In this document: positions 1-64,000 of the stretch, piece after piece | How the letters are laid out: each line of letters opens with the position of its first letter | Position numbering within the stretch: position 1 is the stretch's first letter | Sequence record: LR746137 | DNA length: 64,000 bases | Source of the DNA: Escherichia phage vB_EcoM_UP17 | Strand: one strand, 5' to 3' | Made by a program: the position numbers and the translations under genes | Notes under the pieces: model-generated | Database searches by the model: none | What the model was told of the DNA's origin: nothing | The model's input: only the letters and a program-made list of their open reading frames with translations

Positions 1-762
1 CCTGTGGCACGAGTTTGAAGATTAACACCAATACCTGCGTTATTCAACGTATACTCATGAGCTAAGTAATTAGCAATGGCTAAAGACTCTGCCGTATCGT
101 CTGCACGGAACAAACAACAAGACGCACTTCCTTTGATTGGAGTTCGTAGAGTTGTCAGATACGGCGATGGCAGATTAATCTTAAGATCGCTAACATAAGT
201 ATAAAGTTTTTTAATATCTTCTATACGGCGTTCTTTTGGTTGGATCTCCATAACCTTCATTGCGATACCAATGAAAAGAAACTGTGGAGACTCATGCACC
301 ACATCGTTTACTGCATCTCGAATAAGATATTTATCTACCATCTGACGTAAAACAGAATAACCATAAGTTAGATTTTTATTATGCTTTACAATCTTACCGA
401 TTTCTTTGATCTCTTCATCAGTATAATCCATTTTAGCCCAATGTCCACGTTCTACCATATCATGATAAAAGGTATTCAGTGAAGGGATACTGTGGTATCC
501 CCCATGAGCCTGTTTGTAAATCATACCCAGAAGAAGTCTTCCTGCCATATCACTGTAAGCTTGTGTTTTCTTGTCAATACACGCTGCAATCATTGCTTTA
601 TGCAGATCACGTGTAGACACACCGTCATAACACCGCTTCACAGCTTCTAATTCAATTTCAGACCAGTTTAGTTTACCTGCTGCAAATTCAGACCACTTGC
701 GAAGTTTTTCTGGATTAAACTCCTCTGTCTTACCGTTAGATTTAGTTACAAAACGAATCAAC
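1..762 (-). CDS. nrdA: ribonucleotide reductase class Ia large subunit, N-terminal ~254 codons; C-terminus lies beyond window start
   Basis: Minus-strand frame opens at TTG 762-760 behind GGGAGGA; translation FVTKSNGKTEEFNPEKLRKW (ATP-cone) ... KINLPSPYLTTLRTPIKGSASCCLF ... AGIGVNLQTRA aligns with the E. coli NrdA N-terminal region from memory. Confidence 0.8.
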
Positions 763-777
763 TTCTCCTCCCTATTA

Positions 778-1032
778 TTAATGCATATTCAAAACATCTA
801 CATCATAACCGAACTTCATTTCATTAAAAAGTCCATTAGCATATAGAAAACCTTCAAAATGAGTTATGTCATCAAACCCTTTTGCTTTTGCTCGACGGTC
901 TGCTTCTTGTCTTTTAGGAGATAAACGTTTTGAAGTGTCTAGAATTACAGTTACATTACAACCAACAGTTTCATCAAAATAGACTTCGATTTCACAGCCT
1001 TCATATTTATTATCAGTCATTGTCCCTCTCAT
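778..1032 (-). CDS. hypothetical protein (84 aa)
   Basis: ORF from track between nrdA and thyX block; no motif recognised. Confidence 0.4.
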   Translation of the reverse strand: MRGTMTDNKYEGCEIEVYFDETVGCNVTVILDTSKRLSPKRQEADRRAKAKGFDDITHFEGFLYANGLFNEMKFGYDVDVLNMH

Positions 1033-1472
1033 TGATTAGTATCATCTGCTTTCGCAGGATCATAAGAGTTACCGAAATCATCCATCTTAATATGTGACGC
1101 ACCCCAACCTGTAAATTCTTCATCACCAAAATGAAAAATATCATTTTCTTGATAGATTCGTTTAAAACCACAATTAGGTGAAACAGGGAAAGTGAAAAGC
1201 GTTGTATTTGAAAACACTACTCGCTTATCGTTATTGCTTCGGATATTCACATTACGCTCAACAGAATAGTGTGAATCTTCAGCCATACCCAGCATTACAA
1301 GCGACGCTCTAATAACAGCATTTTGTTTCTCGTGTGGGATATTGCCATTGTGTTTATTTGATTCTAGTTTCCAGATAGGGGTAGACATTACAGTAGACAT
1401 GCTTACGGTAGCCCAAGTTGTAGTATTTACTAATGACATATTTTCTCCTTCATTTTGAATGGGAGGACTCAC
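1029..1472 (-). CDS. hypothetical protein (147 aa)
   Basis: ORF from track, start overlaps upstream stop; no motif recognised. Confidence 0.4.
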   Translation of the reverse strand: MSPPIQNEGENMSLVNTTTWATVSMSTVMSTPIWKLESNKHNGNIPHEKQNAVIRASLVMLGMAEDSHYSVERNVNIRSNNDKRVVFSNTTLFTFPVSPNCGFKRIYQENDIFHFGDEEFTGWGASHIKMDDFGNSYDPAKADDTNQ

Positions 1473-1537
1473 CTCCTCCCAGTATTGTGCTATATTATAC
1501 TAAAACTAATACTAAAGTCAATAACTATTTAAACAGA

Positions 1538-2536
1538 TCACCATTTAGTATGATTTGTTAAAAGTTGACGATGTTGAATCCAGCCTTTGAAATTGCCAGA
1601 CCAAAACTTACCATTACGATCTACATGGGTAATACCTGGTTCCCAAGAGTTAAAATCCCAAGGAGCATTGATAAACAAATCTTCAAAACAGTTCTCTCCA
1701 TATTGTTCGCATGTTTCTTGAATTGGAGTGGCTTGATGTTCAAACGGAGAAGCATGAACCTTGCGCCCAGTCAGCAAACGACCATAGATATCTAAAGCTT
1801 TATCTTTAGTTGCATTTAAACGACGATAGCTAACCTGTGCACAACATGAAGCTGAAATAGCTTTGGCTTCTTCCAAAGTAAGCACAACAACTTCTCCAGA
1901 TTCATCTTGAACGTAGTATCCACCAAAAACAAAATGATCGTCACCTTCTGTGCCAATATTATCGTAGAAATGGTCTACATAAGGTGTGTGCCATTGCCCT
2001 GGTTTCAGCACTTCTGGTGTAGATCCTTCATACTCTTTGTGCATCTCTTTAGCCAAAGCTTCGATAGTAGGATCGGCTTCTTTGTCATCACGTAGCCACC
2101 AGAAATTTTCATATTCTGTTGCTGTCAGAACTGTTTTAATTCGTTGGAAAGGTTCCAGAAGACGGTTTGCAACTTGTTTGTGGTACCCTGCCAAAGAGAA
2201 TTCTTCTGCAAAACGTGCTGCACTAAGCGCGGCAAGATCCCACCACTCTTGAGCAGTATAACCTGCATCAATAAGAGCGTCATGATCAACACCTTTATCC
2301 TGCATACCAGGTTGGTTAGCCCCAAAACGATAAGGACGAGCAGGTTGATTTCGCACCATTTCAATCAGTGTTTTAACAGGTATAGCACGGCTAGAAGCAG
2401 CATTACGACTGAACAGGCGGTGAGTCATCAATTCTGAATGAATAATACGTGGATATTCTAGTTCAAAAGTTACAATCTCTTTTCCGTCTTCAGTGATGGA
2501 ATGCGCAATAATACTAGCCGAAATCTGTTTTGTCAT
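1538..2536 (-). CDS. thyX: flavin-dependent thymidylate synthase
   Basis: Contains THRLFSRNAASSRAIP, matching the ThyX signature RHRxxSxxxxSxR; lies among nucleotide-metabolism genes. Confidence 0.7.
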   Translation of the reverse strand: MTKQISASIIAHSITEDGKEIVTFELEYPRIIHSELMTHRLFSRNAASSRAIPVKTLIEMVRNQPARPYRFGANQPGMQDKGVDHDALIDAGYTAQEWWDLAALSAARFAEEFSLAGYHKQVANRLLEPFQRIKTVLTATEYENFWWLRDDKEADPTIEALAKEMHKEYEGSTPEVLKPGQWHTPYVDHFYDNIGTEGDDHFVFGGYYVQDESGEVVVLTLEEAKAISASCCAQVSYRRLNATKDKALDIYGRLLTGRKVHASPFEHQATPIQETCEQYGENCFEDLFINAPWDFNSWEPGITHVDRNGKFWSGNFKGWIQHRQLLTNHTKW

Positions 2537-2545
2537 TTTTTCTCC

Positions 2546-3154
2546 TTAGTTTTTAAAATTGTTCAAAGTGTTAAAAACATCCAAACATGTTAGCCACTGA
2601 TCTTCTAAACCTGTGATCACAACATTTGGTTTTTTCTTTAGTTCTTCTAGATGATTATCTTTATAAGGCGTATTAAAATATATTTTAACCACTTCATCTG
2701 GAAAATATAGTAGGTTATCAGCCCTGTCATCTATTGCTATATCACAAGGCAATAAGTATTTTTCTTTCGTAGCAAAAAAGCCGTTACCAGATCCTTTGCT
2801 AAAATCAATCGTATCTAACGTTCTTAAAACATGCTTATGTTTAGAACTTAAGTGACCACCTTTTGTCACACTTGCGATCAAAAGATTGCTACCTTTCCTT
2901 GAAACATACTTTAAGAAATCTGGCATACCTGGAACAAAACCCATTGTATCATAGAGATGAGGATTATCCAGAAATCCGTAAGGATCTATATTGAACTCCT
3001 CCCTGAAACCAGGAAAGTAGTTGGTAAGATCATAGTCTGCATTTTTTGTGAATGTGTCTATCTTAACACCAAGTCCACTAATCTTATTCAACCATTCTAA
3101 CCAAGCAACATCTAATGGAGCCACAACTAAATCCCAATCACATACTATCTGCAT
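2546..3154 (-). CDS. HAD-superfamily nucleotidase-like protein (possible 5'-deoxynucleotidase)
   Basis: N-terminal CDWDLVV (DxD-type HAD motif I) and later IAIDDRADN (acidic motif); adjacent to thyX. Confidence 0.4.
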   Translation of the reverse strand: MQIVCDWDLVVAPLDVAWLEWLNKISGLGVKIDTFTKNADYDLTNYFPGFREEFNIDPYGFLDNPHLYDTMGFVPGMPDFLKYVSRKGSNLLIASVTKGGHLSSKHKHVLRTLDTIDFSKGSGNGFFATKEKYLLPCDIAIDDRADNLLYFPDEVVKIYFNTPYKDNHLEELKKKPNVVITGLEDQWLTCLDVFNTLNNFKN

Positions 3155-3190
3155 AAAACCTCCTCTCTCTTTTAGTATAGTTATCTTATA

Positions 3191-3766
3191 CTAACTTTCA
3201 ATTTCCTGCAATAGGATTTTGACTATTTGTTTGCGGCGTTTCGCTACTGTGCTTTCAGGTTCTATTTTACGCTTCTTCAACCAAGCTTTATCTTTCTTAG
3301 CTCTACACAAAGCTATTGCTTCTTTTTCAGCTTTCGCTTCTTCAAAAGATATACCTTGTTTATCTGCATAAGCAAGAATAGAGTTGCACAATTTACAAAC
3401 CATTCGCAAATCTTCTTCTTTCACATAGATCAAACGGAAAACAAAAAGGGGAATATCCTCAAAACATTGAAGTTGTTTTGCTGCGTGAATATGATCCACT
3501 TGGAAGTCTTTCATTCCTCCTCTGTGTCCACATATTTCGCACTCACAATTCCAAACTTGTTTTGGTTTTCCAGTTTTCTTGTCTATCATCACATTGCCGT
3601 CTTTATCTACACGATCAACTTTAAAACGCCTTGCATTGATAACCTTAATTTTATTAGGGTGTCTCATCCATGCTTTTCTAAAACATCCCCTAAGATAAGT
3701 ATAAAATTCAGCTTGTGTTTTCCAGGGTGTTCCTTCACCCCACATTATTTTTGGTTCATCTGCCAA
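3191..3766 (-). CDS. HNH endonuclease (free-standing homing-endonuclease-like)
   Basis: CECEICGHRGGMKDFQVDHIHAAK ... CKLCNSIL: Cys pairs flanking a His-rich HNH core. Confidence 0.6.
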   Translation of the reverse strand: MADEPKIMWGEGTPWKTQAEFYTYLRGCFRKAWMRHPNKIKVINARRFKVDRVDKDGNVMIDKKTGKPKQVWNCECEICGHRGGMKDFQVDHIHAAKQLQCFEDIPLFVFRLIYVKEEDLRMVCKLCNSILAYADKQGISFEEAKAEKEAIALCRAKKDKAWLKKRKIEPESTVAKRRKQIVKILLQEIES

Positions 3767-3933
3767 TATTGCTCACCTTTTTAGCTGTATATTCCCCTGG
3801 TGGGATATTGTGTTTAAAAAACAAAAGGCGGTCTAACCCCGCCTTGCACATTGTTTCTGGAATAGTCAAAGTTAGTAAAAGTTTATCACCTTTTCGGTTG
3901 AATATTTTATAAACTTCTCCTGCTCCATATTGT

Positions 3934-4335
3934 TTAGTATTGCTCGCCACTAATACGTTCCTTAAGTTGTTTAATAGCTTCGATTGCATCTACATAAGAA
4001 GAGTTATACATGTGTTTCAGTGCTACTCGTACTAAAGGATCTTTTGTGAAGAAATCAATAAGAAGCATAGCTTGATCATGTTTAGCTGCATTTGTCATAG
4101 ATGGATAATTTTCACGAACCATATACGTGTTATTTTGCATAAGGGTTCTTTCTAGTTCAATACAATGAATAGCTTTATCTAGGTTAATCTGACGTTCACC
4201 TTTAATACGTGTTGCGTATTTTGCCAATTTGCAAAAACAAGGTGTGCCACCAACCAAATAAGCTAGTTCAATAGGTTGCATTGCCATTTTTGTGTAGTGA
4301 TCACCGTCAACCTGATTATCAAAAGCATTAGACAT
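3934..4335 (-). CDS. hypothetical protein (133 aa)
   Basis: ORF from track; no motif recognised. Confidence 0.4.
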   Translation of the reverse strand: MSNAFDNQVDGDHYTKMAMQPIELAYLVGGTPCFCKLAKYATRIKGERQINLDKAIHCIELERTLMQNNTYMVRENYPSMTNAAKHDQAMLLIDFFTKDPLVRVALKHMYNSSYVDAIEAIKQLKERISGEQY

Positions 4336-4600
4336 AATTTTCCTCCTGAATTCCTACTGCGCCTTCTTCTGGGTAGTCTGTATAATAAGCTACCCTACCT
4401 TGATAGATAACATCACCATCATCATTGTAGATTGCTGTATCTTCTTGAATTGTTATTTCAACGTCAAGTAAATCTGGGTCTTTCTCGATGGTATAGTTTA
4501 GACCTAACATTTCAAACAGTTCGAAAATTTCGTTACCTGTTAATGTAATGCTCATATTTCCTCCTTTTATTGTGGTTAGCAGAGTATACACTAATATCAA
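4328..4600 (-). CDS. hypothetical acidic protein (90 aa)
   Basis: ORF from track overlapping the upstream stop by 8 nt. Confidence 0.35.
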   Translation of the reverse strand: MILVYTLLTTIKGGNMSITLTGNEIFELFEMLGLNYTIEKDPDLLDVEITIQEDTAIYNDDGDVIYQGRVAYYTDYPEEGAVGIQEENYV

Positions 4601-4611
4601 ATTTTTGTCAA

Positions 4612-4635
4612 TAAAAAAGGGAGCAATAAGCTCCC
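4612..4635 (-). terminator. putative rho-independent terminator (minus strand)
   Basis: GGGAGC-AATAA-GCTCCC hairpin; on the minus strand it is followed by TTTTTTATT, immediately downstream of the 4642 stop. Confidence 0.45.
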
Positions 4636-4641
4636 TGATTA

Positions 4642-5601
4642 TTAGATTCCAATAATAGTTGCTGCTCGTTTATCTTTGGATCTGGTGTTTGCTCTACTAC
4701 GTGACAAACCTCCACAAGATTCACAACGAATGATATCGAAAGAACTTACCGCAGTGTGGTATTGCTTACCAGTAACAACGTGAACATGATCACTGCCGCA
4801 ACGAGAACAACGGACTTTCTCATCTGGGTAATAAGCGGATAAGTTAGGATGCTGTGGAATCCACGGAAGGATTTTCATATACAAATCACGGAGTGAAACA
4901 ACATCGCCATCATTGTAAATCTGCATACGTTCAAAAGCATCACGATCACCTTCACAACATGCTTTCCATAAAGGGAACCCCTCGTTATCCAGTTTTTCAC
5001 TTTCTGTTTCGAAATATGCTCCCATTTCTTTAAGGGAGTTGGAAGGAAGTGCAAATTGTTTCTTAGCTGCCTTCAATGTATCAACAACTACATAATTAGA
5101 AGGAGGAGCCATATCGTGATATGCAAATCGTTGGTTAATGTATGCACGGTCAAACTTATACCCGTTGTGTGCCACAACTACATCTGCCTCATTCAGAAGG
5201 TTCCACAGATCTTGGCAAAGCTCCCAATCATCTGTATGATCAATATCAAAAAGAGGATAAGAAGACAAGTTCTTACCTTCCACTTCACCAGTATACAGGT
5301 CAGCAGAAGAGTAAGATAACAAATAACCCCTACGAATTACTTGATCTGGAGAAATGAAGGCTTTGAATCGACGGAAAGTATATGCAATCTCTGGTGCAGT
5401 TTCAACATCAATAATTTTAATAACGGGTTGTTTCTTTTTAACTGGCTCTTGTTTACTTGCTCCAAATCGTGCAAGGAAATCGTTCACTGTGCTTTTTCTT
5501 GTTGGACTACCTAAAACAATTGCTGCAATATTGCGAGAAGACATACCCTCTGCACTCATACTAAGGATATCTGCTTTCTGCTCTTCTGTTAATCTGCTCA
5601 C
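4642..5601 (-). CDS. DnaQ-like 3'-5' exonuclease with N-terminal HTH and C-terminal zinc ribbon
   Basis: IKIIDVETAPE (Exo I DxE) and VVAHNGYKFDRAY (Exo II HNxxFD); N-terminal SSRNIAAIVLGSPTRKSTVNDF HTH-like; C-terminal CSRCGSDH...CESCGG. Confidence 0.55.
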   Translation of the reverse strand: MSRLTEEQKADILSMSAEGMSSRNIAAIVLGSPTRKSTVNDFLARFGASKQEPVKKKQPVIKIIDVETAPEIAYTFRRFKAFISPDQVIRRGYLLSYSSADLYTGEVEGKNLSSYPLFDIDHTDDWELCQDLWNLLNEADVVVAHNGYKFDRAYINQRFAYHDMAPPSNYVVVDTLKAAKKQFALPSNSLKEMGAYFETESEKLDNEGFPLWKACCEGDRDAFERMQIYNDGDVVSLRDLYMKILPWIPQHPNLSAYYPDEKVRCSRCGSDHVHVVTGKQYHTAVSSFDIIRCESCGGLSRSRANTRSKDKRAATIIGI

Positions 5602-6287
5602 TCTGCCTCCTGTTGCGAGATGTATGACTGAAGCATACTCTCAAATGTTGTATCGTCATTATCCCAGCGTTTCATGTATACCAACTGGAAAATTGTTTCT
5701 ATCCATTCATCTGTTGTCATATGGACTTCTTCTCCATCCCAAGAAGTAAAATTAACACCATCTGGGAACCACGAGTAGTAAGTATCTTTAACTGTTTGGA
5801 AAAGCTCTGCTTGAGTTTTACAAGCTGAGAGAAGATTAAAACAAGTAATATCTCCAAACTTAATATCAAAATCTTGATAAGGTCGGATACTATCTGTTTT
5901 ATCTCCCATTAGCATCTGATAGGCTAACCAATAACTTCCCCAACCTTTAACTTCTTTCTTTTTACCTTTATCTACGATCCATATGTCGCCAATAGACTCG
6001 TCAATAAGAATTATATCTGGATTTTTAAATACTCCATCCTCTTTGTAGAAATTAAAAAGGATACTAGGAGTATGTAAACTATCTTTATCTATAGACACTA
6101 CAATATAAGAAAATTTACCCGTCCTTTTATAATCTTTATAACCTTGGAAACCATACTTCTCTAACTCATCGTCAGCCTCTATTACAGTAACAACATCGCC
6201 ATTGTGGAATTCCACAAGATAATCTTTGGTTTCTGAAAGCTGAAGTGGTTTGATATCTAATCGTTCAGACTTATATTCTACAGGCAT
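5598..6287 (-). CDS. hypothetical protein; ATG-initiated part of a longer open frame (see findings)
   Basis: 229-aa ORF from ATG 6287; same frame stays open with no ATG/GTG/TTG/CTG for 147 further codons up to the stop of the 6729-6938 ORF. Confidence 0.4.
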   Translation of the reverse strand: MPVEYKSERLDIKPLQLSETKDYLVEFHNGDVVTVIEADDELEKYGFQGYKDYKRTGKFSYIVVSIDKDSLHTPSILFNFYKEDGVFKNPDIILIDESIGDIWIVDKGKKKEVKGWGSYWLAYQMLMGDKTDSIRPYQDFDIKFGDITCFNLLSACKTQAELFQTVKDTYYSWFPDGVNFTSWDGEEVHMTTDEWIETIFQLVYMKRWDNDDTTFESMLQSYISQQEAE

Positions 6288-6728
6288 TTTGAAGGCGTGT
6301 CTGAAAGTTTTTCCTACGCCAATAACTCCGCAATATTTTTCTAAACGTAGATGTTTTAGAATACCTAAGACTTTTGTTTTAGCTGCTTGGAAGGTGTGTC
6401 CGATATCTTCTGGCGGGTATTGCTTATCAATGATTTCGAACTCTTCCTTTGTGAAGGGACGTTTGTTTTTGGAGGCTCTTTCTGCATTTGTATCTCCTAG
6501 CCAACCTCCAATCTTAGTCTTGCTTTTACCCCAAAACTCTGTCTTATTTTTAAATTCCTTTTGAGCACCTGAAGGGATGTGCTTTGCAATGATTGTTCTT
6601 TTCTCTAATGCAGACGCTGCTTGGAAAGCGATCTGATCATAATCAATTGCAGCTATTGTTTCTTCGTTGACATATAAATGAAGATCTTCAGGTTTAATTA
6701 AAATATAACCGCTAATATTTCCCCCTAA

Positions 6729-6938
6729 TTATTCATCGTCATCCTCTGTTGAGGATGTTTTAGTATACGGACATTGACGACTTTTCGGGATTGCTATAAC
6801 TTCATCTTGGTTAGCGTTAGAATAGTAGCAATATTTTGTATTGCCATTAACTTCAGAATCAGACAAGATTAAAGTAATTTGACCTGCTGCTACTGTGAAA
6901 CTAAAAGCTAAAAGAACGACTGTCAGAATCTTTTTCAT
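6729..6938 (-). CDS. small secreted protein or lipoprotein candidate (69 aa)
   Basis: N-terminal MKKILTVVLLAFSFTVAAGQ signal-peptide-like segment, acidic C-terminus EDDDE. Confidence 0.4.
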   Translation of the reverse strand: MKKILTVVLLAFSFTVAAGQITLILSDSEVNGNTKYCYYSNANQDEVIAIPKSRQCPYTKTSSTEDDDE

Positions 6939-7010
6939 AACGCCTCCTAAAAAGCCTACCTCATTAAGTAGGTAGGCATAATATCATAACTAATCCCGCA
7001 AGTCAAGAAC

Positions 7011-7889
7011 TTATTTAAGGATTGTTGCTTTGGTTAAATCTTCCATCAGACCTCGAATCTCATTGAAGCACAGAAGGACTGAAGCTTCAATACTACCTTC
7101 TTCGTCTGCAAAATATTTCGGAAAACGTAGTTTAGAAAGTTTAAACTCTTTATCCACTACAAAATCTACAACACCGTCATATTCAAGACCGATTGCAACC
7201 ACATCTTTACCATCTTCTTTTAGTTCGACAGCTTTAGACTCGTATAGGGATTCTTTACTCCAAACAACAACGCCCTCGCTATCCTCCATTTTGATATAAT
7301 TTCCGAGAGTAATACGATCTGCTTCGTGATTCTCCAGCAATTCACCAAAACCTTTTACAATAGCTTCTTCGTGCACACTAAAACCTACCGAAGGGAAAGT
7401 CCCCAGAACGGAACGGAGGAAAGAAGTAATCTCTTCTGCAACCTTTTTACTTCCATTAAGAACATAAAGAAGATTCGTAGTTTTATCCAAGACAACATAG
7501 TTAAAGAAATCTTCAGGTTCTGTTTCAGGCAATAGTGCAAATTCAATATCTTCCTTCATTGCTTTGACTACTTCTTTATCGACATAAAACTCTTTACCTT
7601 CGCTCTCCATGTCCTGACGCATTTCTTCTAGACGTTCATTCAGAATACGTTTAACTTTCTTTTTATCTACTTTCTTCACAGATTGACCTACATTAAGCAG
7701 TTCAAGATCTGAAAACTCTTTTACAAATTTAGAGTTATCTTCGAAACGAACAAGACCGATAGTGTGTGACTGGGAGCCTTCTGCTGTTACAAATTCCAGA
7801 GGAATATCTGTAATGCTGTTAAGGGATGCTACAGAAGCATTGTCACCAACAACCATAGGTAGAGCGGATTTAAAAGATTTTACAAACAT
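7011..7889 (-). CDS. RdgC-like recombination-associated protein
   Basis: TTNLLYVLNGSKKVAEEITSFLRSVLGTFPSVGFS resembles the RdgC core (VNGLIMVD...KAEDTLALLRKSLGSLPV) recalled from memory; size 292 aa fits. Confidence 0.5.
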   Translation of the reverse strand: MFVKSFKSALPMVVGDNASVASLNSITDIPLEFVTAEGSQSHTIGLVRFEDNSKFVKEFSDLELLNVGQSVKKVDKKKVKRILNERLEEMRQDMESEGKEFYVDKEVVKAMKEDIEFALLPETEPEDFFNYVVLDKTTNLLYVLNGSKKVAEEITSFLRSVLGTFPSVGFSVHEEAIVKGFGELLENHEADRITLGNYIKMEDSEGVVVWSKESLYESKAVELKEDGKDVVAIGLEYDGVVDFVVDKEFKLSKLRFPKYFADEEGSIEASVLLCFNEIRGLMEDLTKATILK

Positions 7890-7919
7890 GTTTCCTCCTA
7901 TTTAATACATCTCACATTA

Positions 7920-7936
7920 CCGCCCGTAAAGGGCGG
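7920..7936 (-). terminator. GC hairpin downstream of the 7946 stop (weak terminator or RNA-stability element)
   Basis: CCGCCC-GTAAA-GGGCGG perfect 6-bp stem; no clear U-tract. Confidence 0.25.
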
Positions 7937-7945
7937 CTTACAATA

Positions 7946-8671
7946 TTACTTGTTAATAATACCTGCAATATTAGGTTTGACAAAGGTTGATGGTTTCATG
8001 ATCTTACCTTTATCATCAAAGAACACATACACTTTCTGTTTTTCATTATAAACAGCATGAACACCAGTGTATGCCCCTTCTGGACGATTGGCATTTCGTT
8101 CTTCAATTGCAGCGCATTCTTGTGCAATGGCTGAATCGATATCCGAAGTTTTCCAAGTTTTCAGCAACTGTTGTTTAGTTGGATACTTGGAATCATTACT
8201 TTTCAATACCTCTTTAATAACTTTCTTTTCTGGATATTTTGAACGGATTAGGGTGTCACGAGACATACGCATAATACCAGCAGCCATTAGTGCCATTTGA
8301 ACTGGCTCTGTAAATGTTTGTTCCAAAGCATCAAAATCAGTATACACAGTTGGAGTAAAAACATCGCCTACAGCATAATCCAAGAAATTCATCGTATGTT
8401 CTTCACCAAAGAACATGTAAGTCAGATAACTTGATACTACAAAAATATCCGCCGCTGCATCCAAGAGTTCTACATGATCGTTTACTTTCGCGGCTGTTTC
8501 ATACTCTTTAAGCTCTTCACGAACGAACCCGATTTGGGACATAAATAGCTCTTGAGTGAATTCAGGTTGTTCACCACCTCGTGCTTTGGCATTCCAATCA
8601 ATTACGTGCTTTGCTGCATTTTTGAAAAATTCAGTATCGAATTTAATATCTTTAAAAAAATTCTCGATCAT
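7946..8671 (-). CDS. hypothetical protein, possible MazG-like NTP pyrophosphohydrolase
   Basis: REELKEYETAAKVNDHVELLDAAADIF gives an EExxE...DxxxD pattern like all-alpha NTP-PPases; weak. Confidence 0.3.
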   Translation of the reverse strand: MIENFFKDIKFDTEFFKNAAKHVIDWNAKARGGEQPEFTQELFMSQIGFVREELKEYETAAKVNDHVELLDAAADIFVVSSYLTYMFFGEEHTMNFLDYAVGDVFTPTVYTDFDALEQTFTEPVQMALMAAGIMRMSRDTLIRSKYPEKKVIKEVLKSNDSKYPTKQQLLKTWKTSDIDSAIAQECAAIEERNANRPEGAYTGVHAVYNEKQKVYVFFDDKGKIMKPSTFVKPNIAGIINK

Positions 8672-8680
8672 TATAACTCC

Positions 8681-8863
8681 TTATTTAAAATAGCTTTCTA
8701 GAAAGTTGCTAATATTTACTACAGACTCACCCATGTAAATCCCTGCGAAACCGAAAACAAGCATACGTGGAATATTGAAATACCATTTATCCGCCGGAAA
8801 AGATGCCAGAATTACAATAGCAATTGCTATCAACATCATAAGAATTGTTGCTAAAATTATCAT
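8681..8863 (-). CDS. small membrane protein (60 aa)
   Basis: Internal ATG at 8863 behind GGAGG; hydrophobic MIILATILMMLIAIAIVILASF; the longer track ORF lacks an RBS. Confidence 0.35.
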   Translation of the reverse strand: MIILATILMMLIAIAIVILASFPADKWYFNIPRMLVFGFAGIYMGESVVNISNFLESYFK

Positions 8864-9054
8864 AAAAATGCCTCCAGGTATTTTGCACAATGATAAGCTA
8901 AGAAACAAGAAACTACCGCATACCCAACTCCAGACATACATGAATCAATCGCAACACATACGGTTCTTTTCTTTGAGTTCTTAGGAAAGTTTTCCGAAGC
9001 ATTCATACAATAAAAAGAAAGCACACTGAAAACGATTAAAATGGCTAAGAACAT
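8860..9054 (-). CDS. small membrane protein (64 aa)
   Basis: Strong RBS TAAGGAGG before ATG; MFLAILIVFSVLSFY transmembrane segment; ATGA overlap with the next gene. Confidence 0.4.
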   Translation of the reverse strand: MFLAILIVFSVLSFYCMNASENFPKNSKKRTVCVAIDSCMSGVGYAVVSCFLAYHCAKYLEAFL

Positions 9055-9063
9055 TTTTCCTCC

Positions 9064-10191
9064 TTACTCTGCTGGTTCCCAAGTGCCTGGGATCATTTCT
9101 CGAATACGAACACCAACAGGTTTTGTTGGAATACCTTCATCTGAAAATTCTTCATACTCTATTTCAACGAACTGATTAATCAAGGTAGAGGCATTCTCTG
9201 CTTTACGATAATTGATAGTCTCATGAGCATCTTTACGCATTAAGAATTCGACTACTTTACCATTTTCCATCTCACCTGTCAACACTCCATCGCCATTTTT
9301 ATCACTTTTTGAATTTGTTACTTTAACTTCAAGCGTATGACGAGGCTTACGTTTAATAACATCATAAGAACGTTTATCAAATTCGTAAACTCCGTGAGCA
9401 TTACGATATACTACACCTTCAGCTTTCTCAAGTAAAGCTTTTTCATAGAAAGCGTCAAACTGTTCTTGGTTTTCAATATACTCTGTATGAACTACACAAA
9501 TAAGCTCGTCAAGACCATAATCTTCAACTACTGCCTTAAGAGCAGTAAGAGCATCAACACGTTTTTCAAACGGTAGACCTGGAACTGGAATATCGTATAC
9601 GTAATAATTCAGCAAAGGTGTATTTGCATTATGCTTCTTCCAGGCACTGTTAATTTGTTGCAGACTAAGGACACCTAACCCAGCAAACACTTCACCATCA
9701 AGAGGATGACCAACAACTTCACTAATAAAGTTTGGAATACCTTTCCAATGAGGTGGCAGGTTATACACTTCCCCAGCTTTTGATAAACACTCCCCTTTCA
9801 TGTTAATCATAGAACGTAACCCGTTCAGTTTGTATTGTGCATAACCAGGGAACACAACCCTTTCAGGATAATCTTTATAATCCTGGCATTTCATTGGTGT
9901 GGAAGGAACATGGTTTTCAGCTTCTTCTTTTGTTTTATAATAGCCATTCTTTAACTGTTTTGTCCATTTGGCAAAAGCTTCAAGTTCAGCTTGTTCTTCC
10001 GGTGTTGTTTCATTGGAACGACCAATGTTTTTTGCTTCTGCTGTATAAGATTTTTCTGTGATCTTTCCACCTACTCTTCCATGAGCTACAGTAACAACTG
10101 CACCATCTGTATATACTGTCCACTGTTTAAGTTTTCCTTTTGAATCTTTACCATACAGTGTTTGATTTGTTTGTTGCATTAGTCCTCCCAT
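9064..10191 (-). CDS. ATP-dependent DNA ligase-like nucleotidyltransferase
   Basis: Ordered motifs YKLNGLR (motif I, KxNG variant), LDGEVF (III), EGVVYR (IV), VIKRK (V) with ligase-like spacing plus C-terminal OB-sized region. Confidence 0.6.
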   Translation of the reverse strand: MGGLMQQTNQTLYGKDSKGKLKQWTVYTDGAVVTVAHGRVGGKITEKSYTAEAKNIGRSNETTPEEQAELEAFAKWTKQLKNGYYKTKEEAENHVPSTPMKCQDYKDYPERVVFPGYAQYKLNGLRSMINMKGECLSKAGEVYNLPPHWKGIPNFISEVVGHPLDGEVFAGLGVLSLQQINSAWKKHNANTPLLNYYVYDIPVPGLPFEKRVDALTALKAVVEDYGLDELICVVHTEYIENQEQFDAFYEKALLEKAEGVVYRNAHGVYEFDKRSYDVIKRKPRHTLEVKVTNSKSDKNGDGVLTGEMENGKVVEFLMRKDAHETINYRKAENASTLINQFVEIEYEEFSDEGIPTKPVGVRIREMIPGTWEPAE

Positions 10192-10400
10192 TTAAAAACT
10201 GAAATTTTCAATCTGTTACACACTTCATCCAAATCTGCGTCGAGTAACGTTGTAGATGTTGCCAACATATAATCAATGCTTGTGAAACCTTGCCCTTTGG
10301 CATAGTCAAGCATATCTTCATACATATCTTCAAGATCACCGTCATCAAAAGTAGCTAGAAAATCCTCGTCCCCGCTACGAACATAAAATGCAGTACTCAT
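10179..10400 (-). CDS. hypothetical acidic protein (73 aa)
   Basis: ORF from track, overlapping neighbours' start/stop. Confidence 0.35.
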   Translation of the reverse strand: MSTAFYVRSGDEDFLATFDDGDLEDMYEDMLDYAKGQGFTSIDYMLATSTTLLDADLDEVCNRLKISVFKWED

Positions 10401-10585
10401 TCATCTTCATCCCAAGATTCAAAAGCACAGCAGTCATCGGTTTCTATAGTACCAGTACGTCCACAAGAAAGGCAAGTGATTTTATCACCGTAGAATACAT
10501 AATTCTCGTCTCCGTTGGTATTCACGGAAATCTGATCACTGCCACAGGGACATTCCAACCAAGGCACAATGATATCTTTCTTCAT
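10397..10585 (-). CDS. zinc-ribbon protein (62 aa)
   Basis: CPCGSD ... CLSCGRTG four-Cys arrangement. Confidence 0.4.
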   Translation of the reverse strand: MKKDIIVPWLECPCGSDQISVNTNGDENYVFYGDKITCLSCGRTGTIETDDCCAFESWDEDE

Positions 10586-10594
10586 GTTTTCTCC

Positions 10595-10747
10595 TTAACC
10601 TTTAGGTGTGCAGAATCCACGATCAAATACATTCTTACGGATGCCTTCTGCTAAAGCCATCTCACAAGCCCCTTGCGATCCGAATTCTTGTGTATAATCA
10701 TTACTACCATGACTCCAAAGAGCAAACAAAATATAGATTGTTGCCAT
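10595..10747 (-). CDS. small ORF (50 aa), not in the >=60 aa track
   Basis: ATG behind GGAGGA; hand translation MATIYILFALWSHGSNDYTQEFGSQGACEMALAEGIRKNVFDRGFCTPKG. Confidence 0.3.
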   Translation of the reverse strand: MATIYILFALWSHGSNDYTQEFGSQGACEMALAEGIRKNVFDRGFCTPKG

Positions 10748-10756
10748 TTTTCCTCC

Positions 10757-11083
10757 TTAAGCATTCAGTTCGTTGTTGAGTTCGTAAATCTCTTCTTGAA
10801 GAGAATCGATCTCTTCCTCCAAACGGGAGATCTCTTCTTTTAGATATACCATTTCAGATTCTTTCTCTTCTAACTCATTTTCAAATTTTACTTTATTCGC
10901 CTCATTTTCATAATGGAGTTCAGCGTAATCATCGCGCATTTGTTCAATAAGATGAATCAGAGACAAGATGTAATTATCTCCCGTTTCATCACGCCACTCT
11001 TCACCGTGGCGGAGAACGGTAATTCGTCCAGTATCTTCATCTAAAATTGTCTCATATTTACGATCATCTGTATAAATCTGCAT
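10757..11083 (-). CDS. hypothetical protein with C-terminal coiled coil (108 aa)
   Basis: C-terminal EEISRLEEEIDSLQEEIYELNNEL heptad-like acidic repeats. Confidence 0.4.
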   Translation of the reverse strand: MQIYTDDRKYETILDEDTGRITVLRHGEEWRDETGDNYILSLIHLIEQMRDDYAELHYENEANKVKFENELEEKESEMVYLKEEISRLEEEIDSLQEEIYELNNELNA

Positions 11084-11092
11084 TATTTCTCC

Positions 11093-11497
11093 TTATTGAA
11101 GTTTAAGTGAACCACGAAGACGCTTCTCTTGCTGATCACGAATATATTGTGGAACCTCGTGAATTGAATCATTACCGTGCCTATTTTCAACAACTAAAGA
11201 GATAACTTGATAACCAAACTCTTCAGCAAGAGCTAGATAAGGTTTAAGTTCTTTCTCTGTGGTTGAAGTGTTAGAAACAATAATCTTGTTAAGATTAGAT
11301 GCCATAGCATCACGAACAATACTCTGACACCATGCGTGTGCTTTACCTACATTTTCTGGCTTCCAATCGTAAACACCACTTTCTGTGTAATGATATTGAT
11401 CTGCCTCACAGATAGGCCAATAACCTTCAGAAATAATTTCTGCTACTGTAGATTTACCAGCACCTGAAACGCCACGTAAAATGATAAGTTGTTTCAT
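11093..11497 (-). CDS. P-loop kinase, polynucleotide 5'-kinase-like
   Basis: ILRGVSGAGKSTVAE Walker A; small 134-aa kinase abutting the ligase-like gene (stop/start 11498/11497). Confidence 0.5.
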   Translation of the reverse strand: MKQLIILRGVSGAGKSTVAEIISEGYWPICEADQYHYTESGVYDWKPENVGKAHAWCQSIVRDAMASNLNKIIVSNTSTTEKELKPYLALAEEFGYQVISLVVENRHGNDSIHEVPQYIRDQQEKRLRGSLKLQ

Positions 11498-12430
11498 TTA
11501 TCCTCCAAAGAAGTTTTCGATTTTTTCACGTCGCTCTTGCTGATTTAAAGCAGCCCATTGAGTCTTCGTAAAATTATTTCGAATCCATTCTAACAAAGCG
11601 TAATATTCTTCGTCAACAATTTGTTTGGCATTTTTTGGATTATCCCAAATCAGATCCCACTTTTTATCTCCACCGCGCATAAGAAACTTCTTAGTAAGAT
11701 AGTATGGTGACTTAATCTTTAAGAGTAAGTTAAACGGATAGTTTGTTTCACGAACTACAAACCCTTCGTGTTTACAATCTTTAGACATTTCAACAACATC
11801 TGAAAACTTAACCATTGGATGAACTTCAGGACGCTTAAATTTGGTGACAGAAGCAATTCCATCAAGAGCACCTTCAGGTAACATAAAACTTGTCCCATCA
11901 GGGTTTTGAATTCTGGCACCAATTAAGTATGCACCTGGTTCTTCTTCGACAATATGCGGATCAGAAGGATCACAGATTTCAAAAAGGAAAGTTGCTTTTG
12001 CACTCTCTGTCCATTTGATGAAGTGTTCTATGTCATCACACTCTGAAACAATATGATTCTTTGCAATACTTGCAAAATCTGATTCAAGGCTTCCTGTTGT
12101 CGATACAATAAGTTGACCTTTATATACACCTACAGAGGCCATAAAACCATTTACTTTACGAACCACATCTACAAATTCATCCGCTGGTAGATCTGTGCCA
12201 TTCTCAAAACGATTAAAAATCTTAGTGAAAGGCCAAATAACAACATTATCATCAGCGTCAACAACGATTCCGCGACATTCTAGAAGACGAGAATCAATGT
12301 TCCATAAGTTATCCCAGAAAACTTTGTTCTTATACTTAAGAACAGATAGACCAGAATACTCTCCTTCTTTATATGTTTTCTTATGAACTAAACCTTTTTC
12401 AACCAAATCGTCGCAATTAAATTTAGCCAC
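11498..12430 (-). CDS. RNA ligase-like covalent nucleotidyltransferase
   Basis: RKVNGF (motif I, KxNG), FEICDP (III-like), EGFVVRE (IV), LLKIKSPYY (V) in order; flanked by a phosphoesterase and a kinase. Confidence 0.5.
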   Translation of the reverse strand: MAKFNCDDLVEKGLVHKKTYKEGEYSGLSVLKYKNKVFWDNLWNIDSRLLECRGIVVDADDNVVIWPFTKIFNRFENGTDLPADEFVDVVRKVNGFMASVGVYKGQLIVSTTGSLESDFASIAKNHIVSECDDIEHFIKWTESAKATFLFEICDPSDPHIVEEEPGAYLIGARIQNPDGTSFMLPEGALDGIASVTKFKRPEVHPMVKFSDVVEMSKDCKHEGFVVRETNYPFNLLLKIKSPYYLTKKFLMRGGDKKWDLIWDNPKNAKQIVDEEYYALLEWIRNNFTKTQWAALNQQERREKIENFFGG

Positions 12431-12431
12431 A

Positions 12432-12983
12432 TTACTCTCCTTTGATTATTTTGTGATGGTCTACAGTCACGATATCTCGTTTACTCATCATAGAAATTAT
12501 CTCATCAAAATGCAAGATTTTTCCGTGTGCATCCCAACCCACATCTAACATTTTGCCATAAGCTTCATCAGGGAAAGATCCGTGGGAATGCCCGTGTAGC
12601 ATGATTGATCCACGACCTTGTTTATTCCAGGAGGCCATAGGGTAATGACTTAAGACGAAGAACAGCTTCTGATATTTCACTTCATCATAATAAACCACTT
12701 CGCCATACTCTGCAAGCACTTCTCGGTGTTTGCTGTAATCATGGTTCCCAACACAGTAAGTAATATCTCCTTGGAGACGGGAAGCAATCTTACGGGTATC
12801 TTCTTCAGTCCCGAAACAGAAGTCGCCCAAATGCCACATCTTGACACCTGGACTCGTAGCGCATTTATTCCATGCTTCGATCAGTGCTTCTGTCATGTGG
12901 TCCATATCTTCCCACGGTCGATATTCAGGAGCAAACTCTCGTATACGTTTGTGCATAAAATGCAAATCACTTGTAATAAACAT
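12432..12983 (-). CDS. calcineurin-like metallophosphoesterase
   Basis: SDLHF (DxH), GDFCFG (GD), GNHDY (GNHD/E), HGHSH (GHxH) in canonical order. Confidence 0.6.
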   Translation of the reverse strand: MFITSDLHFMHKRIREFAPEYRPWEDMDHMTEALIEAWNKCATSPGVKMWHLGDFCFGTEEDTRKIASRLQGDITYCVGNHDYSKHREVLAEYGEVVYYDEVKYQKLFFVLSHYPMASWNKQGRGSIMLHGHSHGSFPDEAYGKMLDVGWDAHGKILHFDEIISMMSKRDIVTVDHHKIIKGE

Positions 12984-13339
12984 TAGTATAATCCCTCGCT
13001 AAATAGGTCACGATCATGACCATTACGTTCGTAGTCAATCTGGTCTGCGTGTTTTGCAATAATGTATGCATCTTCACGACTCCACCAATTGTAGTATTGA
13101 TCAATAAAACCTTGATTGTTTGGAAGACAATGCACTTTATCAAGCACACCTGCTTCTTTCAATATATTCAATTGTGCTGATAATACAGGATTTGCATGTC
13201 GAACACAAGGAATAATTAACTCTTCACCATTATTCAAAATATATTTATTCGCAGCACAGACGATAACACGTTGCGCATAATGACCCTCACCAATCCAGGC
13301 AAGAGGTTGGTAACAAATATTGTTTTCAATACCACTCAT
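12983..13339 (-). CDS. hypothetical protein (118 aa)
   Basis: ORF with GGAGG RBS, first gene of the phosphoesterase-ligase-kinase run; no motif recognised. Confidence 0.4.
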   Translation of the reverse strand: MSGIENNICYQPLAWIGEGHYAQRVIVCAANKYILNNGEELIIPCVRHANPVLSAQLNILKEAGVLDKVHCLPNNQGFIDQYYNWWSREDAYIIAKHADQIDYERNGHDRDLFSEGLY

Positions 13340-13359
13340 TGTTTCCTAATCCTCCTCTC

Positions 13360-13491
13360 TTAAGTTATCCTCGAAAAAAAACTAGTATCTGGAAGTAAAA
13401 GATCATTACTTGTGTCGGGCCAATCCTCTTCTTCTCGGTAGATAAAGTAACCTTCGTCCTCTTCTTGTTCCGACCAAACCGAATGATGCAT
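13360..13491 (-). CDS. small acidic ORF (43 aa), not in track
   Basis: ATG behind GGAGAG; hand translation MHHSVWSEQEEDEGYFIYREEEDWPDTSNDLLLPDTSFFSRIT. Confidence 0.25.
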   Translation of the reverse strand: MHHSVWSEQEEDEGYFIYREEEDWPDTSNDLLLPDTSFFSRIT

Positions 13492-13500
13492 GTTCTCTCC

Positions 13501-13857
13501 TTAATAGTGCACACGAATCATTTTAATACCATAACGCAGCATGGATTCTTTTGCAAGCATGAATTTATCCCCAGCGGAGGGATTAGAAGTATGCACGAAA
13601 ATGGTAGGTGAACCAAAGCAAGGTTTACCAAACGCCAGAAGTTCTTCCAGGCACAGGAAAACATCATACCCATCTTGGTCAGAATATTCACCCAAATCGT
13701 TGTCAAAATGCCACTCGTCTACAAAACGATAACCCTTCTGCACCTCATTCATGTAGCGAGAGGCAAGAAGTTCCTGTGATGTTTTAAACCAGATTGCATC
13801 TGGACAACCATAATCTTTTGGATCACGTAAATCATCAAGCCAAATAATAGTACCCAT
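13501..13857 (-). CDS. hypothetical protein with receiver-like pattern (118 aa)
   Basis: MGTIIWLDDLRDP ... DGYDVFLCLEEL ... PTIFVHTSNP loosely recalls a CheY-like alternation; unverified. Confidence 0.35.
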   Translation of the reverse strand: MGTIIWLDDLRDPKDYGCPDAIWFKTSQELLASRYMNEVQKGYRFVDEWHFDNDLGEYSDQDGYDVFLCLEELLAFGKPCFGSPTIFVHTSNPSAGDKFMLAKESMLRYGIKMIRVHY

Positions 13858-13867
13858 ATAACCTCCT

Positions 13868-14338
13868 CTAAGCTGGCATGATTAAAAAAGAACTCTCCAC
13901 TTCAAAATGCCAATCATCTACAAGCCCTGATTCCCAATCCTTCTCTTCATGGAAAGAGCAAATCCAACGGTACATACCTGGCGGTGTATTCTCCACATCT
14001 TCCGGCAACCCATAATCCAAGGCTGTCTTGCCATTCTCTGTAAAACCAGGGTGGAGATTAGGAGCTTTCAGTACAGAAACCATACCTCCAACATCCACAG
14101 CTACGATCCACTCTGTCATGTATGGGCTGTCATATTGAGGCTCATCAGAACCTACCTCAACAGCCTCTGTGCGTAAGATGATAATAGGCTGCTCTGTGAT
14201 TGGGGCTTTGACAATATAACCGTGGTCCTCAAAAAGATCGATAACCTCGAACTCATCGCCGTTTTCGACACCATAGCTCTTATTCAAAGAGATAAACTTC
14301 GGGTTATCATCGTAAGCTTTAGTTACTTTAATTCTCAT
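13868..14338 (-). CDS. hypothetical protein (156 aa)
   Basis: ORF from track; no motif recognised. Confidence 0.4.
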   Translation of the reverse strand: MRIKVTKAYDDNPKFISLNKSYGVENGDEFEVIDLFEDHGYIVKAPITEQPIIILRTEAVEVGSDEPQYDSPYMTEWIVAVDVGGMVSVLKAPNLHPGFTENGKTALDYGLPEDVENTPPGMYRWICSFHEEKDWESGLVDDWHFEVESSFLIMPA

Positions 14339-14559
14339 TTTCCCTCCTTCACTTTAACCTCAAATTCTACAGGCTTACCCTCAATGTAAAAACACTGATA
14401 CTCTGCCTTATCATCCTCATCACGAGGCCAAGTTACCAAGGAGTTATAGCAATCTTCTGGTGCTTTGAAGATGGTTTTAGTCTCCATAGTAACATTCCCA
14501 TTAAGTGTTGCCAATACCACCCACCCAGCTACAGGGATCATAGTGCCTCCACTTTCCAC
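14335..14559 (-). CDS. hypothetical protein (74 aa)
   Basis: ORF from track in a tightly packed early operon. Confidence 0.3.
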   Translation of the reverse strand: MESGGTMIPVAGWVVLATLNGNVTMETKTIFKAPEDCYNSLVTWPRDEDDKAEYQCFYIEGKPVEFEVKVKEGK

Positions 14560-14720
14560 GTTTTACCCTTATCAACCAAGGTCTTTGCTACAGCATACTC
14601 CTTCCCATTAACAATGAAATAATAAACTATAAAAGATTTTCCGATTGTTACTGTCTTAGTAACCTCTACGCGTTTAACACCTTGCATGTATTTTGCCTTA
14701 CCGGAATAGAGTAAAATCAT
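14538..14720 (-). CDS. hypothetical protein (60 aa)
   Basis: ORF from track. Confidence 0.3.
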   Translation of the reverse strand: MILLYSGKAKYMQGVKRVEVTKTVTIGKSFIVYYFIVNGKEYAVAKTLVDKGKTWKVEAL

Positions 14721-14998
14721 TTTGCATTCCTCTTGTTGTTGATAACATCCATAGCAGTATATGGTTTATTAGTGCCATGATACTCTAGAATCATTGGAGA
14801 GCCTTCTTGCACTACTTCAAAAATACCATAAACAGAACTTTCAGCAAATACCATTTGCTTCGTTCCTTCATCGTTTACAACAAGAGAAAACTTCTTGCCT
14901 GTTCCGTTGAGGATCTCGTATTTCTTGCCAACAGTGAATAATCCAGAGTACCACTCATTCTCTGTTGCTTTTACACACTTCAGGAAAGTCTTGATCAT
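14717..14998 (-). CDS. hypothetical protein (93 aa)
   Basis: ORF from track. Confidence 0.35.
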   Translation of the reverse strand: MIKTFLKCVKATENEWYSGLFTVGKKYEILNGTGKKFSLVVNDEGTKQMVFAESSVYGIFEVVQEGSPMILEYHGTNKPYTAMDVINNKRNAK

Positions 14999-15348
14999 TT
15001 CTTTTTGCTCCTCTTTTTAGATTTCTCATACAAACCTAACACAGCAGCTTCTTTTGCACAAGTAGGAACTGAAGTCATTCCTCTTCTTTTTGCTTCTGGT
15101 AGTTGCAAAGTCCATATTCCCCACCAATAAATTTGGTCTGCCGTGAGTGGTTCAGCCATTGGATCTGCCTCCTGCTCCTCAAGACGTTGCAACGCTTCTT
15201 CAATCTTCTCGATTGGTGTGTCAAAGACGAATGCCTCCGTATCAAACTTATTTTTCTTAGGAACTGATTTGGCTACTTTGAGAACCTCGTTTTTCGGTTT
15301 CTTAGTAACGTTCTTTGGCTTTGATAACTTCTTCGGTGTTTTCGCCAC
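14995..15348 (-). CDS. lysine-rich basic protein, possible nucleic-acid binder (117 aa)
   Basis: N-terminal MAKTPKKLSKPKNVTKKPKNEVLKVAKSVPKK and C-terminal KSKKRSKKK basic tracts. Confidence 0.35.
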   Translation of the reverse strand: MAKTPKKLSKPKNVTKKPKNEVLKVAKSVPKKNKFDTEAFVFDTPIEKIEEALQRLEEQEADPMAEPLTADQIYWWGIWTLQLPEAKRRGMTSVPTCAKEAAVLGLYEKSKKRSKKK

Positions 15349-15541
15349 TTACTACCTCCATACGATCTAAAAAGTCATTCACAAATCTCCAGTAACGTTG
15401 ACCTGTCCTAAGATCTTCATAAATAACTACAGGATCAAACACTTTAGATATTCCGGCAGGTTTTGGAAATTCCACTACCGTATATAAGCCACCTTTTGCT
15501 ACACAAGAATAGGTTACGCCTGTAATTGGATAGTTGCTCAT
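15302..15541 (-). CDS. hypothetical protein (79 aa)
   Basis: ORF from track; overlaps the downstream gene in another frame. Confidence 0.3.
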   Translation of the reverse strand: MSNYPITGVTYSCVAKGGLYTVVEFPKPAGISKVFDPVVIYEDLRTGQRYWRFVNDFLDRMEVVSGENTEEVIKAKERY

Positions 15542-15732
15542 TTCTTTACGTACTCCATGATTGGGGTATGGTCGCCAGTAAGCGTAACACGGCTGTAGGA
15601 CACATCTTGTGTCTTCAATGTATCAATCCACTCTAAGAAGTGTTCTTTCGCTTCTGTGTAGTTCTGCGTGCCTTTAACAACGTGTATACCATCTAGTGTT
15701 ACACGGAATACCATTTGAATAACGTCTTTCAT
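15538..15732 (-). CDS. hypothetical protein (64 aa)
   Basis: ORF from track. Confidence 0.3.
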   Translation of the reverse strand: MKDVIQMVFRVTLDGIHVVKGTQNYTEAKEHFLEWIDTLKTQDVSYSRVTLTGDHTPIMEYVKK

Positions 15733-15845
15733 TTCTTACCTCCTTTATTGTCAAAATAGCTTACCAGAACATCGTGAACCACACATATGGCAAAAATCAG
15801 AACAATTGTTGCCAGGACTGGATTCTCACTAATTAGTGCTATCAT
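15729..15845 (-). CDS. small membrane protein (38 aa; shortened from track ORF)
   Basis: Internal ATG behind GGAGGTGG; MIALISENPVLATIVLIFAICVV hydrophobic core. Confidence 0.3.
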   Translation of the reverse strand: MIALISENPVLATIVLIFAICVVHDVLVSYFDNKGGKK

Positions 15846-16152
15846 CTTTAACCACCTCCAATTGCCTTTCGAGTTTGACTCTGTTTGAGAACTGATAATG
15901 GCACAACTTACATTGCATGTCAACAATCTGATCGTGATTTAACCCTACAATTTTAACTTCCTTTGCACCATCCCACTCCAAATACTCAAAGCCATCCAAA
16001 TGATTACTCTTGTCCAACAGGAATGCTATCTGCTTCCATTCAATCTGAATGTCATTTAAATGATATGCTGCACAGAAGATATCCTCATAGTAAAAGACGA
16101 TCATTGTCATTGCTTCGTCCAGCACAACTACTTCTTGTCTTGTAAATCTCAT
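15829..16152 (-). CDS. hypothetical protein (107 aa), first gene of the minus-strand early unit
   Basis: ATG behind TAGGAGG, adjacent to the AT-rich control region. Confidence 0.4.
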   Translation of the reverse strand: MRFTRQEVVVLDEAMTMIVFYYEDIFCAAYHLNDIQIEWKQIAFLLDKSNHLDGFEYLEWDGAKEVKIVGLNHDQIVDMQCKLCHYQFSNRVKLERQLEVVKDDSTN

Positions 16153-16380
16153 TCTAGCCTCCTAAACGCGTCTCTGACGCACTTTTTATATATAAGATGA
16201 TAAATCACCTTACCTAGTAAGTAAGCTTGCTCTACGAGTCTCTTATGAAGCTTATGTTATAGGCTATACTATTGCTACCTGTTTAAGCAAGGTTTTTGCA
16301 CACAGAAAATAATTTTAATAAAACTCTTGACTTTTGTGTTCGAAGTATGCTACCCTAGAAATCTATTAACGAGCGCAGCG

Positions 16381-16405
16381 AGTTAAGGTTTAAGGTTTAA
16401 GGTTG
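16381..16405. repeat. short tandem repeat (TAAGGTT x3)
   Basis: GTTAAGGTTTAAGGTTTAAGGTTG read directly; followed by TGTACTC repeated three times (16419-16445). Confidence 0.6.
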
Positions 16406-16445
16406 TTGATGTAGTACTCTGTACTCAAGTACTGTACTCCGTACT

Positions 16446-16491
16446 AGATCTAATAATTATTAAATATTAATAATAAATAATTATTAGATCT
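16446..16491. repeat. perfect 16-bp inverted repeat with 14-bp AT spacer
   Basis: AGATCTAATAATTATT (16446-16461) and its exact reverse complement AATAATTATTAGATCT (16476-16491). Confidence 0.75.
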
Positions 16492-16640
16492 AACAGACAG
16501 GTACAGTGTATCAGAACTGGTACGTACAGATCAACTTCTATCAATTAAAAATAAAATAATAAATTATTATAAATAATACTTGATCTATAGATTAGTATGA
16601 AGTACAGTACGGAACATCTTAACAAGAATGGAGGTGTGCA

Positions 16641-16826
16641 ATGATTAGTGAGAATCCGTGCAAATGGCATCATGTGCCTATTAAAGATTGTATGTCTTGT
16701 AATCCACGTTCTATTTATAACATTGCATCTTATGACGATGACAATGTGTTAGACGATGATGAAGGCTGGGAGGATTTAGATTGGACTGGTTATGAAACCA
16801 AAAAGGATAAAATTATTCCTAGTTGA
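16641..16826 (+). CDS. small Cys-rich protein (61 aa)
   Basis: ATG behind GGAGGTG; PCKWHH...CMSCNP Cys/His cluster. Confidence 0.4.
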   Translation: MISENPCKWHHVPIKDCMSCNPRSIYNIASYDDDNVLDDDEGWEDLDWTGYETKKDKIIPS

Positions 16827-16863
16827 CTTAAGATATCCTTCGTGCTAAACTAGAAGTGAGGAG

Positions 16864-17115
16864 ATGCCGATCACTCCCCATTTGGGGTTCGAAGGATATA
16901 TGCAAAATAGTTTTTATTTTAGGTGCCGTGCTTGTAATAGGCATTTGACAAACCACTCCAGACGTGATAAAAATGGAGTCATCAAGGAATCAGACCTTTG
17001 TTCTATCTGCACAGGTTTGGCTTTTGATGATAGTCCCGAAAGGGTTTATCAGCATCAATATATAACAGACGTTCTCGTGTCAAACTTGGTAGAGGACGAA
17101 CAACTAACAGATTAG
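16864..17115 (+). CDS. small zinc-finger-like protein (83 aa)
   Basis: ATG behind GAGGAG; CRACNRH ... CSICTG. Confidence 0.4.
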   Translation: MPITPHLGFEGYMQNSFYFRCRACNRHLTNHSRRDKNGVIKESDLCSICTGLAFDDSPERVYQHQYITDVLVSNLVEDEQLTD

Positions 17116-17123
17116 GAGGAACA

Positions 17124-17372
17124 ATGTCTCTATTAGAAAAACACGTGTTTGAAGATGGTAACGGCAATGCAGTTTTTCTTTTCCATCCAGAAAAATACAC
17201 ATCTGAAAACAATGGTACAACTTCTATTGTAATCACTAAAGATGTTAAAGTTATTGATTTCTTGGCTCTGATGAGAGAAATGGATCTTGAAATTAATACT
17301 TTTAACGCAGAAGCTTTGGTTGTTGCTCTTCTGGAAAAGAAAGACAGTGAAGAAGTAGCAGAATATGCTTAA
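17124..17372 (+). CDS. hypothetical protein (82 aa)
   Basis: ATG behind TAGGAGGA. Confidence 0.4.
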   Translation: MSLLEKHVFEDGNGNAVFLFHPEKYTSENNGTTSIVITKDVKVIDFLALMREMDLEINTFNAEALVVALLEKKDSEEVAEYA

Positions 17373-17379
17373 ATAACTA

Positions 17380-17409
17380 TTGACAAACGTATCCTTCATA
17401 TGTTAGGAT
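17380..17409 (+). promoter_or_regulatory. sigma70-like promoter (TTGACA, TATGTTAGGAT)
   Basis: ACTATTGACAA followed 13 nt later by TATGTTAGGAT; same composite motif recurs upstream of other tRNA groups. Confidence 0.4.
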
Positions 17410-17619
17410 ACGTTCATCAAGTGTGGTAACAGGGTCGTTGACTTTTGTTAAGAGGGGCTTGCACTGCGGATAGTGTTAGAGACTACTTCTTCAGAGGTTA
17501 GCTACCAAAGAGGAAAAGGAATAGTCTCGGCTCAAGAACTTTTACGCTGAAAGTTGGGCTTGGTCTTAGAGAATGTAGCGGTTCTCTACAATCGTTAGCG
17601 TCTCTGTTACCACATTTAC

Positions 17620-17691
17620 GGCCCTGTAGCTCAATGGGAGAGCTGTCGGCTCATAACCGATAGGTAGCTGGATCGAAACCAGCCAGGGCCA
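17620..17691 (+). tRNA. tRNA-Met (anticodon CAT)
   Basis: Hand-folded cloverleaf: acceptor GGCCCTG/CAGGGCC, anticodon loop CTCATAA, T-arm GCTGG-ATCGAAA-CCAGC, encoded CCA. Confidence 0.7.
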
Positions 17692-17696
17692 CCAAC

Positions 17697-17768
17697 GTCT
17701 TTATGGTGTAATGGATAGCACAGGAGTCTTCTAAACTCTTAGTCAAGGTTCGATTCCTTGTAAAGACA
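17697..17768 (+). tRNA. tRNA-Arg (anticodon TCT)
   Basis: Acceptor GTCTTTA/TAAAGAC, anticodon stem GGAGT/ACTCT with loop CTTCTAA, T-arm CAAGG-TTCGATT-CCTTG, CCA encoded. Confidence 0.7.
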
Positions 17769-17967
17769 CCAGAACATTTTAACATGAATTAGCTCAAGTG
17801 ATTTGAACCCACTACTGATCATAGTGGCAGAGAATGAGGCAAGTATGTCAGACATTGTAAACAAAGGCCACGGTTACATTAGAAGATATAAATGCTCGAA
17901 GAGCACCGTTCGCTGAGAACGGGGGTTGGTGGAGTCACCATTCATGGTAAAATGTTTTAAAAAACTA

Positions 17968-17996
17968 TTGACAACTAACATTATTTTATGTTAGAT
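17968..17996 (+). promoter_or_regulatory. sigma70-like promoter (TTGACA, TATGTTAGAT)
   Basis: AAAACTATTGACAAC followed 13 nt later by TATGTTAGATTATAAG, 10 nt before tRNA-Ser. Confidence 0.45.
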
Positions 17997-18005
17997 TATA
18001 AGTAT

Positions 18006-18093
18006 GGAAGGGCAAATCGACGTGGTGACGAAAACGGTCTTGAAAACCGCCGAGCTTGAAAGAGCCTTGGGAGTTCGACTCTCCCTCCTTCCG
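18006..18093 (+). tRNA. tRNA-Ser (anticodon TGA), class II
   Basis: Acceptor GGAAGGG/TCCTTCC, anticodon loop CTTGAAA, long variable arm, T-arm GGGAG-TTCGACT-CTCCC, CCA encoded. Confidence 0.7.
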
Positions 18094-18101
18094 CCAGATT
18101 A

Positions 18102-18184
18102 GGTAGATTGGTGAAATGGTAGCCACGACAGTTTGCTAAACTGTAGTCGGAAACGGCGTGTAGGTTCGAGTCCTACATCTACCG
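18102..18184 (+). tRNA. tRNA-Ser (anticodon GCT), class II
   Basis: Acceptor GGTAGAT/ATCTACC, anticodon stem ACAGT/ACTGT with loop TTGCTAA, long variable arm, T-arm GTAGG-TTCGAGT-CCTAC. Confidence 0.7.
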
Positions 18185-18314
18185 CCAAGTTGTTTTTAAT
18201 GTAGCGTTGCGGCTACTTACTTTAGCAGAGTAAATCTTCGGCAAGTGGCGGTAACCACTTTACCGATACCGCATAGTCAGTAAGGCGAATACTGGCTACT
18301 TTAAAAACAATTTT

Positions 18315-18395
18315 GTGAGATTGGCAGAGTGGTCGATTGCGGGGGACTGTAAATCCCTTCTGAAAGGCGCGGTGGTTCGAATCCATCATCTCACA
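18315..18395 (+). tRNA. tRNA-Tyr (anticodon GTA), class II
   Basis: Acceptor GTGAGAT/ATCTCAC, anticodon stem GGGGA/TCCCT with loop CTGTAAA, long variable arm, T-arm GGTGG-TTCGAAT-CCATC. Confidence 0.7.
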
Positions 18396-18404
18396 CCAAA
18401 TTAA

Positions 18405-18487
18405 GATGAGTTGGCTGAATGGTTTAAGCGGCGGACTGTTAATCCGTGTTCGAAAGAACGATATAGGTTCAAATCCTATACTCATCG
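18405..18487 (+). tRNA. atypical class II tRNA, anticodon loop CTGTTAA (reads as GTT, Asn) with 15-nt variable arm
   Basis: Acceptor GATGAGT/ACTCATC, anticodon stem GCGGA/TCCGT, variable region GTTCGAAAGAACGAT, T-arm ATAGG-TTCAAAT-CCTAT; isotype assignment uncertain. Confidence 0.5.
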
Positions 18488-18497
18488 CCAGAATTAT

Positions 18498-18575
18498 GGA
18501 CTTGTAGAGTTAAGGTAAAACCTCCAGTCGCCAAGAGGCTTCTGGAATTGCAGGTATCGAATCCTGCCGAGTCCC
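18498..18575 (+). pseudogene. degenerate tRNA-like element
   Basis: Good 7-bp acceptor GGACTTG/CGAGTCC and T-arm GCAGG...CCTGC, but T-loop is 8 nt (TATCGAAT) and no canonical anticodon arm or CCA could be folded. Confidence 0.3.
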
Positions 18576-18581
18576 AGATTT

Positions 18582-18653
18582 GCTCCTATAGTATAATGGC
18601 TATTACAACGGTTTTGTAATCCGTGGATCTCTGTTCGATTCAGAGTGGGAGCA
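18582..18653 (+). tRNA. tRNA-Thr (anticodon TGT)
   Basis: Acceptor GCTCCTA/TGGGAGC, anticodon loop TTTGTAA, T-arm CTCTG-TTCGATT-CAGAG, CCA encoded. Confidence 0.7.
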
Positions 18654-18929
18654 CCAACACAACATTAAGAGCACTGTGATTGATCGTCGTATCCTGTGCA
18701 CAAGGTCTGTTCGAAAGACAGTGTTCTTAGTATTGTGTTGATCACACAAAGAGTCACCTGAAACTTGACCGGAGTAGGGTTGGATGGGGCAAAAGAAGAA
18801 GCGGCTCTCCCATCGACAGCAACGAAGAATAATATTTGACTTTAGTTTTGTATTATTTTAAGTTAGCTTACCGAACGTAGGGCTAGTCACCCAACGGGAT
18901 ACTCGTCACTGTCCCACTCAATAAAACTA

Positions 18930-18959
18930 TTGACAACCAATAGTAAAATGTAGTATAGT
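18930..18959 (+). promoter_or_regulatory. sigma70-like promoter with extended -10 (TTGACA, TGTAGTATAGT)
   Basis: AAAACTATTGACAACC followed 13 nt later by TGTAGTATAGT, 11 nt before tRNA-Gly. Confidence 0.45.
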
Positions 18960-18970
18960 AAAGATGTAGG

Positions 18971-19041
18971 GCGTTCTTGGTGTAGCGGTAGCATTCCGTC
19001 CTTCCAAGTCGGCGGCACGAGTTCGATCCTCGTAGGACGCT
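18971..19041 (+). tRNA. tRNA-Gly (anticodon TCC)
   Basis: Acceptor GCGTTCT/AGGACGC, anticodon loop CTTCCAA, T-arm ACGAG-TTCGATC-CTCGT, CCA encoded. Confidence 0.65.
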
Positions 19042-19142
19042 CCAAATTATTTAATAAAGGGTTGCCAGAAAACTTTCTCTTTTACTCATGGTTTTCTCCT
19101 TCTCTCACACCTCTTCTGGTTGCCCTTCATTAAATGATTTAT

Positions 19143-19215
19143 TGGTTTGTAGTGTAGTCAGGTAGCACACGACACTTTGACTGTCGTAGGTTTGGTTCAA
19201 ATCCAGACAGACCAG
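19143..19215 (+). tRNA. tRNA-Gln (anticodon TTG)
   Basis: U1-A72 acceptor TGGTTTG/CAGACCA (as in enterobacterial tRNA-Gln), anticodon stem CGACA/TGTCG with loop CTTTGAC, T-arm TTTGG-TTCAAAT-CCAGA, CCA encoded. Confidence 0.65.
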
Positions 19216-19223
19216 CCATATAA

Positions 19224-19297
19224 CGGAATTTAGCTCAGTTTGGTAGAGCATACGCTTTGGGAGCGTAGGGTCGCAGGTTCGAATCCTGCAATTCCGA
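19224..19297 (+). tRNA. tRNA-Pro (anticodon TGG)
   Basis: Acceptor CGGAATT/AATTCCG, anticodon stem TACGC/GCGTA with loop TTTGGGA, T-arm GCAGG-TTCGAAT-CCTGC, CCA encoded. Confidence 0.7.
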
Positions 19298-19306
19298 CCA
19301 ATTTAA

Positions 19307-19377
19307 TGTTTCGTAGTTCAATGGTAGAACCCACGACTGATAATCGTGAGACACAAGTTCGATTCTTGTCGAAACAA
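19307..19377 (+). tRNA. tRNA-Ile (anticodon GAT)
   Basis: Acceptor TGTTTCG/CGAAACA, D-stem GTTC/GAAC, anticodon stem CACGA/TCGTG with loop CTGATAA, T-arm ACAAG-TTCGATT-CTTGT, CCA encoded. Confidence 0.65.
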
Positions 19378-19382
19378 CCAGT

Positions 19383-19452
19383 TTCCCGTTAGACTTACAG
19401 GATAAGAGTTCCACAGCTTATTGTGATGCTGGTTCGAATCCAGCACGGGATA
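19383..19452 (+). pseudogene. degenerate tRNA-like element
   Basis: Canonical T-arm GCTGG-TTCGAAT-CCAGC and 6-bp acceptor, but the anticodon region folds as CACAG-CTTA-TTGTG (4-nt loop) and no CCA is encoded. Confidence 0.3.
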
Positions 19453-19458
19453 CATAAT

Positions 19459-19534
19459 AGCGGGATAGAGGAGTCTGGTCGTCCTCGCCAGTTTCATATG
19501 CTGGAGATCATTGGTTCAAATCCAATTCCCGCCT
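19459..19534 (+). tRNA. tRNA with anticodon CAT (Met or lysidine-type Ile2)
   Basis: Acceptor AGCGGGA/TCCCGCC with mismatched 1:72, D-stem GAGG/CCTC, anticodon stem CCAGT/GCTGG with loop TTCATAT, T-arm ATTGG-TTCAAAT-CCAAT, CCA encoded. Confidence 0.6.
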
Positions 19535-19652
19535 CCAAATATCGCTTGCCAGCGGTATCTTTGAAGAACTTGCCTGGTTCCTTCTAAGATGGAGGGGTGC
19601 GACTCCTTAACGCACAATCATAATAAAGCATTTCAAATTAACAGTATTTATT

Positions 19653-19676
19653 GGCCTCCTTATTGGAGGCTTTTTG
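19653..19676 (+). terminator. rho-independent terminator closing the tRNA cluster
   Basis: GGCCTCC-TTATT-GGAGGC hairpin followed by TTTTTGC. Confidence 0.5.
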
Positions 19677-19684
19677 CTATCTAT

Positions 19685-19713
19685 TGAATAAAACTTGACT
19701 TATTATTTTTTAT
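19685..19713 (+). promoter_or_regulatory. sigma70-like promoter (TTGACT, TATGTTAAGAT)
   Basis: CTTGACTTATTATTTTTTATATGTTAAGAT about 30 nt upstream of the 19745 ORF. Confidence 0.4.
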
Positions 19714-19744
19714 ATGTTAAGATAAAGTTTAGGAGGATTTTATT

Positions 19745-20041
19745 ATGCCTAAACTAAAACGTGGTCGTGGAAGACCAACAGCCGAAATGCAACAGATTTA
19801 CGCAATGGATGCGGCGCAAGCAAGTGTAAAAGAATTATTTGCAGAGCATTATTTAGAAGCTATGCGGTATATTGTTGAACTTGTTAATGATAAGGATGCA
19901 GCAAAACCTCTCCGCTTCCAAGCAGCTAAAGCTATTAAAGAGCAAGTAGAAGAATGGTTAGAAGAACATTATGAAGCTATGGAAGAAGAAACCCCTGCCG
20001 TGCAGAATACAGATGACGTTCCTAAAAAGATCGTAATCTAA
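19745..20041 (+). CDS. small DNA-binding protein; possible terminase small subunit (98 aa)
   Basis: ATG behind TAGGAGGA; N-terminal AT-hook-like KRGRGRP; position upstream of spanins and large terminase; function not established. Confidence 0.3.
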   Translation: MPKLKRGRGRPTAEMQQIYAMDAAQASVKELFAEHYLEAMRYIVELVNDKDAAKPLRFQAAKAIKEQVEEWLEEHYEAMEEETPAVQNTDDVPKKIVI

Positions 20042-20090
20042 TCCCTCTCCTCTCTTGGGGCTTTGCCCCTCCTCCTTGTTATTTTTAACA

Positions 20091-20125
20091 CCCCTCTCCG
20101 AAAGGTTAGGGGCTTTTTTATTTTT
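20091..20125 (+). terminator. putative terminator
   Basis: CCCCT...AGGGG stem with 12-nt loop followed by CTTTTTTATTTTT. Confidence 0.35.
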
Positions 20126-20181
20126 AATGCTTGCAATTGTATATCCTTTTGTGATAAGATCAGATATGAGGAGGATAAAAT

Positions 20182-20352
20182 ATGCGCAATTTTGTAGTTA
20201 AAAATGATTTTAACCGTTCTTCTTATCATAAAGATAAAAAGAATGATTACACACGGGTTTGGAACTTGGAGGAAGAACTTTATGATGACAGAGAAGACGT
20301 GGGAAGAGATCCTAGCGGAGGCTCAACCAATGGAAGTGAAGAAGATAGTTAA
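20182..20352 (+). CDS. small acidic ORF (56 aa), not in track
   Basis: ATG 6 nt after GAGGAGGA; competes with the 20204 and 20282 frames, so the real gene here is unresolved. Confidence 0.2.
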   Translation: MRNFVVKNDFNRSSYHKDKKNDYTRVWNLEEELYDDREDVGRDPSGGSTNGSEEDS

Positions 20353-20402
20353 TAATGCCCCTTCTCTTCCTAAAATAAAATTTTATGAGGAAGCAGAAGA
20401 TA

Positions 20403-20795
20403 ATGAATCTAAAGACTAAAACTGTATTAGGTTTTGTTTTAATTGTTGTTCTTATTCTTACCGGAATGTTTGCTTATAACAAGATACGTGAGTCTGGCTA
20501 CAAAGATGGTGTTGCCTATCAAACGCAATTATATCAAGCAGCCCAAGCAAAAGCAAAACAAGATTTTGATGTTCTTCAAAAAAGAGCAGATGAAGAAAGA
20601 GCATTATTAAATACTCAAATAAACAACTTGTCTAAAAACAATGCACAATTAAAAGCAGATTTAGAGAAGAAGAAACAAACGATCAATGAGGATACAACGA
20701 ATTATGCAAAAACTAATTCTGGCAGTATGTCTTGCTTTGCCCCTAATGATGACGGGTTGTTCATCATCAACAAAAGTTTCCCCAGTTCTTATTGA
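20403..20795 (+). CDS. i-spanin (Rz-like inner-membrane spanin)
   Basis: Start taken at the internal ATG behind GAGGA; N-terminal TM VLGFVLIVVLILTGMFAY then coiled-coil periplasmic region; the o-spanin frame is embedded at its 3' end. Confidence 0.55.
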   Translation: MNLKTKTVLGFVLIVVLILTGMFAYNKIRESGYKDGVAYQTQLYQAAQAKAKQDFDVLQKRADEERALLNTQINNLSKNNAQLKADLEKKKQTINEDTTNYAKTNSGSMSCFAPNDDGLFIINKSFPSSY

Positions 20796-21030
20796 TGAGT
20801 GTAAGGCTGTAGCCATAGAAAAGGTTAAAGGTCCAGATTCGGACTTGATGGATAAAGTATCGACACCTGTGCCATACACTAAAAATCAAATTGCAAAAGG
20901 GGTTAGTAGATCTGAAGTTGTTAACAACCAAACTCAAAACAATGCTCTTTGGGAGCAAGATAGACGGAAGGTTTTAGGTTTACAAACATATATTAAAACA
21001 CTGCAAGAAAAAGGTATTATTGCTGAATAA
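20704..21030 (+). CDS. o-spanin (Rz1-like outer-membrane lipoprotein)
   Basis: Signal peptide with lipobox LMMTGC; starts inside the i-spanin gene in a different frame and extends past its stop. Confidence 0.55.
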   Translation: MQKLILAVCLALPLMMTGCSSSTKVSPVLIDECKAVAIEKVKGPDSDLMDKVSTPVPYTKNQIAKGVSRSEVVNNQTQNNALWEQDRRKVLGLQTYIKTLQEKGIIAE

Positions 21031-21039
21031 GGAGGGAAT

Positions 21040-23115
21040 GTGGCAAAGAAAAAGGCAGCAGGTAGTTTAGCTGGAGTAGATATTGAAGTAAAGGCTCAAC
21101 CAGGTAAACAGACTCTTGCAATGGATTTAATGCCAGAAGTTATGATTTATGGTGGTGCCGCTGGATGTGTTTCTGCTGAAACGGAATATCTTACAAAAGA
21201 TGGTTGGAGACAGATTAGTGAATATTCGGGAGAGGATATTTACCAATACAACCCTAAGAATAAGCGTTTAGAATTGGTAACACCTTATTTTGTAGAATAC
21301 GATTTAAATGGAGATAACCTATACAGAATAACAAATGGTGTAGGATTGTTCCAAGAACTTAGTATGGAACACCGTTTTGTATTCTATAAGAAAAAGAAAT
21401 CAAAGAAACATTTCGAGATTCTTGTAGGAGATCTTATTGCATTACAGCAAATAGGAAAACCCCTTCAAGGTTATGTAGAAAATCCATTTGGTAAACGTGT
21501 TCCTTTTAACATACCTGGTAAAAAGAGCACTTACTTAAAAATACACGAGGTTATTTCAACAGATGATAAGAAATATTGTTTTGAGACTCCAAGCAGCTAT
21601 ATTGTCTTTAGACGTGGCGATCACTGCTTCGTTACTGGGAATAGCGGCAAGTCTCGTCTGCTATTGCTGAAAGCTTTAAAATACGCCTACAAAGACCCTT
21701 TGTTTGGTGGAATACTTTTCCGTAAGAACACCACTGCTCACCGTAAACCAGGTGGTCTGTTTACAGAAGCAAAACGTTTGTATCTTCCTTTACAACCGCA
21801 CGTAAAAGAAAGTACAATGGATATCATTTTTGAAGCCACTGGTGGTGGAACTCTCAAATTTGACCATTTGGAAAATGATAACGTAACAGCAGAAACAAAC
21901 CATCAGGGTACACAGTATTCAATGGTAGGCTTTGACGAGTTAACCCACTTCACGCAATATGAAATGCTCTATCTTCTGGGACGTATGCGTTCAGAATCAG
22001 AAACAAGTTTCATGTTGTGCACATGTAACCCCGATGCAGATAGTTGGGTTTTGAATTGGGTGTTACCTTATCTTGATGAGGGTGGTTATCCTAGGGAAGA
22101 TATGTGTGGTAAACAAAAATATTTCATCATTGTTAACGATGAACCTGTTTTTGCTGACACGCCTGAAGAACTGAAAGAAAAATATCCAGAAAACTGTTTC
22201 ATGGAAAACCCTAATACAGGGGAGACAGTTGTTATTGAACCACAGACTTTCGTATTTATTGGTGGGACAATATTTGATAACCCAGAACTCATTAGGCTTA
22301 ACCCTAATTACTTAGCACAGCTTAAATCACAAACAGCGATCAAAAGAGCACAGCTTCTGGACGGTTGTTGGTTTGCACGTATCCAGAAAGAATCTTTCTT
22401 TCAACGTGAATGGTTACATAAAATATCTTATAAAGATGTTCCTAATAATCTTAAACTAATGCGAGCATGGGATAAAGCTGTTTCAGTTCCTACAGAAACC
22501 TACCGTTATCCAGACTATACAACATCTGTCAAAATGGGTAAAGACCAAGATGGTAATATCTACATCTTTGGCGACTATGATTATGATGCTGTGGATGAGA
22601 AAAGTAAAATTTTCGGAAGGTTTAGAAGACTACCTGGAGAAAGGGATAATCTGATTCTTAACCAATGCAAGATTGATGGACCAGAAGTTACAGTAGTGCT
22701 TCCTAAAGACCCATCTGGTGCTGGGACAATAGAATACACAGAGTCTGCAAAGAAACTTATTCTAGAGGGTTTTGTTGTTAAACCAGATGCTATGCCAGGT
22801 AACAAGAAAAAGCTTCAGCGTTTTATGCCTTTTAGTAGTGCGTGTCAAAACGGTTTTGTTTATATTGTTGAAGATTCTTTCCCTAATGTGGAAACTTTAA
22901 CCCACTTTTATAAAGAATTGGAATCTTTCAATGGTGAAAGATCTACAGCCACTATTAAAGATGACATTCCCGATGCTGCTGCTTCTTGTTTTAATACTCT
23001 GTCAAAAGAAAATACTTTCAAGGCAGTAGCTATCCCTGCAACAACAAATGCTCCTACAGGATACAGTAGAATGAACAGTGGATTTCACCAACCGTATAGT
23101 GTCCGTAAAAGATAA
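21040..23115 (+). CDS. terminase large subunit, with mini-intein in the Walker A motif
   Basis: GTG start behind AAGGAGGG; Walker A split as YGGAAG / intein / SGKS; Walker B MVGFDELTHF; CTCNP motif. Confidence 0.8.
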   Translation: MAKKKAAGSLAGVDIEVKAQPGKQTLAMDLMPEVMIYGGAAGCVSAETEYLTKDGWRQISEYSGEDIYQYNPKNKRLELVTPYFVEYDLNGDNLYRITNGVGLFQELSMEHRFVFYKKKKSKKHFEILVGDLIALQQIGKPLQGYVENPFGKRVPFNIPGKKSTYLKIHEVISTDDKKYCFETPSSYIVFRRGDHCFVTGNSGKSRLLLLKALKYAYKDPLFGGILFRKNTTAHRKPGGLFTEAKRLYLPLQPHVKESTMDIIFEATGGGTLKFDHLENDNVTAETNHQGTQYSMVGFDELTHFTQYEMLYLLGRMRSESETSFMLCTCNPDADSWVLNWVLPYLDEGGYPREDMCGKQKYFIIVNDEPVFADTPEELKEKYPENCFMENPNTGETVVIEPQTFVFIGGTIFDNPELIRLNPNYLAQLKSQTAIKRAQLLDGCWFARIQKESFFQREWLHKISYKDVPNNLKLMRAWDKAVSVPTETYRYPDYTTSVKMGKDQDGNIYIFGDYDYDAVDEKSKIFGRFRRLPGERDNLILNQCKIDGPEVTVVLPKDPSGAGTIEYTESAKKLILEGFVVKPDAMPGNKKKLQRFMPFSSACQNGFVYIVEDSFPNVETLTHFYKELESFNGERSTATIKDDIPDAAASCFNTLSKENTFKAVAIPATTNAPTGYSRMNSGFHQPYSVRKR
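21166..21642 (+). mobile_element. mini-intein (159 aa, no endonuclease domain) inside the terminase P-loop
   Basis: Starts CVSAET (Cys1, block A-like), internal SMEH (TxxH-like), ends DHCFVTGN followed by Ser; removal restores GGAAGSGKS. Confidence 0.55.
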
Positions 23116-23117
23116 TT

Positions 23118-23148
23118 GTTGACAAAAGTCACTTTAAAGTGTATTATA
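23118..23148 (+). promoter_or_regulatory. sigma70-like promoter upstream of portal
   Basis: TTGACA, 17-bp spacer, GTGTATTAT (TG-extended TATTAT). Confidence 0.45.
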
Positions 23149-23216
23149 ACTAGATAGGTGAGGTTGTATATAATACAGCCTTGCCTTAACGATTTTATAC
23201 CTGACTGGAGGAACAA

Positions 23217-24782
23217 GTGTCAACAGGAAAAAGAACGTACACTAAAAAGTCAGAATACTGGGACAAAGGTGCTGCAAATAAAGCTGCTCTCTCTCCAACA
23301 AAAGAGGCAGAGAAAGAGAAAACGTTACTCCTGTCACCTGAAATAGGAACGATCGGATTAAACTCAATCAAAGCATTTACGAATTTCATGCAACCTTATG
23401 AGACTCGTTTCCCAGAATGTATTCGCACTTTTAAAGAGATGGGTGAAGACCCTGATGTAGCTACTGCTCTTGACGCTACATATATCTTTGTAGATAGAGC
23501 ATTCTTTGATTTCAAGATAAAATACAATGTAAACTCGGCAAAGTCAAGAAAAGCTGCCAAGTTTATTGATTACATGTTACGCAATATGCAAGCCCCTCTA
23601 CGTCAATATGTTAGATCACTTTTGACATATAAGCAATATGGTTTTGCATTCGCAGAGAAAGTTTATGAGTTGGATGAAGATCCTAAAAGTCCTTACTTTG
23701 GGTATTGGCGATTGACCAAATTGGCTTTTAGACCACAAGACACTCTTCACATAGCTCAACCTTTTACATATTCGGCAGACGGACGTTCTATTCTATCTGT
23801 TAACCAGAATATCACCAATACGATGTTAGCTCCAGGTAATACAACTTTAGAAACTGGTATCAAAGAAATTCCTTTCAGTAAAGTTTTATTTGTTGGTAGC
23901 AACATTACAGAGAATAACCCACTAGGAGTTAGTCCGCTTTTAGCTGTATATCGTAGCTGGCGTGAAAAATCTCTTATTCAGGAATTTGAGGTTATTGGGG
24001 TATCTAAAGATTTAGGCGGTATGCCAGTTCTCAAGGTTCCAAGTGACATTCTAAACAGGGCATCTTTAGATCCTGCTGGGGATGAAGCACAATCTCTTCG
24101 AGTTCTCCAAGCCAACATCGCTAACCTGCACTCTGGTGAGCAAGCCTACATGGTATTGCCTTCAGACGTTTATGAAGGTACAGTGATGCGTCAATACGAT
24201 CTTGTATTCCAAGGTGTTGATGGCACGGGTAAACAGTTTGACACTCAAGCACTAATCAAACAACGCAAACTGGATATTTATAACCGTTTTGGTGCGGGTG
24301 TGTTGATTATGGGTGATGGTGATGCAGGAAGTTTTGCGCTTTCTGACAACAAACAAACACTATTGTCTCATTTTATTGAGCGAGATGTAGATATTGTTGT
24401 AGAAGCTATAAACTCTCAACTGATCCCTCAAACACTACGACTAAACAATATCTTCCTCTCTGATGAAGATATGCCTAAGTTTGTCAGTGGTGAAATGGGT
24501 GATCCTGATATTGAAGTAAATGCTAAAGCTATTCAGCAGTTGGTAGCCTCTGGTGCAATACCTTTAACCCCAGAAGTTATTAACGAGTTCCTTGAAAAAA
24601 TTGGTTTTGAATATCGCATCCCTGATGATATTGTTGCCAACAAAGAGAAATTCTTTGAATTCATGGATAACTATATGCCTGACAAAACTTCACGATCAGG
24701 AGATGGTTTAGCTACAGCAGGAACTGGAACATCTGATAGCATTTCTGCTTTAGATCCTTCAGCACAAAACCTGTCGAATTAA
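23217..24782 (+). CDS. portal protein
   Basis: 521-aa ORF directly after the large terminase; GTG start behind CTGGAGG; size and position typical of portal. Confidence 0.65.
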   Translation: MSTGKRTYTKKSEYWDKGAANKAALSPTKEAEKEKTLLLSPEIGTIGLNSIKAFTNFMQPYETRFPECIRTFKEMGEDPDVATALDATYIFVDRAFFDFKIKYNVNSAKSRKAAKFIDYMLRNMQAPLRQYVRSLLTYKQYGFAFAEKVYELDEDPKSPYFGYWRLTKLAFRPQDTLHIAQPFTYSADGRSILSVNQNITNTMLAPGNTTLETGIKEIPFSKVLFVGSNITENNPLGVSPLLAVYRSWREKSLIQEFEVIGVSKDLGGMPVLKVPSDILNRASLDPAGDEAQSLRVLQANIANLHSGEQAYMVLPSDVYEGTVMRQYDLVFQGVDGTGKQFDTQALIKQRKLDIYNRFGAGVLIMGDGDAGSFALSDNKQTLLSHFIERDVDIVVEAINSQLIPQTLRLNNIFLSDEDMPKFVSGEMGDPDIEVNAKAIQQLVASGAIPLTPEVINEFLEKIGFEYRIPDDIVANKEKFFEFMDNYMPDKTSRSGDGLATAGTGTSDSISALDPSAQNLSN

Positions 24783-24810
24783 AAATATTTAATATTTTTT
24801 AATTTTTCTA

Positions 24811-24839
24811 TTGACAAAACAACAAATATCCTGTAGACT
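24811..24839 (+). promoter_or_regulatory. sigma70-like promoter with extended -10
   Basis: TCTATTGACAAAAC followed by CCTGTAGACTA, same architecture as the 18930 promoter. Confidence 0.4.
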
Positions 24840-24875
24840 AAGATTTATGGGATATCTGTTTTTAAGAGGTTTCAA

Positions 24876-25355
24876 ATGGAACTCAATAAAGATACACTGT
24901 GGGAACTCTTCAAAACCTTCGCTGGTTTTAAAGAGAATTCTGAATCCCAACAAGATTCTATACCATCTCAAAAACCTGAAACTCTAGTCAAACAAAATAA
25001 ATTTGATGAAGAAAAGATGCAGGTTATTGAGGTCTTGTATTGTCCACCTGAAGAAGACGATCTCCACGGAGAGCGCATGTCTGATTTGGAAATCAGGAAG
25101 ATGGTTGACAACTTCAATGAGAATATTACCAACATTAGTGGTAATCTTGGTCACATGAAGAACACCGATAAGTTTTCTCCAATTAAAGCTTGGGTAAATG
25201 AAGTCGATTGTTACATTGGTGACGAACTCGTTGTGGAAGGAACTCCCCTCGTTAAAATCCAATTCAACGACCCTGAATTATATCAAGCTCGTAAAGACGG
25301 CGTTCTTAAAGGTTTGAGTATAGGCGCAATGGGCGTTAAAGTCAAGAAGGACTAA
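24876..25355 (+). CDS. head morphogenesis protein, function unknown (159 aa)
   Basis: ATG behind AAGAGG; lies between portal and scaffold; no catalytic motif recognised. Confidence 0.35.
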   Translation: MELNKDTLWELFKTFAGFKENSESQQDSIPSQKPETLVKQNKFDEEKMQVIEVLYCPPEEDDLHGERMSDLEIRKMVDNFNENITNISGNLGHMKNTDKFSPIKAWVNEVDCYIGDELVVEGTPLVKIQFNDPELYQARKDGVLKGLSIGAMGVKVKKD

Positions 25356-25357
25356 TC

Positions 25358-26473
25358 GTGGCAAATACATATTTAACTAACGTAGACTTTTCAGGAAAAG
25401 CTACGGAAGAGTCACTAGGTGCTCATATTGCTTACACTTTTGATTTTCAAGGTGGAGCGGCATCTGGTTATAATACCCCCCTTTTATTTAAGTCAGACGG
25501 ATCTCCAGACATAACTTTTGAAAAGTTAGAAGCTCTCACTAAAATGGGAGAAGATGTTACAGAGTTACGTAAAAGCTATATTCAACAAGTGATGGATCGC
25601 ATTTCTGAAAAAGTGCGTGAAAAATTTGAAGCTGGTTGGGATTGGGTTTACGTTATTGATGCTGACTTCGATGCGAACGTTGCAATTTTCTGTTCAGATA
25701 ACGGTATGTTCTCTGTTGGCTTTAAAGTTGACGGACTGAATGTTGAAGTTGAAGAGGTTGCTAAACCTGTTGTTCGTGTTACTGATTATCAAGTTGTTGA
25801 TGGTGATGTAATGATCTCCATTGATTTCTTTGAGGACGTTTTAGACGATGCTTTGAGTAATCTCGTTAAGAGTTCCTTGAAACAAAGTCAAGTTAAAGAT
25901 TATTTAGTGAAAGCTCACGCTAAAGCTAATACAAACTCTGTGGATGCAGAGGCTAACCCCGCAGGTGATAAATCTGCAAACACAACTGGAATCAATAAAG
26001 GAGAAACCCCTTTGGAAAATATCAACAAAGAAGAATTCCTGAAATCTGCTGAATTCCAAGAACTGATGAAAGCACAGATCGCTGAAGCTGTAGAAAAAGC
26101 AGCCGCAGATGCACGTGCAGCCGCAGAACTTGAAGCACAGGAAAAAATCGCTAAGGCAGAACAGGAAGCAGAAGAACTTCGTAAAGCTGAACAAGCTCGT
26201 ATCGAAGAAGAATATACAACTGTTGTTAAATCCTATTCTTTCGTAGAAGAAGACAAAGTTGAAGCTCTCGTTAAATATCTGGTAGACAATAAAGATATCG
26301 CTGAAACTATCGTCAAAGCATTCGAAAAAGCACGTGCAGAAGTGGACGCAGTTAAGAAAGAATTTGGAACAGAACGTGGTGTTGACGTGATCAATACTCA
26401 ACCTGTAGCTAAATCTTCTTCTGAACTGATTAGTCAGAAAGCTGCTGAACTTAAAAAAGCCCAGAAACAATAA
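25358..26473 (+). CDS. scaffolding protein (possibly with an N-terminal domain of other function)
   Basis: GTG start; C-terminal half is an Ala/Glu/Lys-rich coiled coil (AAADARAAAELEAQEKIAKAEQEAEELRKAEQARIEEE). Confidence 0.5.
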   Translation: MANTYLTNVDFSGKATEESLGAHIAYTFDFQGGAASGYNTPLLFKSDGSPDITFEKLEALTKMGEDVTELRKSYIQQVMDRISEKVREKFEAGWDWVYVIDADFDANVAIFCSDNGMFSVGFKVDGLNVEVEEVAKPVVRVTDYQVVDGDVMISIDFFEDVLDDALSNLVKSSLKQSQVKDYLVKAHAKANTNSVDAEANPAGDKSANTTGINKGETPLENINKEEFLKSAEFQELMKAQIAEAVEKAAADARAAAELEAQEKIAKAEQEAEELRKAEQARIEEEYTTVVKSYSFVEEDKVEALVKYLVDNKDIAETIVKAFEKARAEVDAVKKEFGTERGVDVINTQPVAKSSSELISQKAAELKKAQKQ

Positions 26474-26492
26474 TCTTAGGAGATTAAATTAA

Positions 26493-26891
26493 ATGGCTAA
26501 AGGAATTACTTTATCTAACTCTCGCCAGGAATTCGGACACCTGGTTCTGGGTGGAGTGTTTAGCTCTGACCTTGGACACTGTGTACGTGAAGTTAACCTG
26601 GTTAAAACAGCAACCATGAAAATTGGTTCTATCCTGAAAGCTGACAACACTGAAGCTGCTAAAGCTGAAGCTGCCGATGCTGCTAAAGTTCTGATTTGGA
26701 CTGATGCTCTGTTCGGTATTGACGATGTAGCAGTAGGTGACACTTTCACCGCAGTTGTTGGCGTACGTGATCTTACTCTGAACCGCTTTGCAGTATACTA
26801 CAAAGATGGCTCCCTGGTAGATGACGCTGGCGTAGCAGCACTGGAAACACATGATCTGAAACTGACCGAAAAAGTCGTTTTCACTTCTTAA
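26493..26891 (+). CDS. head decoration or accessory capsid protein candidate (132 aa)
   Basis: Small gene between scaffold and major capsid (lambda D position); RBS TAGGAGATTAA nearly identical to the capsid gene RBS. Confidence 0.3.
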   Translation: MAKGITLSNSRQEFGHLVLGGVFSSDLGHCVREVNLVKTATMKIGSILKADNTEAAKAEAADAAKVLIWTDALFGIDDVAVGDTFTAVVGVRDLTLNRFAVYYKDGSLVDDAGVAALETHDLKLTEKVVFTS

Positions 26892-26912
26892 TTTTAATAG
26901 GAGATTAATATA

Positions 26913-27914
26913 ATGCCAGCAGTAATTTTAGATCAGGTTGTAGATTTCAGCCCTATGATCGAACTTCAGGATTCCCCTGATACACTGATTGCCAGCCTGA
27001 ATCTGTTCAGTGTTGACTATCATTCAACTACCGCTATTGAAATCGGTAAAGAAAAAGCTGAAGATGCTCTGATCTCCGCTCGTGAGCGTGGTGGTGAGCG
27101 TAACTTCCTGACCATGAAAAATCCAGAACTGAAAGCGTTCCGCATTCCGTTCTTCCCTCTGGATAAAAACATCAAAGCTCAAGATATTCAATCTTTCCGT
27201 AGCTTTGCGATGGCAGGAATCAATGACTCTCTGCGCACAGACGCTGAAGTTGTTAACCGCTATATGTCCCAGATTCTGCGTGACGTAGCAAAAACCAAAG
27301 AGAAAATCTTTGCAGAAGCAGTTATGGGTCGTGCCTATAACGGCGTAGGTGGTGCAGCTAACTCTGCATACAACTGGTATACCGAATGGGGTGCTACCCA
27401 GAAATCTGTTGCTGTAGACTTTGCTTCTACCACTGTTTCTCCAGCAGCCACTATCGAACAAGAAGCTCGTGCTTACATCATCGATACTAAACAAGATGGC
27501 TCTACCGCTACCCGTATCGTAGCTCTGTGTTCTCGTGAATTTTTCGCATCTCTGGTTAACTCTCCGTTTGTTCGCCAGGCGTATCAGTATTTCCAGGGAA
27601 CTCCTAACCTTCTGCGTGACCGCCTTAGCGGTAACATGGATGTTCAGGTGTTCGAATGGAATGGTGTAACTTACATTGAAGATATCCACGGTAACATCCC
27701 TGCTGGTGAAGCATATGTTCTGCCTATGGGTATCGAAGGTATGTTCCAGGCGCACTACGCTCCTGCGGATACTCCAGAACTGGCTAACACCCAGGCTCGT
27801 GAACTGTATACCTTCATGATCAGCCAGCACCGCACTATTCAGCTTCAGTCTGAATTCTCGCTGCTCGCAGTTAACACCCGTCCAGAACTGGTAGTTAAAC
27901 TGACTACGGCTTAA
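26913..27914 (+). CDS. major capsid protein, lambda gpE-like
   Basis: 333 aa; C-terminal ELANTQARELYTF resembles lambda E GNTQARGLRTYG; followed by a strong terminator. Confidence 0.7.
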   Translation: MPAVILDQVVDFSPMIELQDSPDTLIASLNLFSVDYHSTTAIEIGKEKAEDALISARERGGERNFLTMKNPELKAFRIPFFPLDKNIKAQDIQSFRSFAMAGINDSLRTDAEVVNRYMSQILRDVAKTKEKIFAEAVMGRAYNGVGGAANSAYNWYTEWGATQKSVAVDFASTTVSPAATIEQEARAYIIDTKQDGSTATRIVALCSREFFASLVNSPFVRQAYQYFQGTPNLLRDRLSGNMDVQVFEWNGVTYIEDIHGNIPAGEAYVLPMGIEGMFQAHYAPADTPELANTQARELYTFMISQHRTIQLQSEFSLLAVNTRPELVVKLTTA

Positions 27915-27935
27915 CAGAACTCTGTTAATATTAGA

Positions 27936-27968
27936 GGCTCGTCCGTGATGGGCGAGCCTTTTCTGTTT
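27936..27968 (+). terminator. rho-independent terminator after the capsid gene
   Basis: AGGCTCG...CGAGCCT hairpin followed by TTTTCTGTTT. Confidence 0.5.
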
Positions 27969-27998
27969 ACAATAAGAGTTTACAATGAGGAGATTGAT

Positions 27999-28343
27999 AT
28001 GTCAAACCCAGAATTGAAACGTTACTTTAGTTATCACGAAATGATTCGTGATTTCGAATCGCTTTCACCACTGATTGATGCTGATAAAACATTAGTATCT
28101 GCGCCACCAATGTCTTTCTATCTGAAAGATGGTCGTATTGCATTAGGTGGAAACTTCATTCACTTCCTCACGCGTTTGAGAGAAGAAACAGGTATTCTTG
28201 TGCATCCTTTTGCAAGTGAAGAACACATGGGTTACTATCTTGTAAGTTACGAAGACTATGCACCTGTAAAAATCAAAGAAGAAGTTTTAAAAGTAGAAGC
28301 GGTAGACACTCCAGCTAAAAAACGTTCCCTTCGTAAAAAATAA
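27999..28343 (+). CDS. head-tail connector/completion protein candidate (114 aa)
   Basis: Start moved to ATG 27999 behind GAGGAG, because the track start lies inside the terminator hairpin. Confidence 0.35.
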   Translation: MSNPELKRYFSYHEMIRDFESLSPLIDADKTLVSAPPMSFYLKDGRIALGGNFIHFLTRLREETGILVHPFASEEHMGYYLVSYEDYAPVKIKEEVLKVEAVDTPAKKRSLRKK

Positions 28344-28352
28344 GGTGGGCTT

Positions 28353-28901
28353 ATGCTGAATGCGGTAGAGTTGGCACCACTGATCCGAATTCTTGTTTAT
28401 AACCCTTCTCAAGAAGTATTGCCAGATGCAATGCTGATTCAGATCATCCAAACTTGGATTGATATTATAGGGAATGAAGATAAGGATAAGTGTGCAGTAT
28501 TGTGGAACAGCTTGATTTCTGTTTTAGAGTATTTATGGAACAACGATGTTCTTAACAACAGTACTCAAACAGGGGGAGCTATGTCCCGCAGAGAAAAGAT
28601 GGGTGAAGTCGAAGTTGAAGTTAAATTTAACAACGGTCAAGTCACTTATAAGTCTCCGTGGGAAGATATCTATCATAACTATTTAAATGGTCTTATGGTC
28701 ATTCCTGGGTGCACGGCAGGACGAGGAGCAACCAGTAAAGTTCTTATTGGTGGTGTTGATGCTCGTGAGATTGACCGAGTAAACAGCGATCCTAACTCTG
28801 TAAATGGCCTTGGTAATGTTGCAAGTGTTGATCGTAATACACGCAACGTTAATTATTTGCGAAATTACGGACCTGTTTCTTTTTATCGTAGGGACAAATA
28901 A
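28353..28901 (+). CDS. head/tail completion protein candidate (182 aa)
   Basis: ORF in the morphogenesis operon between capsid and sheath. Confidence 0.35.
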   Translation: MLNAVELAPLIRILVYNPSQEVLPDAMLIQIIQTWIDIIGNEDKDKCAVLWNSLISVLEYLWNNDVLNNSTQTGGAMSRREKMGEVEVEVKFNNGQVTYKSPWEDIYHNYLNGLMVIPGCTAGRGATSKVLIGGVDAREIDRVNSDPNSVNGLGNVASVDRNTRNVNYLRNYGPVSFYRRDK

Positions 28902-29389
28902 TGGAAAGTGAGATCTTACCAGGTGACGATACAGATTGGGAAACCATTATCAAAAAGATGATGGACCTTGAACAAGTTCAAATCGAAGCTGGTTTTTTAA
29001 CAAACAGAAGGCATCCTGAATCAGATCTCACTATTCCTGCAATAGCAGCTATTCAACAATATGGTAATGAAACAAATAACATACCTGCTCGCCCTTTTAT
29101 AACAGATGGTGCTGTTATCTCACAGAACAATATCGCTAAAAAGATGAAACAGGTGTTTGCAAATTACTTAATGAATAATGTTGGGTTAGCTGTTTTTGAG
29201 CCTATAGCGAGAGCCTCTAGAGAAGGAATAGCTCAAGCGATTGCAATGCAACGTTATCGTCCTTTATCTCCTGTGACAATTAAGATACGACAAGATAAAG
29301 GCAACTATTCTAATCATATCTTAATAGATACGGCACACATGATAAATGCAATCGAAACAAAAATCACAAAAAGCAAGTCTAAAAAATAA
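28901..29389 (+). CDS. head/tail completion protein candidate (162 aa)
   Basis: ATGA-overlapped with the upstream gene. Confidence 0.35.
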   Translation: MESEILPGDDTDWETIIKKMMDLEQVQIEAGFLTNRRHPESDLTIPAIAAIQQYGNETNNIPARPFITDGAVISQNNIAKKMKQVFANYLMNNVGLAVFEPIARASREGIAQAIAMQRYRPLSPVTIKIRQDKGNYSNHILIDTAHMINAIETKITKSKSKK

Positions 29390-29434
29390 CTTGCATAAAC
29401 TTTGTTTTTGATGTATACTAAAAAGGAGATACAA

Positions 29435-29851
29435 GTGTTACTAGATCAATTTACTCTCCTTGATCTAACTGAATACCAAGGTCGTAGACGAGTCTACAAA
29501 GAGGCCGTTGGTTCAGTTATTGCTAACTTAGAAAGTAGTGTAGAATATGAACCATTTACTATTGAAGCTGCAAGCTTACAACCGATATCTGGTAAAACAC
29601 TGAATGCACTACCTGAAGGTTACAGATCTAAGGCTCAATATAGTTTCTGGACTAAAACAGAAATGAAGGGGTTACAACAAGGAACAGAACAGTTATCAGA
29701 TCAGATATTGATAGATGGTAAATGGTATTCTGTTTATTCCCTTAAAGATTGGACCAGAACATCTTTCTTAGTCCATCATCACTGTGTTGCAATATTAGAT
29801 GATCAAAACAACTCCTGGTCTTATGGAACAGAAGGAGGAAATTTTGGCTAA
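29435..29851 (+). CDS. tail completion protein candidate (about 138 aa)
   Basis: Start moved to in-frame GTG 29435, 6 nt after AAAAGGAG; the track ATG at 29402 has no RBS. Confidence 0.35.
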   Translation: MLLDQFTLLDLTEYQGRRRVYKEAVGSVIANLESSVEYEPFTIEAASLQPISGKTLNALPEGYRSKAQYSFWTKTEMKGLQQGTEQLSDQILIDGKWYSVYSLKDWTRTSFLVHHHCVAILDDQNNSWSYGTEGGNFG

Positions 29852-30482
29852 TATTTACCAACAAATAGAAGCATACGAAAATGCCATCTACTTAAATATA
29901 GGTGGCTTCCTTCAAGAATTAGTGGGGTTGCCAGTCTATGTTATGGATAAGCCATTCATTAAACCGGATACTCCTTACCTAGCACTACGTATTATCACTT
30001 CCAGCGATTCTGGAGGTTGGTCTTACCGAAGCTCTATTCAAAATGATATGTATTCCTACGAGATGGATAATACCTACGAGATTGAACTTGTAGCCTATCG
30101 TGGAAGACCTACCACTTTGATGAGCTATGTTCTGGCTGCTCTCCGTGGTGCAGAGGAATTAAAATACAAACATCTCTATTCTAAAGGTCTTGGTTTTTTA
30201 GGAGCCTCTAATATAGCTCAAGCCAATACAATTGTAGACGGAGATAAGACTGAATTAAGAGCGCGTATGGTTATGACGTTCAACACTCGTATGAGTATTG
30301 AAGATATTGCTACTACACCAATAGAAGCAATCAACATGCACATCCGTTCATTCAGAGATAGTTACAATGATCCTATCCCTTTAGATTTAATTCTAAACAG
30401 GGTTTATGCAATTACTTTGGTTCCAGGCGAATACTCGTCAGTTAATCAAAATGGATCATTATTTAACAACCCTACCGAATAA
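29799..30482 (+). CDS. tail protein candidate (up to 227 aa)
   Basis: Overlaps the upstream gene; alternative starts ATG 29823 or TTG 29844 behind AAGGAGGA. Confidence 0.35.
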   Translation: MIKTTPGLMEQKEEILANIYQQIEAYENAIYLNIGGFLQELVGLPVYVMDKPFIKPDTPYLALRIITSSDSGGWSYRSSIQNDMYSYEMDNTYEIELVAYRGRPTTLMSYVLAALRGAEELKYKHLYSKGLGFLGASNIAQANTIVDGDKTELRARMVMTFNTRMSIEDIATTPIEAINMHIRSFRDSYNDPIPLDLILNRVYAITLVPGEYSSVNQNGSLFNNPTE

Positions 30483-30516
30483 ACTCATTGGAATTAAGTT
30501 TCTAACAGGAGCATAA

Positions 30517-31890
30517 ATGGCAACTTTTCGTGAAAAGGTAGCAACCGTAACTTTACTGTATGGTGCTACATCAATTCGTGAAACCCAGTTCGATATTCCC
30601 CTGATCCTTACAGGTCAGAACGTAACTGGCGAAGCGATTCAATATTACTCTTCTTCCGATGCACTTTTGGAAGCAGGTTATGGATTAAATGATCCAGCGT
30701 ATATTATGGCAGTCAAACTGTTTAACGGTTTGTTCCCACCAGATCAAGTCATGGTTGGTAAGCGTGAAGTTACAAACTTTACTCTAACTCCAATTGTAGA
30801 AGATAGTGCAACTTACACAATTACCATCAAAAATGGTACCAAGAAAAAAGAATTTAAATTCATTGCTGATGACACTGCAACTGCACAAGAGATTGTAGTT
30901 GGTCTGACTGAAATGATCAATGCAGATCTTGTTTATGGCCCACTGTTTACAGTAGCTAACAACGGCGCTGCAATGACTTTCACTCCAGTAGAAGGTAAGT
31001 TTGGTTCTATTGACAGCACAGGTTTCACTCAAGAAACTGTCTATGCTAATGCTATTACGGAAGATATTGCTGCTCTGCATGATATTGATAGTAGCTGGTT
31101 CTGGACCCTTTCAGATTCCCATGAAACAGAAGATGTTCTAGCTTTGGCTGCATGGGTAGAAGAGAATGATAAAGTTTACTTCTTCTCTAGCTCTGAACCT
31201 GGAATTAAAACGAAAGCAGAAGATAACGTTCTGGAACGACTGAATGACCTCGGTTATAATAACACTTGCTTTGCTTTGTGGATGACCGATGCAGATTCTG
31301 TATTCCCAGAAGCAGCAGTTGTTGGTGCAATCTGTTCTCGTCAACCTGGTTTAACTACTCTTCACGGTAAAACACTGGTAGGTGTAGAGATCGAGAAACT
31401 GGATCAGACTTCGGAAAACAATATTGTTCAACAGAACGGTAACATCTATCGTAAAGAGCATGGAACTCTGTTCTATCGTGATGGATTGATGGTTAGCGGT
31501 TTCTTTGTTGACTATGTTGTTCATGCTTTGTGGTTTAAAGCTCGCACAGAAGAATCACTGTTTACACTGTTTAAACAACAATCTATGCTGGGTGGTGGTG
31601 TTCGTGCTACTTCAAATGGTCTAGCTTTGATTCGACAAGCTGTTCTGGCTAACCCGATCCAAGTAGGTATCCTCAACGGTTCCATCGCTAATGAAGTTGT
31701 TACTTCTGAAGAGACTGGTTTGCGTGTCGATCTGAAACCTATTGTTTATATTCCTTCTCGTGCCGATATGACTGATGCGCAAATCAATGCTCGTCTGGTC
31801 GATGGGATGAAGATTGAATATGTTTACGCTGGCTTCTTCCATTACGTTAAAGTTCAGGTCAACGTCCTGACTAACCGTACTGCAAACTAA
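30517..31890 (+). CDS. tail sheath protein
   Basis: 457-aa gene immediately before a 159-aa tube-like gene, a frameshifted chaperone and the tape measure, the canonical contractile-tail order. Confidence 0.6.
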   Translation: MATFREKVATVTLLYGATSIRETQFDIPLILTGQNVTGEAIQYYSSSDALLEAGYGLNDPAYIMAVKLFNGLFPPDQVMVGKREVTNFTLTPIVEDSATYTITIKNGTKKKEFKFIADDTATAQEIVVGLTEMINADLVYGPLFTVANNGAAMTFTPVEGKFGSIDSTGFTQETVYANAITEDIAALHDIDSSWFWTLSDSHETEDVLALAAWVEENDKVYFFSSSEPGIKTKAEDNVLERLNDLGYNNTCFALWMTDADSVFPEAAVVGAICSRQPGLTTLHGKTLVGVEIEKLDQTSENNIVQQNGNIYRKEHGTLFYRDGLMVSGFFVDYVVHALWFKARTEESLFTLFKQQSMLGGGVRATSNGLALIRQAVLANPIQVGILNGSIANEVVTSEETGLRVDLKPIVYIPSRADMTDAQINARLVDGMKIEYVYAGFFHYVKVQVNVLTNRTAN

Positions 31891-31936
31891 TACGGCGGGG
31901 GTTAAGCCCCCGTTATCAAAATAAAGAGGATCTATA

Positions 31937-32416
31937 ATGGATAAAATGCTTACTGGCGTAATGGCCTACGACCCATCTCAAGTTATCCTTTCATTAGGTG
32001 GTTGGGAACCGTGGGGTTTTGCGGCTGATACTAAAATCGTTATTGCTAAATCTAACGATATTATCAACCCTTATTCAGGGACTGATGGCGACGTTTCACT
32101 AGCTTTGAGTCGTAACCGTTTGGGAACACTCACAATGTCTTTGCAACGTACATCTCCAGCTAACGAAGTACTTGCAACATATGCACAAACAATGTATTCT
32201 ACTCGTCAAGTAGCGTTCAGTGTTTATTTAGAAGACCCACGTGGCTATTACATTAGCACGATTGGATGGATTCAAAGTCAGCCTGAAGATACTATTGGCG
32301 AAATGATTACAGAGAACCAATGGGTTATTGGTCTTAAAGATGCAAGCCTTCTGCGTAATGAAGTTGGTGTAGGTTTGAGCACCCTTAACTCAATCTCTGC
32401 TCTGACAATTCAATAA
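31937..32416 (+). CDS. tail tube protein
   Basis: 159-aa gene between sheath and chaperone; followed by a terminator. Confidence 0.55.
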   Translation: MDKMLTGVMAYDPSQVILSLGGWEPWGFAADTKIVIAKSNDIINPYSGTDGDVSLALSRNRLGTLTMSLQRTSPANEVLATYAQTMYSTRQVAFSVYLEDPRGYYISTIGWIQSQPEDTIGEMITENQWVIGLKDASLLRNEVGVGLSTLNSISALTIQ

Positions 32417-32422
32417 TAAATA

Positions 32423-32445
32423 AAGGGCAGAAATGCCCTTTTTAT
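32423..32445 (+). terminator. rho-independent terminator after the tube gene
   Basis: AGGGCA-GAAA-TGCCCT followed by TTTTTATCATT. Confidence 0.5.
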
Positions 32446-32461
32446 CATTAGAGAGGAAAAT

Positions 32462-32944
32462 ATGTCACAAGAACAAGATAACACAATTCAAAAATATGCT
32501 CGACCAGAAGAAGTAGTTGAGATTCCGTTAGATGGAAACAGATCTGTTACTTTCCGTATTATGAAGTGGAGTCCATCTAAAGTGTTTGACAGGATTCCAG
32601 AATTAGGTAGTGTTCTGGTTGTTCCTATGACTATGTATAGCACAGCAACAATGTCCGCAGACGAAGACCTTGAGTCACGTATTGCTATGGCACTGATCCA
32701 ACTTTTTGCAGGTTTGGAAGAAAAGAATTTAACTGTCTTTTTGCGTAAAATTTTAGATGAGGTTTATACTCAAGACGGTTATAACGTTGCAGAAAATTTT
32801 GATGAATTATTTATGGCTCACCCAGAACTAGTGTTAGATCTTACTGCTAAAGTTCTGGAGGTAAACTACGGCCCTTTTTTCAAACGAGGTTTCGGAAAAC
32901 TGTTCACACAGCTTCAGGCGATGACGAGTTTAGCAGCAAATTAA
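32462..32944 (+). CDS. tail assembly chaperone, in-frame product
   Basis: 160-aa ORF between tube and tape measure; contains the slippery heptamer T_TTT_TTC at 32875-32881. Confidence 0.5.
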   Translation: MSQEQDNTIQKYARPEEVVEIPLDGNRSVTFRIMKWSPSKVFDRIPELGSVLVVPMTMYSTATMSADEDLESRIAMALIQLFAGLEEKNLTVFLRKILDEVYTQDGYNVAENFDELFMAHPELVLDLTAKVLEVNYGPFFKRGFGKLFTQLQAMTSLAAN

Positions 32945-33210
32945 CACCTGCGATTGAACATGCTATCGACATAGCAACGAAAACCCTTACTTTGAAGTGG
33001 TATGAGGTTATTCTTTGCAAAGTCGTTAAAGATACCTCGGAAACACTGAAAACATTGGATAACTACGGTGTAGATTATCTTTTAAAACTATATGAGTATT
33101 TAACATACGAAGAGTATGTTGAAGCCATGTATGTTAAAGACACTTCAATAAAGAGAAAACATCAAAACCAGACAAATAAAATGTCAGATTTGTTTAAGAA
33201 ACTTGTTTAA
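32462..33210 (+). CDS. tail assembly chaperone, predicted -1 frameshift fusion product
   Basis: -1 frame opens 7 codons before the slippery site (after TAA 32848-32850) and runs to 33210, covering the 32992-33210 track ORF. Confidence 0.45.
32875..32881 (+). other. -1 programmed ribosomal frameshift slippery site (T TTT TTC)
   Basis: Zero-frame codons CCT TTT TTC give the X_XXY_YYZ heptamer; position and frame geometry match lambda G/GT-type chaperones. Confidence 0.5.
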
Positions 33211-33230
33211 TCCAACACGAGGAACATACT

Positions 33231-35219
33231 TTGTTAGAAATTAACGCCTCCAAAATTAGTAACGTGGTTACGTTTAAGGTGGACAAGAACAGTCTCAAGG
33301 AAGCAAAAGATGCCGTGTTGAGTGTTCAGAAGTTTGCAAATAAAATGCAACCCACTATGAACATGACCAAGTTTAGACAACAAATGAAAGAGATTGAGCG
33401 TGAACTTAAGAAAGCTCAAACTCAAAGTCAAAAACCTATGCGAGCACCTACTCCCGCTGGAGCGGGTGCTCCTGTAGGAGGATCTGGTAGACCTAGAACT
33501 CCTAAAACCCCGCAAGGAAGAGAAGAAGAAAAAGCTCGTAAAGCTGCTGAACGCGAAGCTAAAGCAGCAGCACGTAGGGAAGATTTAGGTAATCTTCGTT
33601 TGCAGAACTTTAACTACAGAGCAAGAGCATTTAGTAAAGCCAGTCCAGGCGCTATGCAAGAAGCTAGGGACGTTATGGGTAAAGCTGTAGAGCAATACAA
33701 AAAGGGTGAAATAACTCTTCAACGTATGAACCAAGCTCTTGCTCACCAGTTAGATGCCTTACGCAGATCTCATCGTGAAAAGAATGCTGAAATAGAAGAC
33801 GAGGTTCGCGGTCGTCGCCGTATTCGTAGAGAGCTAGAAGCAGAAGCTAAAATGCGTATACGTATGCGAAATCGTGAACTTAGAGATATAGAACGCAACC
33901 GTAAGCGTGAATTAGCTCAACAAAAACGTGATCGTGATCGTCGATATGGACAATTAAAAGAAGGTGCGGCAGGTCTTAATCCACGCATGATTGCATCCTC
34001 TTTGATAGGTGCTGGGCTGTTTGCAGGTGGTTCTGTAGTTGGTAACACGTTGATGAATACTAATGAAAGAATTAAACTTGTAAGTCGTGGTGCTGAAAAC
34101 GTTCAGACAAACGCCAACGCTATTTTGGCAATGACAGCTTGGGGTGAACAGAACGGTGTGGACTCTGCAAATATTATTAAATCAATAGATAATATTAAAG
34201 ACGTTCGTGAACGTCTTGGTAATACAGTTTTAGCTGCAAAGTGGAATGAGAAAGAAGGGAAGTGGAAAGGCGGTGATAATGGCATAACTGACATTATGAA
34301 CTTGTTTGGATGGAATCCAGAACAGCTTAAACCTTTACAGAACGATCCTTTAGCTTTTATTCAGGCTACTGTTAATGAAGGTGAGCGTCGAGGTATGAAC
34401 TCTGCTCAAATCGGGCGACTTCTTGAAAACCTTGGTGATGACCTTATGCACTACCAACGTATGTTTAGTAAAAACGGCGAAGGGTATAATGAAGTATTGA
34501 AAATGCTTCAAAGAACAGGTGCAACATTAACTCAAGAACAAATAGATGCTTCTAAAGAGTTTACTCGTTTTGCTGCAACAGTTCAGCTTGTAGGTCAAGG
34601 TATGCAGAACCATTTCTTAGAGGGTTTTGTAAAAGCTTTACCTAAAGATGATTCTTGGTTGGATAACGTTAAAGTGCTAGATCAGTTCGCCAAAGATTTA
34701 GGTGAAGAACTTGGTAAAACAACAGTTCAACTTGGTGGTTTTGCTAAAGAATTAGGAGATGGTTTCGGATCTTTTACCAATTGGCTTAAAGAAACATTCC
34801 CAGATACCTTCGGAGACAACACAGATCCTAATAAATCTTTGGCACAAAAAGCATACGAGGCAACGCAAAGTGGAGACAGCAATCCTGTAGCAGATTGGTT
34901 GTACAATTTAACAGGTATTGATACACAAGATATTGGTCGTATGTGGAGAGGAGAACAAACAAGGACACGTGCTTTTGGATTTGGTAATCCTCTTGAAGAT
35001 TTACGTGAATCAGCCTATACACCTAACGTAAGTTTGGCTCGTAATCAACCTGTTGTTGAGAATACGGTAGCAATACCAAGTGATCTTATCAAAGTTACGA
35101 TCAGCCCTTCTTCCGAGTTTGGAAATATTCTTGATGCAAGAATTCAAAATAGCGGAAATAGTATTTTCCAACGTTTGTCTCTTTCAACTCTAAGTGGACA
35201 ATCTAACACTGGTGGTTAA
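33231..35219 (+). CDS. tail tape measure protein
   Basis: 662 aa; TTG start behind GAGGA; Arg/Glu-rich coiled-coil N-terminal half; lies after the frameshifted chaperone. Confidence 0.6.
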   Translation: MLEINASKISNVVTFKVDKNSLKEAKDAVLSVQKFANKMQPTMNMTKFRQQMKEIERELKKAQTQSQKPMRAPTPAGAGAPVGGSGRPRTPKTPQGREEEKARKAAEREAKAAARREDLGNLRLQNFNYRARAFSKASPGAMQEARDVMGKAVEQYKKGEITLQRMNQALAHQLDALRRSHREKNAEIEDEVRGRRRIRRELEAEAKMRIRMRNRELRDIERNRKRELAQQKRDRDRRYGQLKEGAAGLNPRMIASSLIGAGLFAGGSVVGNTLMNTNERIKLVSRGAENVQTNANAILAMTAWGEQNGVDSANIIKSIDNIKDVRERLGNTVLAAKWNEKEGKWKGGDNGITDIMNLFGWNPEQLKPLQNDPLAFIQATVNEGERRGMNSAQIGRLLENLGDDLMHYQRMFSKNGEGYNEVLKMLQRTGATLTQEQIDASKEFTRFAATVQLVGQGMQNHFLEGFVKALPKDDSWLDNVKVLDQFAKDLGEELGKTTVQLGGFAKELGDGFGSFTNWLKETFPDTFGDNTDPNKSLAQKAYEATQSGDSNPVADWLYNLTGIDTQDIGRMWRGEQTRTRAFGFGNPLEDLRESAYTPNVSLARNQPVVENTVAIPSDLIKVTISPSSEFGNILDARIQNSGNSIFQRLSLSTLSGQSNTGG

Positions 35220-35226
35220 TAAAATA

Positions 35227-35248
35227 CCTCGCTTCGGCGGGGTTTTTT
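35227..35248 (+). terminator. rho-independent terminator after the tape measure gene
   Basis: CCTCGC-TTCG-GCGGGG hairpin followed by TTTTTTCGTTT. Confidence 0.5.
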
Positions 35249-35345
35249 CGTTTCCCTTGACACGAAGTTTCTATATGTGTTACAATAATCAATATGGGAA
35301 GATCTTGCATCTTCCTTTTGGCATTATCATTACTACGAGGTTATC

Positions 35346-36047
35346 ATGGCAGCAATGACTCCACAACAGTCGGTGAGAGCCGTCTATAAGGCAGAACAGG
35401 AAATCAACTCTACCGAGAATAAAAATACCTCGGCATCTACTGTAAAGGGTGATAATGGTTTCTGCATTTTAGCAAGTGTTTATAATAGTTCAAGTGATCA
35501 ATACATTCAAAACTTTAAAGCAATTACTTTCGATTCGGTCCCTGAAGTAGGTGTAACTCGTGAGGCAGATGTTACAAGTTTTCCAGTAGAATCAGGATCG
35601 GATGTAAGTGACCACGTTCAAATAAAAAACAACAGATTTAAACTTTCAGGTATAATTACCGAAACACCAATTCGGCTTATGCGGGATCAATTATACAGTG
35701 CAGGTGTAAATGGGGCAAGGATTTCTCAAGCAATAGAATATCTAGATCAAATATTTGAGTCAAGACAACCAATAGTTCTTTTGACAGAACACAGGACTTT
35801 TGAAAATGTTATTCTCAAAGGCTACTCTTATGATTATAAATCTGAATTTGCTATGCAATTTGATTTAGAGTTTGAACAAATCCGTCTCGTTTCTAAGGCC
35901 ACTACTAATGCTATTGCTGTAAAAACAGCACCAAATAAATCGACTGGTGGTGATGTGAAAGGTCAAGTTGCTTCGAATGGTCCTAAGTCAGATATTACAG
36001 TAAGAACTGCTGAAGCTACTAATACCCCAACAAACAACGGAGGTTAA
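35346..36047 (+). CDS. baseplate/tail protein candidate (233 aa)
   Basis: First gene after the tape measure; no motif recognised. Confidence 0.35.
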   Translation: MAAMTPQQSVRAVYKAEQEINSTENKNTSASTVKGDNGFCILASVYNSSSDQYIQNFKAITFDSVPEVGVTREADVTSFPVESGSDVSDHVQIKNNRFKLSGIITETPIRLMRDQLYSAGVNGARISQAIEYLDQIFESRQPIVLLTEHRTFENVILKGYSYDYKSEFAMQFDLEFEQIRLVSKATTNAIAVKTAPNKSTGGDVKGQVASNGPKSDITVRTAEATNTPTNNGG

Positions 36048-36049
36048 TA

Positions 36050-36463
36050 GTGACAACTTATTCTAAAACAACAAGGTCTACAAGTAATACAGGCTACAGT
36101 GCAGTTTATCTAGAGGACCATTCTACTTATTTTGCATGGTATCTGAAAACTGAAGAGTATCCTGATCAAACATATACAGTTACATTGGATGGAGTTGATT
36201 ATGACATTCGTTTAAGGTGGAACACTAGGGACGAGTCTTGGCAATGTCAGATTGGATTATCTGGAGATGATCCAAGTATAAGTTTCAAAGTTACAAATGG
36301 TTTAGATCTTCTTAAACCTTATAAATATCTTGAAAGTGTGCCAGATGGTCAATTGTATATAGTAGATACAGTTAAGATTAATGGTCGTCCTGGGTATACA
36401 ACTACAGGTCGAGATAAACGTTTTGTATTGGTTTATATTGATAACAAACCTAATCAGGCGTAA
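36050..36463 (+). CDS. baseplate/tail protein candidate (137 aa)
   Basis: Operon context. Confidence 0.35.
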   Translation: MTTYSKTTRSTSNTGYSAVYLEDHSTYFAWYLKTEEYPDQTYTVTLDGVDYDIRLRWNTRDESWQCQIGLSGDDPSISFKVTNGLDLLKPYKYLESVPDGQLYIVDTVKINGRPGYTTTGRDKRFVLVYIDNKPNQA

Positions 36464-36472
36464 GGAGATAAT

Positions 36473-37483
36473 ATGGCAGAAAGAGAGTATACAAAAGCTC
36501 CTGCCCCTAATTTAAACAGGGCATACAAATTATTAATTGGTTCTGCCACAAACACAATACAGAAGAGAACTAAGAACTCGGCATTTAAATCTACAGTAGA
36601 TTTGGATACCAAGTTAGGAACAACAGAAAAATCCTCTTCTAATTTGTATTTGTTGCAAGACCATCAAATAACCTTCAGTATTAAGAAAGATAATAACAAA
36701 GATCCTAACCAAGCAGAGATTGTAGTTTATAACCTTTCGGATGATACTGTTAACTATATAAACCGTGGTATCCGAAATAACTTGGCTGTTGCTTTAGCGG
36801 TAGGATACGAAGGTGAAGAGTTGGTTATGGTCTTCAAAGGAACTATCCAGTGGGTTAGTGATACTTTTGACTCGGTAGACAGGAAAACCACTTTACACTG
36901 TTTGGATGGCGGTATTAACATTGCAGAAGCAAGAACAAGCCGCAGTTATCCAAAAGGAACTAAAATCAAACGTGTTGTGACAGATTTGGTAAAGGATTTA
37001 GGAACTACAGAAGGTAATATACACGTAGATAATGATCAAACCTTATCCTCAGCAACAGCTATGTGTGGAAACACTTCACATTACCTAGAACATATTTGTA
37101 AAAGTATTGATCACAATGTGTCAATACAAGATGGATCTGTTTATGTCACTCCTCGTTCACAAATGTCTAGTGCACGTAGCGCCTACATTAGCCCTGAAAC
37201 TGGTCTGATAGGAAGTCCAGAACCATTCCACAACGATATAAAACCTACTAAAAAAGTTACCAAGTCATCTAAGAAGGCAAAGAAACCTACAGATGGTGTT
37301 AAATTCAAATGCCAAATGAATGGTGCAATATTACCAGAAAAAACAATCTGGTTAAAAAGCCGAGATTATGATGGTCCATTTAAAGTTGTTTCTGTTTCTC
37401 ACAATGGTGATAAAGAGGGTAAAGAGTGGGTTACTGAAGTGGAGTGTGTATCCGTGTCTGAAATAATGACTAAGGAGAAATAA
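36473..37483 (+). CDS. baseplate protein candidate (336 aa)
   Basis: Operon context; Lys-rich linker KKVTKSSKKAKKP. Confidence 0.35.
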   Translation: MAEREYTKAPAPNLNRAYKLLIGSATNTIQKRTKNSAFKSTVDLDTKLGTTEKSSSNLYLLQDHQITFSIKKDNNKDPNQAEIVVYNLSDDTVNYINRGIRNNLAVALAVGYEGEELVMVFKGTIQWVSDTFDSVDRKTTLHCLDGGINIAEARTSRSYPKGTKIKRVVTDLVKDLGTTEGNIHVDNDQTLSSATAMCGNTSHYLEHICKSIDHNVSIQDGSVYVTPRSQMSSARSAYISPETGLIGSPEPFHNDIKPTKKVTKSSKKAKKPTDGVKFKCQMNGAILPEKTIWLKSRDYDGPFKVVSVSHNGDKEGKEWVTEVECVSVSEIMTKEK

Positions 37484-38217
37484 TGGATGCATTAAATTTT
37501 GTCACAGCAATGCGTGGCTTAATGACAGAACAATTAGCAGAAGTCCATACAGCCCTGCCAGTCCGTGTGACTGGCGTTAATTATGGTGCTAAAACTGTCA
37601 CTTTAGAATCTATTGTTAAAAACACACGATCTAGTGAAGATGAAATAGATTACCCTACTTTTGAAGATGTTCCTTTTATGGTTAATGGAGGTGGGACAGG
37701 AAGAATCTCATTCCCTATTAAAGCTGGCGATTTAGGAACTGTTATATTTTCTGAAAGAGATCCTTCTAATGCACTGCAAACTAGTGGAGAAACCTCTTCA
37801 TCATCCACTTTTATGCAGCCTTGTGGATTATACCCTATTTGTTTTATTCCCAAAATAGCTACAGGAACAGATTCAACAGAAGCTGTAGATTCTGAAAAGG
37901 TAGTTATTTCTAATAACAAAAACACGTACGCTTCTTTCGACCCTACAGGTAATATTTCAATATGGAATAGTCAAGGGATGAAAATAGATATTACTACCTC
38001 CGGTATTACTATTACAGATGGCACAGGAACTTTGGATCTAAAAGGTGGTAATTTAACTTTCAAAGGCGGCGTGGCAGATATCAATGGTCTTAAAATAGAC
38101 CAGAACGGTTTGATGACAGATGGTAATGGCATCGGATTCCATACTCACACGCACACGGTTCGTAACATTCAGAGCGGTAACTCAAGTGCCGAGTCCTTAA
38201 AACCAACAGGAGCCTAA
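37483..38217 (+). CDS. baseplate spike/assembly protein candidate (gpV-like position)
   Basis: 244-aa gene immediately before the gpW/gp25-like gene; Gly-rich repeats. Confidence 0.35.
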   Translation: MDALNFVTAMRGLMTEQLAEVHTALPVRVTGVNYGAKTVTLESIVKNTRSSEDEIDYPTFEDVPFMVNGGGTGRISFPIKAGDLGTVIFSERDPSNALQTSGETSSSSTFMQPCGLYPICFIPKIATGTDSTEAVDSEKVVISNNKNTYASFDPTGNISIWNSQGMKIDITTSGITITDGTGTLDLKGGNLTFKGGVADINGLKIDQNGLMTDGNGIGFHTHTHTVRNIQSGNSSAESLKPTGA

Positions 38218-38218
38218 C

Positions 38219-38842
38219 ATGGGAATCCCTTTTGACTTAAAACTTGGGCCAAACAACGACCTCATCATGGATGATGGGGATTTGGTCCTCACTACAACCA
38301 GAACAGAAATTGCAGCACAAACTCTTGGGATAACTCTGAACACGTATCGTGGGGAGTGGTTTTTAAATACTAACTTCGGTGTTCCTTACTTACAAGAGAT
38401 TATTGGTGTTGCTAGAAAGAAAGATATTGTAGACAGAATATTTTTAGCAGAGATTGCCAAAAACGTTTACATAGATACAATAAACAGTTATAAATCTGCT
38501 TATGATATGGATCAACGTTATTACTCAATGACAGTTATGGTCACAGTTGGAGCAGATACAGTAACATCTATATTCAATACTCAACCTTCTGAAGAGTTTA
38601 TTTACCCTGAAGCTGGTGAAGACAATGCAGCGATCATTTGTGAAGCTTACAGTATTGTTGAGAATTCGAATAGACTTTATCGCTTTATCAACTTTGTTGG
38701 TTTGCCACGTGATACCTACTCTACTTGGTGGAATGAATGGTCTACAGAGTCAGCAGGGGAAAGAATCATGGTTAACGAAAAAGGTGATGCATTAGCTACA
38801 AACAATAATTTCGGTATAACAGCTATGACAGGAGTAGAATAA
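38219..38842 (+). CDS. baseplate wedge protein, gpW/gp25-like
   Basis: LNTYRGEWFLNTNFGVPY matches the GpW/gp25 family pattern (GE.F..P.FG) recalled from memory. Confidence 0.5.
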   Translation: MGIPFDLKLGPNNDLIMDDGDLVLTTTRTEIAAQTLGITLNTYRGEWFLNTNFGVPYLQEIIGVARKKDIVDRIFLAEIAKNVYIDTINSYKSAYDMDQRYYSMTVMVTVGADTVTSIFNTQPSEEFIYPEAGEDNAAIICEAYSIVENSNRLYRFINFVGLPRDTYSTWWNEWSTESAGERIMVNEKGDALATNNNFGITAMTGVE

Positions 38843-39315
38843 TGGCAGATTTAACTACGATCAAAGTTTCTGATCTTACACAAACAACCTCTGTATCTGA
38901 TACAGATTTCTTTGTAACAGATCAGGCTGGAATAACAAAGAAGACTTCTTTGAAAGTGCTGTTGAGTGGTGCAGGGGTAACTAGAAACCGTTTAAATGCA
39001 CGTGGAACAGTAACTAGCACCTTGGCATTAGATATTAGTTCAGCAGAATATTTTTCGGCAACTTTATCTTCTGCAACATGCACAATTAGTTTTACTAATA
39101 TTCCAGTAGCAACGAATGCAGTTTTAAACTTTACTTTAGCTTTGCGTCAAGGAAGTGGCGCAAATAAAGTCGTATGGCCTTCTTCTGTAAAATGGAGTTT
39201 TGGTCGTTCCCCAGTTTTGAGTTATCGTCAAGGTGCAACAGACACTTTTGAGTTTATCAGTTATGATAATGGTGCAACTTGGACAGGTAGCTTAGTTTTA
39301 GCAGGAGTTATTTAA
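38842..39315 (+). CDS. tail/baseplate protein candidate (157 aa)
   Basis: ATGA-overlapped; Ser/Thr-rich. Confidence 0.3.
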   Translation: MADLTTIKVSDLTQTTSVSDTDFFVTDQAGITKKTSLKVLLSGAGVTRNRLNARGTVTSTLALDISSAEYFSATLSSATCTISFTNIPVATNAVLNFTLALRQGSGANKVVWPSSVKWSFGRSPVLSYRQGATDTFEFISYDNGATWTGSLVLAGVI

Positions 39316-42191
39316 TGTCAAGAGTTAAGCACAATATTGACAACACGTTTCAGTTGATTGAAGGGTTGGTTCAGTTTTTGGAAAGAAATACTGGGCTTAC
39401 CATAGATCCTACGGTTCAGCATTACATTATCAACCCACAAAACGTATTGGCGAACAACAGACACTTTATTAACTGGACAGCGCAGGAAGGGCAACCAAAC
39501 GGTGACGCTACTACCGAAGGTCAATCTGTGCTTATCACTGGTTTTGCTTATGCATATTTGGCTACAGGGGATAAAAAATATCTTGAATCTGCCGAGAAGT
39601 ATTGGCAAGCCTATATAGATCACTTCTTCGGGGGCCAACCTATTCCTGATCCTCCGGCTAAGTATCGTCCCAACTGGATCATCAATGGTAAAGAACCACG
39701 TTTAGCACATTACCCTCTCACAGATGATGGGTATCCTACGCACGGTGGGTTCAAAGGTAGCATGATGACTTGGATTAACGGAAGGACTGTTATTCCTAAA
39801 GGTGCACCGCATTGGGGGGAATACTTAGATAAAGCTTGGTTTGCTTTCAATGGCAATCTTGGTTGGAACTCCGTTAACGCAACAGTTTATGCAACTAATC
39901 CAGATGGTTCAACCAACTGGAAAGAATATGGAGATCAGTGGGACGTTGAATGGATTATAGATCGTCTAGGACGTAAAGTTGATTGGGATGGTAACATTTT
40001 ATCTACAGGTCACAGCTTCGCAGAATATGGAACAGTGCAACTTAAAAATGCTTCTGTGAACGGTGATTATAAATTCAACTACGCTACATGCAACCCTGTA
40101 GAACACGGTGGATATCTGCTTAAGCGTAATGAGATGTGGCATAACCGTCCTGTAAACGTTCCGGTAGAGTTAGGTTATCAAGATAATGCTTCCGATGCTG
40201 AAACGTGGTGGTGTGATGCAAACTACTTGATGTATCAGATCACAGGAGAGAGAAAATACTGGCTTTGCTGGCAATCTTCTTTATTGTTGTGTCAAGACTA
40301 CTCAAACATCGATATGTTTGATAAATTCTTCCGTAGATCTACGACAGCAATAATTCCTTTTACAGATGGTATCTCGTATGATTACTCATACCCATCTACA
40401 GCAATACCTAAATATTCTCGTGACGAATTAGGATACACAGTAATTCGCCAAGATGTTTCAGCACAAACAACTCTAGAACAACAGGCAGTTTGGTTCAGAG
40501 TAGATCAGAATTCAAAACTGCGTATTGAGTTTCAAGGTGTAGATGATGCAGGGGAAGGTGTTCTTTTCCGTCCAGAGCTAGAATTAAGCAAAACTAAGAG
40601 TGAAACAGACACAGTGACATATCGTTGTGGCTTACCTCTTGGTGCAGCTAATATGACTAAGATGGATATACCTTTATCTAGTTTTATGCGCACCGAACCT
40701 CCTGGAGGTGGTGTATATATTATTGCTGAACCCAGAATTATTGTTGACTGGGGAAGCAATACTGTGATACAATATAAATATGCAACTGGTATTGCTGGGA
40801 CAAATAGTGATCAGATAGTTTCTGCTAATATGGATTCAGATGGTGGTTTTACTGTTGGGTTTTGGTTAACACCAACTAAAACAGCCAATTTAAAATCTAT
40901 TACATATCGTTCATACGCAGATGATTTTAACATCACTATTACGGATTCCGCAGGTTGGAGATGGTGGGCCATGTTAGAAAAAACAAATTCTGCATGGGTT
41001 ACTAAAGCTTTAAGTCCTGCTGATTTCAAATTAAGCACTTGGCAACCCAATCATAACGACACAGAGACAAAACCTTCGTCAATAAACCTGACTGCTGTTG
41101 ATCAGATCAGCATTGCATTGGATTCTGAACCTGCAAATGGCTTGACAGGGGCAATCGATTTTTATTGTGTTAACGATATCCCATCTTTGTATTCTTCAGC
41201 CGCTGGTGATGATTACACAATGTATTTCAGGGTTACAGTTTCATCTGAAAATCCTTATACAGCAAAACTTGGAGATTGTACAATACTGGACTATAAACTT
41301 GACAGTTTGAATTATACTCCAGGAATCATTCCATTTTCCAATATTAGTGATCCTAACACAGCATTATATGACGGTTGGCGTGGTATTCCTTACCCAGGTT
41401 ATCAATACCCATCCTTATATTGTTTTAAAGGGAGAGATATTGACTGGGTTCGTATGAACAACAGTATAGACTTTTTATATGATTCACAAATGTGGTTTTA
41501 TAATAAGTTTGCCCCTGTGATGCCTGGGCCAATGGCACAAGCTTATGTTTGGGATCGTTGGGATGCTCATAAATATGGAAACAAGAATGAGTTCACAATG
41601 TATCATTGGAACGATAAAGCTTGGGATGGTTATGAAGCACGAGCATTCTTCTGTGCGTGTCATACAGTATACGAACTGAAACAACGAGGAGCAGAAGTTC
41701 CTGAAAAACTTTTAACAGTTTGTAAAAACTGGATCAATTATCTGAAGTGGTTCCAAGATAACAACGAAGGAAGAACACCAACAATATTTTATCCCAACGG
41801 AGAAGTGGCTGCGCCTGTAGATGACTTTACAAGTCACATGTCTGCGCTCTTTATGGCGGGATGTGCTATAATGGGGATGGCTGGATATGATTCAGAAATT
41901 CCTAACATTAAAATAGTAGCAGATCGCTGTTTTGAACTTATTCAGGAAAATTATATTGTTCTTGGTCCTAATCACGTTATGAATGGTTGTTGGAGTGCTG
42001 CCCCTAGACCAGACAGTGATAACGGAGTCTTCTTTGGCTTCCACGCCGGAGAGTTGTTACGTGGTTTTGGGTTGTATGCCTTATACAAAAAACTTAATCC
42101 CCAAAATGCATTACCTGTTTTGGATTCGAGCAATATTCCTGCACTTACTGTTTTGACAATGGCAAACATTAGTGTGGACGTTACCGAGTAA
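39315..42191 (+). CDS. large virion structural protein (958 aa)
   Basis: Large Trp/Tyr-rich ORF inserted between the gpW-like and gpJ-like genes. Confidence 0.4.
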   Translation: MSRVKHNIDNTFQLIEGLVQFLERNTGLTIDPTVQHYIINPQNVLANNRHFINWTAQEGQPNGDATTEGQSVLITGFAYAYLATGDKKYLESAEKYWQAYIDHFFGGQPIPDPPAKYRPNWIINGKEPRLAHYPLTDDGYPTHGGFKGSMMTWINGRTVIPKGAPHWGEYLDKAWFAFNGNLGWNSVNATVYATNPDGSTNWKEYGDQWDVEWIIDRLGRKVDWDGNILSTGHSFAEYGTVQLKNASVNGDYKFNYATCNPVEHGGYLLKRNEMWHNRPVNVPVELGYQDNASDAETWWCDANYLMYQITGERKYWLCWQSSLLLCQDYSNIDMFDKFFRRSTTAIIPFTDGISYDYSYPSTAIPKYSRDELGYTVIRQDVSAQTTLEQQAVWFRVDQNSKLRIEFQGVDDAGEGVLFRPELELSKTKSETDTVTYRCGLPLGAANMTKMDIPLSSFMRTEPPGGGVYIIAEPRIIVDWGSNTVIQYKYATGIAGTNSDQIVSANMDSDGGFTVGFWLTPTKTANLKSITYRSYADDFNITITDSAGWRWWAMLEKTNSAWVTKALSPADFKLSTWQPNHNDTETKPSSINLTAVDQISIALDSEPANGLTGAIDFYCVNDIPSLYSSAAGDDYTMYFRVTVSSENPYTAKLGDCTILDYKLDSLNYTPGIIPFSNISDPNTALYDGWRGIPYPGYQYPSLYCFKGRDIDWVRMNNSIDFLYDSQMWFYNKFAPVMPGPMAQAYVWDRWDAHKYGNKNEFTMYHWNDKAWDGYEARAFFCACHTVYELKQRGAEVPEKLLTVCKNWINYLKWFQDNNEGRTPTIFYPNGEVAAPVDDFTSHMSALFMAGCAIMGMAGYDSEIPNIKIVADRCFELIQENYIVLGPNHVMNGCWSAAPRPDSDNGVFFGFHAGELLRGFGLYALYKKLNPQNALPVLDSSNIPALTVLTMANISVDVTE

Positions 42192-42199
42192 GGGGTAAA

Positions 42200-44353
42200 A
42201 TGAAACAAGCTATATTTACTGTCACGCGAGACAAGAGAGTAAATGCGAGTTCATTTAACTACACGACTGTTGATGGAACAGCAGTCGCTGGTAGAGATTA
42301 TATTGCAAAATCGGGAACACTTGTGTTCCCTGATGATGCTGATTCTGCTACCATTGTGGTTGAAGTATTTGAACGACCAAAGAACTCAATAGATCTTAAC
42401 TTCTCCCTCCAAGTTTCAGGGATTAGTCAAAATAATATGATGGTTGAAACAACCATCAATTGTATTATAACTACTATCCAAGAAAATACCACTCCAATAA
42501 CTTGGACTACAAAAGACGTTAAAATGTTCTCTCCTATGTATTGGACAATAGATTCTCAAGCAACGGAAAGTTGTTCTATTGTATCTCATGGAGACTCTTT
42601 TACTGCAAGATTTGTAAACAGAACAACAGCAGGTTTGGCAGGGGTTATCTGGAGCACAGTTGACAAATATGACCATAAAGGTGTTGGGTATTTACCCCAC
42701 ACAGATTTAAGTTCAGAGAAACTTTGGTTTAAAATGGAAATTAGTCAAAACATGCCAGGTTTTAAAGAAGAACCTTTGGTGCCGACTTTGACTGTAACTC
42801 TCCTGGATAAAAGTGTTCATTATGTCAGTTTAGGATTCTACGCTTCAGATATTTCAGAAGATGGTAAAACAGCTACAATCAAGTTAGATTTTGGTAATAT
42901 CTTTTCTGGCCCTAATAATGATATTCCTTTGGATATGAGTGCTGTAGATAATATTTTCTTCTCTTTGATTACAGCAAGGTATGAAGAAATAGAAGAGGTT
43001 GTACCTATTGACAGTCAAGAGGCTTGGTTTACTTTCACTCTTCTTGAACCTACTTCTGGTTACAGTATGATGAAAGTCAGCAACCTTGTCCAGCCTGAAC
43101 ATGATATTCGCATGTGCACATCTTATGATGATATGTATAACCTGACTCCAGAGAGAGTTATTTATAATACATATGCACTAGGTTATCGTGGAATGATTAA
43201 CCATTACAACGGAATGTCTCACTATTATGAGTTCTCATGGAACGGAACATCTTGGGCTTTAAATAGATCTGTTTTCCTGAATCCGGCTACAGAAGCTTGG
43301 CTTAACAGTTTCCATTCTATAGCTAATGAAAATGGCTACACAATAATGAACTCTTTGAGTTTTGAGTTGATGAGCACAGTTTGTCCTGTAGAATGGGTTC
43401 AACATGATTGGAACGATGCTCTTGCAGCAACAGGTTATGAGCCGCCTAGTTATGTGTTATCTCCAACTATTGACGAAGGTATGGAATATTTGCAAAATGT
43501 TATTAATAAAATAGCATCTATTTCGCAAGCTAATAATATTCCAGTTGTCATTCAAATTGGTGAGCCTTGGTGGTGGTATAATACAGCAAGTAAAATGCCT
43601 TGCATATATGATTACACTACCAAACTGGCATTCAACACAGAAACAGGTTTATTTGCACAAGATGCAGGAACAATAGATAATTATAAAACAGGAACGCCGT
43701 TTGACGAATACTATGCATTTTTGTCTCGTAAACTAGGATTAAGAGTTACAAAGTTTGCAACAGATACTAGAGCAACTTACCCAGGAGCCAAGGTAACATT
43801 GCTTCCGTTCTTGCCATCAATTATCGGCAACGGTTTGATGGAGAAAGTTAACTTCCCGTCTGATTACTACATTCCTGAAGCTTTTGATTTTTATTGTTCA
43901 GAGTGTTACGACTGGCTTCTGGAAGGTAAAATGATGAAAGCATTCGATGCAATTACCATACCACATGAAAAATTAGGTTTTGAATATTCTGATATTCACT
44001 ATCTTTCGGGTTTTGTTCCAGATGCTACTCTTGCACCTTTGTATGGCTTCGATCCTGAATCAAACTACCGCACGTATCTTTGGAAAATGATTATAGGTAA
44101 TATAGTGTTGAACGCCAATAAGTTCAATGGGCTTACACAATATATATGGGCCTATCCTCAAATAATGCATGATTCCATCACGGTAGTTAATTCTCAATCC
44201 CAAGTTTTCTATATGGGTAATGTGCCTTTGAATTGTTATTTGCAAGATATCACTCTTAAACAGGTAAATGTTGAGATTGCCACTATAAGTGGAATTACAT
44301 TAGCCACTAAATCTGGAGAAGATTTAGTAACAACACAAAAATTTTATATATAG
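42200..44353 (+). CDS. tail fibre/baseplate protein with N-terminal Calx-beta-like segment (717 aa)
   Basis: N-terminal AVAGRDYIAKSGTLVFPDDADSATIVVEVF resembles the Calx-beta motif. Confidence 0.4.
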   Translation: MKQAIFTVTRDKRVNASSFNYTTVDGTAVAGRDYIAKSGTLVFPDDADSATIVVEVFERPKNSIDLNFSLQVSGISQNNMMVETTINCIITTIQENTTPITWTTKDVKMFSPMYWTIDSQATESCSIVSHGDSFTARFVNRTTAGLAGVIWSTVDKYDHKGVGYLPHTDLSSEKLWFKMEISQNMPGFKEEPLVPTLTVTLLDKSVHYVSLGFYASDISEDGKTATIKLDFGNIFSGPNNDIPLDMSAVDNIFFSLITARYEEIEEVVPIDSQEAWFTFTLLEPTSGYSMMKVSNLVQPEHDIRMCTSYDDMYNLTPERVIYNTYALGYRGMINHYNGMSHYYEFSWNGTSWALNRSVFLNPATEAWLNSFHSIANENGYTIMNSLSFELMSTVCPVEWVQHDWNDALAATGYEPPSYVLSPTIDEGMEYLQNVINKIASISQANNIPVVIQIGEPWWWYNTASKMPCIYDYTTKLAFNTETGLFAQDAGTIDNYKTGTPFDEYYAFLSRKLGLRVTKFATDTRATYPGAKVTLLPFLPSIIGNGLMEKVNFPSDYYIPEAFDFYCSECYDWLLEGKMMKAFDAITIPHEKLGFEYSDIHYLSGFVPDATLAPLYGFDPESNYRTYLWKMIIGNIVLNANKFNGLTQYIWAYPQIMHDSITVVNSQSQVFYMGNVPLNCYLQDITLKQVNVEIATISGITLATKSGEDLVTTQKFYI

Positions 44354-44361
44354 GAGTAAAA

Positions 44362-46428
44362 ATGTCAACTACAATTACTAATTTACCCGAAACATCAAAA
44401 GTTAATGGTTCTGATTACCTGGTTTTAGATCAACCTGATAAGACTGTTAAAAGCACAGTTTCCAACTTTCTTACTGATACTGGGGTGGTTTTAGCCACCC
44501 AGTTGAAAGATACAAATGGAGCAGATTTAATACAATCCTCAAATGGTAATACTGTTCAGGAAGAGTTGAATAACAATCTTCTTAATGATCGTGAACAGTG
44601 GCGGCGTAGTCTTGCCGAGGCTGGGTTAACTCTTGTTGATGGTAGTTTTGAAGAAGGGGCTACAGTGGGCAGTGTAACTGATGCTGTTTGGCACATTGCT
44701 GGTGGACAGTGTTATACATGGGACGGTGCTCTCCCTAAAACTGTTCCTGCTGACTCAACCCCTGAATCATCTGGTGGGGTTGGTGGCAGGAAGTGGGTTA
44801 GTGTTGGTGATGCGTCTTTAAAGACCATGCTTTATGGGTGGCAGGGCTATTCATTCATTGACGGTGGCAACTTATCATTATACAAAAAGAAAGGTATCTT
44901 TGGTGATTCAGGAGCAATTCAAGATAAATACGAAGTAATTAAATATTCTGATGGGTTCTGGTATAAATATAACAACTCATTGCCATTCTCTTATGGTTCA
45001 GCCCCTGATTCCACTTGGACTAACGTAGGTAAGCTGAATGGTTTTGACGAGAATACCCCAGAGAATTTCGGGGCGGTTGTAAATAACAGTACGTATGACT
45101 GCCTGGATGCCATCAACAAGGCAATGGCGACTGGATTTTTACGACTCACTGCTGGTGCTACTTATTTTGTTAGCGATGAAGTTGTTATCCCATCGAATTT
45201 AGTGATGGAAACAAACGGCGCAACCATTAAAGCGATGAGTGGATATTCATGGGGCGGAAAGGCTGTAGTTCGAGCCAGCAAAAAACCAGTAGGAACATCC
45301 CCGGATCTTTCATTGCCTGAACAACAAGTTCGTGGAATTAGGCACATTGGTACATTAAATATTGATGCTAACAATGTTGCGCCTTACGGTTTTTATGGTT
45401 TTGGTGTAGTTGCAGAATCTACCACAGACATTATATATGCTTATAATGCCACAGAAGTTGGAATTGTACTTCTTGGGAGTTGGTATCATAAAGTAAATCA
45501 ATATATGGCAATTGATTGTGCACGAGGTGTATCTTTGGCACATGGTTTCTCCGGTGAAACCGGAGACGTAAACGTTAATGGTGTTGAATTTGGTGTCGTC
45601 GCTGCGTATAACACATCAAAATCTTTGTCCTATGGGTATGATCCGTATTCATCATCTTTAACCCCACAGCTCATAGGTGCCGGTGTCACTCTCGGACAAG
45701 GATTGGCATCAAGAATAGGAACATTAATAGCTGAAACCACAGCAGGCGCTGGTTTAGCTACTGTTAACGCCGTTAGTTGGTCTGTTGGTTCTATGTACTT
45801 CGGAAAATGCAGTGAAGCGCTTGAAGATAGTGCAGAGCCTGATATTGCGATATTATCAACTACAGGAAATGTTGAGGACCACGTATTTGACGTCGGTAAT
45901 ATCCATTTTGGCATAGGGACTGGTATACTGCAAAGAGCAACGGCAAGTGAGTTTCTCAACATCCAATCCATATACCGTATAGACAATAAAAAAACATGGC
46001 ATAGTTCTTCAAAAGCGTCTTCAAGTTTTGTAAATTTCGTAAACTATTACGTTCTCAATCCTTATGATTACGTTAAACCTGCCCAACTGACTACTGACGT
46101 TGGCAAAGAGGTTGTCAGTTCATCGTCAATGCTTAACTTTAAGGATTTTTCAAATACACCAAGTATACCTTTTGTATACACTGGAGGTGAGATAGCGATT
46201 CACGTTTCCATCTCTTCCGGTAGTGTAGTATCTACTGAATTCCAGGTGACTTCTGATTCAGGAATAGAATACATCACATGCACTGGCTCGCCTTTTCAGT
46301 TTAACCTTACGCAGCCGAGGACGGTAGGTAATACCTATACCGTGACGCTAGCAACTGCGCAATCGGCAGCTTCCGGTCAAGGGGCGATACATATACTGAA
46401 ACAAAAACCAAGCCAATGGCTTAGGTAA
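44362..46428 (+). CDS. tailspike with pectate-lyase-like (beta-helix) domain
   Basis: NTPENFGAVVNNSTYDCLDAINKAMA resembles the tailspike Pectate_lyase_3 entry motif; N-terminal region shares the anchor motif YxWxGxxPKxVPAxSTP with two other fibre genes. Confidence 0.45.
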   Translation: MSTTITNLPETSKVNGSDYLVLDQPDKTVKSTVSNFLTDTGVVLATQLKDTNGADLIQSSNGNTVQEELNNNLLNDREQWRRSLAEAGLTLVDGSFEEGATVGSVTDAVWHIAGGQCYTWDGALPKTVPADSTPESSGGVGGRKWVSVGDASLKTMLYGWQGYSFIDGGNLSLYKKKGIFGDSGAIQDKYEVIKYSDGFWYKYNNSLPFSYGSAPDSTWTNVGKLNGFDENTPENFGAVVNNSTYDCLDAINKAMATGFLRLTAGATYFVSDEVVIPSNLVMETNGATIKAMSGYSWGGKAVVRASKKPVGTSPDLSLPEQQVRGIRHIGTLNIDANNVAPYGFYGFGVVAESTTDIIYAYNATEVGIVLLGSWYHKVNQYMAIDCARGVSLAHGFSGETGDVNVNGVEFGVVAAYNTSKSLSYGYDPYSSSLTPQLIGAGVTLGQGLASRIGTLIAETTAGAGLATVNAVSWSVGSMYFGKCSEALEDSAEPDIAILSTTGNVEDHVFDVGNIHFGIGTGILQRATASEFLNIQSIYRIDNKKTWHSSSKASSSFVNFVNYYVLNPYDYVKPAQLTTDVGKEVVSSSSMLNFKDFSNTPSIPFVYTGGEIAIHVSISSGSVVSTEFQVTSDSGIEYITCTGSPFQFNLTQPRTVGNTYTVTLATAQSAASGQGAIHILKQKPSQWLR

Positions 46429-46661
46429 AACAAAACCCCGCTTCGGCGGGGAAATTATAAAGGTACGATCAGGGACTTCATTACGATTCACACAAACTAT
46501 GTCCTGCAAGCGCATGTCATCGCCATGTGATAAAATGATGAAAACATATCGTAGCAGGGTTAATCTTGTCTTTAGTTACTATCGTACTAACTCAAAGTGT
46601 TGTCACTACCACTGCAAGCCCCTCCAAAGAGGGGCTTACTTAGAAAAACAAAGAGGTTGTT

Positions 46662-46811
46662 ATGAATGAAATGTTCTCCCAAGGCGGTATTGCCCCAGGT
46701 ATTACTGCCATTAGTTTTAGTGCTGCTGTACTTGTGCATTCAGCGGGTTCTGTAGACCTTGGGGAATTAACTGTATCTCGTGATTTAAAAAGTAATGAGA
46801 ACGCACTATGA
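46662..46811 (+). CDS. small ORF (49 aa), not in track
   Basis: ATG behind AAAGAGG; ATGA-coupled to the next ORF; mildly hydrophobic core GIAPGITAISFSAAVLV. Confidence 0.25.
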   Translation: MNEMFSQGGIAPGITAISFSAAVLVHSAGSVDLGELTVSRDLKSNENAL

Positions 46812-47050
46812 GAAAGTTTTTAATCGGAATGTTTTGTACTTATCCAAACAACAAAATCAGTTCTACTAAAGTGTGGAACGCACTGGGAATGCTAACCATG
46901 ACAGGCATGTTTATCTTTTTAGGAATAGAAAAAGAAATTCCTGAATGGATGGGTTGGGCTTTTGTTTTCATGATAACTCCTTCTCGCCTCATGAAAAATC
47001 TTATTGATTTACGCTGGGGCAGATCACAATCTACCAAAGAGGATGACTAA
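46808..47050 (+). CDS. small two-TM membrane protein (80 aa)
   Basis: Hydrophobic segments FLIGMFCTY and MTGMFIFLGI...WMGWAFVFMI; stop overlaps the start of the gpJ-like gene. Confidence 0.35.
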   Translation: MRKFLIGMFCTYPNNKISSTKVWNALGMLTMTGMFIFLGIEKEIPEWMGWAFVFMITPSRLMKNLIDLRWGRSQSTKEDD

Positions 47051-48537
47051 TGGACGAATATGGTTTGACAGATGCGGGATTTGTAATCCCGACTTTTGAC
47101 GATGTTTTAAACAATTATATGACAGCAGTAAAAAACACATTTGGTGCAGATGCAGCCACTTCGGAAGATACTGTGATCGGACAACTGTTTAGAATAATTG
47201 CATACACAGATTACACATTGTGGGAAGGTATGCAAGGTGTTTATAATACTCAAACACTGGATGGTGCAGAAGGTATTTATCTTGACGAAATCTTTTCTAA
47301 ACGCGGTTTCTATCGAGCAGGGGCAGCAGCAAGTACAGGTTATGCCTATGTTAAGAGTAATAACAAAGCAGCTTGGACTTATGAGCTAGGCACGGATATT
47401 TACTTCAACTCTGACAGTGATATGAACTACTATGTTAGCACACCAACTATGTTGAATGCTAAGATTGCAGCTTATCAAATCTCTCGTGCTAATGCAACTG
47501 CTACAGGTGTTCCAAATATTACTTTTTATGCACAAAGTGCGGTGGATGGAGGACTAAACAGTAAAACACTTGCACCTGGTTCTTCTACATTTATAACAGA
47601 TCTTGAAACTTTTATCAAGGCAAATTTAACAGAAGCTGATCGTAGTCTTGTATTTTCTGATTCAGGTAACTTATCAATTGGTTTTACTTCTTTAACCAGT
47701 GATACTCCAGTGGGACTAGTAACTCCTATCAAATTTTATGCCAGTGTTCCAGTTGGAACCAAATGGAGTGAAATTCCAGTAGTTGCAGCAGAGAAAGGAT
47801 ACAATCCTGTTGGTGTGGAGTCTATTACAGGGATATCTTCTACCTTTACAGGTTATCTTGACAGTGGTAACTTTTATTCATTTTCTCCTGGTCGGGATGT
47901 TGAGACAGACGCAGAATTCCGCTCTCGTTTCAATGACAACGTTGATGAAGCTAACGCAGGGACACGAGCAGCTATTGTGAAAGCTCTGCTACTTACAGAT
48001 GGTGTTACTAAGGTGAAGATTTATGATAACCCTACATTACATGATCAAGAACATGCTCCAGCTATGACTTTCCAGACTATAGTTTATGGTGGCAGTGCAG
48101 AAGAAATTGCAAATGTTATCTATAAAACCAAACCAATCAACACTTTGACGCACGGAACAACTAACATAACAGTTACAACAGAAGATGGAGGACAAGAAAT
48201 TATTCGCTTCTCTCCTGGTGCTTCTGCTATGTATTCCGTAAAACTTGTTTATCAAACTGTCAACGGAACAACTTTAAGTGGAACAGAAAAACAAAACATC
48301 GTAGAAGCTTTACAAAACCTGCAAGCTTACTTTGAGTTAGGTTCTTCAGTAACGAACGATCAAATCAAAGGTGTTATTTATGCAGCACTTGCTTTTGGAC
48401 GCTTGACTTCTCTTCGTGTTTATGTTAAACTTAATACTGAGGATGACAGTAAATACACAGAGAATAATATAGTTCCTGCTTATAATGTTGTCCCTTCTTT
48501 TGACCTTGATAACATTTCTTACGAGTATGGAGTGTAA
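47050..48537 (+). CDS. baseplate J-like protein
   Basis: GRDVETDAEFRSRF matches the conserved Baseplate_J G.D.E.D...R.R pattern; followed by gpI/H/G-like genes. Confidence 0.5.
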   Translation: MDEYGLTDAGFVIPTFDDVLNNYMTAVKNTFGADAATSEDTVIGQLFRIIAYTDYTLWEGMQGVYNTQTLDGAEGIYLDEIFSKRGFYRAGAAASTGYAYVKSNNKAAWTYELGTDIYFNSDSDMNYYVSTPTMLNAKIAAYQISRANATATGVPNITFYAQSAVDGGLNSKTLAPGSSTFITDLETFIKANLTEADRSLVFSDSGNLSIGFTSLTSDTPVGLVTPIKFYASVPVGTKWSEIPVVAAEKGYNPVGVESITGISSTFTGYLDSGNFYSFSPGRDVETDAEFRSRFNDNVDEANAGTRAAIVKALLLTDGVTKVKIYDNPTLHDQEHAPAMTFQTIVYGGSAEEIANVIYKTKPINTLTHGTTNITVTTEDGGQEIIRFSPGASAMYSVKLVYQTVNGTTLSGTEKQNIVEALQNLQAYFELGSSVTNDQIKGVIYAALAFGRLTSLRVYVKLNTEDDSKYTENNIVPAYNVVPSFDLDNISYEYGV

Positions 48538-48539
48538 AA

Positions 48540-49169
48540 ATGGCAGTGAGTGTTGACCATGTAACAACTTGGGCCAGTATCAATGAAGATGTTAAAAACC
48601 TTCTGATTGAAGATTTTAAATCTTCTCCTAACATTGTCAAGCTCCTCTACATCGTATCCAGTGAAAAGCAAAAGATAGATCAGGCAATGATCTATCTTGC
48701 TAAACACCGCTTGATCTCCACAGCCACAGGCAAATACCTAGATATCTTAGGAGAAGAAATGGGGATCGAACGTAATGGCTCTGATGATGAAGAGTATAGA
48801 ACAATATTAAAAATCAGGGCTTACCGCGTAGCCTCATCGGGGACTCGTGGTGACATAATTGATATCTTCGCCCGTTTCACAGGAACAGAGCGTGAAACGC
48901 TTAATACTTACGTAGGTTTGAATAAAACCTTTGATGTGTTTTTCTACAACCTGTGTCTTCAATCTGATCAAGCTTTAGAGCAGTTGCTAAGTGTTTTCCC
49001 TATTATTAGTAGCTACCGTCTTGGAGCAAAAGCAGGATCAGCTTTTGGTTTTAGTTCTTATTATGCTACCAAACCGCCTCATGGTATTGGTGGTTTAGGT
49101 TCCCTGTACATGGAATCTACTGGGGATGAAACAGGACGCATGTGTACGCTTCTCAAGCAAATAGATTAA
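48540..49169 (+). CDS. baseplate protein, gpI-like position (209 aa)
   Basis: Immediately downstream of the J-like gene. Confidence 0.35.
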   Translation: MAVSVDHVTTWASINEDVKNLLIEDFKSSPNIVKLLYIVSSEKQKIDQAMIYLAKHRLISTATGKYLDILGEEMGIERNGSDDEEYRTILKIRAYRVASSGTRGDIIDIFARFTGTERETLNTYVGLNKTFDVFFYNLCLQSDQALEQLLSVFPIISSYRLGAKAGSAFGFSSYYATKPPHGIGGLGSLYMESTGDETGRMCTLLKQID

Positions 49170-49178
49170 GGAGTTTAA

Positions 49179-50240
49179 ATGGCGAAGCCAATATATTATC
49201 CTGACTGGGCTACACAAACTGTAACGCTCCCAGGAACTTTAAACACAAACAAAATTAGACCTAAAGAAACCATCCGCACAGTTGGTATGGATTATGGTCA
49301 AATCATGACTTGCGAAGAAATGAACTGGATTCTTAATAATATCGGTTTATGGATTCGCTATTTGGTGGATGATTTTCTTCCAACTTTACCTAATACCTAC
49401 TTGCCTTTAGTGGGAACTAAGATTACAATGGCAGGTGATGCTACTGGTGAGGCCACTTGGAACGGTAACAAAGAAGTTACTTTATCTATCCAAGTTCAAG
49501 ATAACAGTCATAATCACTTGTCAGCAAACATTACAGATGCTACTAGTTCAACAGTAACACCAAACGTGTTGGTAAAACGTGATGCGGGTGGTGCTATTTA
49601 TGGTGGCGATGTTTATGTTAACGGTACTTCCACAACAGATCCTGCAACACTGTTCTTCAAAAACTTTGCAGGACAAACAAATGGTGAGATTTCTGCCGAG
49701 TATCAAAGCGGAGGTCAGCTTTACATCTATCGTAGAAATCCTAGCACAGGTAGTGTATCGGCAGGTGTTCGTTTATATGATGCAGGTTATGTTCTAATAG
49801 ATAATCCAAGATCGAACAGTGGACAAGATACTTCTAACGGAAATGCTTTAGTTCGTTTAGATTATCTGAACTCTCGTTTGACTTCCCTTCAGAACACATT
49901 GCAGACGAATATTAACACTGTTCAAAACAACTTGAATAATGTTAACAACAACCTCTCTTCTCGTATAAACAATGTAGAAAGTAATCATCAAAGCCAGATT
50001 ACAAATAACTACAACTATGCTAACGGAACCTTTGTAAGAGATATTCGTTATACTAGCCAAGGTGTGTATTATCCACCAGGGAACGAGGTTTCTTGGACTT
50101 ATATCTGTTCTTCTGGTTATGTTCTTTCTGGTATTATCGTACAGGAAACAGGACGTAGCTCTGCGGATAACATCGGTGGGGTTTACTTCAAACGCCTCCA
50201 GCGCAACGTTAACGGAAACTGGTACGATATTGGAGGCTAA
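49179..50240 (+). CDS. tail fibre protein, gpH-like position (353 aa)
   Basis: Asn/Gln/Thr-rich repetitive shaft (NSRLTSLQNTLQTNINTVQNNLNNVNNNL). Confidence 0.45.
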   Translation: MAKPIYYPDWATQTVTLPGTLNTNKIRPKETIRTVGMDYGQIMTCEEMNWILNNIGLWIRYLVDDFLPTLPNTYLPLVGTKITMAGDATGEATWNGNKEVTLSIQVQDNSHNHLSANITDATSSTVTPNVLVKRDAGGAIYGGDVYVNGTSTTDPATLFFKNFAGQTNGEISAEYQSGGQLYIYRRNPSTGSVSAGVRLYDAGYVLIDNPRSNSGQDTSNGNALVRLDYLNSRLTSLQNTLQTNINTVQNNLNNVNNNLSSRINNVESNHQSQITNNYNYANGTFVRDIRYTSQGVYYPPGNEVSWTYICSSGYVLSGIIVQETGRSSADNIGGVYFKRLQRNVNGNWYDIGG

Positions 50241-50786
50241 ATGATATTTACAAACTTTAAAAAATATATTCCTGAAGACCCTGAACTAAAAGAATTGGTA
50301 GAAGCAGAGAACATTCTTTTTCTTCGTTGCGATCAAGGTTACGATTGGTATGATTTACGTAGCACAGAATTCAATAACGATAAAATGAAAGTCGTTTTTG
50401 ATGATCAAAATCGTATTGTGTTTTGGAATACTGATCCTACACTACTTTGCCCTGAAGATCTTTCTATAGCACAAGTAGACTTTAATATAGATACTTTTGA
50501 GGATATTAGGAACAAGGTTCTGGATTTAGAAACCTTAACTCTTAAGGATAAAGAGTATTCCTGTGAAGAGTTGATGACACAAGCTAGTGCAAAAATTCGC
50601 TCTTTACAAGAAACAGCGGTAGCACTTATAACACCTTTACAGTATGCTAAAGATTTAGAAATGGCTACTGAAGACGAATTAGCTTATCTTAAAAATCTTC
50701 AAGTTTATGTAGTTAAACTAAATCGTGTTCCGCTTCAAAAAGACTATCCTTACGCTATAGATTGGCCTACATTACCGACAGAATAA
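50241..50786 (+). CDS. tail fibre assembly protein candidate (181 aa)
   Basis: Follows the fibre gene as gpG does in P2-like modules. Confidence 0.3.
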   Translation: MIFTNFKKYIPEDPELKELVEAENILFLRCDQGYDWYDLRSTEFNNDKMKVVFDDQNRIVFWNTDPTLLCPEDLSIAQVDFNIDTFEDIRNKVLDLETLTLKDKEYSCEELMTQASAKIRSLQETAVALITPLQYAKDLEMATEDELAYLKNLQVYVVKLNRVPLQKDYPYAIDWPTLPTE

Positions 50787-50795
50787 GGGATCACT

Positions 50796-51131
50796 ATGGA
50801 ATTTCAAGAAGCATGGGGACTTGCAAAGGATGCAATAATCCCTTTAATCGGAGTCATCTGGTTCTTTTTCAAACAAAAAATGGATAAATTCGGCTCTGAT
50901 CTTGAGGAAATGGAGGAGAAAAGTCGAGAGCTAGAGAAGAAGTTGGTCTTTGTTGAATCAACTTATGCAACTAAAGCCGAACTTACCCAGATGCTAAATC
51001 AAATTAACTCTACATTAATGGCAAATAATAACACTCTTGAGCAAAAAATTGAAAAGATTATGGACCTCAAGAATGCGACTATCCAAATGATGCTAGATGA
51101 CATAGTTAAACGTACACAGAATAAGGGGTAA
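50796..51131 (+). CDS. small membrane-anchored coiled-coil protein (111 aa)
   Basis: One N-terminal TM (AIIPLIGVIWFFF) then a charged coiled coil. Confidence 0.3.
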   Translation: MEFQEAWGLAKDAIIPLIGVIWFFFKQKMDKFGSDLEEMEEKSRELEKKLVFVESTYATKAELTQMLNQINSTLMANNNTLEQKIEKIMDLKNATIQMMLDDIVKRTQNKG

Positions 51132-51134
51132 TTA

Positions 51135-54100
51135 ATGGCAACATTCCCAACGTATCCAGCAACGTCTCTTGAACAGGGCGTAGATCTGGTTATTTTCTCG
51201 TCCAATCAACTTCATGATGTTATTAATGGAAGTGCGACAGAAAGTATTGAGACAGAATCAGGGTTGATACCAACCCTGAGAAAAGCCCTTGTTGATAACT
51301 TTTTCTTTAAAAGCCCATTGGATTGGGCGCAAGGCACAAATGAAACGGTTTTTAACCAACTACGTTATTTTCAGAATGGGGTATTGAGCGGTTATTATTA
51401 TGCTCCTAATGCTACATTGGTAAACCCAATCCCTATGCAAGGTACTCCAGTAGGAGATAACAACTGGGTATTGTGGGGATTGAAGACAGAACAATTGGCA
51501 ACAGAAGTCACACCTTGGGTATATTCTGGTGCAACTGGTTATGAAACAGTAATCAGTCCTCCTTACATCTTTGATAGTGCTATTGTTACGATCAATGGTG
51601 TTATTCAGGTTCTGGGGGAAGCTTTCCGTATAGAAGATAGTAAGATCATCTTATCTGAACCTTTGGGACACGATCCTGCAACAGGACTGCCAAACAAGCT
51701 TTTCGCTTATATTGGTAAAATCGTAGCTTCAGCAGATACAGATCCTAATCTAGAGAACCGTCTTGTTAGTTTAGAAACAAAAACGGAAGAACTAACAGAA
51801 AGCATGGATAAAGTCCCTCTGCAAACTATTGCTCGTAAATATGGTTTGTTAGATGGTGAGGTGGCTTACGCAACAGCAGGTCAATCGTTAACAGGGATTA
51901 AAGCTCTGTATGATCCGGTAGCACAGTCTTCCTACACATTACCTCCTAACATCACAGGAACTTTAACATCTTTGTCTGTTTCTGGAGTAATGACTTATTC
52001 TGGAGGGTCTGTAGATCTTTCTGCACTAGCTGTTGAACGTGGACAGTTTGTCCATTTGCCTACAAGCTTTGGTAATAATGTAACTCTGACAGCTAAAAAT
52101 CAGACGATTGGACGTGGTGCTGGTCGTTATCGTTGGGCTGGAAGTTTACCAAAAAGTATTTTGGCCTCTGACACATTAGAGACAAGCGGTGGATTAGGTC
52201 CAAACGCATGGGTTCTAACTAATACGGAAGGACTGTTAACCCCTCGTGGTGGAACATACAACGATTTATTCGATGTTGTCTACTTGTCAGAATTTGCTAA
52301 CAATACAACTACCTATACCACACCAGAAGCAGCTTTCCAGGCGGCACTGTTAGCAGCAAAAGCTTCGAAAAGTAAGATTCTCGATGCTTACGGTTGCGAT
52401 ATGACTTTCACGACAAGCTCTTTTGATATTCAAGGTATCACTTTGCGTGGTGGTGTGTTCCGTGGTCAACGCGACTATCGTGTGCAGAATGCTACAGTAG
52501 AAGGCACAACTTTCCGTAACTCTCGTGTTATGTATTGGGGTGGTGCTGTGCGCATGTTCGATTGTTTGTGGGACGGTGCTCCTCGCGCAGGTCAAGTTGG
52601 TAGCTTGGTATTCCAAGGCAACCCAATATCAGGTACTTTTGAAATTGATAATTGTACTTTTAAAAACGGGTTATATGGCATCCTTCAACAAGGGACAGGA
52701 GAACCAGTAACACGCGGTGTCTTCCGTAACCTTACCTTCATGGACATGCAAGGTGATGCGATAGAACTGAACGTCATCAATAAACATTATGATGATGGTT
52801 GTGTGATTGAGAATATTTACCTGTCTAATATCGATGGGACTAACGCTCCTATTCCTCTGTCCAACTGGGGTATCGGTATCGGTGTAGCTGGTAAAGGACC
52901 ATATGGTTACGGAATCCCTGATGATCAATATTGCAAGAATATTACAATTCGTAACGTTTTTGCAAAACGTTGCCGTCAGATTGTCCACGTAGAAGTTGGT
53001 CGTAATATTTCTATCGAAAACATTCATGGCGATCCAGATCAAACCGTATCTGTTGGGACAGGTTTGGCAACTGGCGCAGTTGTAATGTATGGAAGTAAAG
53101 ATTTTACGATTGACGGTGTTTATGGAGAGCCTAAAACAGACGGTAGCACACTTGCAAGTAATATCCGTATGATTTATTTGGAGTGGGGAACTAACGCAGT
53201 TCTGGACGAAGAGGGTAATCCGGTAGTTCCGGCACAGGGTAGACCTTCAAACCCATGCTTTAACTATTCTGTTCGTAACATTCACACCAAAACTGGGCGT
53301 GTTTTTGCGGGAGTTTCCGCTGGGCCAGGTTATGAAAACAGAGTTAGCTTTGAAAATATTCGTTGCGCTGCATTGCAGTTGTTCGGTATAGCTTCTTGGC
53401 TTTCAATGTCTAACATCACCTGTAATATCTTCGATTGTGTTGGTCAACCTGAATCTGGTCCAGGGACATTTTATGATGGATTCTTCCGTAGAGAAAAATC
53501 TGTTCTTGAAATGGTTAACGTAAACTGTTACCCAGATGGCAAGACGATGGTTACTGGTCGTCCACAGTGGAGCCGTTGCCGTTACTCGGATATTCATCGT
53601 GTCAACTGTAATGTTGAAGCTAATATGTATACCAATATCGCAGGTGGTATTGGAGCTATTGTAGGGACAACGGGCAAAGTTTATTACTTAGAGCCTAATC
53701 CTAGTCGAAACATTGATGGAATGCATTTCCCAACAGGGAAAGAGTTTGACAAAGGTGATATGATAGTCAAGGCGGATAATACGTTCTTCCTTGTAACAAC
53801 AAGTGGGGCATATATTCCAGATATCCCAGCTTTCGGTATTCGAGCTACACAAGCAGGAGATACCTTCCTGACACAGAACTTGACTCCTAACGGGACAGCA
53901 ACAAATGCTTCTTGGTTGTATCATTACCCTCTGTCAGCAGGGACACGTATCCGTATTCCTGGTGCTGGCGTAGGTGGAGCAGATTTGGACACAGTTATTA
54001 CTCGTGCACCTTATCAAGATAATGATACGTGGACTAACCCAGTTAAAATAGACATTGCAGATCCAATTGTAACGCCTACAAGTGCTGGAGTTAGAATTAA

Positions 54101-54188
54101 AACCATACCTAATGATTCCAGTAATGTTTCTGTAGGTAATACTGCGGTTATTCGCCCAACGCCAGTAGTAGATGTGCCAACAACCTAA
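51135..54188 (+). CDS. tailspike with parallel beta-helix-like repeats (1017 aa)
   Basis: Short Asn/Gly-rich repeats (NCTFKNG, FRNLTFMDMQGDAIELN, IENIYLSNIDG); internal anchor motif YRWAGSLPKSILASDTLETSGG. Confidence 0.45.
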   Translation: MATFPTYPATSLEQGVDLVIFSSNQLHDVINGSATESIETESGLIPTLRKALVDNFFFKSPLDWAQGTNETVFNQLRYFQNGVLSGYYYAPNATLVNPIPMQGTPVGDNNWVLWGLKTEQLATEVTPWVYSGATGYETVISPPYIFDSAIVTINGVIQVLGEAFRIEDSKIILSEPLGHDPATGLPNKLFAYIGKIVASADTDPNLENRLVSLETKTEELTESMDKVPLQTIARKYGLLDGEVAYATAGQSLTGIKALYDPVAQSSYTLPPNITGTLTSLSVSGVMTYSGGSVDLSALAVERGQFVHLPTSFGNNVTLTAKNQTIGRGAGRYRWAGSLPKSILASDTLETSGGLGPNAWVLTNTEGLLTPRGGTYNDLFDVVYLSEFANNTTTYTTPEAAFQAALLAAKASKSKILDAYGCDMTFTTSSFDIQGITLRGGVFRGQRDYRVQNATVEGTTFRNSRVMYWGGAVRMFDCLWDGAPRAGQVGSLVFQGNPISGTFEIDNCTFKNGLYGILQQGTGEPVTRGVFRNLTFMDMQGDAIELNVINKHYDDGCVIENIYLSNIDGTNAPIPLSNWGIGIGVAGKGPYGYGIPDDQYCKNITIRNVFAKRCRQIVHVEVGRNISIENIHGDPDQTVSVGTGLATGAVVMYGSKDFTIDGVYGEPKTDGSTLASNIRMIYLEWGTNAVLDEEGNPVVPAQGRPSNPCFNYSVRNIHTKTGRVFAGVSAGPGYENRVSFENIRCAALQLFGIASWLSMSNITCNIFDCVGQPESGPGTFYDGFFRREKSVLEMVNVNCYPDGKTMVTGRPQWSRCRYSDIHRVNCNVEANMYTNIAGGIGAIVGTTGKVYYLEPNPSRNIDGMHFPTGKEFDKGDMIVKADNTFFLVTTSGAYIPDIPAFGIRATQAGDTFLTQNLTPNGTATNASWLYHYPLSAGTRIRIPGAGVGGADLDTVITRAPYQDNDTWTNPVKIDIADPIVTPTSAGVRIKTIPNDSSNVSVGNTAVIRPTPVVDVPTT

Positions 54189-54193
54189 TGGAA

Positions 54194-54212
54194 TAGAGGG
54201 GGAATCCCCCTC
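54194..54212 (+). terminator. hairpin terminator after the tailspike gene
   Basis: AGAGGGGG-AAT-CCCCCTCT followed by a T-rich tract. Confidence 0.4.
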
Positions 54213-54249
54213 TTCTTCCAATAGAATGGTCTAATGATAGGAGAGATAA

Positions 54250-56274
54250 ATGAATTTAACAAGACCTAATAGTGCGATAGCCGATCTGGTAGAAGCTACT
54301 TATCGAAAACGTCGCAGCTTTGAGGCAGGTTTTACATTACGTAATTCCCGTGAAGTTTTGCTGTTAGCAGCAGAAGGGAATTATTACCAATGGAAAGGAA
54401 CTTTTCCTAAAGTAGTTCCAGCAAACTCTACGCCAGCCACCACAGGTGGTATTTCTTCCCTTGCATGGCAAAGTGTTGGGACCGCTGATGATATAGCAAT
54501 TATCAATGCCAAGTTTACGGCAATGCAGCAACAAATTGATGATCTGTCGGAAACAATACCTGAAGCTGGTAAATCGGCTTATCAGATCGCACTTGATAAT
54601 GGTTTTGTTGGAACAGAAGCACAATGGCTTGCCTCTTTGAAAGGGGATACTGGTGCTCAACTTAATATTAAAGGATCGTTAGCAAGCACTAGTGAACTAC
54701 CATCCACAGGTAACGTTGCAGGGGATGGTTATATCGTAGGTGATGTAATCTACGCTTGGGATGGTTCTGTTTGGAAACTTATTTCTTCTCTTGGGCCAGA
54801 AGGTAAATCAGCTTACGAGGTATGGTTGGCAGATGGTAATACAGGATCTGTTTATGATTTTCTTACCTCTATAAAAGGTGATAAAGGTGATGTTGGTCCT
54901 ACAGGGCCACAGGGAGCACCTGGTGTTAACGCCAACGGTTTTGATTATCGTGGGGATTTGCCTTCTACAAGTAACTTACCACAACCTAACTCTGAAAACG
55001 TAAGCCAAGCTTATTCTATCAATGGTAATCTTTATGTCTCTAACGGGACAGCTTGGGTCAACATGGGTAATATTGTTGGTCCTCAAGGTCCACAAGGTGA
55101 GGCAGGTAAAGACGGTCTTGATGGAACAGATGGAGATGAAGGGAAATCTGCATATCAAAGTTGGCTGGATGCTGGTAATGAAGGGACAGAAGTGGATTTT
55201 ATTGCCTCACTTAAAGGTCCAAAAGGAGACAAGGGTGATCAAGGAGAGCGAGGTCCACAAGGTGAACTAGGTCCACAAGGACCAGTGGGTGCAACAGGAT
55301 CAGGCTTAGAGATTATCGGGGTTCTGAACAGTGAAGCTGAACTTCCTCCTACTGGAGAAGTAGGTGATGCATATAAAATTAATAATGATTTGTATGTTTG
55401 GGTTCAAGATGCTACGGAATGGATGAATGTTGGCAGTCTTGGAGGAACATCAATTACAGCTAAAGGTCATGTTCCGAACAGTGAAGCTCTCCCTGTTTAT
55501 AATAACTATGGCGATGCCTACTTAACTGAAGACACCAGTAATCTTTACATCTATACCTACGATCAAGACACCAATTCCGCATCTTTTGTTGACATGGGAA
55601 GTATTAAAGGCGACAAAGGTGAAAAAGGGGATAAAGGGGATAAGGGTGATCCTGGAACAAATGGAACCAACGGTACTGATGGGACCAACGGTAAGGACGG
55701 CGCACAGTGGTTTGTAGCAACAACTAATCCAGTCGCAGGAGACGGTGTTATCAATGATTACGCCTTCAATACTACCACTGGAGCAGTGTTTAAGAAAACA
55801 GATTCTTCTACGTGGACACTTATAGGAACTCTTCCTAGTATACCAGAAGCCCCTCAAGACGGCTTGACGTATGGTCGTTCTGATGGAAACTGGATCGAAA
55901 TATCAGGATCAGATCCTACAGAAGCTATAACACCAACTAGAGTTACAGCAGGTTTCATGGAACTTGAAACAACTACTGCCAACTCTGGAGCATCTTGGAC
56001 TCCTTCTGGAACTTCCAATATGTATGTTGTTACAGTAACTGATGCTCTGACAGTTGGAGCATGGCCTGGTGTCACTGGCTCTACAAAACCTAAAGCGTTT
56101 TCAGCAATGATTTATTTGATTCAAGATACAACGGGACACACGGTTACACTAGATGCGTCTTATGGAGCACTAAATGATACAGAAATAGCAACTACTGCTA
56201 ACGCAGTAACAATTTTGCAATTAACGTATCCTGGTGTGGGTGATATCGTGGACATGGTTGTTGTAACACGATAA
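54250..56274 (+). CDS. collagen-like tail fibre protein (674 aa)
   Basis: Gly-X-Y tracts (GDKGDVGPTGPQGAPG, GPQGPQGEAGKDGLDGTDGDEG, GERGPQGELGPQGPVG); three tandem GKSAYxxWLxxGNxGT modules; N-terminal anchor motif YYQWKGTFPKVVPANSTPATTGG. Confidence 0.55.
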   Translation: MNLTRPNSAIADLVEATYRKRRSFEAGFTLRNSREVLLLAAEGNYYQWKGTFPKVVPANSTPATTGGISSLAWQSVGTADDIAIINAKFTAMQQQIDDLSETIPEAGKSAYQIALDNGFVGTEAQWLASLKGDTGAQLNIKGSLASTSELPSTGNVAGDGYIVGDVIYAWDGSVWKLISSLGPEGKSAYEVWLADGNTGSVYDFLTSIKGDKGDVGPTGPQGAPGVNANGFDYRGDLPSTSNLPQPNSENVSQAYSINGNLYVSNGTAWVNMGNIVGPQGPQGEAGKDGLDGTDGDEGKSAYQSWLDAGNEGTEVDFIASLKGPKGDKGDQGERGPQGELGPQGPVGATGSGLEIIGVLNSEAELPPTGEVGDAYKINNDLYVWVQDATEWMNVGSLGGTSITAKGHVPNSEALPVYNNYGDAYLTEDTSNLYIYTYDQDTNSASFVDMGSIKGDKGEKGDKGDKGDPGTNGTNGTDGTNGKDGAQWFVATTNPVAGDGVINDYAFNTTTGAVFKKTDSSTWTLIGTLPSIPEAPQDGLTYGRSDGNWIEISGSDPTEAITPTRVTAGFMELETTTANSGASWTPSGTSNMYVVTVTDALTVGAWPGVTGSTKPKAFSAMIYLIQDTTGHTVTLDASYGALNDTEIATTANAVTILQLTYPGVGDIVDMVVVTR

Positions 56275-56278
56275 CAGA

Positions 56279-56303
56279 AGCCCCGAAAGGGGCTTTCTTT
56301 TTA
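56279..56303 (+). terminator. rho-independent terminator
   Basis: AGCCCC-GAAA-GGGGCT followed by TTCTTTTTAT. Confidence 0.5.
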
Positions 56304-56315
56304 TGGAGGGTTTAA

Positions 56316-58991
56316 ATGTTTCCAATTCCAATATTTACTATTATGACCAGCACTGGTGTCGTTCCTCTGCCAGCAGGTATTGTTAAAAAAGTAATCACTT
56401 TAGATTACCCAGATAATGCTGGTAATTCTAACAGCAGTTTAGCAATTTTGCTTAATGATGGTAGATTGTTTACTCAAGGCGCAAACCTTTTTGGTGAGAT
56501 TGCAGATGGAACTCGTAGTGCACGATTCAATAATTTCCACTTAGCTTCTACTGTAGTAGCGGATGTGTTTACCGCAGATCGTTGTTTTGTTATTAAAACT
56601 AACAGTGGGGGATGGCAATATTCAGGATTGACAGCAGGATTGGTAGGATCTATAGCAGCAGGTGGTACGGACGCATGTGTAACTACTTGGACCAGCTTTC
56701 CATCTGTAATAACAGGGACTATCTCTTTAGCCAATCTTAAAGAGGTTAAGGGAGGATATAACAACACTCTCTGGTTAATGAATAGTGGTGTTCTTTACGG
56801 ATCTGGTCAAAACACAGTAGGCAGTTTAGGTGCAAGTACTACTAACGAAGTTTCTACTCCTCGTCAGATAACAAGTGCAGCAGTTGCTTTTGATGCAGGT
56901 TACAACCAATGCTCTTATGTCAACAATGTGGGAACCTTGCGTGTTTGTGGAGCTAGTAAAGGTTTAGCAGGTAATAATAACACAACAACAGCTTTTGTCA
57001 ATGCCAAGATATCCGCTACTGAAACAGTGTATGTCAAAGATTACATCAATACAGTTTCCCAGACAATAGTTGTAGGAGATACCTCCGGTGGCACGGGTGC
57101 AGTAAACTACTTATATGTTAGATCTAATACAGAAACAACCTACACTAAACTGGATACCTTTGCAGCAGGTTTCTCAACATGGAAATTTCCACCAAGCCGC
57201 CACTCTTTTTTCGTTGGGATCAATAATTCCTTGTGGGCTATTGGTAAGAACTACACTGCAAACTTAGGTTTGGGGTATGATTCTGCGAGCGGAGATCCAC
57301 TTCAAGTGGGAAAACCAGTTAAACCTGAAGGAGTGGGTTCCTGGGATATAAACAAGCTCACAAGCGTTCATACGCTGAATATGGATGTTACTAACCAATT
57401 AGGTTATCAAGGAACCTTTTTCGTTTATAATGGAGATATGTATTATTCCGGTATTTGGAAAGATGGAAAAGCCTCGTATCTGTTCAATAGTGGTCTAAAC
57501 TATAATAAATTCACACCAATAGCAAGCTCCGTGATTACGGGTGATATTCTGGCAACTGGCTTAACTACGGATTCTTTAGGAATTTGTATTGTAGGTGGAA
57601 CTAAACAGTTGACACATTCTGTTAGCCCAGAAGGAGGTAAACTTTTCAATATTAAATATACTTCTTCTGCCCCTGCAAACATGACAATATCGTCTACTGG
57701 TTTAATGACTTTCCATGCAGAAGGTGGTTTTGATGCAGGTATGACAGCCTTAAACGCTGAAGGAACAACTTTATCAGATACCTCTGGAGGATATGCTTCA
57801 ACATTGAGTGTTTACACCCCTAGCTTATCTGCGATGGATGTAGGAACAACACAAACAATGGTAGCAGAAATAACGCCAACAGGAGCAGCAAGCTTACCTG
57901 GCATGGTTGTTGAGTATTTCTCTAATGACCCTACGGTAGCAACAGTTGACCCCGTTACAGGCGTTATTACAGCGGTTGCTGATGGAGGTTGTCGTATCGG
58001 TTGTAGAGCAACTTATCAAGGTGTGGTAACTGCCGAAGATAGTTCTTATCTCACAGTGAATGCTGTGGTGATTGTGATGGATTATGATTTGACGCAAGAA
58101 ACTATTCCGGCGGATGTAAAGGTCAACAGGAGTAACCGTTATGCCAGGGCTTCTGGAGATATCCTTGTACCTACAGAGAGTTCTGCTCCCGTAGCACCTT
58201 TAGAATATGTTGGTACAACTCCACAAGGTAGACGTGTTGTAGCAGCCAACCGTACACATATCTTTATCAACAATAACTTGACAACAGCTTCCCCGTGGTT
58301 GAAGACGAACTTGACAGTCACAGCATCAACAATCAACTCTCCGGTTGGAACTACGGCTAACACTTACAAGTTAACACCTTCTACAACTTCAGGACAACAT
58401 ATTTTATCAGCAGTGAATACAGCTTCTGATATTACAGCAGGTAAGCACTGGGCGGCATCCGTATTCTTGAAGCCAGATGGGATCACTAAAGTGAAACTCA
58501 AATTGACTTCAGGAGATGAGATTAACGAAGGGACTTATGATCTTGTAGCTGGAACATTTACAGGTGCAGATGCAAACATAATCGATATGGGGAATGGTTG
58601 GTATCGTGTAATTCTACACAAAGTGACAGTTGCCAAACAAGCATCTATAACCTATGAGATTATAGCTTTGAATGCAAGTGGATCAGACACTTTCGCAGGA
58701 GATGGTACGGCAGGTCTTATTGCTTGGGTTCCACAGCTTGAGATGGGGGATATGACAAATCCAGTTTGGGCGGGGACACCATTTGTTTGTTCTTATGCAC
58801 GAGACACTACCAGTGCTGTTACCTTCACTATTCCTAAGAATGGACATACTGGCGTGGACATTTACCACACTGATGGTACTGTGCAACGAGAGGTCTTCAC
58901 TGGTACAGCTACAACTTGGATGTTGACGTTCACCGCCGCAAGTGCGGATTGGGGATCGAAGTTCATTACAGGTTTGAAATATTACGACTAA
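56316..58991 (+). CDS. tail fibre/adhesin with Ig-like (Big_2-type) domain (891 aa)
   Basis: TQTMVAEITPTGAASLPGMVVEYFSNDPTVATVDPVTGVITAVADGG resembles bacterial Ig-like domain group 2; last gene of the plus-strand structural block. Confidence 0.45.
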   Translation: MFPIPIFTIMTSTGVVPLPAGIVKKVITLDYPDNAGNSNSSLAILLNDGRLFTQGANLFGEIADGTRSARFNNFHLASTVVADVFTADRCFVIKTNSGGWQYSGLTAGLVGSIAAGGTDACVTTWTSFPSVITGTISLANLKEVKGGYNNTLWLMNSGVLYGSGQNTVGSLGASTTNEVSTPRQITSAAVAFDAGYNQCSYVNNVGTLRVCGASKGLAGNNNTTTAFVNAKISATETVYVKDYINTVSQTIVVGDTSGGTGAVNYLYVRSNTETTYTKLDTFAAGFSTWKFPPSRHSFFVGINNSLWAIGKNYTANLGLGYDSASGDPLQVGKPVKPEGVGSWDINKLTSVHTLNMDVTNQLGYQGTFFVYNGDMYYSGIWKDGKASYLFNSGLNYNKFTPIASSVITGDILATGLTTDSLGICIVGGTKQLTHSVSPEGGKLFNIKYTSSAPANMTISSTGLMTFHAEGGFDAGMTALNAEGTTLSDTSGGYASTLSVYTPSLSAMDVGTTQTMVAEITPTGAASLPGMVVEYFSNDPTVATVDPVTGVITAVADGGCRIGCRATYQGVVTAEDSSYLTVNAVVIVMDYDLTQETIPADVKVNRSNRYARASGDILVPTESSAPVAPLEYVGTTPQGRRVVAANRTHIFINNNLTTASPWLKTNLTVTASTINSPVGTTANTYKLTPSTTSGQHILSAVNTASDITAGKHWAASVFLKPDGITKVKLKLTSGDEINEGTYDLVAGTFTGADANIIDMGNGWYRVILHKVTVAKQASITYEIIALNASGSDTFAGDGTAGLIAWVPQLEMGDMTNPVWAGTPFVCSYARDTTSAVTFTIPKNGHTGVDIYHTDGTVQREVFTGTATTWMLTFTAASADWGSKFITGLKYYD

Positions 58992-58998
58992 TAAAAAA

Positions 58999-59026
58999 GG
59001 GAACCCGCAAAGGTTCCCTTTTCTTT
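58999..59026. terminator. bidirectional terminator between convergent fibre and ssb genes
   Basis: GGGAACC-CGCAAA-GGTTCCC hairpin flanked by AAAAAA and TTTTCTTTT. Confidence 0.55.
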
Positions 59027-59054
59027 TATAAAAACTCTTTATAAATCAATAAGA

Positions 59055-59942
59055 TTAGAATGGGATATCATCGTCGAAGTCCATTGGAGGTTCTTCTTGA
59101 TTGCTTGGAGTTGGTTCTGGTTGTGGTTCAGGTTTCTTCTCTTCTTTCTTCTCTTCTTTCTTAGGTTGTTCTGCGGAACCACGAATGGCAGCAGCAACTT
59201 TATCAGACAGAGCCAGAACTTTACGAGCAGAGTCAATCAGATCTTCTACAGATACAGTCTTAATGGTATGGTCTTTACAAGCATTGAGAATAGCGTGACC
59301 AACAGATGCCCCAAGATCATAATCATTAATATCAACGCCACGAGATTCAGCAATTTCAGATTTCAGCGTGACAGTTGCAGATTGAACAACCCCAGCGATA
59401 TCGAAAGCATCGCCTTTAACACCATTACGAATCAGTTCCAGTGCACCATTTACTGCGTGACCAGTTTCCAGACCTACAGTATCACGTTTTTTATAGGACT
59501 GCTTAGGAGCAGCATCGTTGGAACCTTTATTGCCAGAAGATTTGTTAGACTTCTGAACACCATCGGTAGACAATACTGTAATACGAGATTTTTTAGTATT
59601 GTAGTAAGTCTTACCGCCTTTATTATCAACGCGATCAATATCAATACTTACTTCTACACCTTTTTCAATAGTGATCCAATTATCACCTTCTTTGACTTGC
59701 AGGTTTTCATAACCTTCTTTCAGTTCAATGTCACCAAGAGAAATCCAAACACCTTTCTCATCTGGTTTAGCACCTTTCTCTTTCAGAACAAGAGAAGCTC
59801 GGTGAGTTGAAACAATCGTTTTCCCTTCCCAATGAAAAGTTTTAGGTTCAGCGAATTTATCCAGTTTAACGTAGTCTACGATACCAGTTGCATAAGTTAC
59901 GGTTTTGCCTTTACGATCAGTTTCAGTATTAATTACGGACAT
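59055..59942 (-). CDS. ssb: single-stranded DNA-binding protein
   Basis: C-terminus PPMDFDDDIPF is the canonical bacterial-type SSB acidic tip; Gly/Lys/Pro-rich linker precedes it. Confidence 0.75.
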   Translation of the reverse strand: MSVINTETDRKGKTVTYATGIVDYVKLDKFAEPKTFHWEGKTIVSTHRASLVLKEKGAKPDEKGVWISLGDIELKEGYENLQVKEGDNWITIEKGVEVSIDIDRVDNKGGKTYYNTKKSRITVLSTDGVQKSNKSSGNKGSNDAAPKQSYKKRDTVGLETGHAVNGALELIRNGVKGDAFDIAGVVQSATVTLKSEIAESRGVDINDYDLGASVGHAILNACKDHTIKTVSVEDLIDSARKVLALSDKVAAAIRGSAEQPKKEEKKEEKKPEPQPEPTPSNQEEPPMDFDDDIPF

Positions 59943-59958
59943 TATTATCTCCTCTACA

Positions 59959-60351
59959 TTACATTAATTTTGCACAGAAAGAGCGGAGTCTTTCCATATC
60001 ATCTTGCTCTAACAGGTATTTACCTTTACCTATTCCAACTCCAATTTCACCATTAGGAAAATGAACTATTTGCACTGGGAAACCTCCGAGTTTAATTGTG
60101 GCAGCTTTGCCTTCTTCGTCTATAACGTTTCGGATTGTATCTTGCAGTGAAATGAATTCTTTGTTTGTAACAGTGGTTTCAATTATTTCAGATGTTTCGA
60201 CACGAGCAGTTAGCTTCTTGTTTCCACCTTGAATAACCAAAATTTGAAAATAAAAAGAGTTGTCAAGACCTACAACATTTTTCTCAACTAGTGTCAAACT
60301 GGTATAGTTTCCATAAACAGTTTCAACAGCTATCTTAGAACGTTCAGTCAT
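59959..60351 (-). CDS. hypothetical protein (130 aa)
   Basis: ORF from track between ssb and the nucleotidyltransferase. Confidence 0.35.
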   Translation of the reverse strand: MTERSKIAVETVYGNYTSLTLVEKNVVGLDNSFYFQILVIQGGNKKLTARVETSEIIETTVTNKEFISLQDTIRNVIDEEGKAATIKLGGFPVQIVHFPNGEIGVGIGKGKYLLEQDDMERLRSFCAKLM

Positions 60352-60396
60352 TGAATGCTATCCTATCATAAAATGTTTAATATTGTCAAGCTTTAA

Positions 60397-60990
60397 TTAC
60401 CAAGGAATATCATCTTCTTCCAATCTGGTATCTACTTGAGGTGGACGTGGAACCTTAACCTCTTTCACAAAACGAAGATATGGGAAACGTGTAGCAATTT
60501 TAATAACATGTTTGGCATCTTCTCTAACATCTTTGTGCAAGAAGCAGATCCCTGTTTCCAAGGTTGTTTCAAAATCTTTAGAATAATAACAGTCCTTCCC
60601 ATCAAATGCAGCCTGGCAGATGGAAAGATCAAACTCATTTAGAAAGGTTGTCATTACATTTGGGTCCATGATCATAAGGTTGCAAAGCTGACCGTCACGT
60701 TCAAACTCAAAAACGTGTTTAAGACCAGTGCCACCTTCATAACTATCAGAAGCCTCTTTGTTTCCTAGTTTACGAATATTGGTTCCCATTAAAGCAGATG
60801 CAATTAATCCTTGTATTTGTTCTTCAGTCCGATGTGCAGGAAGGGATGTATAGAAATCCAGATCACGTCCAGCAATATCAAGAATACGCCAATCACGAAC
60901 AGCACCGCCAGCCAAGACAGAATTAGGATCAGCGATCTTTAATACGGTAAGAATTTCTTTGGCAATATTGATTTGTTTTGATTTAGTCAT
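60397..60990 (-). CDS. minimal nucleotidyltransferase with CCA-adding/poly(A) polymerase head-domain signature
   Basis: VLAGGAVRDWRILDIAGRDLDFY matches GGxVRD...D.D of class II CCA-adding enzymes; only 197 aa; C-terminus EEDDIPW. Confidence 0.5.
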   Translation of the reverse strand: MTKSKQINIAKEILTVLKIADPNSVLAGGAVRDWRILDIAGRDLDFYTSLPAHRTEEQIQGLIASALMGTNIRKLGNKEASDSYEGGTGLKHVFEFERDGQLCNLMIMDPNVMTTFLNEFDLSICQAAFDGKDCYYSKDFETTLETGICFLHKDVREDAKHVIKIATRFPYLRFVKEVKVPRPPQVDTRLEEDDIPW

Positions 60991-61201
60991 TGATACGCTC
61001 CACAGTTACTTTTACAACATCGTCCATATTAATCTCATCCCCCAAGACCTCAATAACACCTTCCTCATAAAGTCGAGCACATTCTTCCCACACTTCAGCT
61101 TCCGTCATTCCACCTGCAATCTTATTTGCAAGACCTTTAATAACATCTTCATTTTGTTCATCAACAAGAATTGAAACATTAAAGCTCACTAATTTACGCA
61201 T
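60983..61201 (-). CDS. hypothetical acidic protein (72 aa)
   Basis: ATG behind AAGGAGAAAACA. Confidence 0.35.
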   Translation of the reverse strand: MRKLVSFNVSILVDEQNEDVIKGLANKIAGGMTEAEVWEECARLYEEGVIEVLGDEINMDDVVKVTVERIND

Positions 61202-61211
61202 TGTTTTCTCC

Positions 61212-61379
61212 TTATACTTCTAAACGGAAAGTTTCTTTAGATACAAAATCGTATCCACCTTTTTCAAGCCAGTCATTATAAACCTCATCGGCTTGAGACT
61301 CTATCATAAAATACCGAGTGGTAATTTCGTCTCCGACAATACGCACAATTTTATAGCAAATCATGATACCATTTCCCAT
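61212..61379 (-). CDS. small ORF (55 aa), not in track
   Basis: ATG overlaps the upstream stop (TAATG) behind GGAGGA; hand translation MGNGIMICYKIVRIVGDEITTRYFMIESQADEVYNDWLEKGGYDFVSKETFRLEV. Confidence 0.3.
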   Translation of the reverse strand: MGNGIMICYKIVRIVGDEITTRYFMIESQADEVYNDWLEKGGYDFVSKETFRLEV

Positions 61380-61591
61380 TAATCTTCCTCCAGATCAATT
61401 TCATTATAACAATGTATGCAGAAACCATCATTGTGCATATGTTGTTCATAAGACATATCTTTACCACAAGACCAACAACGGATATCCCCATCGTCCCATT
61501 CACGTTCTTCTTCGCCTTCAAATTCATCTGGTAGGTAAGGCATACCAAAGTAGTCTAAATCGTAACTCATATCTTCTCCTACCGAGTCCAC
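61379..61591 (-). CDS. small zinc-ribbon protein (70 aa)
   Basis: CWSCGKD ... CIHCYNE four-Cys pattern. Confidence 0.4.
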   Translation of the reverse strand: MDSVGEDMSYDLDYFGMPYLPDEFEGEEEREWDDGDIRCWSCGKDMSYEQHMHNDGFCIHCYNEIDLEED

Positions 61592-62157
61592 TCCTTACGT
61601 TGTTCAATATGTTCGAGCATATCGTTATACAATGTTTTAAGATGTGGAACAACTCTTTGATCTTCTGTTTCAAAAAACTTTGTAAGCTGTTCTGCTTTAG
61701 CTTTCAACCAACAAAGATGTGCTTGGAGTTCCGTATCGAAACGACCGAGTGTTATGATACGTCCTCCGATTTTAATATGGGCCTTATACTTCTTACGATC
61801 CTTCTCATAATTACATCCTACCATTTGACCTGACTTTTTTCTGTAGGCTAAAAACTTATTAAGATTTCCAGAAATCATTAAGCAAGTATCAGGGGAGTAG
61901 ACTCCCCCTCCCATAAGATCCTTATCAAGTTCCGAGTTTTCCCAGTCGTCCCAAGTTTCCAACCAAGAGTAGAAGTTGGAAAACAGCTTCCACTCTTCAC
62001 AAACCGTCACTCCATGGTAAACGACATCTCTTGCCTGTTGGCAAGATGAATAACACCTTCCCAACATTGCCATCCATTTCATATAAGCAGGGTGCATAAC
62101 CCCTTCAGGAGATCTTGCAGTAATGCTCCCATCAAAAACACCGTGACCATAAACCAT
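61579..62157 (-). CDS. AP2-domain protein, homing-endonuclease-like
   Basis: N-terminal HPAYMKWMAMLGRCY and KYKAHIKIGGRIITLGRFDTELQAHLCW resemble the AP2 DNA-binding motif seen in phage HNH-AP2 endonuclease genes; sits next to the DNA polymerase gene. Confidence 0.4.
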   Translation of the reverse strand: MVYGHGVFDGSITARSPEGVMHPAYMKWMAMLGRCYSSCQQARDVVYHGVTVCEEWKLFSNFYSWLETWDDWENSELDKDLMGGGVYSPDTCLMISGNLNKFLAYRKKSGQMVGCNYEKDRKKYKAHIKIGGRIITLGRFDTELQAHLCWLKAKAEQLTKFFETEDQRVVPHLKTLYNDMLEHIEQRKEWTR

Positions 62158-62186
62158 AAAAACTCCTTAATAAGTAATAGGTTAGA

Positions 62187-64000
62187 CTAATGGCAACTCG
62201 CCCAGGAATTACCCACATCATATCCAGCAGTAAGCTGAACATTAAGATTGTAAAATTCTCCAGCCTTAGTAACAGCTAAGGCAGCAAGTTCACCTGCCCG
62301 ACTATAGGCTGTAAACCATCCACCTTTGGGAGATTCATGAATGTTAGCCCAAATTTGTCCCGTCTCTTTTTCCTTATTATGCTTCCATTCTTCAACTTTA
62401 GCAAGGCATTCTTTATCAATTTTCTTTTGTTCTTCAGGATCGTCTACTTTCTTCCAACCTAATGATTCAGGTGAAAACCATTTGAATTCTACAAGGTTAC
62501 GAGAAACTTCAAGCTGGGCTTCATCGTGATATGCAATCATTTGTTGCACGAAGTCTTTATTCTTCCAGTCATCTTTAAAGAAGTCAACACTTAGCCCTTC
62601 TTCTTCGATCATGTCATCATAAATAACCATTGCACGTTTAGCACAGATAACCCCACCACTTTGGAACAGAGAGTTAAGAATCGCGTGAGCAGAACGAGTA
62701 GGAACCTTACGACCGTCAATACCCAAAACATATTGTTTACCAGTCTTAACCCAAAAATCGTTTAAACGTTCTTTAAGACGCGCCAATGGGAATGCAGCTT
62801 CCCAGAAAGCATCGAACACCAATTGACCTGTAAACTTGTCGCTACCAATTGTTTTAGCAACCTTGTCGGCTTGTGCACCATAGGTAATACCATACTTAAC
62901 AGATTTAGCAGGACTACGTTCAAATTTACGTCCAATAGTTTCAGTGATACGTTTTGCCATCATTGTGTGAACATCGTTAGGTTTCTCTAACAACAGAGCG
63001 TTACAATATTCGTGTGGCTCCGGCTCGTACCGCCAACAGTAGTGTGATTCAATTTTTGCTTCCAAAGAGTCGAAGTCGTAGCCGATCTGGAAGTATTTAG
63101 GAACCTCTACACCAAACAAGTTACGCATCTCCCACCCAAACAAAGATGTGACACGAGGAATATTAGCTACAGATCTATGCTTCATACGAGAGGTTGCAGC
63201 ATCACATGTAGCGGCTGGGGTAGGAATACGCCCATCCGCCCTTACTGCGGCTAAGAAACCTTTATCGTATTCTTGATCTTCTTCATCTTCTTCCCAATCA
63301 GCACCGCCACCTAAAATAGAGTTCCTACGATGCTTATACGTTAAGTATTCTACAATCTGTGTAGCATAAGGGAATTTCTCACCTAAAGCTTGCAGGTTAG
63401 GACAGATTTCTTTTTCCTGACCTTTGGTAAAACATGGGTTAGTCAATACTTTAAGACCGCGACCTTTACCTTTTGCTATACGCTCTTGAATCTTCCTTTC
63501 CAGGGTTTCCGGTGTGCACTCCAGATGATCACAACGATCCTGACAAAAATTAGAAGATAGGGTTTGCTCAACGTAAGCTCGAATACCTTTCTGAAGTTCT
63601 TCCTCGCTCTTTTTAATCTTGGTGCCAGATTTAAGAGTCAAGTCTTTATCTTTATATTCAGACGGTACCCAACCTAATCCTACAAGCCAGTTTTTAATAT
63701 GGGTTGTATCGTTCAATGTTGCAGGAATGTTAGGATCACATAGAGGCTCATCTGCTGCAACTGGCAGTTTCCACTCTTTCCCCAACATAACTAACCACCA
63801 ATCGCCATCCCTCTCTTCCAAATGACCATCATGTTTCTTAGCAAAATTGATCATATGGTTAGTTGGCTCTAAGTTCTTTTTAATTTGCAACTTAGGTGGA
63901 ATAAAAGCCTTAAGATAACCTTTTGTTGCTGGTTTAGGTGGCAAAATAGGCTCAACAAGTAAACGAAGACGCTCCATTTCTGCATCCAAAAAAGCAAGGT
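62187..64000 (-). CDS. DNA polymerase family A, C-terminal polymerase domain; N-terminus beyond window end
   Basis: Motif A-like IGYDFDSLEAKI, motif B RSPAKSVKYGITYGAQ (RxxxKxxxYGxxYG), motif C IAYHDEAQLEV; frame is open to the window edge. Confidence 0.75.
   Translation of the reverse strand, partial: LAFLDAEMERLRLLVEPILPPKPATKGYLKAFIPPKLQIKKNLEPTNHMINFAKKHDGHLEERDGDWWLVMLGKEWKLPVAADEPLCDPNIPATLNDTTHIKNWLVGLGWVPSEYKDKDLTLKSGTKIKKSEEELQKGIRAYVEQTLSSNFCQDRCDHLECTPETLERKIQERIAKGKGRGLKVLTNPCFTKGQEKEICPNLQALGEKFPYATQIVEYLTYKHRRNSILGGGADWEEDEEDQEYDKGFLAAVRADGRIPTPAATCDAATSRMKHRSVANIPRVTSLFGWEMRNLFGVEVPKYFQIGYDFDSLEAKIESHYCWRYEPEPHEYCNALLLEKPNDVHTMMAKRITETIGRKFERSPAKSVKYGITYGAQADKVAKTIGSDKFTGQLVFDAFWEAAFPLARLKERLNDFWVKTGKQYVLGIDGRKVPTRSAHAILNSLFQSGGVICAKRAMVIYDDMIEEEGLSVDFFKDDWKNKDFVQQMIAYHDEAQLEVSRNLVEFKWFSPESLGWKKVDDPEEQKKIDKECLAKVEEWKHNKEKETGQIWANIHESPKGGWFTAYSRAGELAALAVTKAGEFYNLNVQLTAGYDVGNSWASCH

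Follow-up and report, generated by a model that had tools for sequence, protein, structure and literature searches.

The 488-bp gap at positions 16153–16640 of Escherichia phage vB_EcoM_UP17 (LR746137), where two divergent gene blocks of this Phapecoctavirus (a phAPEC8-like E. coli phage) meet, is very probably a compound promoter region, its sequence pointing to four sigma-70-type promoters arranged as two back-to-back pairs, P_L1/P_R1 and P_L2/P_R2. Our best explanation overall, to which we give a probability of about 0.4, combines this promoter region with a P_R1 cassette, a promoter fused to a small hairpin box, that acts as a primed initiation site. The Stephanstirmvirinae are widespread coliphages of ~150 kb and therapeutic candidates; in genome records and the open-access literature we found no origin, mapped promoter or regulatory signal for them, nor transcriptome or 5'-end data for members of the group. 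By the window we mean below the whole 64-kb stretch that was analysed.

The gene layout on both sides bears out the divergent arrangement that a preliminary description, made from the letters of the sequence, had given for the gap. The leftward block consists of DNA-metabolism genes, while the rightward block starts with two small ORFs, followed by 11 tRNA genes and then by terminase, head and tail genes. With this content the rightward block is not an "early unit", as the preliminary description had called it. The flanking features are as follows.

15829–16152, minus strand: first leftward gene, 107 aa, PHROG 14390, function unassigned
16163–16158, minus strand: Shine-Dalgarno AGGAGG of this gene
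16168–16180, minus strand: small GC hairpin GCGTCTCTGACGC, also within this gene's 5' leader
16630–16826, plus strand: Shine-Dalgarno GGAGG and first rightward ORF, 61 aa, PHROG 26411, function unassigned
17620–19537: tRNA cluster, downstream of the 61-aa ORF

Homologues of the 107-aa gene mark the equivalent junction in the phi92, Klebsiella and Citrobacter relatives. The hairpin GCGTCTCTGACGC, which on the plus strand reads as a terminator-like site, is kept in the phiWec phages, and by eye a hairpin is also seen at this leader position in phi92 and Citrobacter Tr1. A Pfam scan of seven flanking ORFs gave no family, and their PHROG matches are all of "unknown function". A Seunavirus homologue of the 61-aa ORF does not lie at a divergent junction and is therefore uninformative for comparing the locus; protein-based locus searches of IMG/VR with two flanking ORFs yielded one relative only. 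In an Rfam scan of the region only tRNA reaches the gathering threshold, the long hairpin giving sub-threshold microRNA-like matches, and the related loci and islands gave nothing. The phage also encodes a primase-helicase, a DNA polymerase carrying a 3'-5' exonuclease domain and three DNA methyltransferases.

We infer promoter activity from the following elements.

16197–16224, minus strand: P_L1, weak proximal leftward candidate, TTACTT-16-TATCAT
16263–16290, minus strand: alternative weak leftward candidate, TTGCTT-16-TATAGC
16327–16356, plus strand: P_R1, conserved extended -10 promoter, TTGACT-N15-TGC-TACCCT
16487–16498: GATCTAACAGAC, on the minus strand the predicted start of the P_L2 transcript
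16505–16534, minus strand: P_L2, extended -10 promoter facing P_R1, TTGATC-N15-TGA-TACACT
16540–16579: A/T tract between the back-to-back P_L2 and P_R2, 95% A+T
16580–16608, plus strand: P_R2, proximal rightward promoter, TTGATC-17-TACAGT

Taking as the mark of an extended -10 promoter a -35 element near TTGACA, a spacer of 17±1 bp, a -10 element of the form TANNNT and, one base before it, a TG, both P_R1 (TTGACT-18-(TGC)TACCCT) and P_L2 (TTGATC-18-(TGA)TACACT) fit this class in sequence. The several -35-like boxes noticed earlier in the gap come to three: TTGACT at 16327 and TTGATC at 16580 on the plus strand, and TTGATC at 16534–16529 on the minus strand. The layout is common to five Stephanstirmvirinae lineages, represented by the window, phiWec, phi92, Klebsiella phi1_175008 and Citrobacter Tr1, which retain both hexamers (-35 and -10), the distance between them and the TG motif at equivalent positions with diverged spacers. 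P_L2 has a counterpart at the equivalent position in all five, and its GATCTAACAGAC is conserved in phi92 and Citrobacter Tr1 and occurs in a variant form in phiWec. The A/T tract, likewise present in all lineages, may serve as an UP element, as a DNA-unwinding element or in both roles. The least secure of the four is P_L1, which in the window scores under the threshold and was picked out by eye. The conserved AATCACCTTACCT (16203–16215) overlaps with it, and both Tr1 and the Klebsiella phage (TTGACA-17-TATCAT) have strong promoters at its position. The alternative leftward candidate aligns with TTGTGT-16-TG.TATAGT of the phiWec phages. We count against our overall explanation both the weakness of P_L1 here and the nieznany record, which has no P_L2, the site lying there at an assembly edge.

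Promoter junctions of a similar kind have been described in rV5, from a related group of large myoviruses, where Kropinski et al. (2013) predicted bidirectional sigma-70-like promoter regions at strand switches and tied changes in GC skew to the direction of transcription. The UP17 junction resembles them in its sigma-70-like promoters, several of the extended -10 type, and in a skew that follows transcription, but the hairpin box and the face-to-face inner pair are not described there. The inner promoters, P_R1 with an estimated start at ~16361–16363 and P_L2, converge with an overlap of about 135–140 bp. The temperate coliphages 186 (pR/pL) and P2 (Pe/Pc) have switches built from face-to-face promoters, in which, as predicted here, two promoters fire at each other over a short overlap. 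Such an arrangement makes transcriptional interference possible; UP17, however, is virulent and has no repressor genes at the site.

The P_R1 cassette is completed by two elements just beyond the predicted start.

16366–16386, plus strand: leader hairpin on the P_R1 non-template strand, arms TTAAC and GTTAA
16370–16382, plus strand: invariant box CGAGCGCAGCGAG (CGAGCG-N-AGCGAG), with the GCGNAGC mini-hairpin core at 16373–16379

The whole reads TTGACT-18-TACCCT, then 13 nt, then CGAGCG-N(1-2)-AGCGAG. In the anhysbys genome TG[CG]TACCCTA, 12–16 nt and CGAGCG-N(1-2)-AGCGAG follow one another at 107502 (plus), 35486 (minus) and 69760 (minus); each of the phiWec-like, phi92-like and Klebsiella-type contigs also has three copies, and across the subfamily there are about three per genome. 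A 67-nt cassette query matched 134 phage records at 316 places, and among the matches listed all were Stephanstirmvirinae or close relatives, bar one short partial match, with none in the Vequintavirinae. The 12-nt sequence of the box is invariant across genera and in the three paralogous copies, whereas its surroundings diverge. Variation is confined to the loop (C, A, AT or GG over 12 distinct cassettes), a pattern that is the signature of the GCGNAGC/GCGNNAGC mini-hairpins (G-C-G-N(1-2)-A-G-C with a free loop). In all copies the box has the polarity of the P_R1 transcript. The J2 copy heads a block of ~45 kb with tRNAs and structural genes, the 35.5 kb copy lies near the head of a replication-gene block of ~35 kb, and the third, at 69.8 kb, is aimed antisense at a block of genes and followed by no ORF. 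With three copies per genome of a short, invariant and strand-specific box, each joined to a promoter, there are three exact places for tests of transcription start, R-loop formation, pausing and replication initiation.

The d(GCGNAGC) and d(GCGNNAGC) sequences are known as "extraordinarily stable" DNA mini-hairpins (Hirao et al.), found at the G4 origin or priming site, at the ssiA of RSF1010 and at the N4 early promoters, their RNA versions being much less stable than the DNA ones. The phage box shares the exact core and the expected variability of the loop with these, and differs by a conserved C-GA...GA-G extension. Because the stem is invariant among the phages, they offer no information on covariation; in unrelated bacteria, the core is flanked by at least four Watson-Crick pairs in 22 of 64 occurrences, against 0 of 64 in the control. 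ViennaRNA with DNA parameters gives the hairpin -2.1 kcal/mol or less stable values. This lack of special stability would speak against the primed-initiation reading, but the nearest-neighbour model has no terms for sheared G·A pairs and its energies say little about the box. We know of no N4-type virion RNA polymerase using hairpin promoters in this phage group.

When its free base N is C, the box is identical to a 13-mer of pMB1, located 141 nt beyond the RNA/DNA switch motif of that plasmid and 52 nt beyond its DnaA box. In the plasmids it is set within a portable module of ~75 nt (ColE1/pMB1, IncX) near replication functions. The module also occurs alone in IncX1 and IncX4 plasmids, and in the IncX4 plasmid its surroundings are non-coding and precede the gene of the replication initiator. 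Unlike the phages, the plasmids do covary: the pair C1..G13 becomes G..C in IncX4 and G4..C10 becomes A..T in IncF ColE1-like plasmids, the G·A positions staying fixed, two compensatory changes that speak for a G·A-paired hairpin. The 13-mer is presumably part of ssiA, the primosome assembly site of phiX174 type, an assignment made indirectly from statements in the literature and reportedly in line with Zipursky & Marians (1980) and Nomura et al. (1982). In the literature the n'-pas/ssiA is placed just downstream of the ColE1 origin, close to a DnaA box. The phage box and the ssiA/n'-pas sites of ColE1/pMB1 and IncX have in common the 13-mer, the free loop base, the same predicted hairpin and the polarity of the upstream transcript (the primer RNA in pMB1), which would put the box on the displaced strand. 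They differ in that the phages have the tip of the hairpin only: the remaining ~60 nt of the module are not common to them, and the overlap is 13–14 nt, which we count against the primed-initiation reading. The distances also differ, the phage box standing 13 nt from the -10 element and the plasmid 13-mer ~140 nt beyond the origin. The plasmid 13-mer is ~700 nt from the primer promoter. The plasmid link, with its G·A hairpin covariation, would sharpen which part of ssiA-type sites is structurally essential.

From these data we tentatively propose that the P_R1 cassette is a transcription-primed site of replication or priming. Host RNA polymerase would start at P_R1, and the displaced non-template strand would fold into a compact hairpin with the pairs C1-G13, G4-C10 and C5-G9 and sheared G·A pairs at 2·12, 3·11 and 6·8. 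The purine-rich RNA would remain hybridised, giving an R-loop, the AT-rich stretch downstream would open, and the displaced strand would be loaded with a helicase/primase, which may be the PriA primosome of the host or the phage's own primase-helicase, as at the ssiA downstream of the ColE1 primer RNA. The 13-nt non-B DNA hairpin would in this way act like ssiA, keeping the displaced strand open for the loading of helicase and primase. We count in favour of this the AT-rich stretches found downstream of P_R1 in all lineages, and the position of the gap at the minimum of the cumulative GC skew of the genome, which is equally well explained by the switch in transcription direction there. The spacing of 12–16 nt between -10 element and box was counted against it, as this is expected of a signal coupled to RNA polymerase and is not required of a priming site.

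The proposed site has relatives among phage origins as well. The primary origin of T7 consists of two promoters and an AT-rich region, and oriF and oriG of T4 of a promoter and an unwinding element. UP17 is alike in its tandem rightward promoters followed by stretches of 92–95% A+T, P_R1 being succeeded by 16445–16492 (92%) and 16540–16579 (95% A+T), and in having a phage primase-helicase and DNA polymerase. The differences are that host RNA polymerase is proposed to act here, and that the box on the non-template strand has no known counterpart in T7 or T4.

Two other readings of the box are live rivals, each of which we regard as rather unlikely. In the first, the box would be an ops-like signal, a non-template mini-hairpin formed in the transcription bubble just past P_R1, at which the polymerase pauses and a factor of elongation or antitermination, of NusG type or another and encoded by host or phage, is loaded for the long operons that follow. 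The ops of E. coli forms the non-template hairpin GCGGTAGC, and the opsX sites of Bacteroides are YGCGNAGCR hairpins in operon leaders; the phage boxes, A-GCG-N(1-2)-AGC-G on the non-template strand, thus resemble both the RfaH (ops) and UpxY (opsX) sites in carrying GCGNNAGC or GCGNAGC as a non-template hairpin in an operon leader. The fixed 12–16 nt from the -10 element and the long blocks behind the J2 and 35.5 kb copies would suit such a function. In the phages, however, the 5' neighbour is A instead of Y and the box is much closer to the start, the 12-nt RfaH ops consensus GGCGGTAGCGTG has no match within 3 mismatches in the region, and the loop bases read by RfaH are the variable part of the phage boxes. 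Pfam found no NusG-like factor among the flanking ORFs, the third copy, antisense to its gene block, is followed by no ORF, and this reading does not account for the match to the plasmid module.

In the second, the promoters would be ordinary strong promoters, the box a stem-loop at the 5' end of the RNA shielding the transcripts from RNase E, and the repeats, palindrome and GTAC sites would have arisen neutrally, by slippage and duplication within an AT-rich spacer. The hairpin would indeed start 4–8 nt from the predicted RNA 5' end, the repeats vary in copy number, with indels, among near-identical genomes, and rV5 relatives have been described with plain sigma-70 promoters at such junctions (Kropinski et al. 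2013). A stabilising hairpin, however, needs structure and not an invariant 12-nt sequence across genera and three paralogues; RNA mini-hairpins are much less stable than DNA ones (Hirao et al.), and the 69.8 kb copy has no ORF to shield. The concentration of GTAC is also far beyond chance in an otherwise GTAC-avoiding genome.

The symmetric and repeated elements, on which the preliminary description had built its case for a regulator or initiator site, lie where it had placed them, apart from one count.

16383–16404: TTAAGGT tandem repeat, three copies, 7-bp period
16414–16445: array of five GTACT units, spacing 5–8 bp, clade-specific
16445–16492: AT-rich palindrome, 92% A+T, 17-bp perfect arms and a 14-bp centre
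16583–16592: palindrome ATCTATAGAT, within the -35 element and spacer of P_R2

The inverted repeat had been given as 16 bp, AGATCTAATAATTATT at 16446–16461 with its reverse complement at 16476–16491 and 14 bp between; it is there, and its full perfect length is 17 bp, TAGATCTAATAATTATT (16445–16461 and 16476–16492). It is the longest in the window, the runner-up having 11 bp, and in 2000 dinucleotide-preserving shuffles of the 488 bp (perfect inverted repeats with a loop of at most 30) no repeat of at least 16 bp arose, the maximum being 13. The stem is AT-rich, not GC-rich, and no T-run or U-tract follows on either strand, so that it is not an intrinsic terminator. TAAGGTT (TTAAGGT) does occur three times in tandem, and at least three tandem copies of any 5–9-mer were seen in 7 of the 2000 shuffles. 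The second palindrome, ATCTATAGAT, is present and unique in the window. The count that fails is that of TGTACTC, said to occur three times and found exactly only twice (16420 and 16433), with GTACTC present three times and GTACT five times (16414, 16421, 16429, 16434 and 16441). GTAC clustering is the strongest statistic among these elements: 10 of the 65 GTAC sites in the window (1.0 per kb) fall within 16414–16610, with a Poisson probability of ~3e-14 at the window's own rate, and a complete relative has 151 GTAC against 456–529 expected, the cluster in the gap being by far the densest. A direct repeat spaced by 103 bp (16452–16489 and 16555–16592, 71% identity) was rejected as a duplication; extended, it matches at 34 of 62 positions in low-complexity AT sequence.

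Conservation divides these elements from the promoters and the box. The left arm of the palindrome is one base short in 11 of 11 close relatives, and it is perfect only in the UP17 genome; TTAAGGT copies number 1 to 3 among relatives, and GTACT units are deleted or mutated in some, dw-ec having two fewer and phAPEC8 having lost one GTAC as well as 3 bp from the middle of the palindrome. None of the palindrome, the tandem repeat and the GTACT array was found in the lineages of phiWec, phi92, Klebsiella and Citrobacter. These elements, on the evidence of the alignments, are young, unstable, clade-specific and indel-prone additions and not conserved machinery. The comparison with homologous phages that had been suggested therefore gives a split answer, with the promoters and the hairpin box, which the description had not flagged, conserved and the symmetric and repeated elements not; of the regulator or initiator site, origin or switch, a conserved control region stands, with one conserved element pointing towards a possible origin-type function, but the evidence chosen for it is not conserved. 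That the most striking symmetry of an intergenic region is its least conserved part is a caution. Repeats and palindrome sit in the stretch between P_R1 and P_L2 that would be transcribed from both sides.

A clade-specific role for them is improbable in our view. The palindrome and the GTAC(T)/GTACAG sites would then be operators of a dimeric regulator of this clade, or targets of a GTAC methyltransferase, tuning P_R1 and P_L2 as a methylation or repressor switch. Left of the palindrome there are two CTGTAC sites and right of it three GTACAG sites, the two sets being inverted to each other, GTAC lies in the spacer and start region of P_L2 and in the -10 and start region of P_R2, and the centre of the GTACT array (~16429.5) is the midpoint of the estimated start sites of the facing P_R1 and P_L2. 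The three phage methyltransferases, and genome-wide G-to-A changes at GTAC in one relative's record, which hint at a modified site, would fit as well. Against this, sister clades with the same promoter layout have none of the elements, dw-ec and phAPEC8 show the losses given above, the palindrome is imperfect in all 11 relatives examined, and no known regulator gene stands beside the region.

A classical origin, with iterons and/or DnaA boxes and an unwinding element, is very improbable. The AT-rich stretches, short direct repeats and skew minimum would agree with one, as would the sole relaxed DnaA-box match of the motif scan, TTTTGCACA (16294–16302, plus strand), which is a weak lead at most. 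The repeats, however, are of 5–7 bp, irregularly spaced, variable in number and not conserved, no initiator-like gene adjoins, and neither conserved iterons nor clustered DnaA boxes were found at the region, which has no strict DnaA box, no oriC 13-mer and only partial matches to IHF and boxA. A minus-strand sequence resembling boxA with 3 mismatches, CGCTCGTTAATAG, was set aside; LexA and NarL sites, considered by eye, were not supported. A packaging site (pac or cos) heading the structural module, with repeats like those of P1 pac round an AT-rich core, is less probable still. The terminase gene is ~4.5 kb downstream, and two groups of a repeated 4–6-mer do surround an AT-rich centre, but in Schickermooser, whose reads end abruptly at defined points with a 328-bp terminal repeat at which the record is linearised, the region is at 54.5 kb of 151 kb, that is 54 kb from the termini, and the motifs are missing in sister clades. 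We regard these mapped termini as ruling out a packaging site.

Extending the primed-initiation reading to all copies, we suggest, with much reserve, that the three cassettes per genome may be replication start sites of phi92/phAPEC8-like phages, and that enterobacterial integrase/primase islands with the cassette may be satellites copying the signal. The pattern TACCCTA-N10-20-GAGCGMAGCGAG had 66 matches in 596 Gb of bacterial genomes, about the number estimated for chance, so that most are not homologues; levivirus matches and a podovirus-like group in IMG/VR were put down to chance or convergence as well. E. coli chromosomes showed nothing similar to the gap or to the cassette of the islands. 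Among the bacterial matches the whole cassette was present only in islands of Citrobacter and Buttiauxella.

The window belongs to a Phapecoctavirus (phAPEC8-like; Stephanstirmvirinae), and the 1.2 kb surrounding the 488-bp intergenic gap at 16153-16640 matches some 60 E. coli phage records at 95-99% identity. The gene layout of anhysbys, a complete relative, bears out the preliminary description of two divergent gene blocks. In the leftward block, about 34 kb long, lie genes of nucleotide and DNA metabolism, among them those for ligase, ribonucleotide reductase, exonucleases and methyltransferases. The rightward block carries, in order, two small ORFs, 10-11 tRNA genes and then terminase, head and tail genes, which is not the content of the early unit that had been proposed there. 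In the window, 11 tRNA genes (Met, Arg, Ser, Tyr, Asn, Thr, Gly, Gln, Pro, Ile and Met) lie directly 3' of the gap at 17620-19537, and they are presumably transcribed from the predicted rightward promoters P_R1 and P_R2.

A simple sigma-70 weight-matrix scan of five lineages (the window clade, phiWec, phi92, Klebsiella phi1_175008 and Citrobacter Tr1) predicts one common layout, made up of P_R1, a leftward promoter facing it 75-150 bp downstream, a stretch of 40-45 bp that is nearly all A/T, and P_R2. For the proximal leftward promoters the prediction is weak in the window but strong in the phages of Klebsiella and Citrobacter. We regard it as settled in outline that the gap serves as a compound promoter region, in which two predicted promoters point outward and two inward; in kind it is an ordinary phage promoter junction.

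Elements of the gap (window coordinates)
16327-16356, plus strand: predicted promoter P_R1, TTGACT-18-TG.TACCCT
16370-16382: box, CGAGCG-N-AGCGAG
16445-16461 and 16476-16492: perfect inverted repeat, 17-bp arms, 14-bp centre
16534-16505, minus strand: predicted promoter P_L2, TTGATC-18-TG.TACACT, facing P_R1
16580-16608, plus strand: predicted promoter P_R2, TTGATC-17-TACAGT, with the first rightward gene's ribosome-binding site about 30 nt further on

The symmetric elements that had suggested a regulator or initiator site were all found at their reported positions. The inverted repeat is perfect, with arms of 17 bp instead of the 16 bp claimed; no perfect inverted repeat in the 64 kb is longer, and when the gap was shuffled 2000 times with dinucleotides preserved, one of at least 16 bp never appeared. 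Three tandem copies of TTAAGGT are also unusual (comparable in 7 of the 2000 shuffles). TGTACTC, described as threefold, occurs exactly only twice, but GTACTC is present three times and GTACT five times. GTAC is a strongly avoided tetramer in this phage (1.0 per kb; 151 sites against 456-529 expected in the 149-kb anhysbys genome, about 3-fold under-represented), and the 10 sites that fall in a 200-bp stretch inside the gap form the densest cluster of the genome. A second reported palindrome, ATCTATAGAT, falls in the -35 element and spacer of predicted P_R2. The tandem repeat, the GTACT array and the 17-bp palindrome all fall in the interval bounded by the start sites of the facing predicted promoters P_R1 and P_L2, and the array is centred exactly on the midpoint of that interval.

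Conservation in homologous phages holds for the promoters and the box, but not for the repeats and the palindrome, which are variable or absent. In an alignment of 12 Phapecoctavirus genomes, the C at 16450 is missing from all 11 others, so that the palindrome is bulged everywhere but in the window genome; TTAAGGT varies from 1 to 3 copies with a period of 7 or 8 bp, in phAPEC8 the centre of the palindrome is missing 3 bp and one GTAC has gone, and dw-ec lacks two GTACT units. No GTACT array, TTAAGGT tandem or comparable palindrome was found at the homologous junction of the phiWec clade, phi92, phi1_175008 or Tr1. Judged by this comparison, the three are young, unstable elements. The facing P_R1 and P_L2 start sites are about 40 bp wider apart in the window clade than in the other lineages, which fits a local insertion or expansion. 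These elements could modulate the facing promoters, for example through GTAC methylation; since sister clades lack them, an essential role is unlikely.

The most conserved part of the gap is P_R1 with the next 30 nt, that is, a predicted promoter and box at fixed spacing (the cassette). Searching viral contigs with TACCCTA-N-GAGCGMAGCGAG and its two-base-loop variant gave the consensus TG[CG]TACCCTA, 12-16 nt, CGAGCG-N(1-2)-AGCGAG, with a -35 element ahead of it, TTGAC[AT] (TTTTAC in two copies). Each lineage has three cassettes per genome; the 64-kb window contains one.

Cassettes of anhysbys
107.5 kb: cassette 1, at the junction homologous to the gap
35.5 kb, minus strand: cassette 2, near the head of the replication-gene block
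69.8 kb, minus strand: cassette 3, in an ORF-free gap of 360 bp, oriented antisense to its own block

A 67-nt cassette query matched 316 places in 134 phage records, and all the matches listed belong to Stephanstirmvirinae or close relatives, except one short partial match. The -35 element, TG, TACCCTA, the spacing and the box are constant between copies and the remainder is divergent; within the box only the loop varies (C, A, AT or GG). None of the annotations and papers searched describes the cassette or the box; the box sequences matched unrelated papers only, and records leave the gap unannotated or place a 'repeat_region' over the palindrome. What is new here is a subfamily-wide predicted promoter fused to a mini-hairpin of the ssiA/ops type.

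The box can form its hairpin on one strand only, and in every cassette this is the promoter's non-template strand. Its pattern of variation fits the GCGNAGC/GCGNNAGC DNA mini-hairpin, a fold closed by a sheared G·A pair, with the loop bases free to vary; the box extends this fold by a tandem G·A/A·G step plus one C-G pair. A live if rather unlikely reading is an ops-like signal for polymerase loading or pausing; in its favour are the fixed 12-16-nt distance from the -10 element and a likeness to the hairpins of ops (GCGGTAGC) and of Bacteroides opsX (YGCGNAGCR). The box could equally be a plain 5' RNA stem-loop, which we also keep as a live rival, while doubting it.

The 13-mer of the box also occurs in pMB1/ColE1-type origins with the strand polarity of the primer RNA; in pMB1 it lies 141 nt past the RNA/DNA switch motif and 52 nt past the DnaA box. 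It is embedded in a module of about 75 nt common to thousands of plasmids, which is also present alone in IncX1 and IncX4 plasmids; in the IncX4 plasmid it occupies non-coding sequence, upstream of the gene for the replication initiator. Across the compared plasmids the G·A positions are invariant and the loop base is either C or T. Pair 1-13 switches from C-G to G-C and pair 4-10 from G-C to A-T, two independent compensatory changes that match the proposed fold exactly. According to the literature, ColE1 has an n'-pas/ssiA primosome assembly site just downstream of the origin, close to the DnaA box, which becomes single-stranded as DNA polymerase I extends the primer, and we infer that the plasmid 13-mer lies inside ssiA.

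Our favoured, still tentative reading, to which we give a probability of roughly 30%, is that the cassette box is a transcription-primed initiation site. Host polymerase would initiate at P_R1, the displaced strand would fold, the purine-rich RNA would stay hybridised, the downstream AT-rich DNA would open, and a helicase/primase would be loaded. The T7 and T4 oriF/G origins likewise pair a promoter with an AT-rich stretch, and ColE1 would be similar in logic. If this is true, the earlier suggestion of an origin gains a basis, through an element that had not been listed. GC skew does not discriminate; its minimum at the gap coincides with the strand switch of transcription, to which the minimum in rV5 is likewise tied. 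A packaging site is excluded: the ends of the Schickermooser genome are defined, with a terminal repeat of 328 bp, and they lie 54 kb from this region.

Cassette 3 of anhysbys (69,630-69,990, minus strand; about 19630-19990 of contig L120) fires antisense into its ORF-free gap and is followed 3' by conserved hairpins, CTCAC-GATA-GTGAG and GGTAGATA...TATCTACC. The locus is conserved in phiWec-, phi92- and Klebsiella-type contigs (L126, L124 and L122) and may be an unannotated small RNA. The cassette also stands directly after an integrase gene in islands of IMG/VR contig L035 (4700-5650), the Citrobacter sp. OP27 chromosome and a Buttiauxella MAG, followed by about 900 ORF-free nt with a TTTCATGTTA hairpin resembling one at phage cassette 3. 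L035, the longest of the three, has D5-type primase/helicase-like (as read from sequence), resolvase-like and cytosine methyltransferase-like ORFs. These islands may be satellites of Stephanstirmvirinae phages. Pattern matches antisense to the replicase in levivirus-like IMG/VR contigs with maturation, coat and replicase genes (L022, L034, L045, L047) were judged to be chance.

Among 64 chance-level occurrences of the box core in unrelated bacteria, 22 have at least 4 complementary flanking bases (0/64 in the control), so hairpins tipped by this core are common in nature. GAGCG[AC]AGCGA tips short perfect hairpins, for example GTCATTCC-GAGCGAAGCGA-GGAATCT, in many unrelated bacteria, from Dehalococcoidia, Acidobacteriota, Bacteroidota and Alphaproteobacteria (loci L052-L117), apparently a family of dispersed repeat hairpins.

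Within the gap, the TTAAGGT repeat ends in an SD-like AAGG that is followed, 6 nt on, by a minimal start-stop ORF, ATG TAG (16409-16414; noted at 16405-16414). Close relatives retain this ORF and other clades lack it. GATCTAACAGAC at 16487-16498 is conserved across genera. GATC (Dam) sites lie at 16447, 16487, 16529 and 16582, and by eye each lineage has 3-5 at the junction; 4 per 250 bp is equalled at several other places in the window, making the enrichment modest. The nieznany record (MN850598.1) begins inside the 61-aa first rightward ORF and repeats part of the gap at both ends, one copy lacking 69 bp (window 16507-16575, P_L2 included), and the 130-kb EP57 record lacks 16593-16630; both deletions may be assembly artefacts near AT-rich palindromic sequence.

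When the BI-EHEC record (OL505078.1, 38600-88500; L118) is compared with window 1-52000, 45 GTAC sites can be aligned and 24 of them differ in BI-EHEC, usually by G to A on either strand; such differences run throughout the genome, and at other 4-base palindromes the rate is 6-13%. The pattern suggests either systematic base-calling errors at a modified motif or selection acting against GTAC. Among the phage's genes are those for three putative DNA methyltransferases (N6-adenine, Dcm-like and one other) and for a dTDP-rhamnose pathway, a pathway which Olsen et al. suggested might serve DNA modification.

Follow-up and report, generated by a model that had tools for sequence, protein, structure and literature searches.

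Two roles of phage tRNAs are established ideas, codon supplementation and escape from defence nucleases by means of tRNAs. The cluster of phage T4 encodes tRNAs for Gln, Leu, Gly, Pro, Ser, Thr, Ile and Arg, together with stable RNAs called "species 1 and 2". According to textbooks, long variable arms are present only in the tRNAs for Leu, Ser, Sec and, in bacteria, Tyr. It is also known that PtuAB of Retron-Eco7/Septu cleaves host tRNA-Tyr in the variable loop and that infection is rescued by phage tRNA-Tyr, the tRNA-Tyr of T5 escaping PtuAB (PMC11555353, PMC13096335). The cluster described here lies in a 64,000-nucleotide stretch of Escherichia phage vB_EcoM_UP17 (LR746137), referred to below as the window. 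Over 2.5 kb the window and Escherichia phage phAPEC8 share 98.6% identity; in phAPEC8 the same genes are present in the same order and the cluster is already annotated (JX561091, 59143-61148). Annotated clusters matching that of the window were found in phAPEC8, Mt1B1_P17 and ASO2A, and the annotation of ASO2A (MZ726793) lists exactly the 12 tRNAs of the original prediction, which had been made from the sequence of the window. Between Gln and Pro, both phAPEC8 and ASO2A have a structured insert of 88 nt that is absent from the window. As near-identical clusters are deposited and annotated, the finding of a tRNA cluster is already known and, taken as such, is nothing new.

By both ARAGORN at default settings and Rfam RF00005, 11 tRNAs were called on the plus strand between positions 17620 and 19537, with RF00005 scores of 50.1-72.2 bits (gathering score 29 bits). 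The 12-gene cluster of the original prediction was thereby recovered, 11 of its 12 genes lying above the gathering score and the twelfth, Ser(TGA), being a sub-threshold call. All 12 anticodons had been read correctly by hand, and inspection of the sequences bore out that all 12 genes end in an encoded CCA. The genes are arranged head to tail, and the terminase and late region follows directly after them (Table 1). We consider it very probable that the cluster is the tRNA operon of a virulent coliphage of the phAPEC8 type (genus Phapecoctavirus), with codon supply as its main job and insurance against host defence as a second layer.

Table 1. Positions of the tRNA genes, regulatory motifs and spacer elements of the cluster, numbered from the first nucleotide of the window.
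Feature	Position	Strand	Basis
Promoter P1 (ACTATTGACAA ... TGTTAGGAT)	17376..17409	+	Motif scan; 0 variable columns, 4 genomes
Leader, 203 nt, before first tRNA	17417..17619	+	Folding, conservation
tRNA(CAT), Ile2 type (putative lysidine, reads AUA)	17620..17694	+	ARAGORN, Rfam 64.5 bits
tRNA-Arg(TCT)	17697..17771	+	ARAGORN, Rfam 66.3 bits
Spacer sp1, ends pair	17772..17963	+	Folding z = -3.2
Promoter P2	17964..17997	+	Hexamers and shared 11-mer
tRNA-Ser(TGA), atypical D arm	18006..18096	+	Sub-threshold calls, fold, conservation
tRNA-Ser(GCT)	18102..18187	+	ARAGORN, Rfam 56 bits
sp2, conserved structured RNA, ~125 nt	18188..18314	+	Covariation, covariance model
tRNA-Tyr(GTA), allele A	18315..18398	+	ARAGORN, Rfam 56.3 bits
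tRNA-Asn(GTT), class II-like variable arm GTTC-GAAA-GAAC, 3-bp D stem, G73	18405..18490	+	ARAGORN, Rfam 62 bits
tl-A, degenerate tRNA-like element	18498..18575	+	ARAGORN 80% threshold only
tRNA-Thr(TGT)	18582..18656	+	ARAGORN, Rfam 59.5 bits
Spacer sp3	18657..18925	+	z = -1.3, not significant; 1.8% variable columns
Promoter P3 (TTGACA, 18 nt, TATAGT; 11/12 matches)	18926..18959	+	Motif scan
tRNA-Gly(TCC)	18971..19044	+	ARAGORN, Rfam 54 bits
sp4, long imperfect hairpin, conserved CU-rich loop	19045..19142	+	Folding z = -5.1
tRNA-Gln(TTG)	19143..19218	+	ARAGORN, Rfam 55 bits
tRNA-Pro(TGG)	19224..19300	+	ARAGORN, Rfam 70.8 bits
tRNA-Ile(GAT)	19307..19380	+	ARAGORN, Rfam 72.2 bits
tl-B, degenerate tRNA-like element	19381..19458	+	ARAGORN 80% threshold only
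tRNA(CAT), initiator-like type	19459..19537	+	ARAGORN, Rfam 50.1 bits
Trailer sp5 (8-bp hairpin and T-arm-like hairpin)	19538..19652	+	z = -1.4
Intrinsic terminator GGCCTCC-TTATT-GGAGGCT then TTTTTGC	19653..19680	+	Motif scan

The three promoters that had been predicted to feed the cluster are present as consensus matches (TTGACA, 18 nt, then TAGGAT, TAGATT or TATAGT). Their hexamers match at 10-11 of 12 positions, two of the three have the extended -10 TG, and all are invariant in the four genomes compared. Taken as a whole, the promoter scan gave no enrichment relative to shuffled sequence (10 matches vs 9.1 expected), so the evidence comes from the shared extended motif and not from the scan count: the 11-mer ACTATTGACAA is exact at P1, P2 and P3 and has no other copy in the 64 kb. 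The predicted transcription start of P2 lies 1-3 nt ahead of Ser(TGA), and a terminator is annotated in ASO2A at the position homologous to that in Table 1. These motifs are consistent with three near-identical sigma-70-type promoters that would feed one co-directional array ended by a single intrinsic terminator. Since no terminators were found between the three promoter groups, the groups may in fact be one read-through unit with internal promoters. The tRNAs are separated either by gaps of 2-7 nt or by spacers whose two ends pair, from which we infer that host RNase P and 3'-end enzymes would free the tRNAs and leave the spacer RNAs as by-products.

The end-paired spacers have folding z scores of -3 to -5.6. 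The lowest value is that of the leader, whose ends pair in a helix of about 16 bp (MFE -75.0 vs -53.4 +/- 3.9 in shuffles, z = -5.6); it has 1% variable columns in the four genomes, and no homologue of it was found outside the genus. Spacer sp1 contains a small ORF of 23 aa (17845-17916) with GAGG 7 nt upstream of its ATG, which a stop codon in the window shortens from the 41 aa present in phAPEC8 and PsgM04F. The interval from the CCA of Ser(GCT) to the start of Tyr is occupied exactly by sp2. Its fold of 38 pairs (98.8% of cells paired) comprises three hairpins besides the closing helix, and six of the pairs show compensatory changes; its covariance model scores 125.8 bits on the plus strand and 31.1 on the minus strand. 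In sp4 no column varies in the four genomes, and across genera its helix covaries while the loop is conserved. The trailer sp5 is about 90% identical in phi92-like contigs. No match to sp2, sp4 or the leader was found among 4227 Rfam families even at E <= 10. At least two conserved structured RNAs of this operon, sp2 and sp4, have been unannotated so far.

Several elements of the cluster deviate from typical tRNA genes. Ser(TGA) was missed by both default callers, its best Rfam match being tRNA-Sec with 40.1 bits (cut-off 47), and was called by ARAGORN at the 80% threshold (-ps80); tRNAscan-SE annotated it in ASO2A as tRNA-Ser-TGA. The elements tl-A and tl-B have no CCA and have non-canonical loops. 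These observations would fit a view in which Ser(TGA), the second CAT tRNA, tl-A and tl-B are decaying pseudogenes and not working tRNAs, which we consider unlikely for this set. Ser(TGA) folds into four arms with a 7-bp acceptor stem, a GAAA-capped variable hairpin, a canonical T arm, G73 and CCA, and only one of its 90 columns varies in the four genomes; it is listed as a tRNA because of this structure and conservation, not because of its score. In the second CAT tRNA no column varies, and its acceptor and T arms and CCA are likewise intact. On the other hand, this tRNA is flagged "Pseudo-CAT" in two GenBank records, and allele B of the Tyr gene, described below, is also marked "Pseudo" in GenBank. 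For tl-A (7-bp acceptor stem, T arm with an 8-nt loop, folding z = -4.0) no Rfam match was obtained, and tl-B, with a canonical T arm (GCTGG-TTCGAAT-CCAGC) and a 6-bp acceptor stem, has 6.4% variable columns in the four genomes, the highest value except for Tyr and sp2. These two elements are most likely pseudogenes.

The anticodons of the two CAT tRNAs had been read correctly in the original prediction, which gave the first as Met(CAT) and the second simply as CAT. Ile2, the lysidine tRNA and TilS substrate, is determined by a CAU anticodon together with the acceptor-stem pairs C4:G69 and C5:G68. Both pairs are present in the first CAT tRNA (acceptor stem GGCCCTG/CAGGGCC), which is called Ile in the ASO2A annotation, labelled tRNA-Ile-CAT by tRNAscan-SE; it is of the Ile2 type, a putative lysidine tRNA. 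The second was compared with E. coli tRNA(fMet). It has the initiator features A1xC72, G2:C71, C3:G70 and A11:U24, the D stem G10-A11-G12-G13 pairing with C22-C23-T24-C25. The three G:C pairs 29-31/39-41 are absent (A:T, G:C and T:G, with the loop TTCATAT), and it is therefore termed initiator-like and not a canonical initiator. A 1:72 mismatch occurs in 21 of 61 unique phage CAT tRNAs, 16 of which also miss the three-G:C feature, and G2:C71 and C3:G70 were present in all 12 of the mismatch CAT tRNAs inspected. This points to a recurrent phage type and away from decay.

Codon usage was determined from 55 mechanically defined, uncurated ORFs of at least 100 aa (16,893 codons), and the ratios given here relate to a general E. 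coli codon table. The seven highest phage/E. coli ratios are those of ACA (4.5), AGA (3.3), ACT, TCT and CCT (3.0 each), ATA (2.8) and GGA (2.5), all of them codons readable by Thr-UGU, Arg-UCU, Ser-UGA, Pro-UGG, Ile2 and Gly-UCC; the codon adaptation suggested for the cluster is in agreement with this. Ratios of CCA, CAA and TCA are 1.75, 1.6 and 1.5. A check based on only 13 genes in 25 kb gave the same direction with smaller ratios. The main job of the cluster would accordingly be, as we propose, to provide more tRNA for the A/U-ending codons over-used by a phage of 39% G+C, the supply tRNAs being Thr-UGU, Arg-UCU, Ile2, Gly-UCC, Ser-UGA, Pro-UGG and Gln-UUG. The cognate codons of the G34 tRNAs (Tyr, Asn, Ser-GCU and Ile-GAU) and of the initiator-like tRNA have ratios of 0.4-1.2 and are not rare in E. 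coli, so 5 of the 12 tRNAs are left unexplained by codon supplementation.

A different weighting, in which the cluster is chiefly anti-defence and replaces host tRNAs cut by PtuAB, PrrC, PARIS or colicin-like toxins, codon matching being secondary, seems to us possible but doubtful. It draws mostly on Tyr. The only hypervariable part of the cluster is Tyr with its upstream spacer, where 40% of columns vary in the four genomes compared with 0-5% elsewhere in the tRNA genes. There are at least four Tyr alleles, of which A is present in the window and phAPEC8 and B, similar to the tRNA-Tyr of T5-like phages, in 5 of 10 other Phapecoctavirus loci inspected, which indicates exchange with those phages; sp2 and Tyr of allele A have full-length matches at >=95% identity in only 5 phage records. 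All Tyr alleles examined keep the host anticodon loop CTGTAAA and A73, and every one has a variable arm unlike that of E. coli tyrU. Experiments with T5 and T6 also favour an anti-defence role of tRNA-Tyr (PMC11555353, PMC13096335), and the extra arm of tRNA-Asn, which is phage-specific, could block a nuclease. However, the anticodon stem-loop of Asn is identical to that of host asnT over 19 nt and the Tyr and Gly anticodon loops are the same as the host's, so there is no sign of anticodon-loop escape mutations of the kind described in PMC10264068. The window also has no tRNA-Lys, the best-documented and commonest nuclease target (PrrC, PARIS), whereas its relative phi92 has one. Furthermore, seven tRNAs match the strongest differences in codon usage, and the tRNAs of the cluster could be linked to no nuclease with specificity for Asn, Ser, Gln or Arg. 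The proposed replacement of nuclease-depleted host tRNAs thus gained indirect support for Tyr, through cassette exchange and a variable arm unlike the host's, while for Arg, Ser and Gln we found evidence neither for nor against it. Codon supply remains the preferred main role, and insurance against tRNA-directed host defence, best argued for the exchangeable Tyr cassette, would be the second layer. This cassette behaves as swappable and departs from the host sequence at precisely the place of PtuAB cleavage, which makes it a natural allele series for the study of Retron-Eco7/Septu escape.

What had been predicted as an atypical class II tRNA with no amino acid named does have class II form, and its anticodon is GTT (Asn). 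With class II defined by a variable region of >10 nt forming a stem-loop plus a 3-bp D stem, this tRNA has a 15-nt variable region (GTTC-GAAA-GAAC-GAT) and the D stem GCT/AGC. In 74 unique homologues the variable hairpin has a mean stem of 3.22 bp, vs 2.32 +/- 0.075 in shuffles, and 35 of the 39 GAAA loops are closed by three complementary pairs, with 25 different flank combinations. The long-arm tRNA-Asn recurs, with freely covarying stems, in Stephanstirmvirinae, T5-like, T4-like, jumbo and many uncultured phages. On viral contigs roughly one tenth of the Asn tRNAs with this anticodon arm have it, while 185,579 species-level cellular genomes yielded only 17 loci with it, mostly dense tRNA arrays. 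Such a widespread phage tRNA, almost absent from cells, is an unexplained exception to the textbook rule.

Both AsnRS identity elements, GTT and G73, are present in the tRNA of the window, G73 also in 67 of the 74 phage homologues, and the 19-nt stretch CGGCGGACTGTTAATCCGT is identical to asnT. The E. coli Asn identity set, G34 U35 U36 with G73, is complete as known and transplantable (PMC9976931). It is very unlikely that SerRS, which reads the arm and ignores the anticodon, charges this GUU tRNA with serine and so recodes Asn codons. The 3-bp D stem and 4-bp GAAA-capped variable stem do repeat the design of the phage's own two Ser tRNAs, and G73 is also the tRNA-Ser discriminator (PMC9976931). 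Besides the complete Asn identity set and the asnT-like anticodon arm, the acceptor stem speaks against serine: U1:A72, a pair also present in asnT, occurs in 43 of 74 homologues, and C2:G71, an E. coli SerRS antideterminant (PMC9976931), in 29 of 74. In the window pair 2:71 is A2:U71 and not G2:C71, and the Asn arm (0-1 unpaired nt 5', 3-4 bp, 3-4 unpaired nt 3') is unlike that of Ser tRNAs (1 nt, >=4 bp, 2 nt), so that of the SerRS identity set the tRNA has only G73 and an arm as such. An asparagine tRNA is the better reading, and in it we may tentatively see an undescribed, essentially phage-specific architecture, namely an Asn acceptor (GUU, G73, often U1:A72) that would have gained a short GAAA-capped hairpin. 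We found no description of a long-arm phage tRNA-Asn(GUU) in the literature. If this is true, the extra arm might protect the tRNA against a tRNA nuclease or toxin of the host or of a rival, or might instead let a phage enzyme recognise it as "self". Mini-hairpins of a similar kind were observed in phage tRNAs for Thr, Cys, Trp and Ile(UAU); these and the conserved sp2 beside Tyr suggest a wider, unexplored layer of phage tRNA engineering.

The tRNA-Asn shares a variable arm that is base-paired and a D stem of 3 bp with the class II tRNAs for Leu, Ser, bacterial Tyr and Sec, but it differs from them and from allo-tRNAs, which are serine-accepting tRNAs with non-Ser anticodons, in its Asn anticodon and discriminator and its short, mostly GAAA-capped arm of 3-4 bp. 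Its acceptor and T stems are of the canonical 7 and 5 bp, while allo-tRNAs and tRNA-Sec are 8/4 or 9/3. As a whole the cluster resembles that of T4, of whose eight anticodons seven (UUG, UCC, UGG, UGA, UGU, CAU(Ile) and UCU) recur in the window. In both, tRNAs are tightly packed and structured non-tRNA RNAs are embedded among them, and co-transcription and maturation by host enzymes, as in T4, would probably apply to the window too. T4 has a Leu(UAA) that the window does not have, whereas the window adds Ser-GCU, Tyr, the long-arm Asn, Ile-GAU and the initiator-like tRNA. T5-like phages (Demerecviridae) share other parts of the locus. They too carry a long-arm tRNA-Asn, and a subset of Tequintavirus has an sp2 RNA of about 79% identity directly upstream of tRNA-Tyr. 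As sp2 is shared with T5-like phages, phage "tRNA regions" encode more than tRNAs. In the T5-like clusters, however, about 12 kb is taken up by some 20 or more tRNAs with small ORFs and HNH endonucleases in between, compared with 12 tRNAs and almost no ORFs in 2 kb here. The T5-like tRNA-Tyr, which is like allele B of Phapecoctavirus, counters PtuAB (PMC11555353, PMC13096335).

Applied to the whole window, ARAGORN called 11 tRNA genes, which all lie on the + strand within 17620-19537. The Rfam tRNA model (gathering score 29) recovered this set of 11 with 50-72 bits. Their anticodons are, in order, CAT, TCT, GCT, GTA, GTT, TGT, TCC, TTG, TGG, GAT and CAT. The original prediction had listed 12 genes and this count stands: 11 are above threshold in both searches, while the twelfth, Ser(TGA), is accepted on its fold, its conservation and its annotation in phage ASO2A. 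Coordinates and every anticodon that had been named agree with the ARAGORN and Rfam calls and with direct reading, CCA is indeed encoded at the 3' end of 12/12 genes, and the gene left unnamed as an atypical class II tRNA is a real tRNA with the anticodon GTT. Two further ARAGORN calls, a minus-strand Arg(tcg) and a Thr(agt) at 18852-18931 that appears at relaxed threshold only, were set aside as noise. Over its 2.5 kb the region shares 98.6% identity with Escherichia phage phAPEC8, and at least 80% of it is covered in 69 phage records, nearly all of them Phapecoctavirus, subfamily Stephanstirmvirinae. The annotation of phAPEC8 includes eleven of these genes and that of ASO2A all 12, with Ile-CAT as the name of the first CAT gene; the large terminase gene lies about 1.3 kb downstream of the cluster. 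Because of this identity and these annotations, the finding as it was stated is already known: it is real and correctly read, but it belongs to a phage genus that has been sampled well and in which the cluster is annotated. The higher value lies in its by-products, namely a phage-specific long-arm tRNA-Asn, a series of tRNA-Tyr cassettes and unannotated spacer RNAs.

Phapecoctavirus loci were taken from individual GenBank records. A structured insert of 88 nt separates Gln from Pro in phAPEC8 and ASO2A; it is absent from the window and from Mt1B1_P17. A Phapecoctavirus-like tRNA cluster is also found in a record labelled Pseudomonas phage PsgM04F (OR584014, our locus L310). In this record, in phiWec179 (L312) and in phiWec188 (L313) an annotated 129-nt ORF follows tRNA-Tyr, and the Asn tRNA is neither annotated nor called in the stretch of these three that was examined.

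Features of the tRNA region in the window and their counterparts in comparison loci (L handles; coordinates after a handle are positions in that locus)
Feature	Window	Strand	Comparison loci	Remarks
P1	17380-17409	+		promoter scan; TTGACA, 18 nt, TAGGAT
Leader, 203 nt	17417-17619			between P1 and first tRNA; ends in ~16-bp helix; 1% variable columns
sp1 small ORF	17845-17916			GAGG 7 nt 5' of ATG
P2	17968-17997	+		promoter scan; TTGACA, 18 nt, TAGATT
Ser(TGA) alleles	18006-18096	+	L313 69-158; L311 15627-15720	
sp2, about 115-133 nt	18188-18314		L004 1192-1323; L311 11688-11803	
tRNA-Tyr alleles	18315-18398	+	L002 1517-1604; L312-L319	
Long-arm Asn genes	18405-18490	+	L004 1501-1585; L005 296-381; L006 279-363; L008 296-380; IMG/VR loci L010-L129	
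tRNA-like element	18498-18575			relaxed ARAGORN only; acceptor and T arms, no CCA, aberrant loops
P3	18930-18959	+		promoter scan; TTGACA, 18 nt, TATAGT
sp4	19045-19142		L004 2216-2330; L089	
Gln-Pro insert	site after 19222		L001 3419-3511	
tRNA-like element	about 19381-19458			relaxed ARAGORN only; acceptor and T arms, no CCA, aberrant loops
Second CAT tRNA	19459-19537	+		
Strong terminator	19653-19671	+		3' of last tRNA
Mini-hairpins, Thr			L022, L072	IMG/VR
Mini-hairpins, Cys			L059, L061	IMG/VR
Mini-hairpins, Trp			L024, L066	IMG/VR
Mini-hairpins, Ile-TAT			L026, L031, L065	IMG/VR

Ser(TGA) was not called by ARAGORN or Rfam at default settings. Under permissive Rfam settings it matches tRNA-Sec at 40.1 bits, below the cut-off of 47, and at an 80% threshold ARAGORN calls it tRNA-Ser(tga); the ASO2A annotation, in which it is present, was made with tRNAscan-SE. 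Its acceptor stem has 7 bp (GGAAGGG/TCCTTCC), the anticodon loop is CTTGAAA, the variable stem has 4 bp with a GAAA cap, and the T arm (GGGAG-TTCGACT-CTCCC) is followed by G73 and CCA. Only 1 of 90 columns varies among four genomes, and the cloverleaf is kept when the gene is aligned with further phage Ser tRNAs, although 12 of the 21 pairs are changed on both sides. The gene exists as alleles: the window's D arm resembles that of a T5-like tRNA-Ser, and phiWec188 and PsgM04F have a phi92-type Ser(TGA) at the same position.

The genes had been described as three promoter-driven groups, and this holds for the three promoter-like sites but probably not for separate units, as no + strand terminator was found between the groups. 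A generic promoter scan of the window gave no enrichment over shuffles. The exact 11-mer ACTATTGACAA, however, is present at all three sites and nowhere else in the 64 kb, and with one mismatch allowed it has 7 matches in the window, a count that no shuffle reached. The three sites are invariant in four genomes, and the predicted start points of P2 and P3 lie 1-5 nt ahead of the Ser(TGA) gene and of the Gly gene, respectively. Since the single terminator follows the last tRNA, the three candidate promoters probably feed one read-through array. Within the groups the gaps between tRNAs are 2-7 nt, and in the spacers the 5' and 3' ends are predicted to pair into long helices, with fold z-scores against shuffles of -5.6 for the leader, -3.2 for sp1, -3.6 for sp2 and -5.1 for sp4. 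Among the loci compared the leader has no homologue outside the genus. The sp1 spacer holds a small ORF, MSDIVNKGHGYIRRYKCSKSTVR, which in phAPEC8 and PsgM04F is 41 aa long, its C-terminal half being conserved, and which in the window and Mt1B1_P17 is ended early by a stop codon; the same stretch is also predicted to fold into RNA hairpins. The two tRNA-like elements, called by ARAGORN at 80% as Leu(caa) and as a tRNA with a 4-base anticodon (tcca), are probably decayed tRNA genes.

The gene with the anticodon GTT has an acceptor stem of 7 bp, a T stem of 5 bp, a D stem of 3 bp and G73, and its variable region of 15 nt contains the hairpin GTTC-GAAA-GAAC. GUU and G73 are the complete known identity set for Asn in E. 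coli, and this set can be transplanted to another tRNA (PMC9976931); the long-arm tRNA is for this reason most likely an Asn acceptor. Its anticodon stem-loop with nucleotide 26 is identical over 19 nt to E. coli asnT, while the tRNA had no match in 5,426 complete E. coli genomes by BLAST (E <= 0.01), a search which is blind to short stretches. Charging by SerRS is unlikely, since position 2:71 is A2:U71 in the window and C2:G71 in many homologues, and the geometry of the arm is unlike that of Ser.

The same design was found in phi92, in T5-like Epseptimavirus and Tequintavirus, in a Proteus Novosibvirus and in a T4-like Karamvirus, and the Kuttervirus Asn tRNA is normal (75 nt). An exact 34-nt pattern from this tRNA matched no IMG/VR contig, and a pattern in which the T arm follows the Asn anticodon arm at more than the usual distance matched at least 120 contigs, yielding at least 73 unique Asn(GUU) tRNAs of 79-91 nt in very different viral contigs. 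Among 74 unique long-arm sequences G73 is present in 67, U1:A72 in 43 and C2:G71 in 29. A covariance model of the long-arm tRNA was rejected for pair counts, as it gave 498 hits and acts as a general tRNA detector, and the hairpin was compared with shuffled sequences instead. Over the 74 sequences the variable stem measures 3.22 bp versus 2.32 +/- 0.075 bp after shuffling, and GAAA occurs in 41 against a shuffled mean of 6; three complementary pairs enclose 35 of 39 GAAA loops, and 25 combinations of such pairs occur. The commonest geometry is 0-1 unpaired nt, 3-4 bp and 3-4 unpaired nt. Mini-hairpins are also seen in some phage Thr-UGU, Cys, Trp, Glu and Ile(UAU) tRNAs, isotypes which normally have short arms, and the long Ile(UAU) tRNAs share the arm motif AGATT(A/G)G.

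In a sample of 120 viral contigs selected on the anticodon arm only, the long form made up about 11 of the 103 Asn tRNAs called, while in 185,579 species-level cellular genomes the long-arm pattern has 68 loci, 17 of them with a long Asn tRNA call; 11 of these 17 have 7-36 tRNA genes within 8 kb. This contrast between phage and cell (about 10% versus at most 0.01%) is drawn from one anticodon-arm pattern, and the viral counts are minimum values. The literature searched, to which older T5 work did not belong, holds no description of a long-arm tRNA-Asn in phages. The phage Sf14 paper scores tRNA-Asn-GTT as "inconsistent isotype" and says no more, and neither Asn nor variable arms are mentioned in the PARIS, Schlafen and eLife anticodon-loop papers. 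Our best guess, which is inference, is that a tRNA-binding nuclease or enzyme may be kept off by the arm or may use it to tell this tRNA from others.

In four genomes that are otherwise 95-100% identical, 40% of the columns of tRNA-Tyr and 22% of those of the preceding spacer are variable, against 0-5% in the other tRNAs. At least four tRNA-Tyr alleles exist in the subfamily within otherwise near-identical clusters; sp2 and Tyr of the type in the window and phAPEC8 (allele A) are found full-length at >=95% identity in 5 phage records only, and allele B resembles the T5-like tRNA-Tyr. Judging from these comparisons, tRNA-Tyr is a swapped cassette. All alleles examined keep the host's anticodon loop CTGTAAA and A73, and their variable arm differs from that of E. 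coli tyrU. Published experiments have located the cleavage of host tRNA-Tyr by PtuAB (Retron-Eco7 and Septu) in the variable loop, and infection is rescued by the tRNA-Tyr of T5 and T6 (PMC11555353, PMC13096335), the cut site being the variable arm (PMC13096335). Of the proposal that the cluster replaces tRNAs depleted by anticodon nucleases, the part that concerns Tyr is thus plausible as defence evasion, on account of the cassette and the variable arm, while for Arg, Ser and Gln nothing was found. tRNA-Lys, a classic target of tRNA nucleases, is absent from the window and present in phi92.

Preceding this cassette, sp2 fills the whole gap from the CCA of Ser(GCT) to the first base of Tyr. 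It is present in 142 phage records and annotated in none: in Phapecoctavirus, in Justusliebigvirus (there followed by tRNA-Lys), in a subset of T5-like Tequintavirus, where it lies directly upstream of tRNA-Tyr, and in a few others. Its fold in a 13-sequence alignment consists of a closing helix and three hairpins, with 38 pairs and 98.8% of cells paired; compensatory changes occur at 6 pairs, one of which is found as CG, AU, GC and GU, whereas slid controls gave 39-55% pairing and no compensatory changes. In hairpin P2 of the fold, two bases in the centre of the loop are the only ones that change (UUAGCAG, UUAAUAG, UUAACAG). With a covariance model the + strand reaches 125.8 bits and the - strand 31.1; the model finds one copy per genome, and there is no Rfam match. 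These compensatory pairs and this strand asymmetry rule out a DNA-level element, and a decayed tRNA-Lys gene is ruled out by phi92, which carries both. The spacer sp4 forms a long hairpin; in phi92-like phages its helix has a wholly different sequence but is again complementary, and its CU-rich loop, TTTCTCTTTT.CTCATGGTTTTCTCCTTC, is conserved between genera. On the minus strand this loop reads as a perfect Shine-Dalgarno AAGGAG, 6 nt and ATG, where a predicted micro-ORF begins that is 8-12 codons long (window: MSKRESFLATLY), and either strand of sp4 may be the one that matters; a search within the window for a trans target of the loop found its own site only. The spacers sp2 and sp4 may be scaffolds for processing, stable small RNAs or RNAs of another kind.

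The two CAT tRNAs differ in type. The first, with the acceptor stem GGCCC..., C4:G69 and C5:G68, is labelled Ile-CAT by tRNAscan-SE and is predicted to read AUA. The second, flagged "Pseudo-CAT" in GenBank records, has A1xC72, G2:C71, C3:G70 and A11:U24, and a 1:72 mismatch with the latter three pairs is the hallmark of bacterial initiator tRNA; its anticodon stem lacks the three G:C pairs and its loop, TTCATAT, is odd. Among 61 unique phage CAT tRNAs, gathered incidentally from the IMG/VR loci, 21 have the 1:72 mismatch and 16 of these lack the G:C triplet; the 12 of the 21 that were listed all have G2:C71, C3:G70 and an acceptor stem NGCG.... Because its features recur in this way, the second CAT tRNA is probably a recurrent initiator-like phage type and not a pseudogene.

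To compare codon usage with that of E. coli, 55 long ORFs with 16,893 codons were taken from the window (39% G+C); the ratios are based on a K-12 codon table, and 13 retrieved K-12 genes show the same direction. Relative to E. coli, ACA is used 4.5 times as often, AGA 3.3 times, ACT, TCT and CCT about 3 times each, ATA 2.8 times, GGA 2.5 times and CAA (Gln-UUG) 1.6 times. The codon adaptation that had been proposed is in accordance with this, as all of the top seven over-used codons are readable by encoded tRNAs: Thr-UGU, Arg-UCU, Ser-UGA, Pro-UGG, the Ile2-type CAT and Gly-UCC. This match between over-used codons and tRNAs supports supplementation well for seven of the tRNAs and makes it the best-supported function of the cluster, but it does not account for those with G34 (Tyr, Asn, Ser-GCU and Ile-GAU) or for the second CAT tRNA. 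The supplementing set corresponds in essence to the tRNAs of phage T4.

Follow-up and report, generated by a model that had tools for sequence, protein, structure and literature searches.

A tRNA-Asn(GUU) gene with a long variable arm in the tRNA cluster of an Escherichia phage and its recurrence in phages and mobile tRNA arrays

Organization of the tRNA cluster

The window, the whole 64,000-nucleotide (64-kb) stretch of DNA from Escherichia phage vB_EcoM_UP17 (record LR746137) that was analyzed, contained a cluster of 11 tRNA genes on the plus strand at positions 17620 to 19537: Met, Arg-TCT, Ser-GCT, Tyr, Asn, Thr-TGT, Gly-TCC, Gln-TTG, Pro-TGG, Ile-GAT and Met/Ile-CAT. Across this cluster the window was 98.6% identical to Escherichia phage phAPEC8 (Phapecoctavirus, Stephanstirmvirinae). 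The gene described here, the fifth of the eleven, started 6 nt past tRNA-Tyr and is annotated as tRNA-Asn in the GenBank records of phAPEC8 and many relatives. No further tRNA-Asn gene was found by ARAGORN in the 64-kb window, and asparagine codons made up 5.9% of the 13,211 codons in the window's long open reading frames.

A promoter-like site, identified by consensus match only (TTGACA-18-TAGATT with a TG motif, plus strand, 17968 to 17997), was located upstream of the Ser-Tyr-Asn-Thr sub-cluster. The promoter-like sites were plausibly placed but were not enriched over shuffled sequences. Just downstream of the tRNA-Asn gene, at 18498 to 18575 on the plus strand, there was an unannotated tRNA-like RNA homologous to 'rna3' of phage T5. 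This RNA was clearly non-decoding, and it formed a conserved pair with the tRNA-Asn gene.

Structure of the tRNA-Asn gene

The gene occupied positions 18405 to 18490 of the plus strand (86 nt with an encoded CCA) and had the shape of a class II tRNA, according to ARAGORN, Rfam, the minimum-energy fold and the annotation of relatives. ARAGORN called tRNA-Asn(gtt) at 18405 to 18490. The Rfam tRNA model RF00005 matched 18405 to 18487 over the full model (positions 1 to 71) with 62 bits and an E-value of 4.8e-11 (gathering score 29), and the alignment placed a 12-nt insertion in the variable region. The minimum-energy fold was the same five-helix cloverleaf at -23.7 kcal/mol, with a z-score of -1.71 that was modest by itself. 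Taken as a whole, the gene is far beyond chance and is a real tRNA.

In the acceptor stem, GATGAGT (18405 to 18411) was paired with ACTCATC (18480 to 18486), starting with G1-C72, A2-U71 and U3-A70, and 7/7 pairs covaried across homologues. The D-arm (18414 to 18429, plus strand; GCT, G, AATGGTTT, A, AGC) had a 3-bp stem with G13 and A22 unpaired and G18 and G19 present. The anticodon arm GCGGA-CTGTTAA-TCCGT (18431 to 18447) contained four Watson-Crick pairs and a G27-U43 wobble, and its loop CTGTTAA (18436 to 18442) carried U33, A37 and the anticodon GTT (G34 U35 U36; 18438 to 18440, located by ARAGORN and Rfam), which reads AAC/AAU. It was followed by a long variable arm of 15 nt at 18448 to 18462, recognized in the sequence, the fold and the covariation, in which GTTC (18448 to 18451) and GAAC (18456 to 18459) formed a 4-bp stem closed by a GAAA loop (18452 to 18455), with GAT (18460 to 18462) unpaired. 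The T-arm ATAGG-TTCAAAT-CCTAT (18463 to 18479), supported by the Rfam match and by covariation, completed a standard 7/5 arrangement of acceptor and T-stems, and the discriminator G73 (18487) was followed directly by the encoded CCA (18488 to 18490).

Class II tRNAs are defined by a stem-loop variable region of 10 nt or more (PMC3333845), and canonical class I tRNAs have a variable loop of 4 to 5 nt; the window tRNA-Asn, with 15 nt and a 4-bp stem, belongs to the former. In the class I Asn genes of the data surveyed below, the variable region was 4 to 6 nt. The initial annotation had described normal acceptor, D- and T-arms, a single 5-bp anticodon stem around a GTT anticodon and a hairpin in the variable arm, and every point of this description was borne out. 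It had offered three explanations, namely a phage tRNA of noncanonical type, an insertion in a tRNA or a mis-folded Leu-type tRNA, and the first two proved to be both right and one and the same thing.

The class II shape, the nearby tRNA-Tyr and tRNA-Ser genes and the fact that a single base change converts GTA (Tyr) or GCT (Ser) to GTT would fit a tRNA of the Leu, Tyr or Ser type in the wrong fold, or else a pseudogene, with its real anticodon elsewhere. This explanation is extremely improbable. ARAGORN, Infernal and the minimum-energy fold, as three independent methods, returned the same register and no second register or anticodon; the anticodon loop and flanking stem equal those of the host tRNA-Asn; G73 rules out Leu and Tyr identity; and across phage families the gene has been kept, with compensatory changes. 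An alternative fold with a standard class II anticodon, which the initial annotation had named as grounds for refutation, was given by none of ARAGORN, Rfam/Infernal and the minimum-energy fold, and the Leu- or Tyr-type candidate was rejected.

Covariation in the variable arm

Eighteen diverse homologues in register with the window gene, chosen for a simple-hairpin arm, were aligned. Over the whole cloverleaf of these homologues 98.8% of cells were paired, compared to 69.6% in shuffles, and covariation backed all five helices. In the variable arm of the same alignment, 4/4 pairs had changed on both sides and 97.2% of cells paired, with stems such as GTTC/GAAC, GAAC/GTTC, ATCC/GGAT, GTCA/TGAC and GAGC/GCTC. 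The signal collapsed when the partners were slid against each other. Within the genus, substitutions were confined to unpaired positions.

Among the matches listed, the arm folded as a simple hairpin in 94/104 family members, and the commonest geometry was 0/4/4/3, as in the window gene. The usual arm had a stem of 3 to 4 bp, a four-base loop (often GAAA) and 3 to 4 unpaired bases before the T-stem. As judged from these alignments, the base-paired variable-arm hairpin is real and is maintained by selection, in agreement with the hairpin proposed at first from the window alone.

Amino acid identity

According to textbooks and reviews, the only bacterial tRNAs with long variable arms are those for Ser, Leu, Tyr and Sec, and the arm is regarded as a mark of synthetase identity (PMC9976931, PMC3333845). 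Asparagine identity in E. coli consists of the anticodon and G73, a set that can be transplanted into tRNA-Lys (PMC9976931). Both elements of this AsnRS identity set, GUU and G73, were present in the window tRNA, and its positions 25 to 43 were identical to those of E. coli asnT (MG1655). The two tRNAs also agree in the CCA, in U33 and A37 (the context for the Q34 and t6A37 modifications), in the predicted synthetase and in the codons read. They differ in that asnT has 76 nt, a 5-nt variable loop and U1-A72/C2-G71, whereas the window gene has 86 nt, a 15-nt arm and G1-C72/A2-U71; the D-arms differ as well.

In E. coli, A73 is a crucial element for LeuRS and a critical one for TyrRS, U35 of the GUA anticodon is critical in tRNA-Tyr, and in tRNA-Ser G73 is an antideterminant that works against both LeuRS and TyrRS (PMC9976931). 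Isotype features were counted in the tRNAs collected from the loci of the matches listed. Among these, the discriminator was G in 95/105 unique long-arm Asn tRNAs and A in 78/78 long-arm Leu and 55/56 Tyr tRNAs, and the 86 Ser tRNAs had G, U and A in 51, 30 and 5 cases, respectively. After stricter filtering, G73 was found in 83/85 viral long-arm GTT tRNAs. The window gene carried G73 where tRNA-Leu and tRNA-Tyr have A73, and GUU where tRNA-Tyr has GUA. On these sequence features Leu and Tyr identity are excluded, because G73 replaces A73. The mis-folded Leu-type tRNA of the initial annotation was thereby dropped, three methods having given the same fold and GTT.

For the first pair of the acceptor stem (1-72), the tRNAs in the matches listed had U-A in 67/105 long-arm Asn, G-C in 80/86 Ser, G-C in 38 and G-U in 33 of 78 Leu, and G-C in 52/56 Tyr tRNAs. 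Pair 2-71 in the same matches listed was C-G in 47/105 and G-C in 41/105 long-arm Asn, G-C in 83/86 Ser, C-G in 58/78 Leu and G-C in 37/56 Tyr tRNAs. The pairs U1-A72 and C2-G71 characterize both bacterial tRNA-Asn and the class I Asn genes from the same loci, and in this the acceptor stems of the family resemble Asn and not Ser tRNAs; the window gene has A2-U71. The arm stem, again among the matches listed, was mostly 3 to 4 bp in long-arm Asn, mostly 4 to 7 bp in Ser, 2 to 5 bp in Leu and mostly 3 to 4 bp in Tyr tRNAs, and the bases left unpaired on its 3' side numbered mostly 3 to 4, 0 to 2 (79/85), mostly 1 to 2 and mostly 3, respectively. The arm geometry of phage tRNA-Tyr (3 to 4 bp, approximately 3 unpaired bases 3') was closest to that of long-arm Asn. 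With class II Ser, Leu and Tyr tRNAs in general the window tRNA shares a stem-loop arm of at least 10 nt, G9, a 3-bp D-stem and unpaired positions 13 and 22; unlike them, it has the anticodon of a class I amino acid and has neither A73, as in Leu and Tyr, nor G2-C71, as in Ser.

Serine identity is less easily dismissed. It resides mainly in the arm and ignores the anticodon; G1-C72 and G2-C71 are invariant in E. coli tRNA-Ser, and the C2-G71 pair of E. coli tRNA-Leu serves as a SerRS antideterminant (PMC9976931). A long variable arm with G73 or U73 is regarded as marking a SerRS substrate (PMC5389517), so that the combination of long arm and G73 counts against the asparagine reading. The variable region of the phage's own tRNA-Ser(GCU) is also 15 nt long. 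SerRS might then charge the window tRNA wholly, or in competition with AsnRS, and place serine at AAC/AAU. Parallels are the allo-tRNAs and the nematode nev-tRNAs, the latter being a case of natural mischarging of class II tRNAs with mismatched anticodons (PMC3333845).

Arm size alone is insufficient to exclude SerRS, and several other features make such missense decoding improbable. The window gene has G1-C72 but A2-U71 in place of the G2-C71 found in 83/86 phage tRNA-Ser among the matches listed, and nearly half of the family has C2-G71, the anti-SerRS element of E. coli tRNA-Leu. Its arm, with 4 bp and 3 unpaired bases, has a shorter stem and more unpaired 3' bases than Ser arms. The full AsnRS identity set is conserved, and long-arm phage tRNAs of other isotypes retain their own discriminators (U in 7/8 Cys, G in 5/5 Trp, and A in 3/3 Ile(GAU) and 10/12 Ile(UAU)), with no convergence on a Ser-like base. 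Moreover, missense at 5.9% of the phage codons would be costly. On sequence grounds Ser identity is accordingly disfavoured, less firmly than Leu and Tyr identity, because SerRS depends chiefly on the arm, and the variable region of the phage tRNA-Ser(GCU) is of equal length.

The nev-tRNAs, with Gly or Ile anticodons, likewise combine a long arm with an anticodon other than Ser, Leu or Tyr and are lineage-specific, in multiple copies or lineages; they are however derived from tRNA-Leu, carry LeuRS determinants and are charged only with leucine (PMC3333845), whereas the window tRNA has the Asn determinants and not those of Leu, Tyr or Ser. The bacterial and phage allo-tRNAs, with related irregular tRNAs, have long variable arms, often G73, and diverse anticodons, and they occur in phages and in polycistronic tRNA clusters; they differ in an 8/4 or 9/3 acceptor/T-stem and Sec-like D-arms, compared to 7/5 in the window tRNA, and accept Ser or Ala, as predicted or shown (PMC5389517).

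The heavy use of asparagine codons and the retention of their own discriminators by long-arm tRNAs of other isotypes favor Asn, and from its identity elements the tRNA is most likely charged by the host AsnRS and reads AAC/AAU. We thus consider it a genuine phage asparagine tRNA on a class II architecture, a reading to which we give a probability of roughly 0.7. The gene would be transcribed together with the neighbouring tRNAs, processed by host enzymes and charged by host AsnRS through its intact GUU and G73, and AAC/AAU would be decoded as asparagine. It would add to the host's tRNA-Asn to meet the demand of an Asn-rich phage proteome, or stand in for host tRNA-Asn once this is depleted. 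The arm would be a hairpin of approximately 10 nt inserted into the variable loop of an Asn tRNA and leaving the AsnRS determinants untouched. The Asp/Asn/Lys group of class II synthetases meets the tRNA on its variable-region side, and for this reason the arm could hinder AsnRS.

If AsnRS charges the long-arm tRNA, a class IIb synthetase tolerates a long arm, the arm together with G73 is insufficient for serine identity in vivo, and caution is due with annotation rules under which a long arm means Ser, Leu or Tyr. A parallel to one AsnRS serving both shapes is seen in Streptomyces coelicolor, where tRNA-Leu of types I and II are served by one LeuRS; there, in contrast, a class II isotype has lost the arm in a cellular genome (PMC6614811), whereas in phages a class I isotype has gained it.

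Distribution in phages and cellular genomes

The tRNA-Asn gene was 100% identical in several relatives and conserved across hundreds of phage records. GTT tRNAs of 82 to 86 nt with the same layout were found in phi92 (Justusliebigvirus), in Klebsiella and Salmonella Vequintavirinae (rV5-like), in T5-like Demerecviridae (Epseptimavirus, Tequintavirus AKFV33 and Proteus Novosibvirus) and in one T4-like Klebsiella phage. The long-arm tRNA-Asn was conserved in four enterobacterial phage lineages (Stephanstirmvirinae, Vequintavirinae, Demerecviridae and the T4-like Klebsiella phage). A class I tRNA-Asn was found in Kuttervirus Maynard and in phage T5 itself, and most other T5-like phages had the long-arm form at T5's tRNA-Asn locus. 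The Cys-Asn neighbourhood was found by BLAST in 444 T5-like records.

IMG/VR was searched with a pattern consisting of the conserved Asn anticodon loop and a spacer longer than a class I tRNA allows, which gave at least 120 matches. Among the matches listed, 114/126 GTT tRNAs in the IMG/VR loci were at least 80 nt long; the loop CTGTTAA is fixed by the pattern in this set, so that its constancy is not independent evidence. Viral contigs were rescanned with short and long spacers admitted alike, and the long form accounted for 14/111 (13%) of the viral-contig tRNA-Asn genes and for 11/60 (18%) of those inside tRNA clusters. This census covered tRNAs with the common GGACTGTTAATCC anticodon arm, and the conservation of a host-like anticodon arm across the family is in part built in, since the census required it.

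A scan of bacteria and archaea with the long-spacer pattern and one genome per species (185,579 species) was mostly artefact: approximately 19 of its 71 matches were real long-arm cases, and class I tRNA-Asn genes with GTTCGA in the acceptor strand had also matched. Most of the cellular cases lay in dense tRNA arrays of 5 to 27 genes (for example in Micromonospora, Methyloprofundus and a Flavobacteriales MAG). The 5,426 complete E. coli genomes searched had no match to a long-arm tRNA-Asn. The long-arm tRNA-Asn is recurrent in phages and mobile tRNA arrays and near absent from ordinary chromosomes, because 13 to 18% of viral genes compare with approximately 19 cases in 185,579 species. The initial statement that long arms are not normal for Asn therefore held for cellular genomes and failed for phage tRNA clusters, where the form recurs.

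Hairpins in the variable arm were also present on phage Cys, Trp, Thr, Ile, Met, Glu and a few Lys tRNAs, Asn being the class I isotype that carried the arm most often. A long variable region was present in only approximately 52% of the phage tRNA-Leu in the same loci. With long arms in approximately one-sixth of phage-cluster tRNA-Asn genes, a class I isotype combines a long arm with its own identity elements even in well-studied coliphage groups. No explicit description of a long-arm tRNA-Asn was found in the literature by a search that was thin on subscription journals and on the older T5 tRNA sequencing papers, and a review table of unusual tRNAs had no bacterial or phage counterpart of the nev-tRNAs. 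The gene itself is already annotated as tRNA-Asn in GenBank, and its class II shape is apparently new, as we found no text on it; an earlier mention is possible.

Some of these data would suit a working tRNA-Asn in which the arm has no function, is tolerated, is spread by transfer of tRNA cassettes and is paired only to spare folding. Variable loops are the part of a tRNA most tolerant of length changes, phage tRNA-Leu in the same loci vary freely in this respect, and arms occur at low frequency on many isotypes. Obvious accidents exist as well, for example a tandem duplication in Azoarcus, and neither the test of body origin nor that of co-occurrence, both given below, yielded a functional signal. 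A neutral passenger is less readily reconciled with the same short GNRA-capped hairpin design across approximately 31 very different D-arm lineages, with the enrichment in phages and tRNA arrays, with Asn being the class I isotype most often affected, or with the retention of the arm across four enterobacterial phage lineages. We regard neutrality as a serious alternative, though on balance the less likely one.

Origin of the long-arm genes

The D-arm and anticodon arm of the window gene closely matched those of the class I phage tRNA-Asn of Kuttervirus Maynard, and its D-arm was also nearly the same as that of the Epseptimavirus long-arm tRNA-Asn. Many family members had an acceptor starting with UCC..., as in bacterial tRNA-Asn. 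The match of the D- and anticodon arms to class I Asn and the UCC... start fit an insertion into an Asn tRNA. A nearest-neighbour test, in which D- and T-arms were compared with those of 1,356 other tRNAs of these loci, was too noisy: class I Asn was enriched approximately fourfold, but Ile, Ser, Cys and Thr came up just as often. Clustering gave approximately 31 D-arm lineages without a single source.

Across the four enterobacterial phage lineages, as far as can be told from their sequences, the long-arm genes are clearly homologous. The neighbouring tRNA-like RNA shared with T5 points to a small cassette that may have moved horizontally.

Possible functions of the variable arm

The gene may do no more than supply tRNA for asparagine codons. 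A further possibility concerns PARIS, whose nuclease AriB cleaves E. coli tRNA-Asn(GUU) at C40|C41; the Lys, Thr and Asn tRNAs of T5 jointly rescue cells, and T5 tRNA-Asn contributes to the rescue (PMC12409363). The anticodon arm of the window tRNA, identical to that of asnT, spans this cut site. Its positions 36 to 41 (UAAUC|C) are those of the cleavable E. coli tRNA-Asn, and the arm starts three bases beyond. [quoted passage not shown] The host cleavage site with an adjacent arm, together with the occurrence of the long arm in most T5-like phages, therefore makes escape by shape attractive.

The extra arm could then be an anti-defence device, in which the host anticodon arm is kept and the fit to Toprim/OLD-type nucleases such as PARIS AriB is lost. 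The arm would alter the shape beside the anticodon stem and the tRNA core, so that host tRNA-targeting factors reject the phage copy, and the retained host anticodon arm would preserve full compatibility with the synthetase, modification and decoding. If so, escape by shape would be a second route beside the known mutations of the anticodon loop and stem, and it would account as well for the arms that phage Asn, Thr, Cys, Trp, Lys and other class I tRNAs carry. A blocking of defence nucleases by the arm would be a new phage escape from tRNA-directed immunity and would suggest a simple design for nuclease-resistant tRNAs.

This proposal, our leading one for the purpose of the arm, is tentative and, in our estimate, rather doubtful. 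The T5 relative Bas34 has its own tRNA-Asn (class I or long-arm) and yet needs that of T5 (PMC12409363), which counts against a shield. Some T5-like phages also carry a long-arm Thr(UGU), and the weak statistics of its co-occurrence with long-arm Asn (8/48 compared to 2/24) count against it as well. The word 'variable' is absent from the PARIS paper (PMC12409363).

A host-identical anticodon arm, AriB site included, on an altered body could instead serve as a decoy that is not mainly translational and titrates tRNA-Asn nucleases or other host factors. Inhibition of AriB by overexpressed viral tRNAs through competition was raised by the PARIS authors (PMC12409363), and a non-decoding tRNA-like RNA lies immediately downstream of the gene. 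The conserved G73, encoded CCA, canonical T-loop, G18 and G19 and 7/5 stems are rather those of a charged tRNA compatible with EF-Tu and the ribosome, and this is the only tRNA-Asn gene of a cluster in a phage that uses Asn codons heavily; we consider a decoy improbable.

The T5 tRNA-Asn(GUU) that escapes PARIS/AriB is, like the window tRNA as read here, a phage replacement for a cleaved host tRNA (PMC12409363). It differs in being a class I molecule of 78 nt with anticodon-stem substitutions at the cleavage site, whereas the window tRNA has the host sequence and an arm. That the T5 tRNA-Asn of the experiments was of class I and had a changed anticodon stem counts against our reading of the window gene as a class II-shaped asparagine tRNA. 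The rescue from AriB toxicity by this T5 tRNA-Asn, on the other hand, lends some indirect support to charging by AsnRS. The Cys-Asn-'rna3' neighbourhood is common to T5, T5-like phages and the window. Immunity systems do inspect the variable region of tRNAs, since Septu is reported to cleave the variable loop of tRNA-Tyr.

Conserved tRNA-like RNA directly 3′ of tRNA-Asn

The tRNA-Asn gene (18405-18490, plus strand) and the tRNA-like RNA that follows it form a conserved two-gene module. The second member of this module, found at 18498-18575 (+) between tRNA-Asn and tRNA-Thr, carries no annotation and scored 26.9 bits against the Rfam tRNA model, below the threshold of 29, with a fold z-score of -3.55. 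It has an acceptor stem of 7 bp and a T-loop of 8 nt (UAUCGAAU), a rod-like arm in place of the anticodon loop, and no CCA. A homologue was found in phage T5 as 'rna3' (T5s07), which is also directly 3′ of the T5 tRNA-Asn, and phi92 and AKFV33 have further homologues at this position. Epseptimavirus 26175IV lacks it.

Changes near the AriB site in phage tRNA-Asn and tRNA-Lys

The T5 tRNA-Asn (8953-9030 of its locus, L197) is a 78-nt class I tRNA with a rewritten anticodon stem, GCATC-TTGTTAA-GTTGA. In contrast, the tRNA-Asn found at the same locus in the relatives GreteKellenberger (L198) and AKFV33 (L199), at positions 279-361 in both, is an 83-nt long-arm form that has a host-like anticodon stem. 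The stem-rewritten class I tRNA of T5 and the long-arm tRNA-Asn of its relatives may be two alternative answers to one pressure.

The tRNA-Lys site cleaved by AriB, the PARIS nuclease that cuts host tRNAs, adjoins the position of anticodon-stem pair 31-39 (PMC12409363). In the phi92 'tRNA-Lys TTT' (2326-2401 of locus L001), to which ARAGORN assigned no 3-nt anticodon, giving 'tt', this pair appears to be disrupted (U/C) when the sequence is read by eye. In the window phage, the corresponding position lacks a tRNA-Lys. In Salmonella phage SalP219 (L316), an annotated tRNA-Lys of 87 nt was found just upstream of a long tRNA-Asn (positions 1-40 and 101-182 of the locus, respectively), and in that tRNA-Asn pair 31-39 was changed from A-U to C-G, a compensated change beside the AriB site.

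Variable-arm hairpins on other isotypes

In the phage tRNA clusters of the IMG/VR loci, short variable-arm hairpins, often GAAA-capped, were also found on other class I isotypes, each of which kept its own isotype's discriminator. Examples of such long forms are Thr-tgt (87 nt; loci L016 and L088), Cys (84 nt; L048-L050), Trp (84-87 nt; L018 and L053), Lys-ttt (88-90 nt; L129 and L147) and Glu (86-89 nt; L071 and L074). In a sample unbiased by length, the long form made up 15% of Asn, 13% of Ile, 9% of His, 8% of Cys, 8% of Trp and 6% of Thr tRNA genes. Among the phage tRNA-Leu genes of the length-unbiased sample, about half (28 of 54) had a long variable region; a 77-nt Leu-taa at 3851-3927 of L002 is an example of the short form, and the tRNA-Leu genes of T5-like phages are class I-sized.

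At first count, 11 of the 15 phage tRNA-Ile(UAU) genes among the matches listed were 91-96 nt long. The variable arm of the long genes (L007, L019, L022, L023, L025, L026, L052, L073, L114, L147 and others) was 21-26 nt, with a loop of approximately 7 nt in which a motif such as CAGATTA or CAGATAA recurred. Long phage tRNA-Ile(UAU) is a distinct class II-like form that is apparently conserved.

Chromosomal arrays of 15-27 tRNA genes in 2.5 kb also included a tRNA-Asn of 83-90 nt, in Micromonospora/Verrucosispora (L131, L132, L141 and L189), Methyloprofundus (L191) and a Flavobacteriales MAG (L147). In two of these arrays (L147 and L191), a normal 76-nt tRNA-Asn was found in addition to the long copy.

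The final tRNA of the window cluster (19459-19537, plus strand; 79 nt), with a CAT anticodon at position 37, had the lowest score against Rfam within the cluster (50 bits). It is annotated as 'tRNA-Pseudo-CAT' in phAPEC8 and Mt1B1_P17, and may belong to the Ile2 type or be atypical in some other way.
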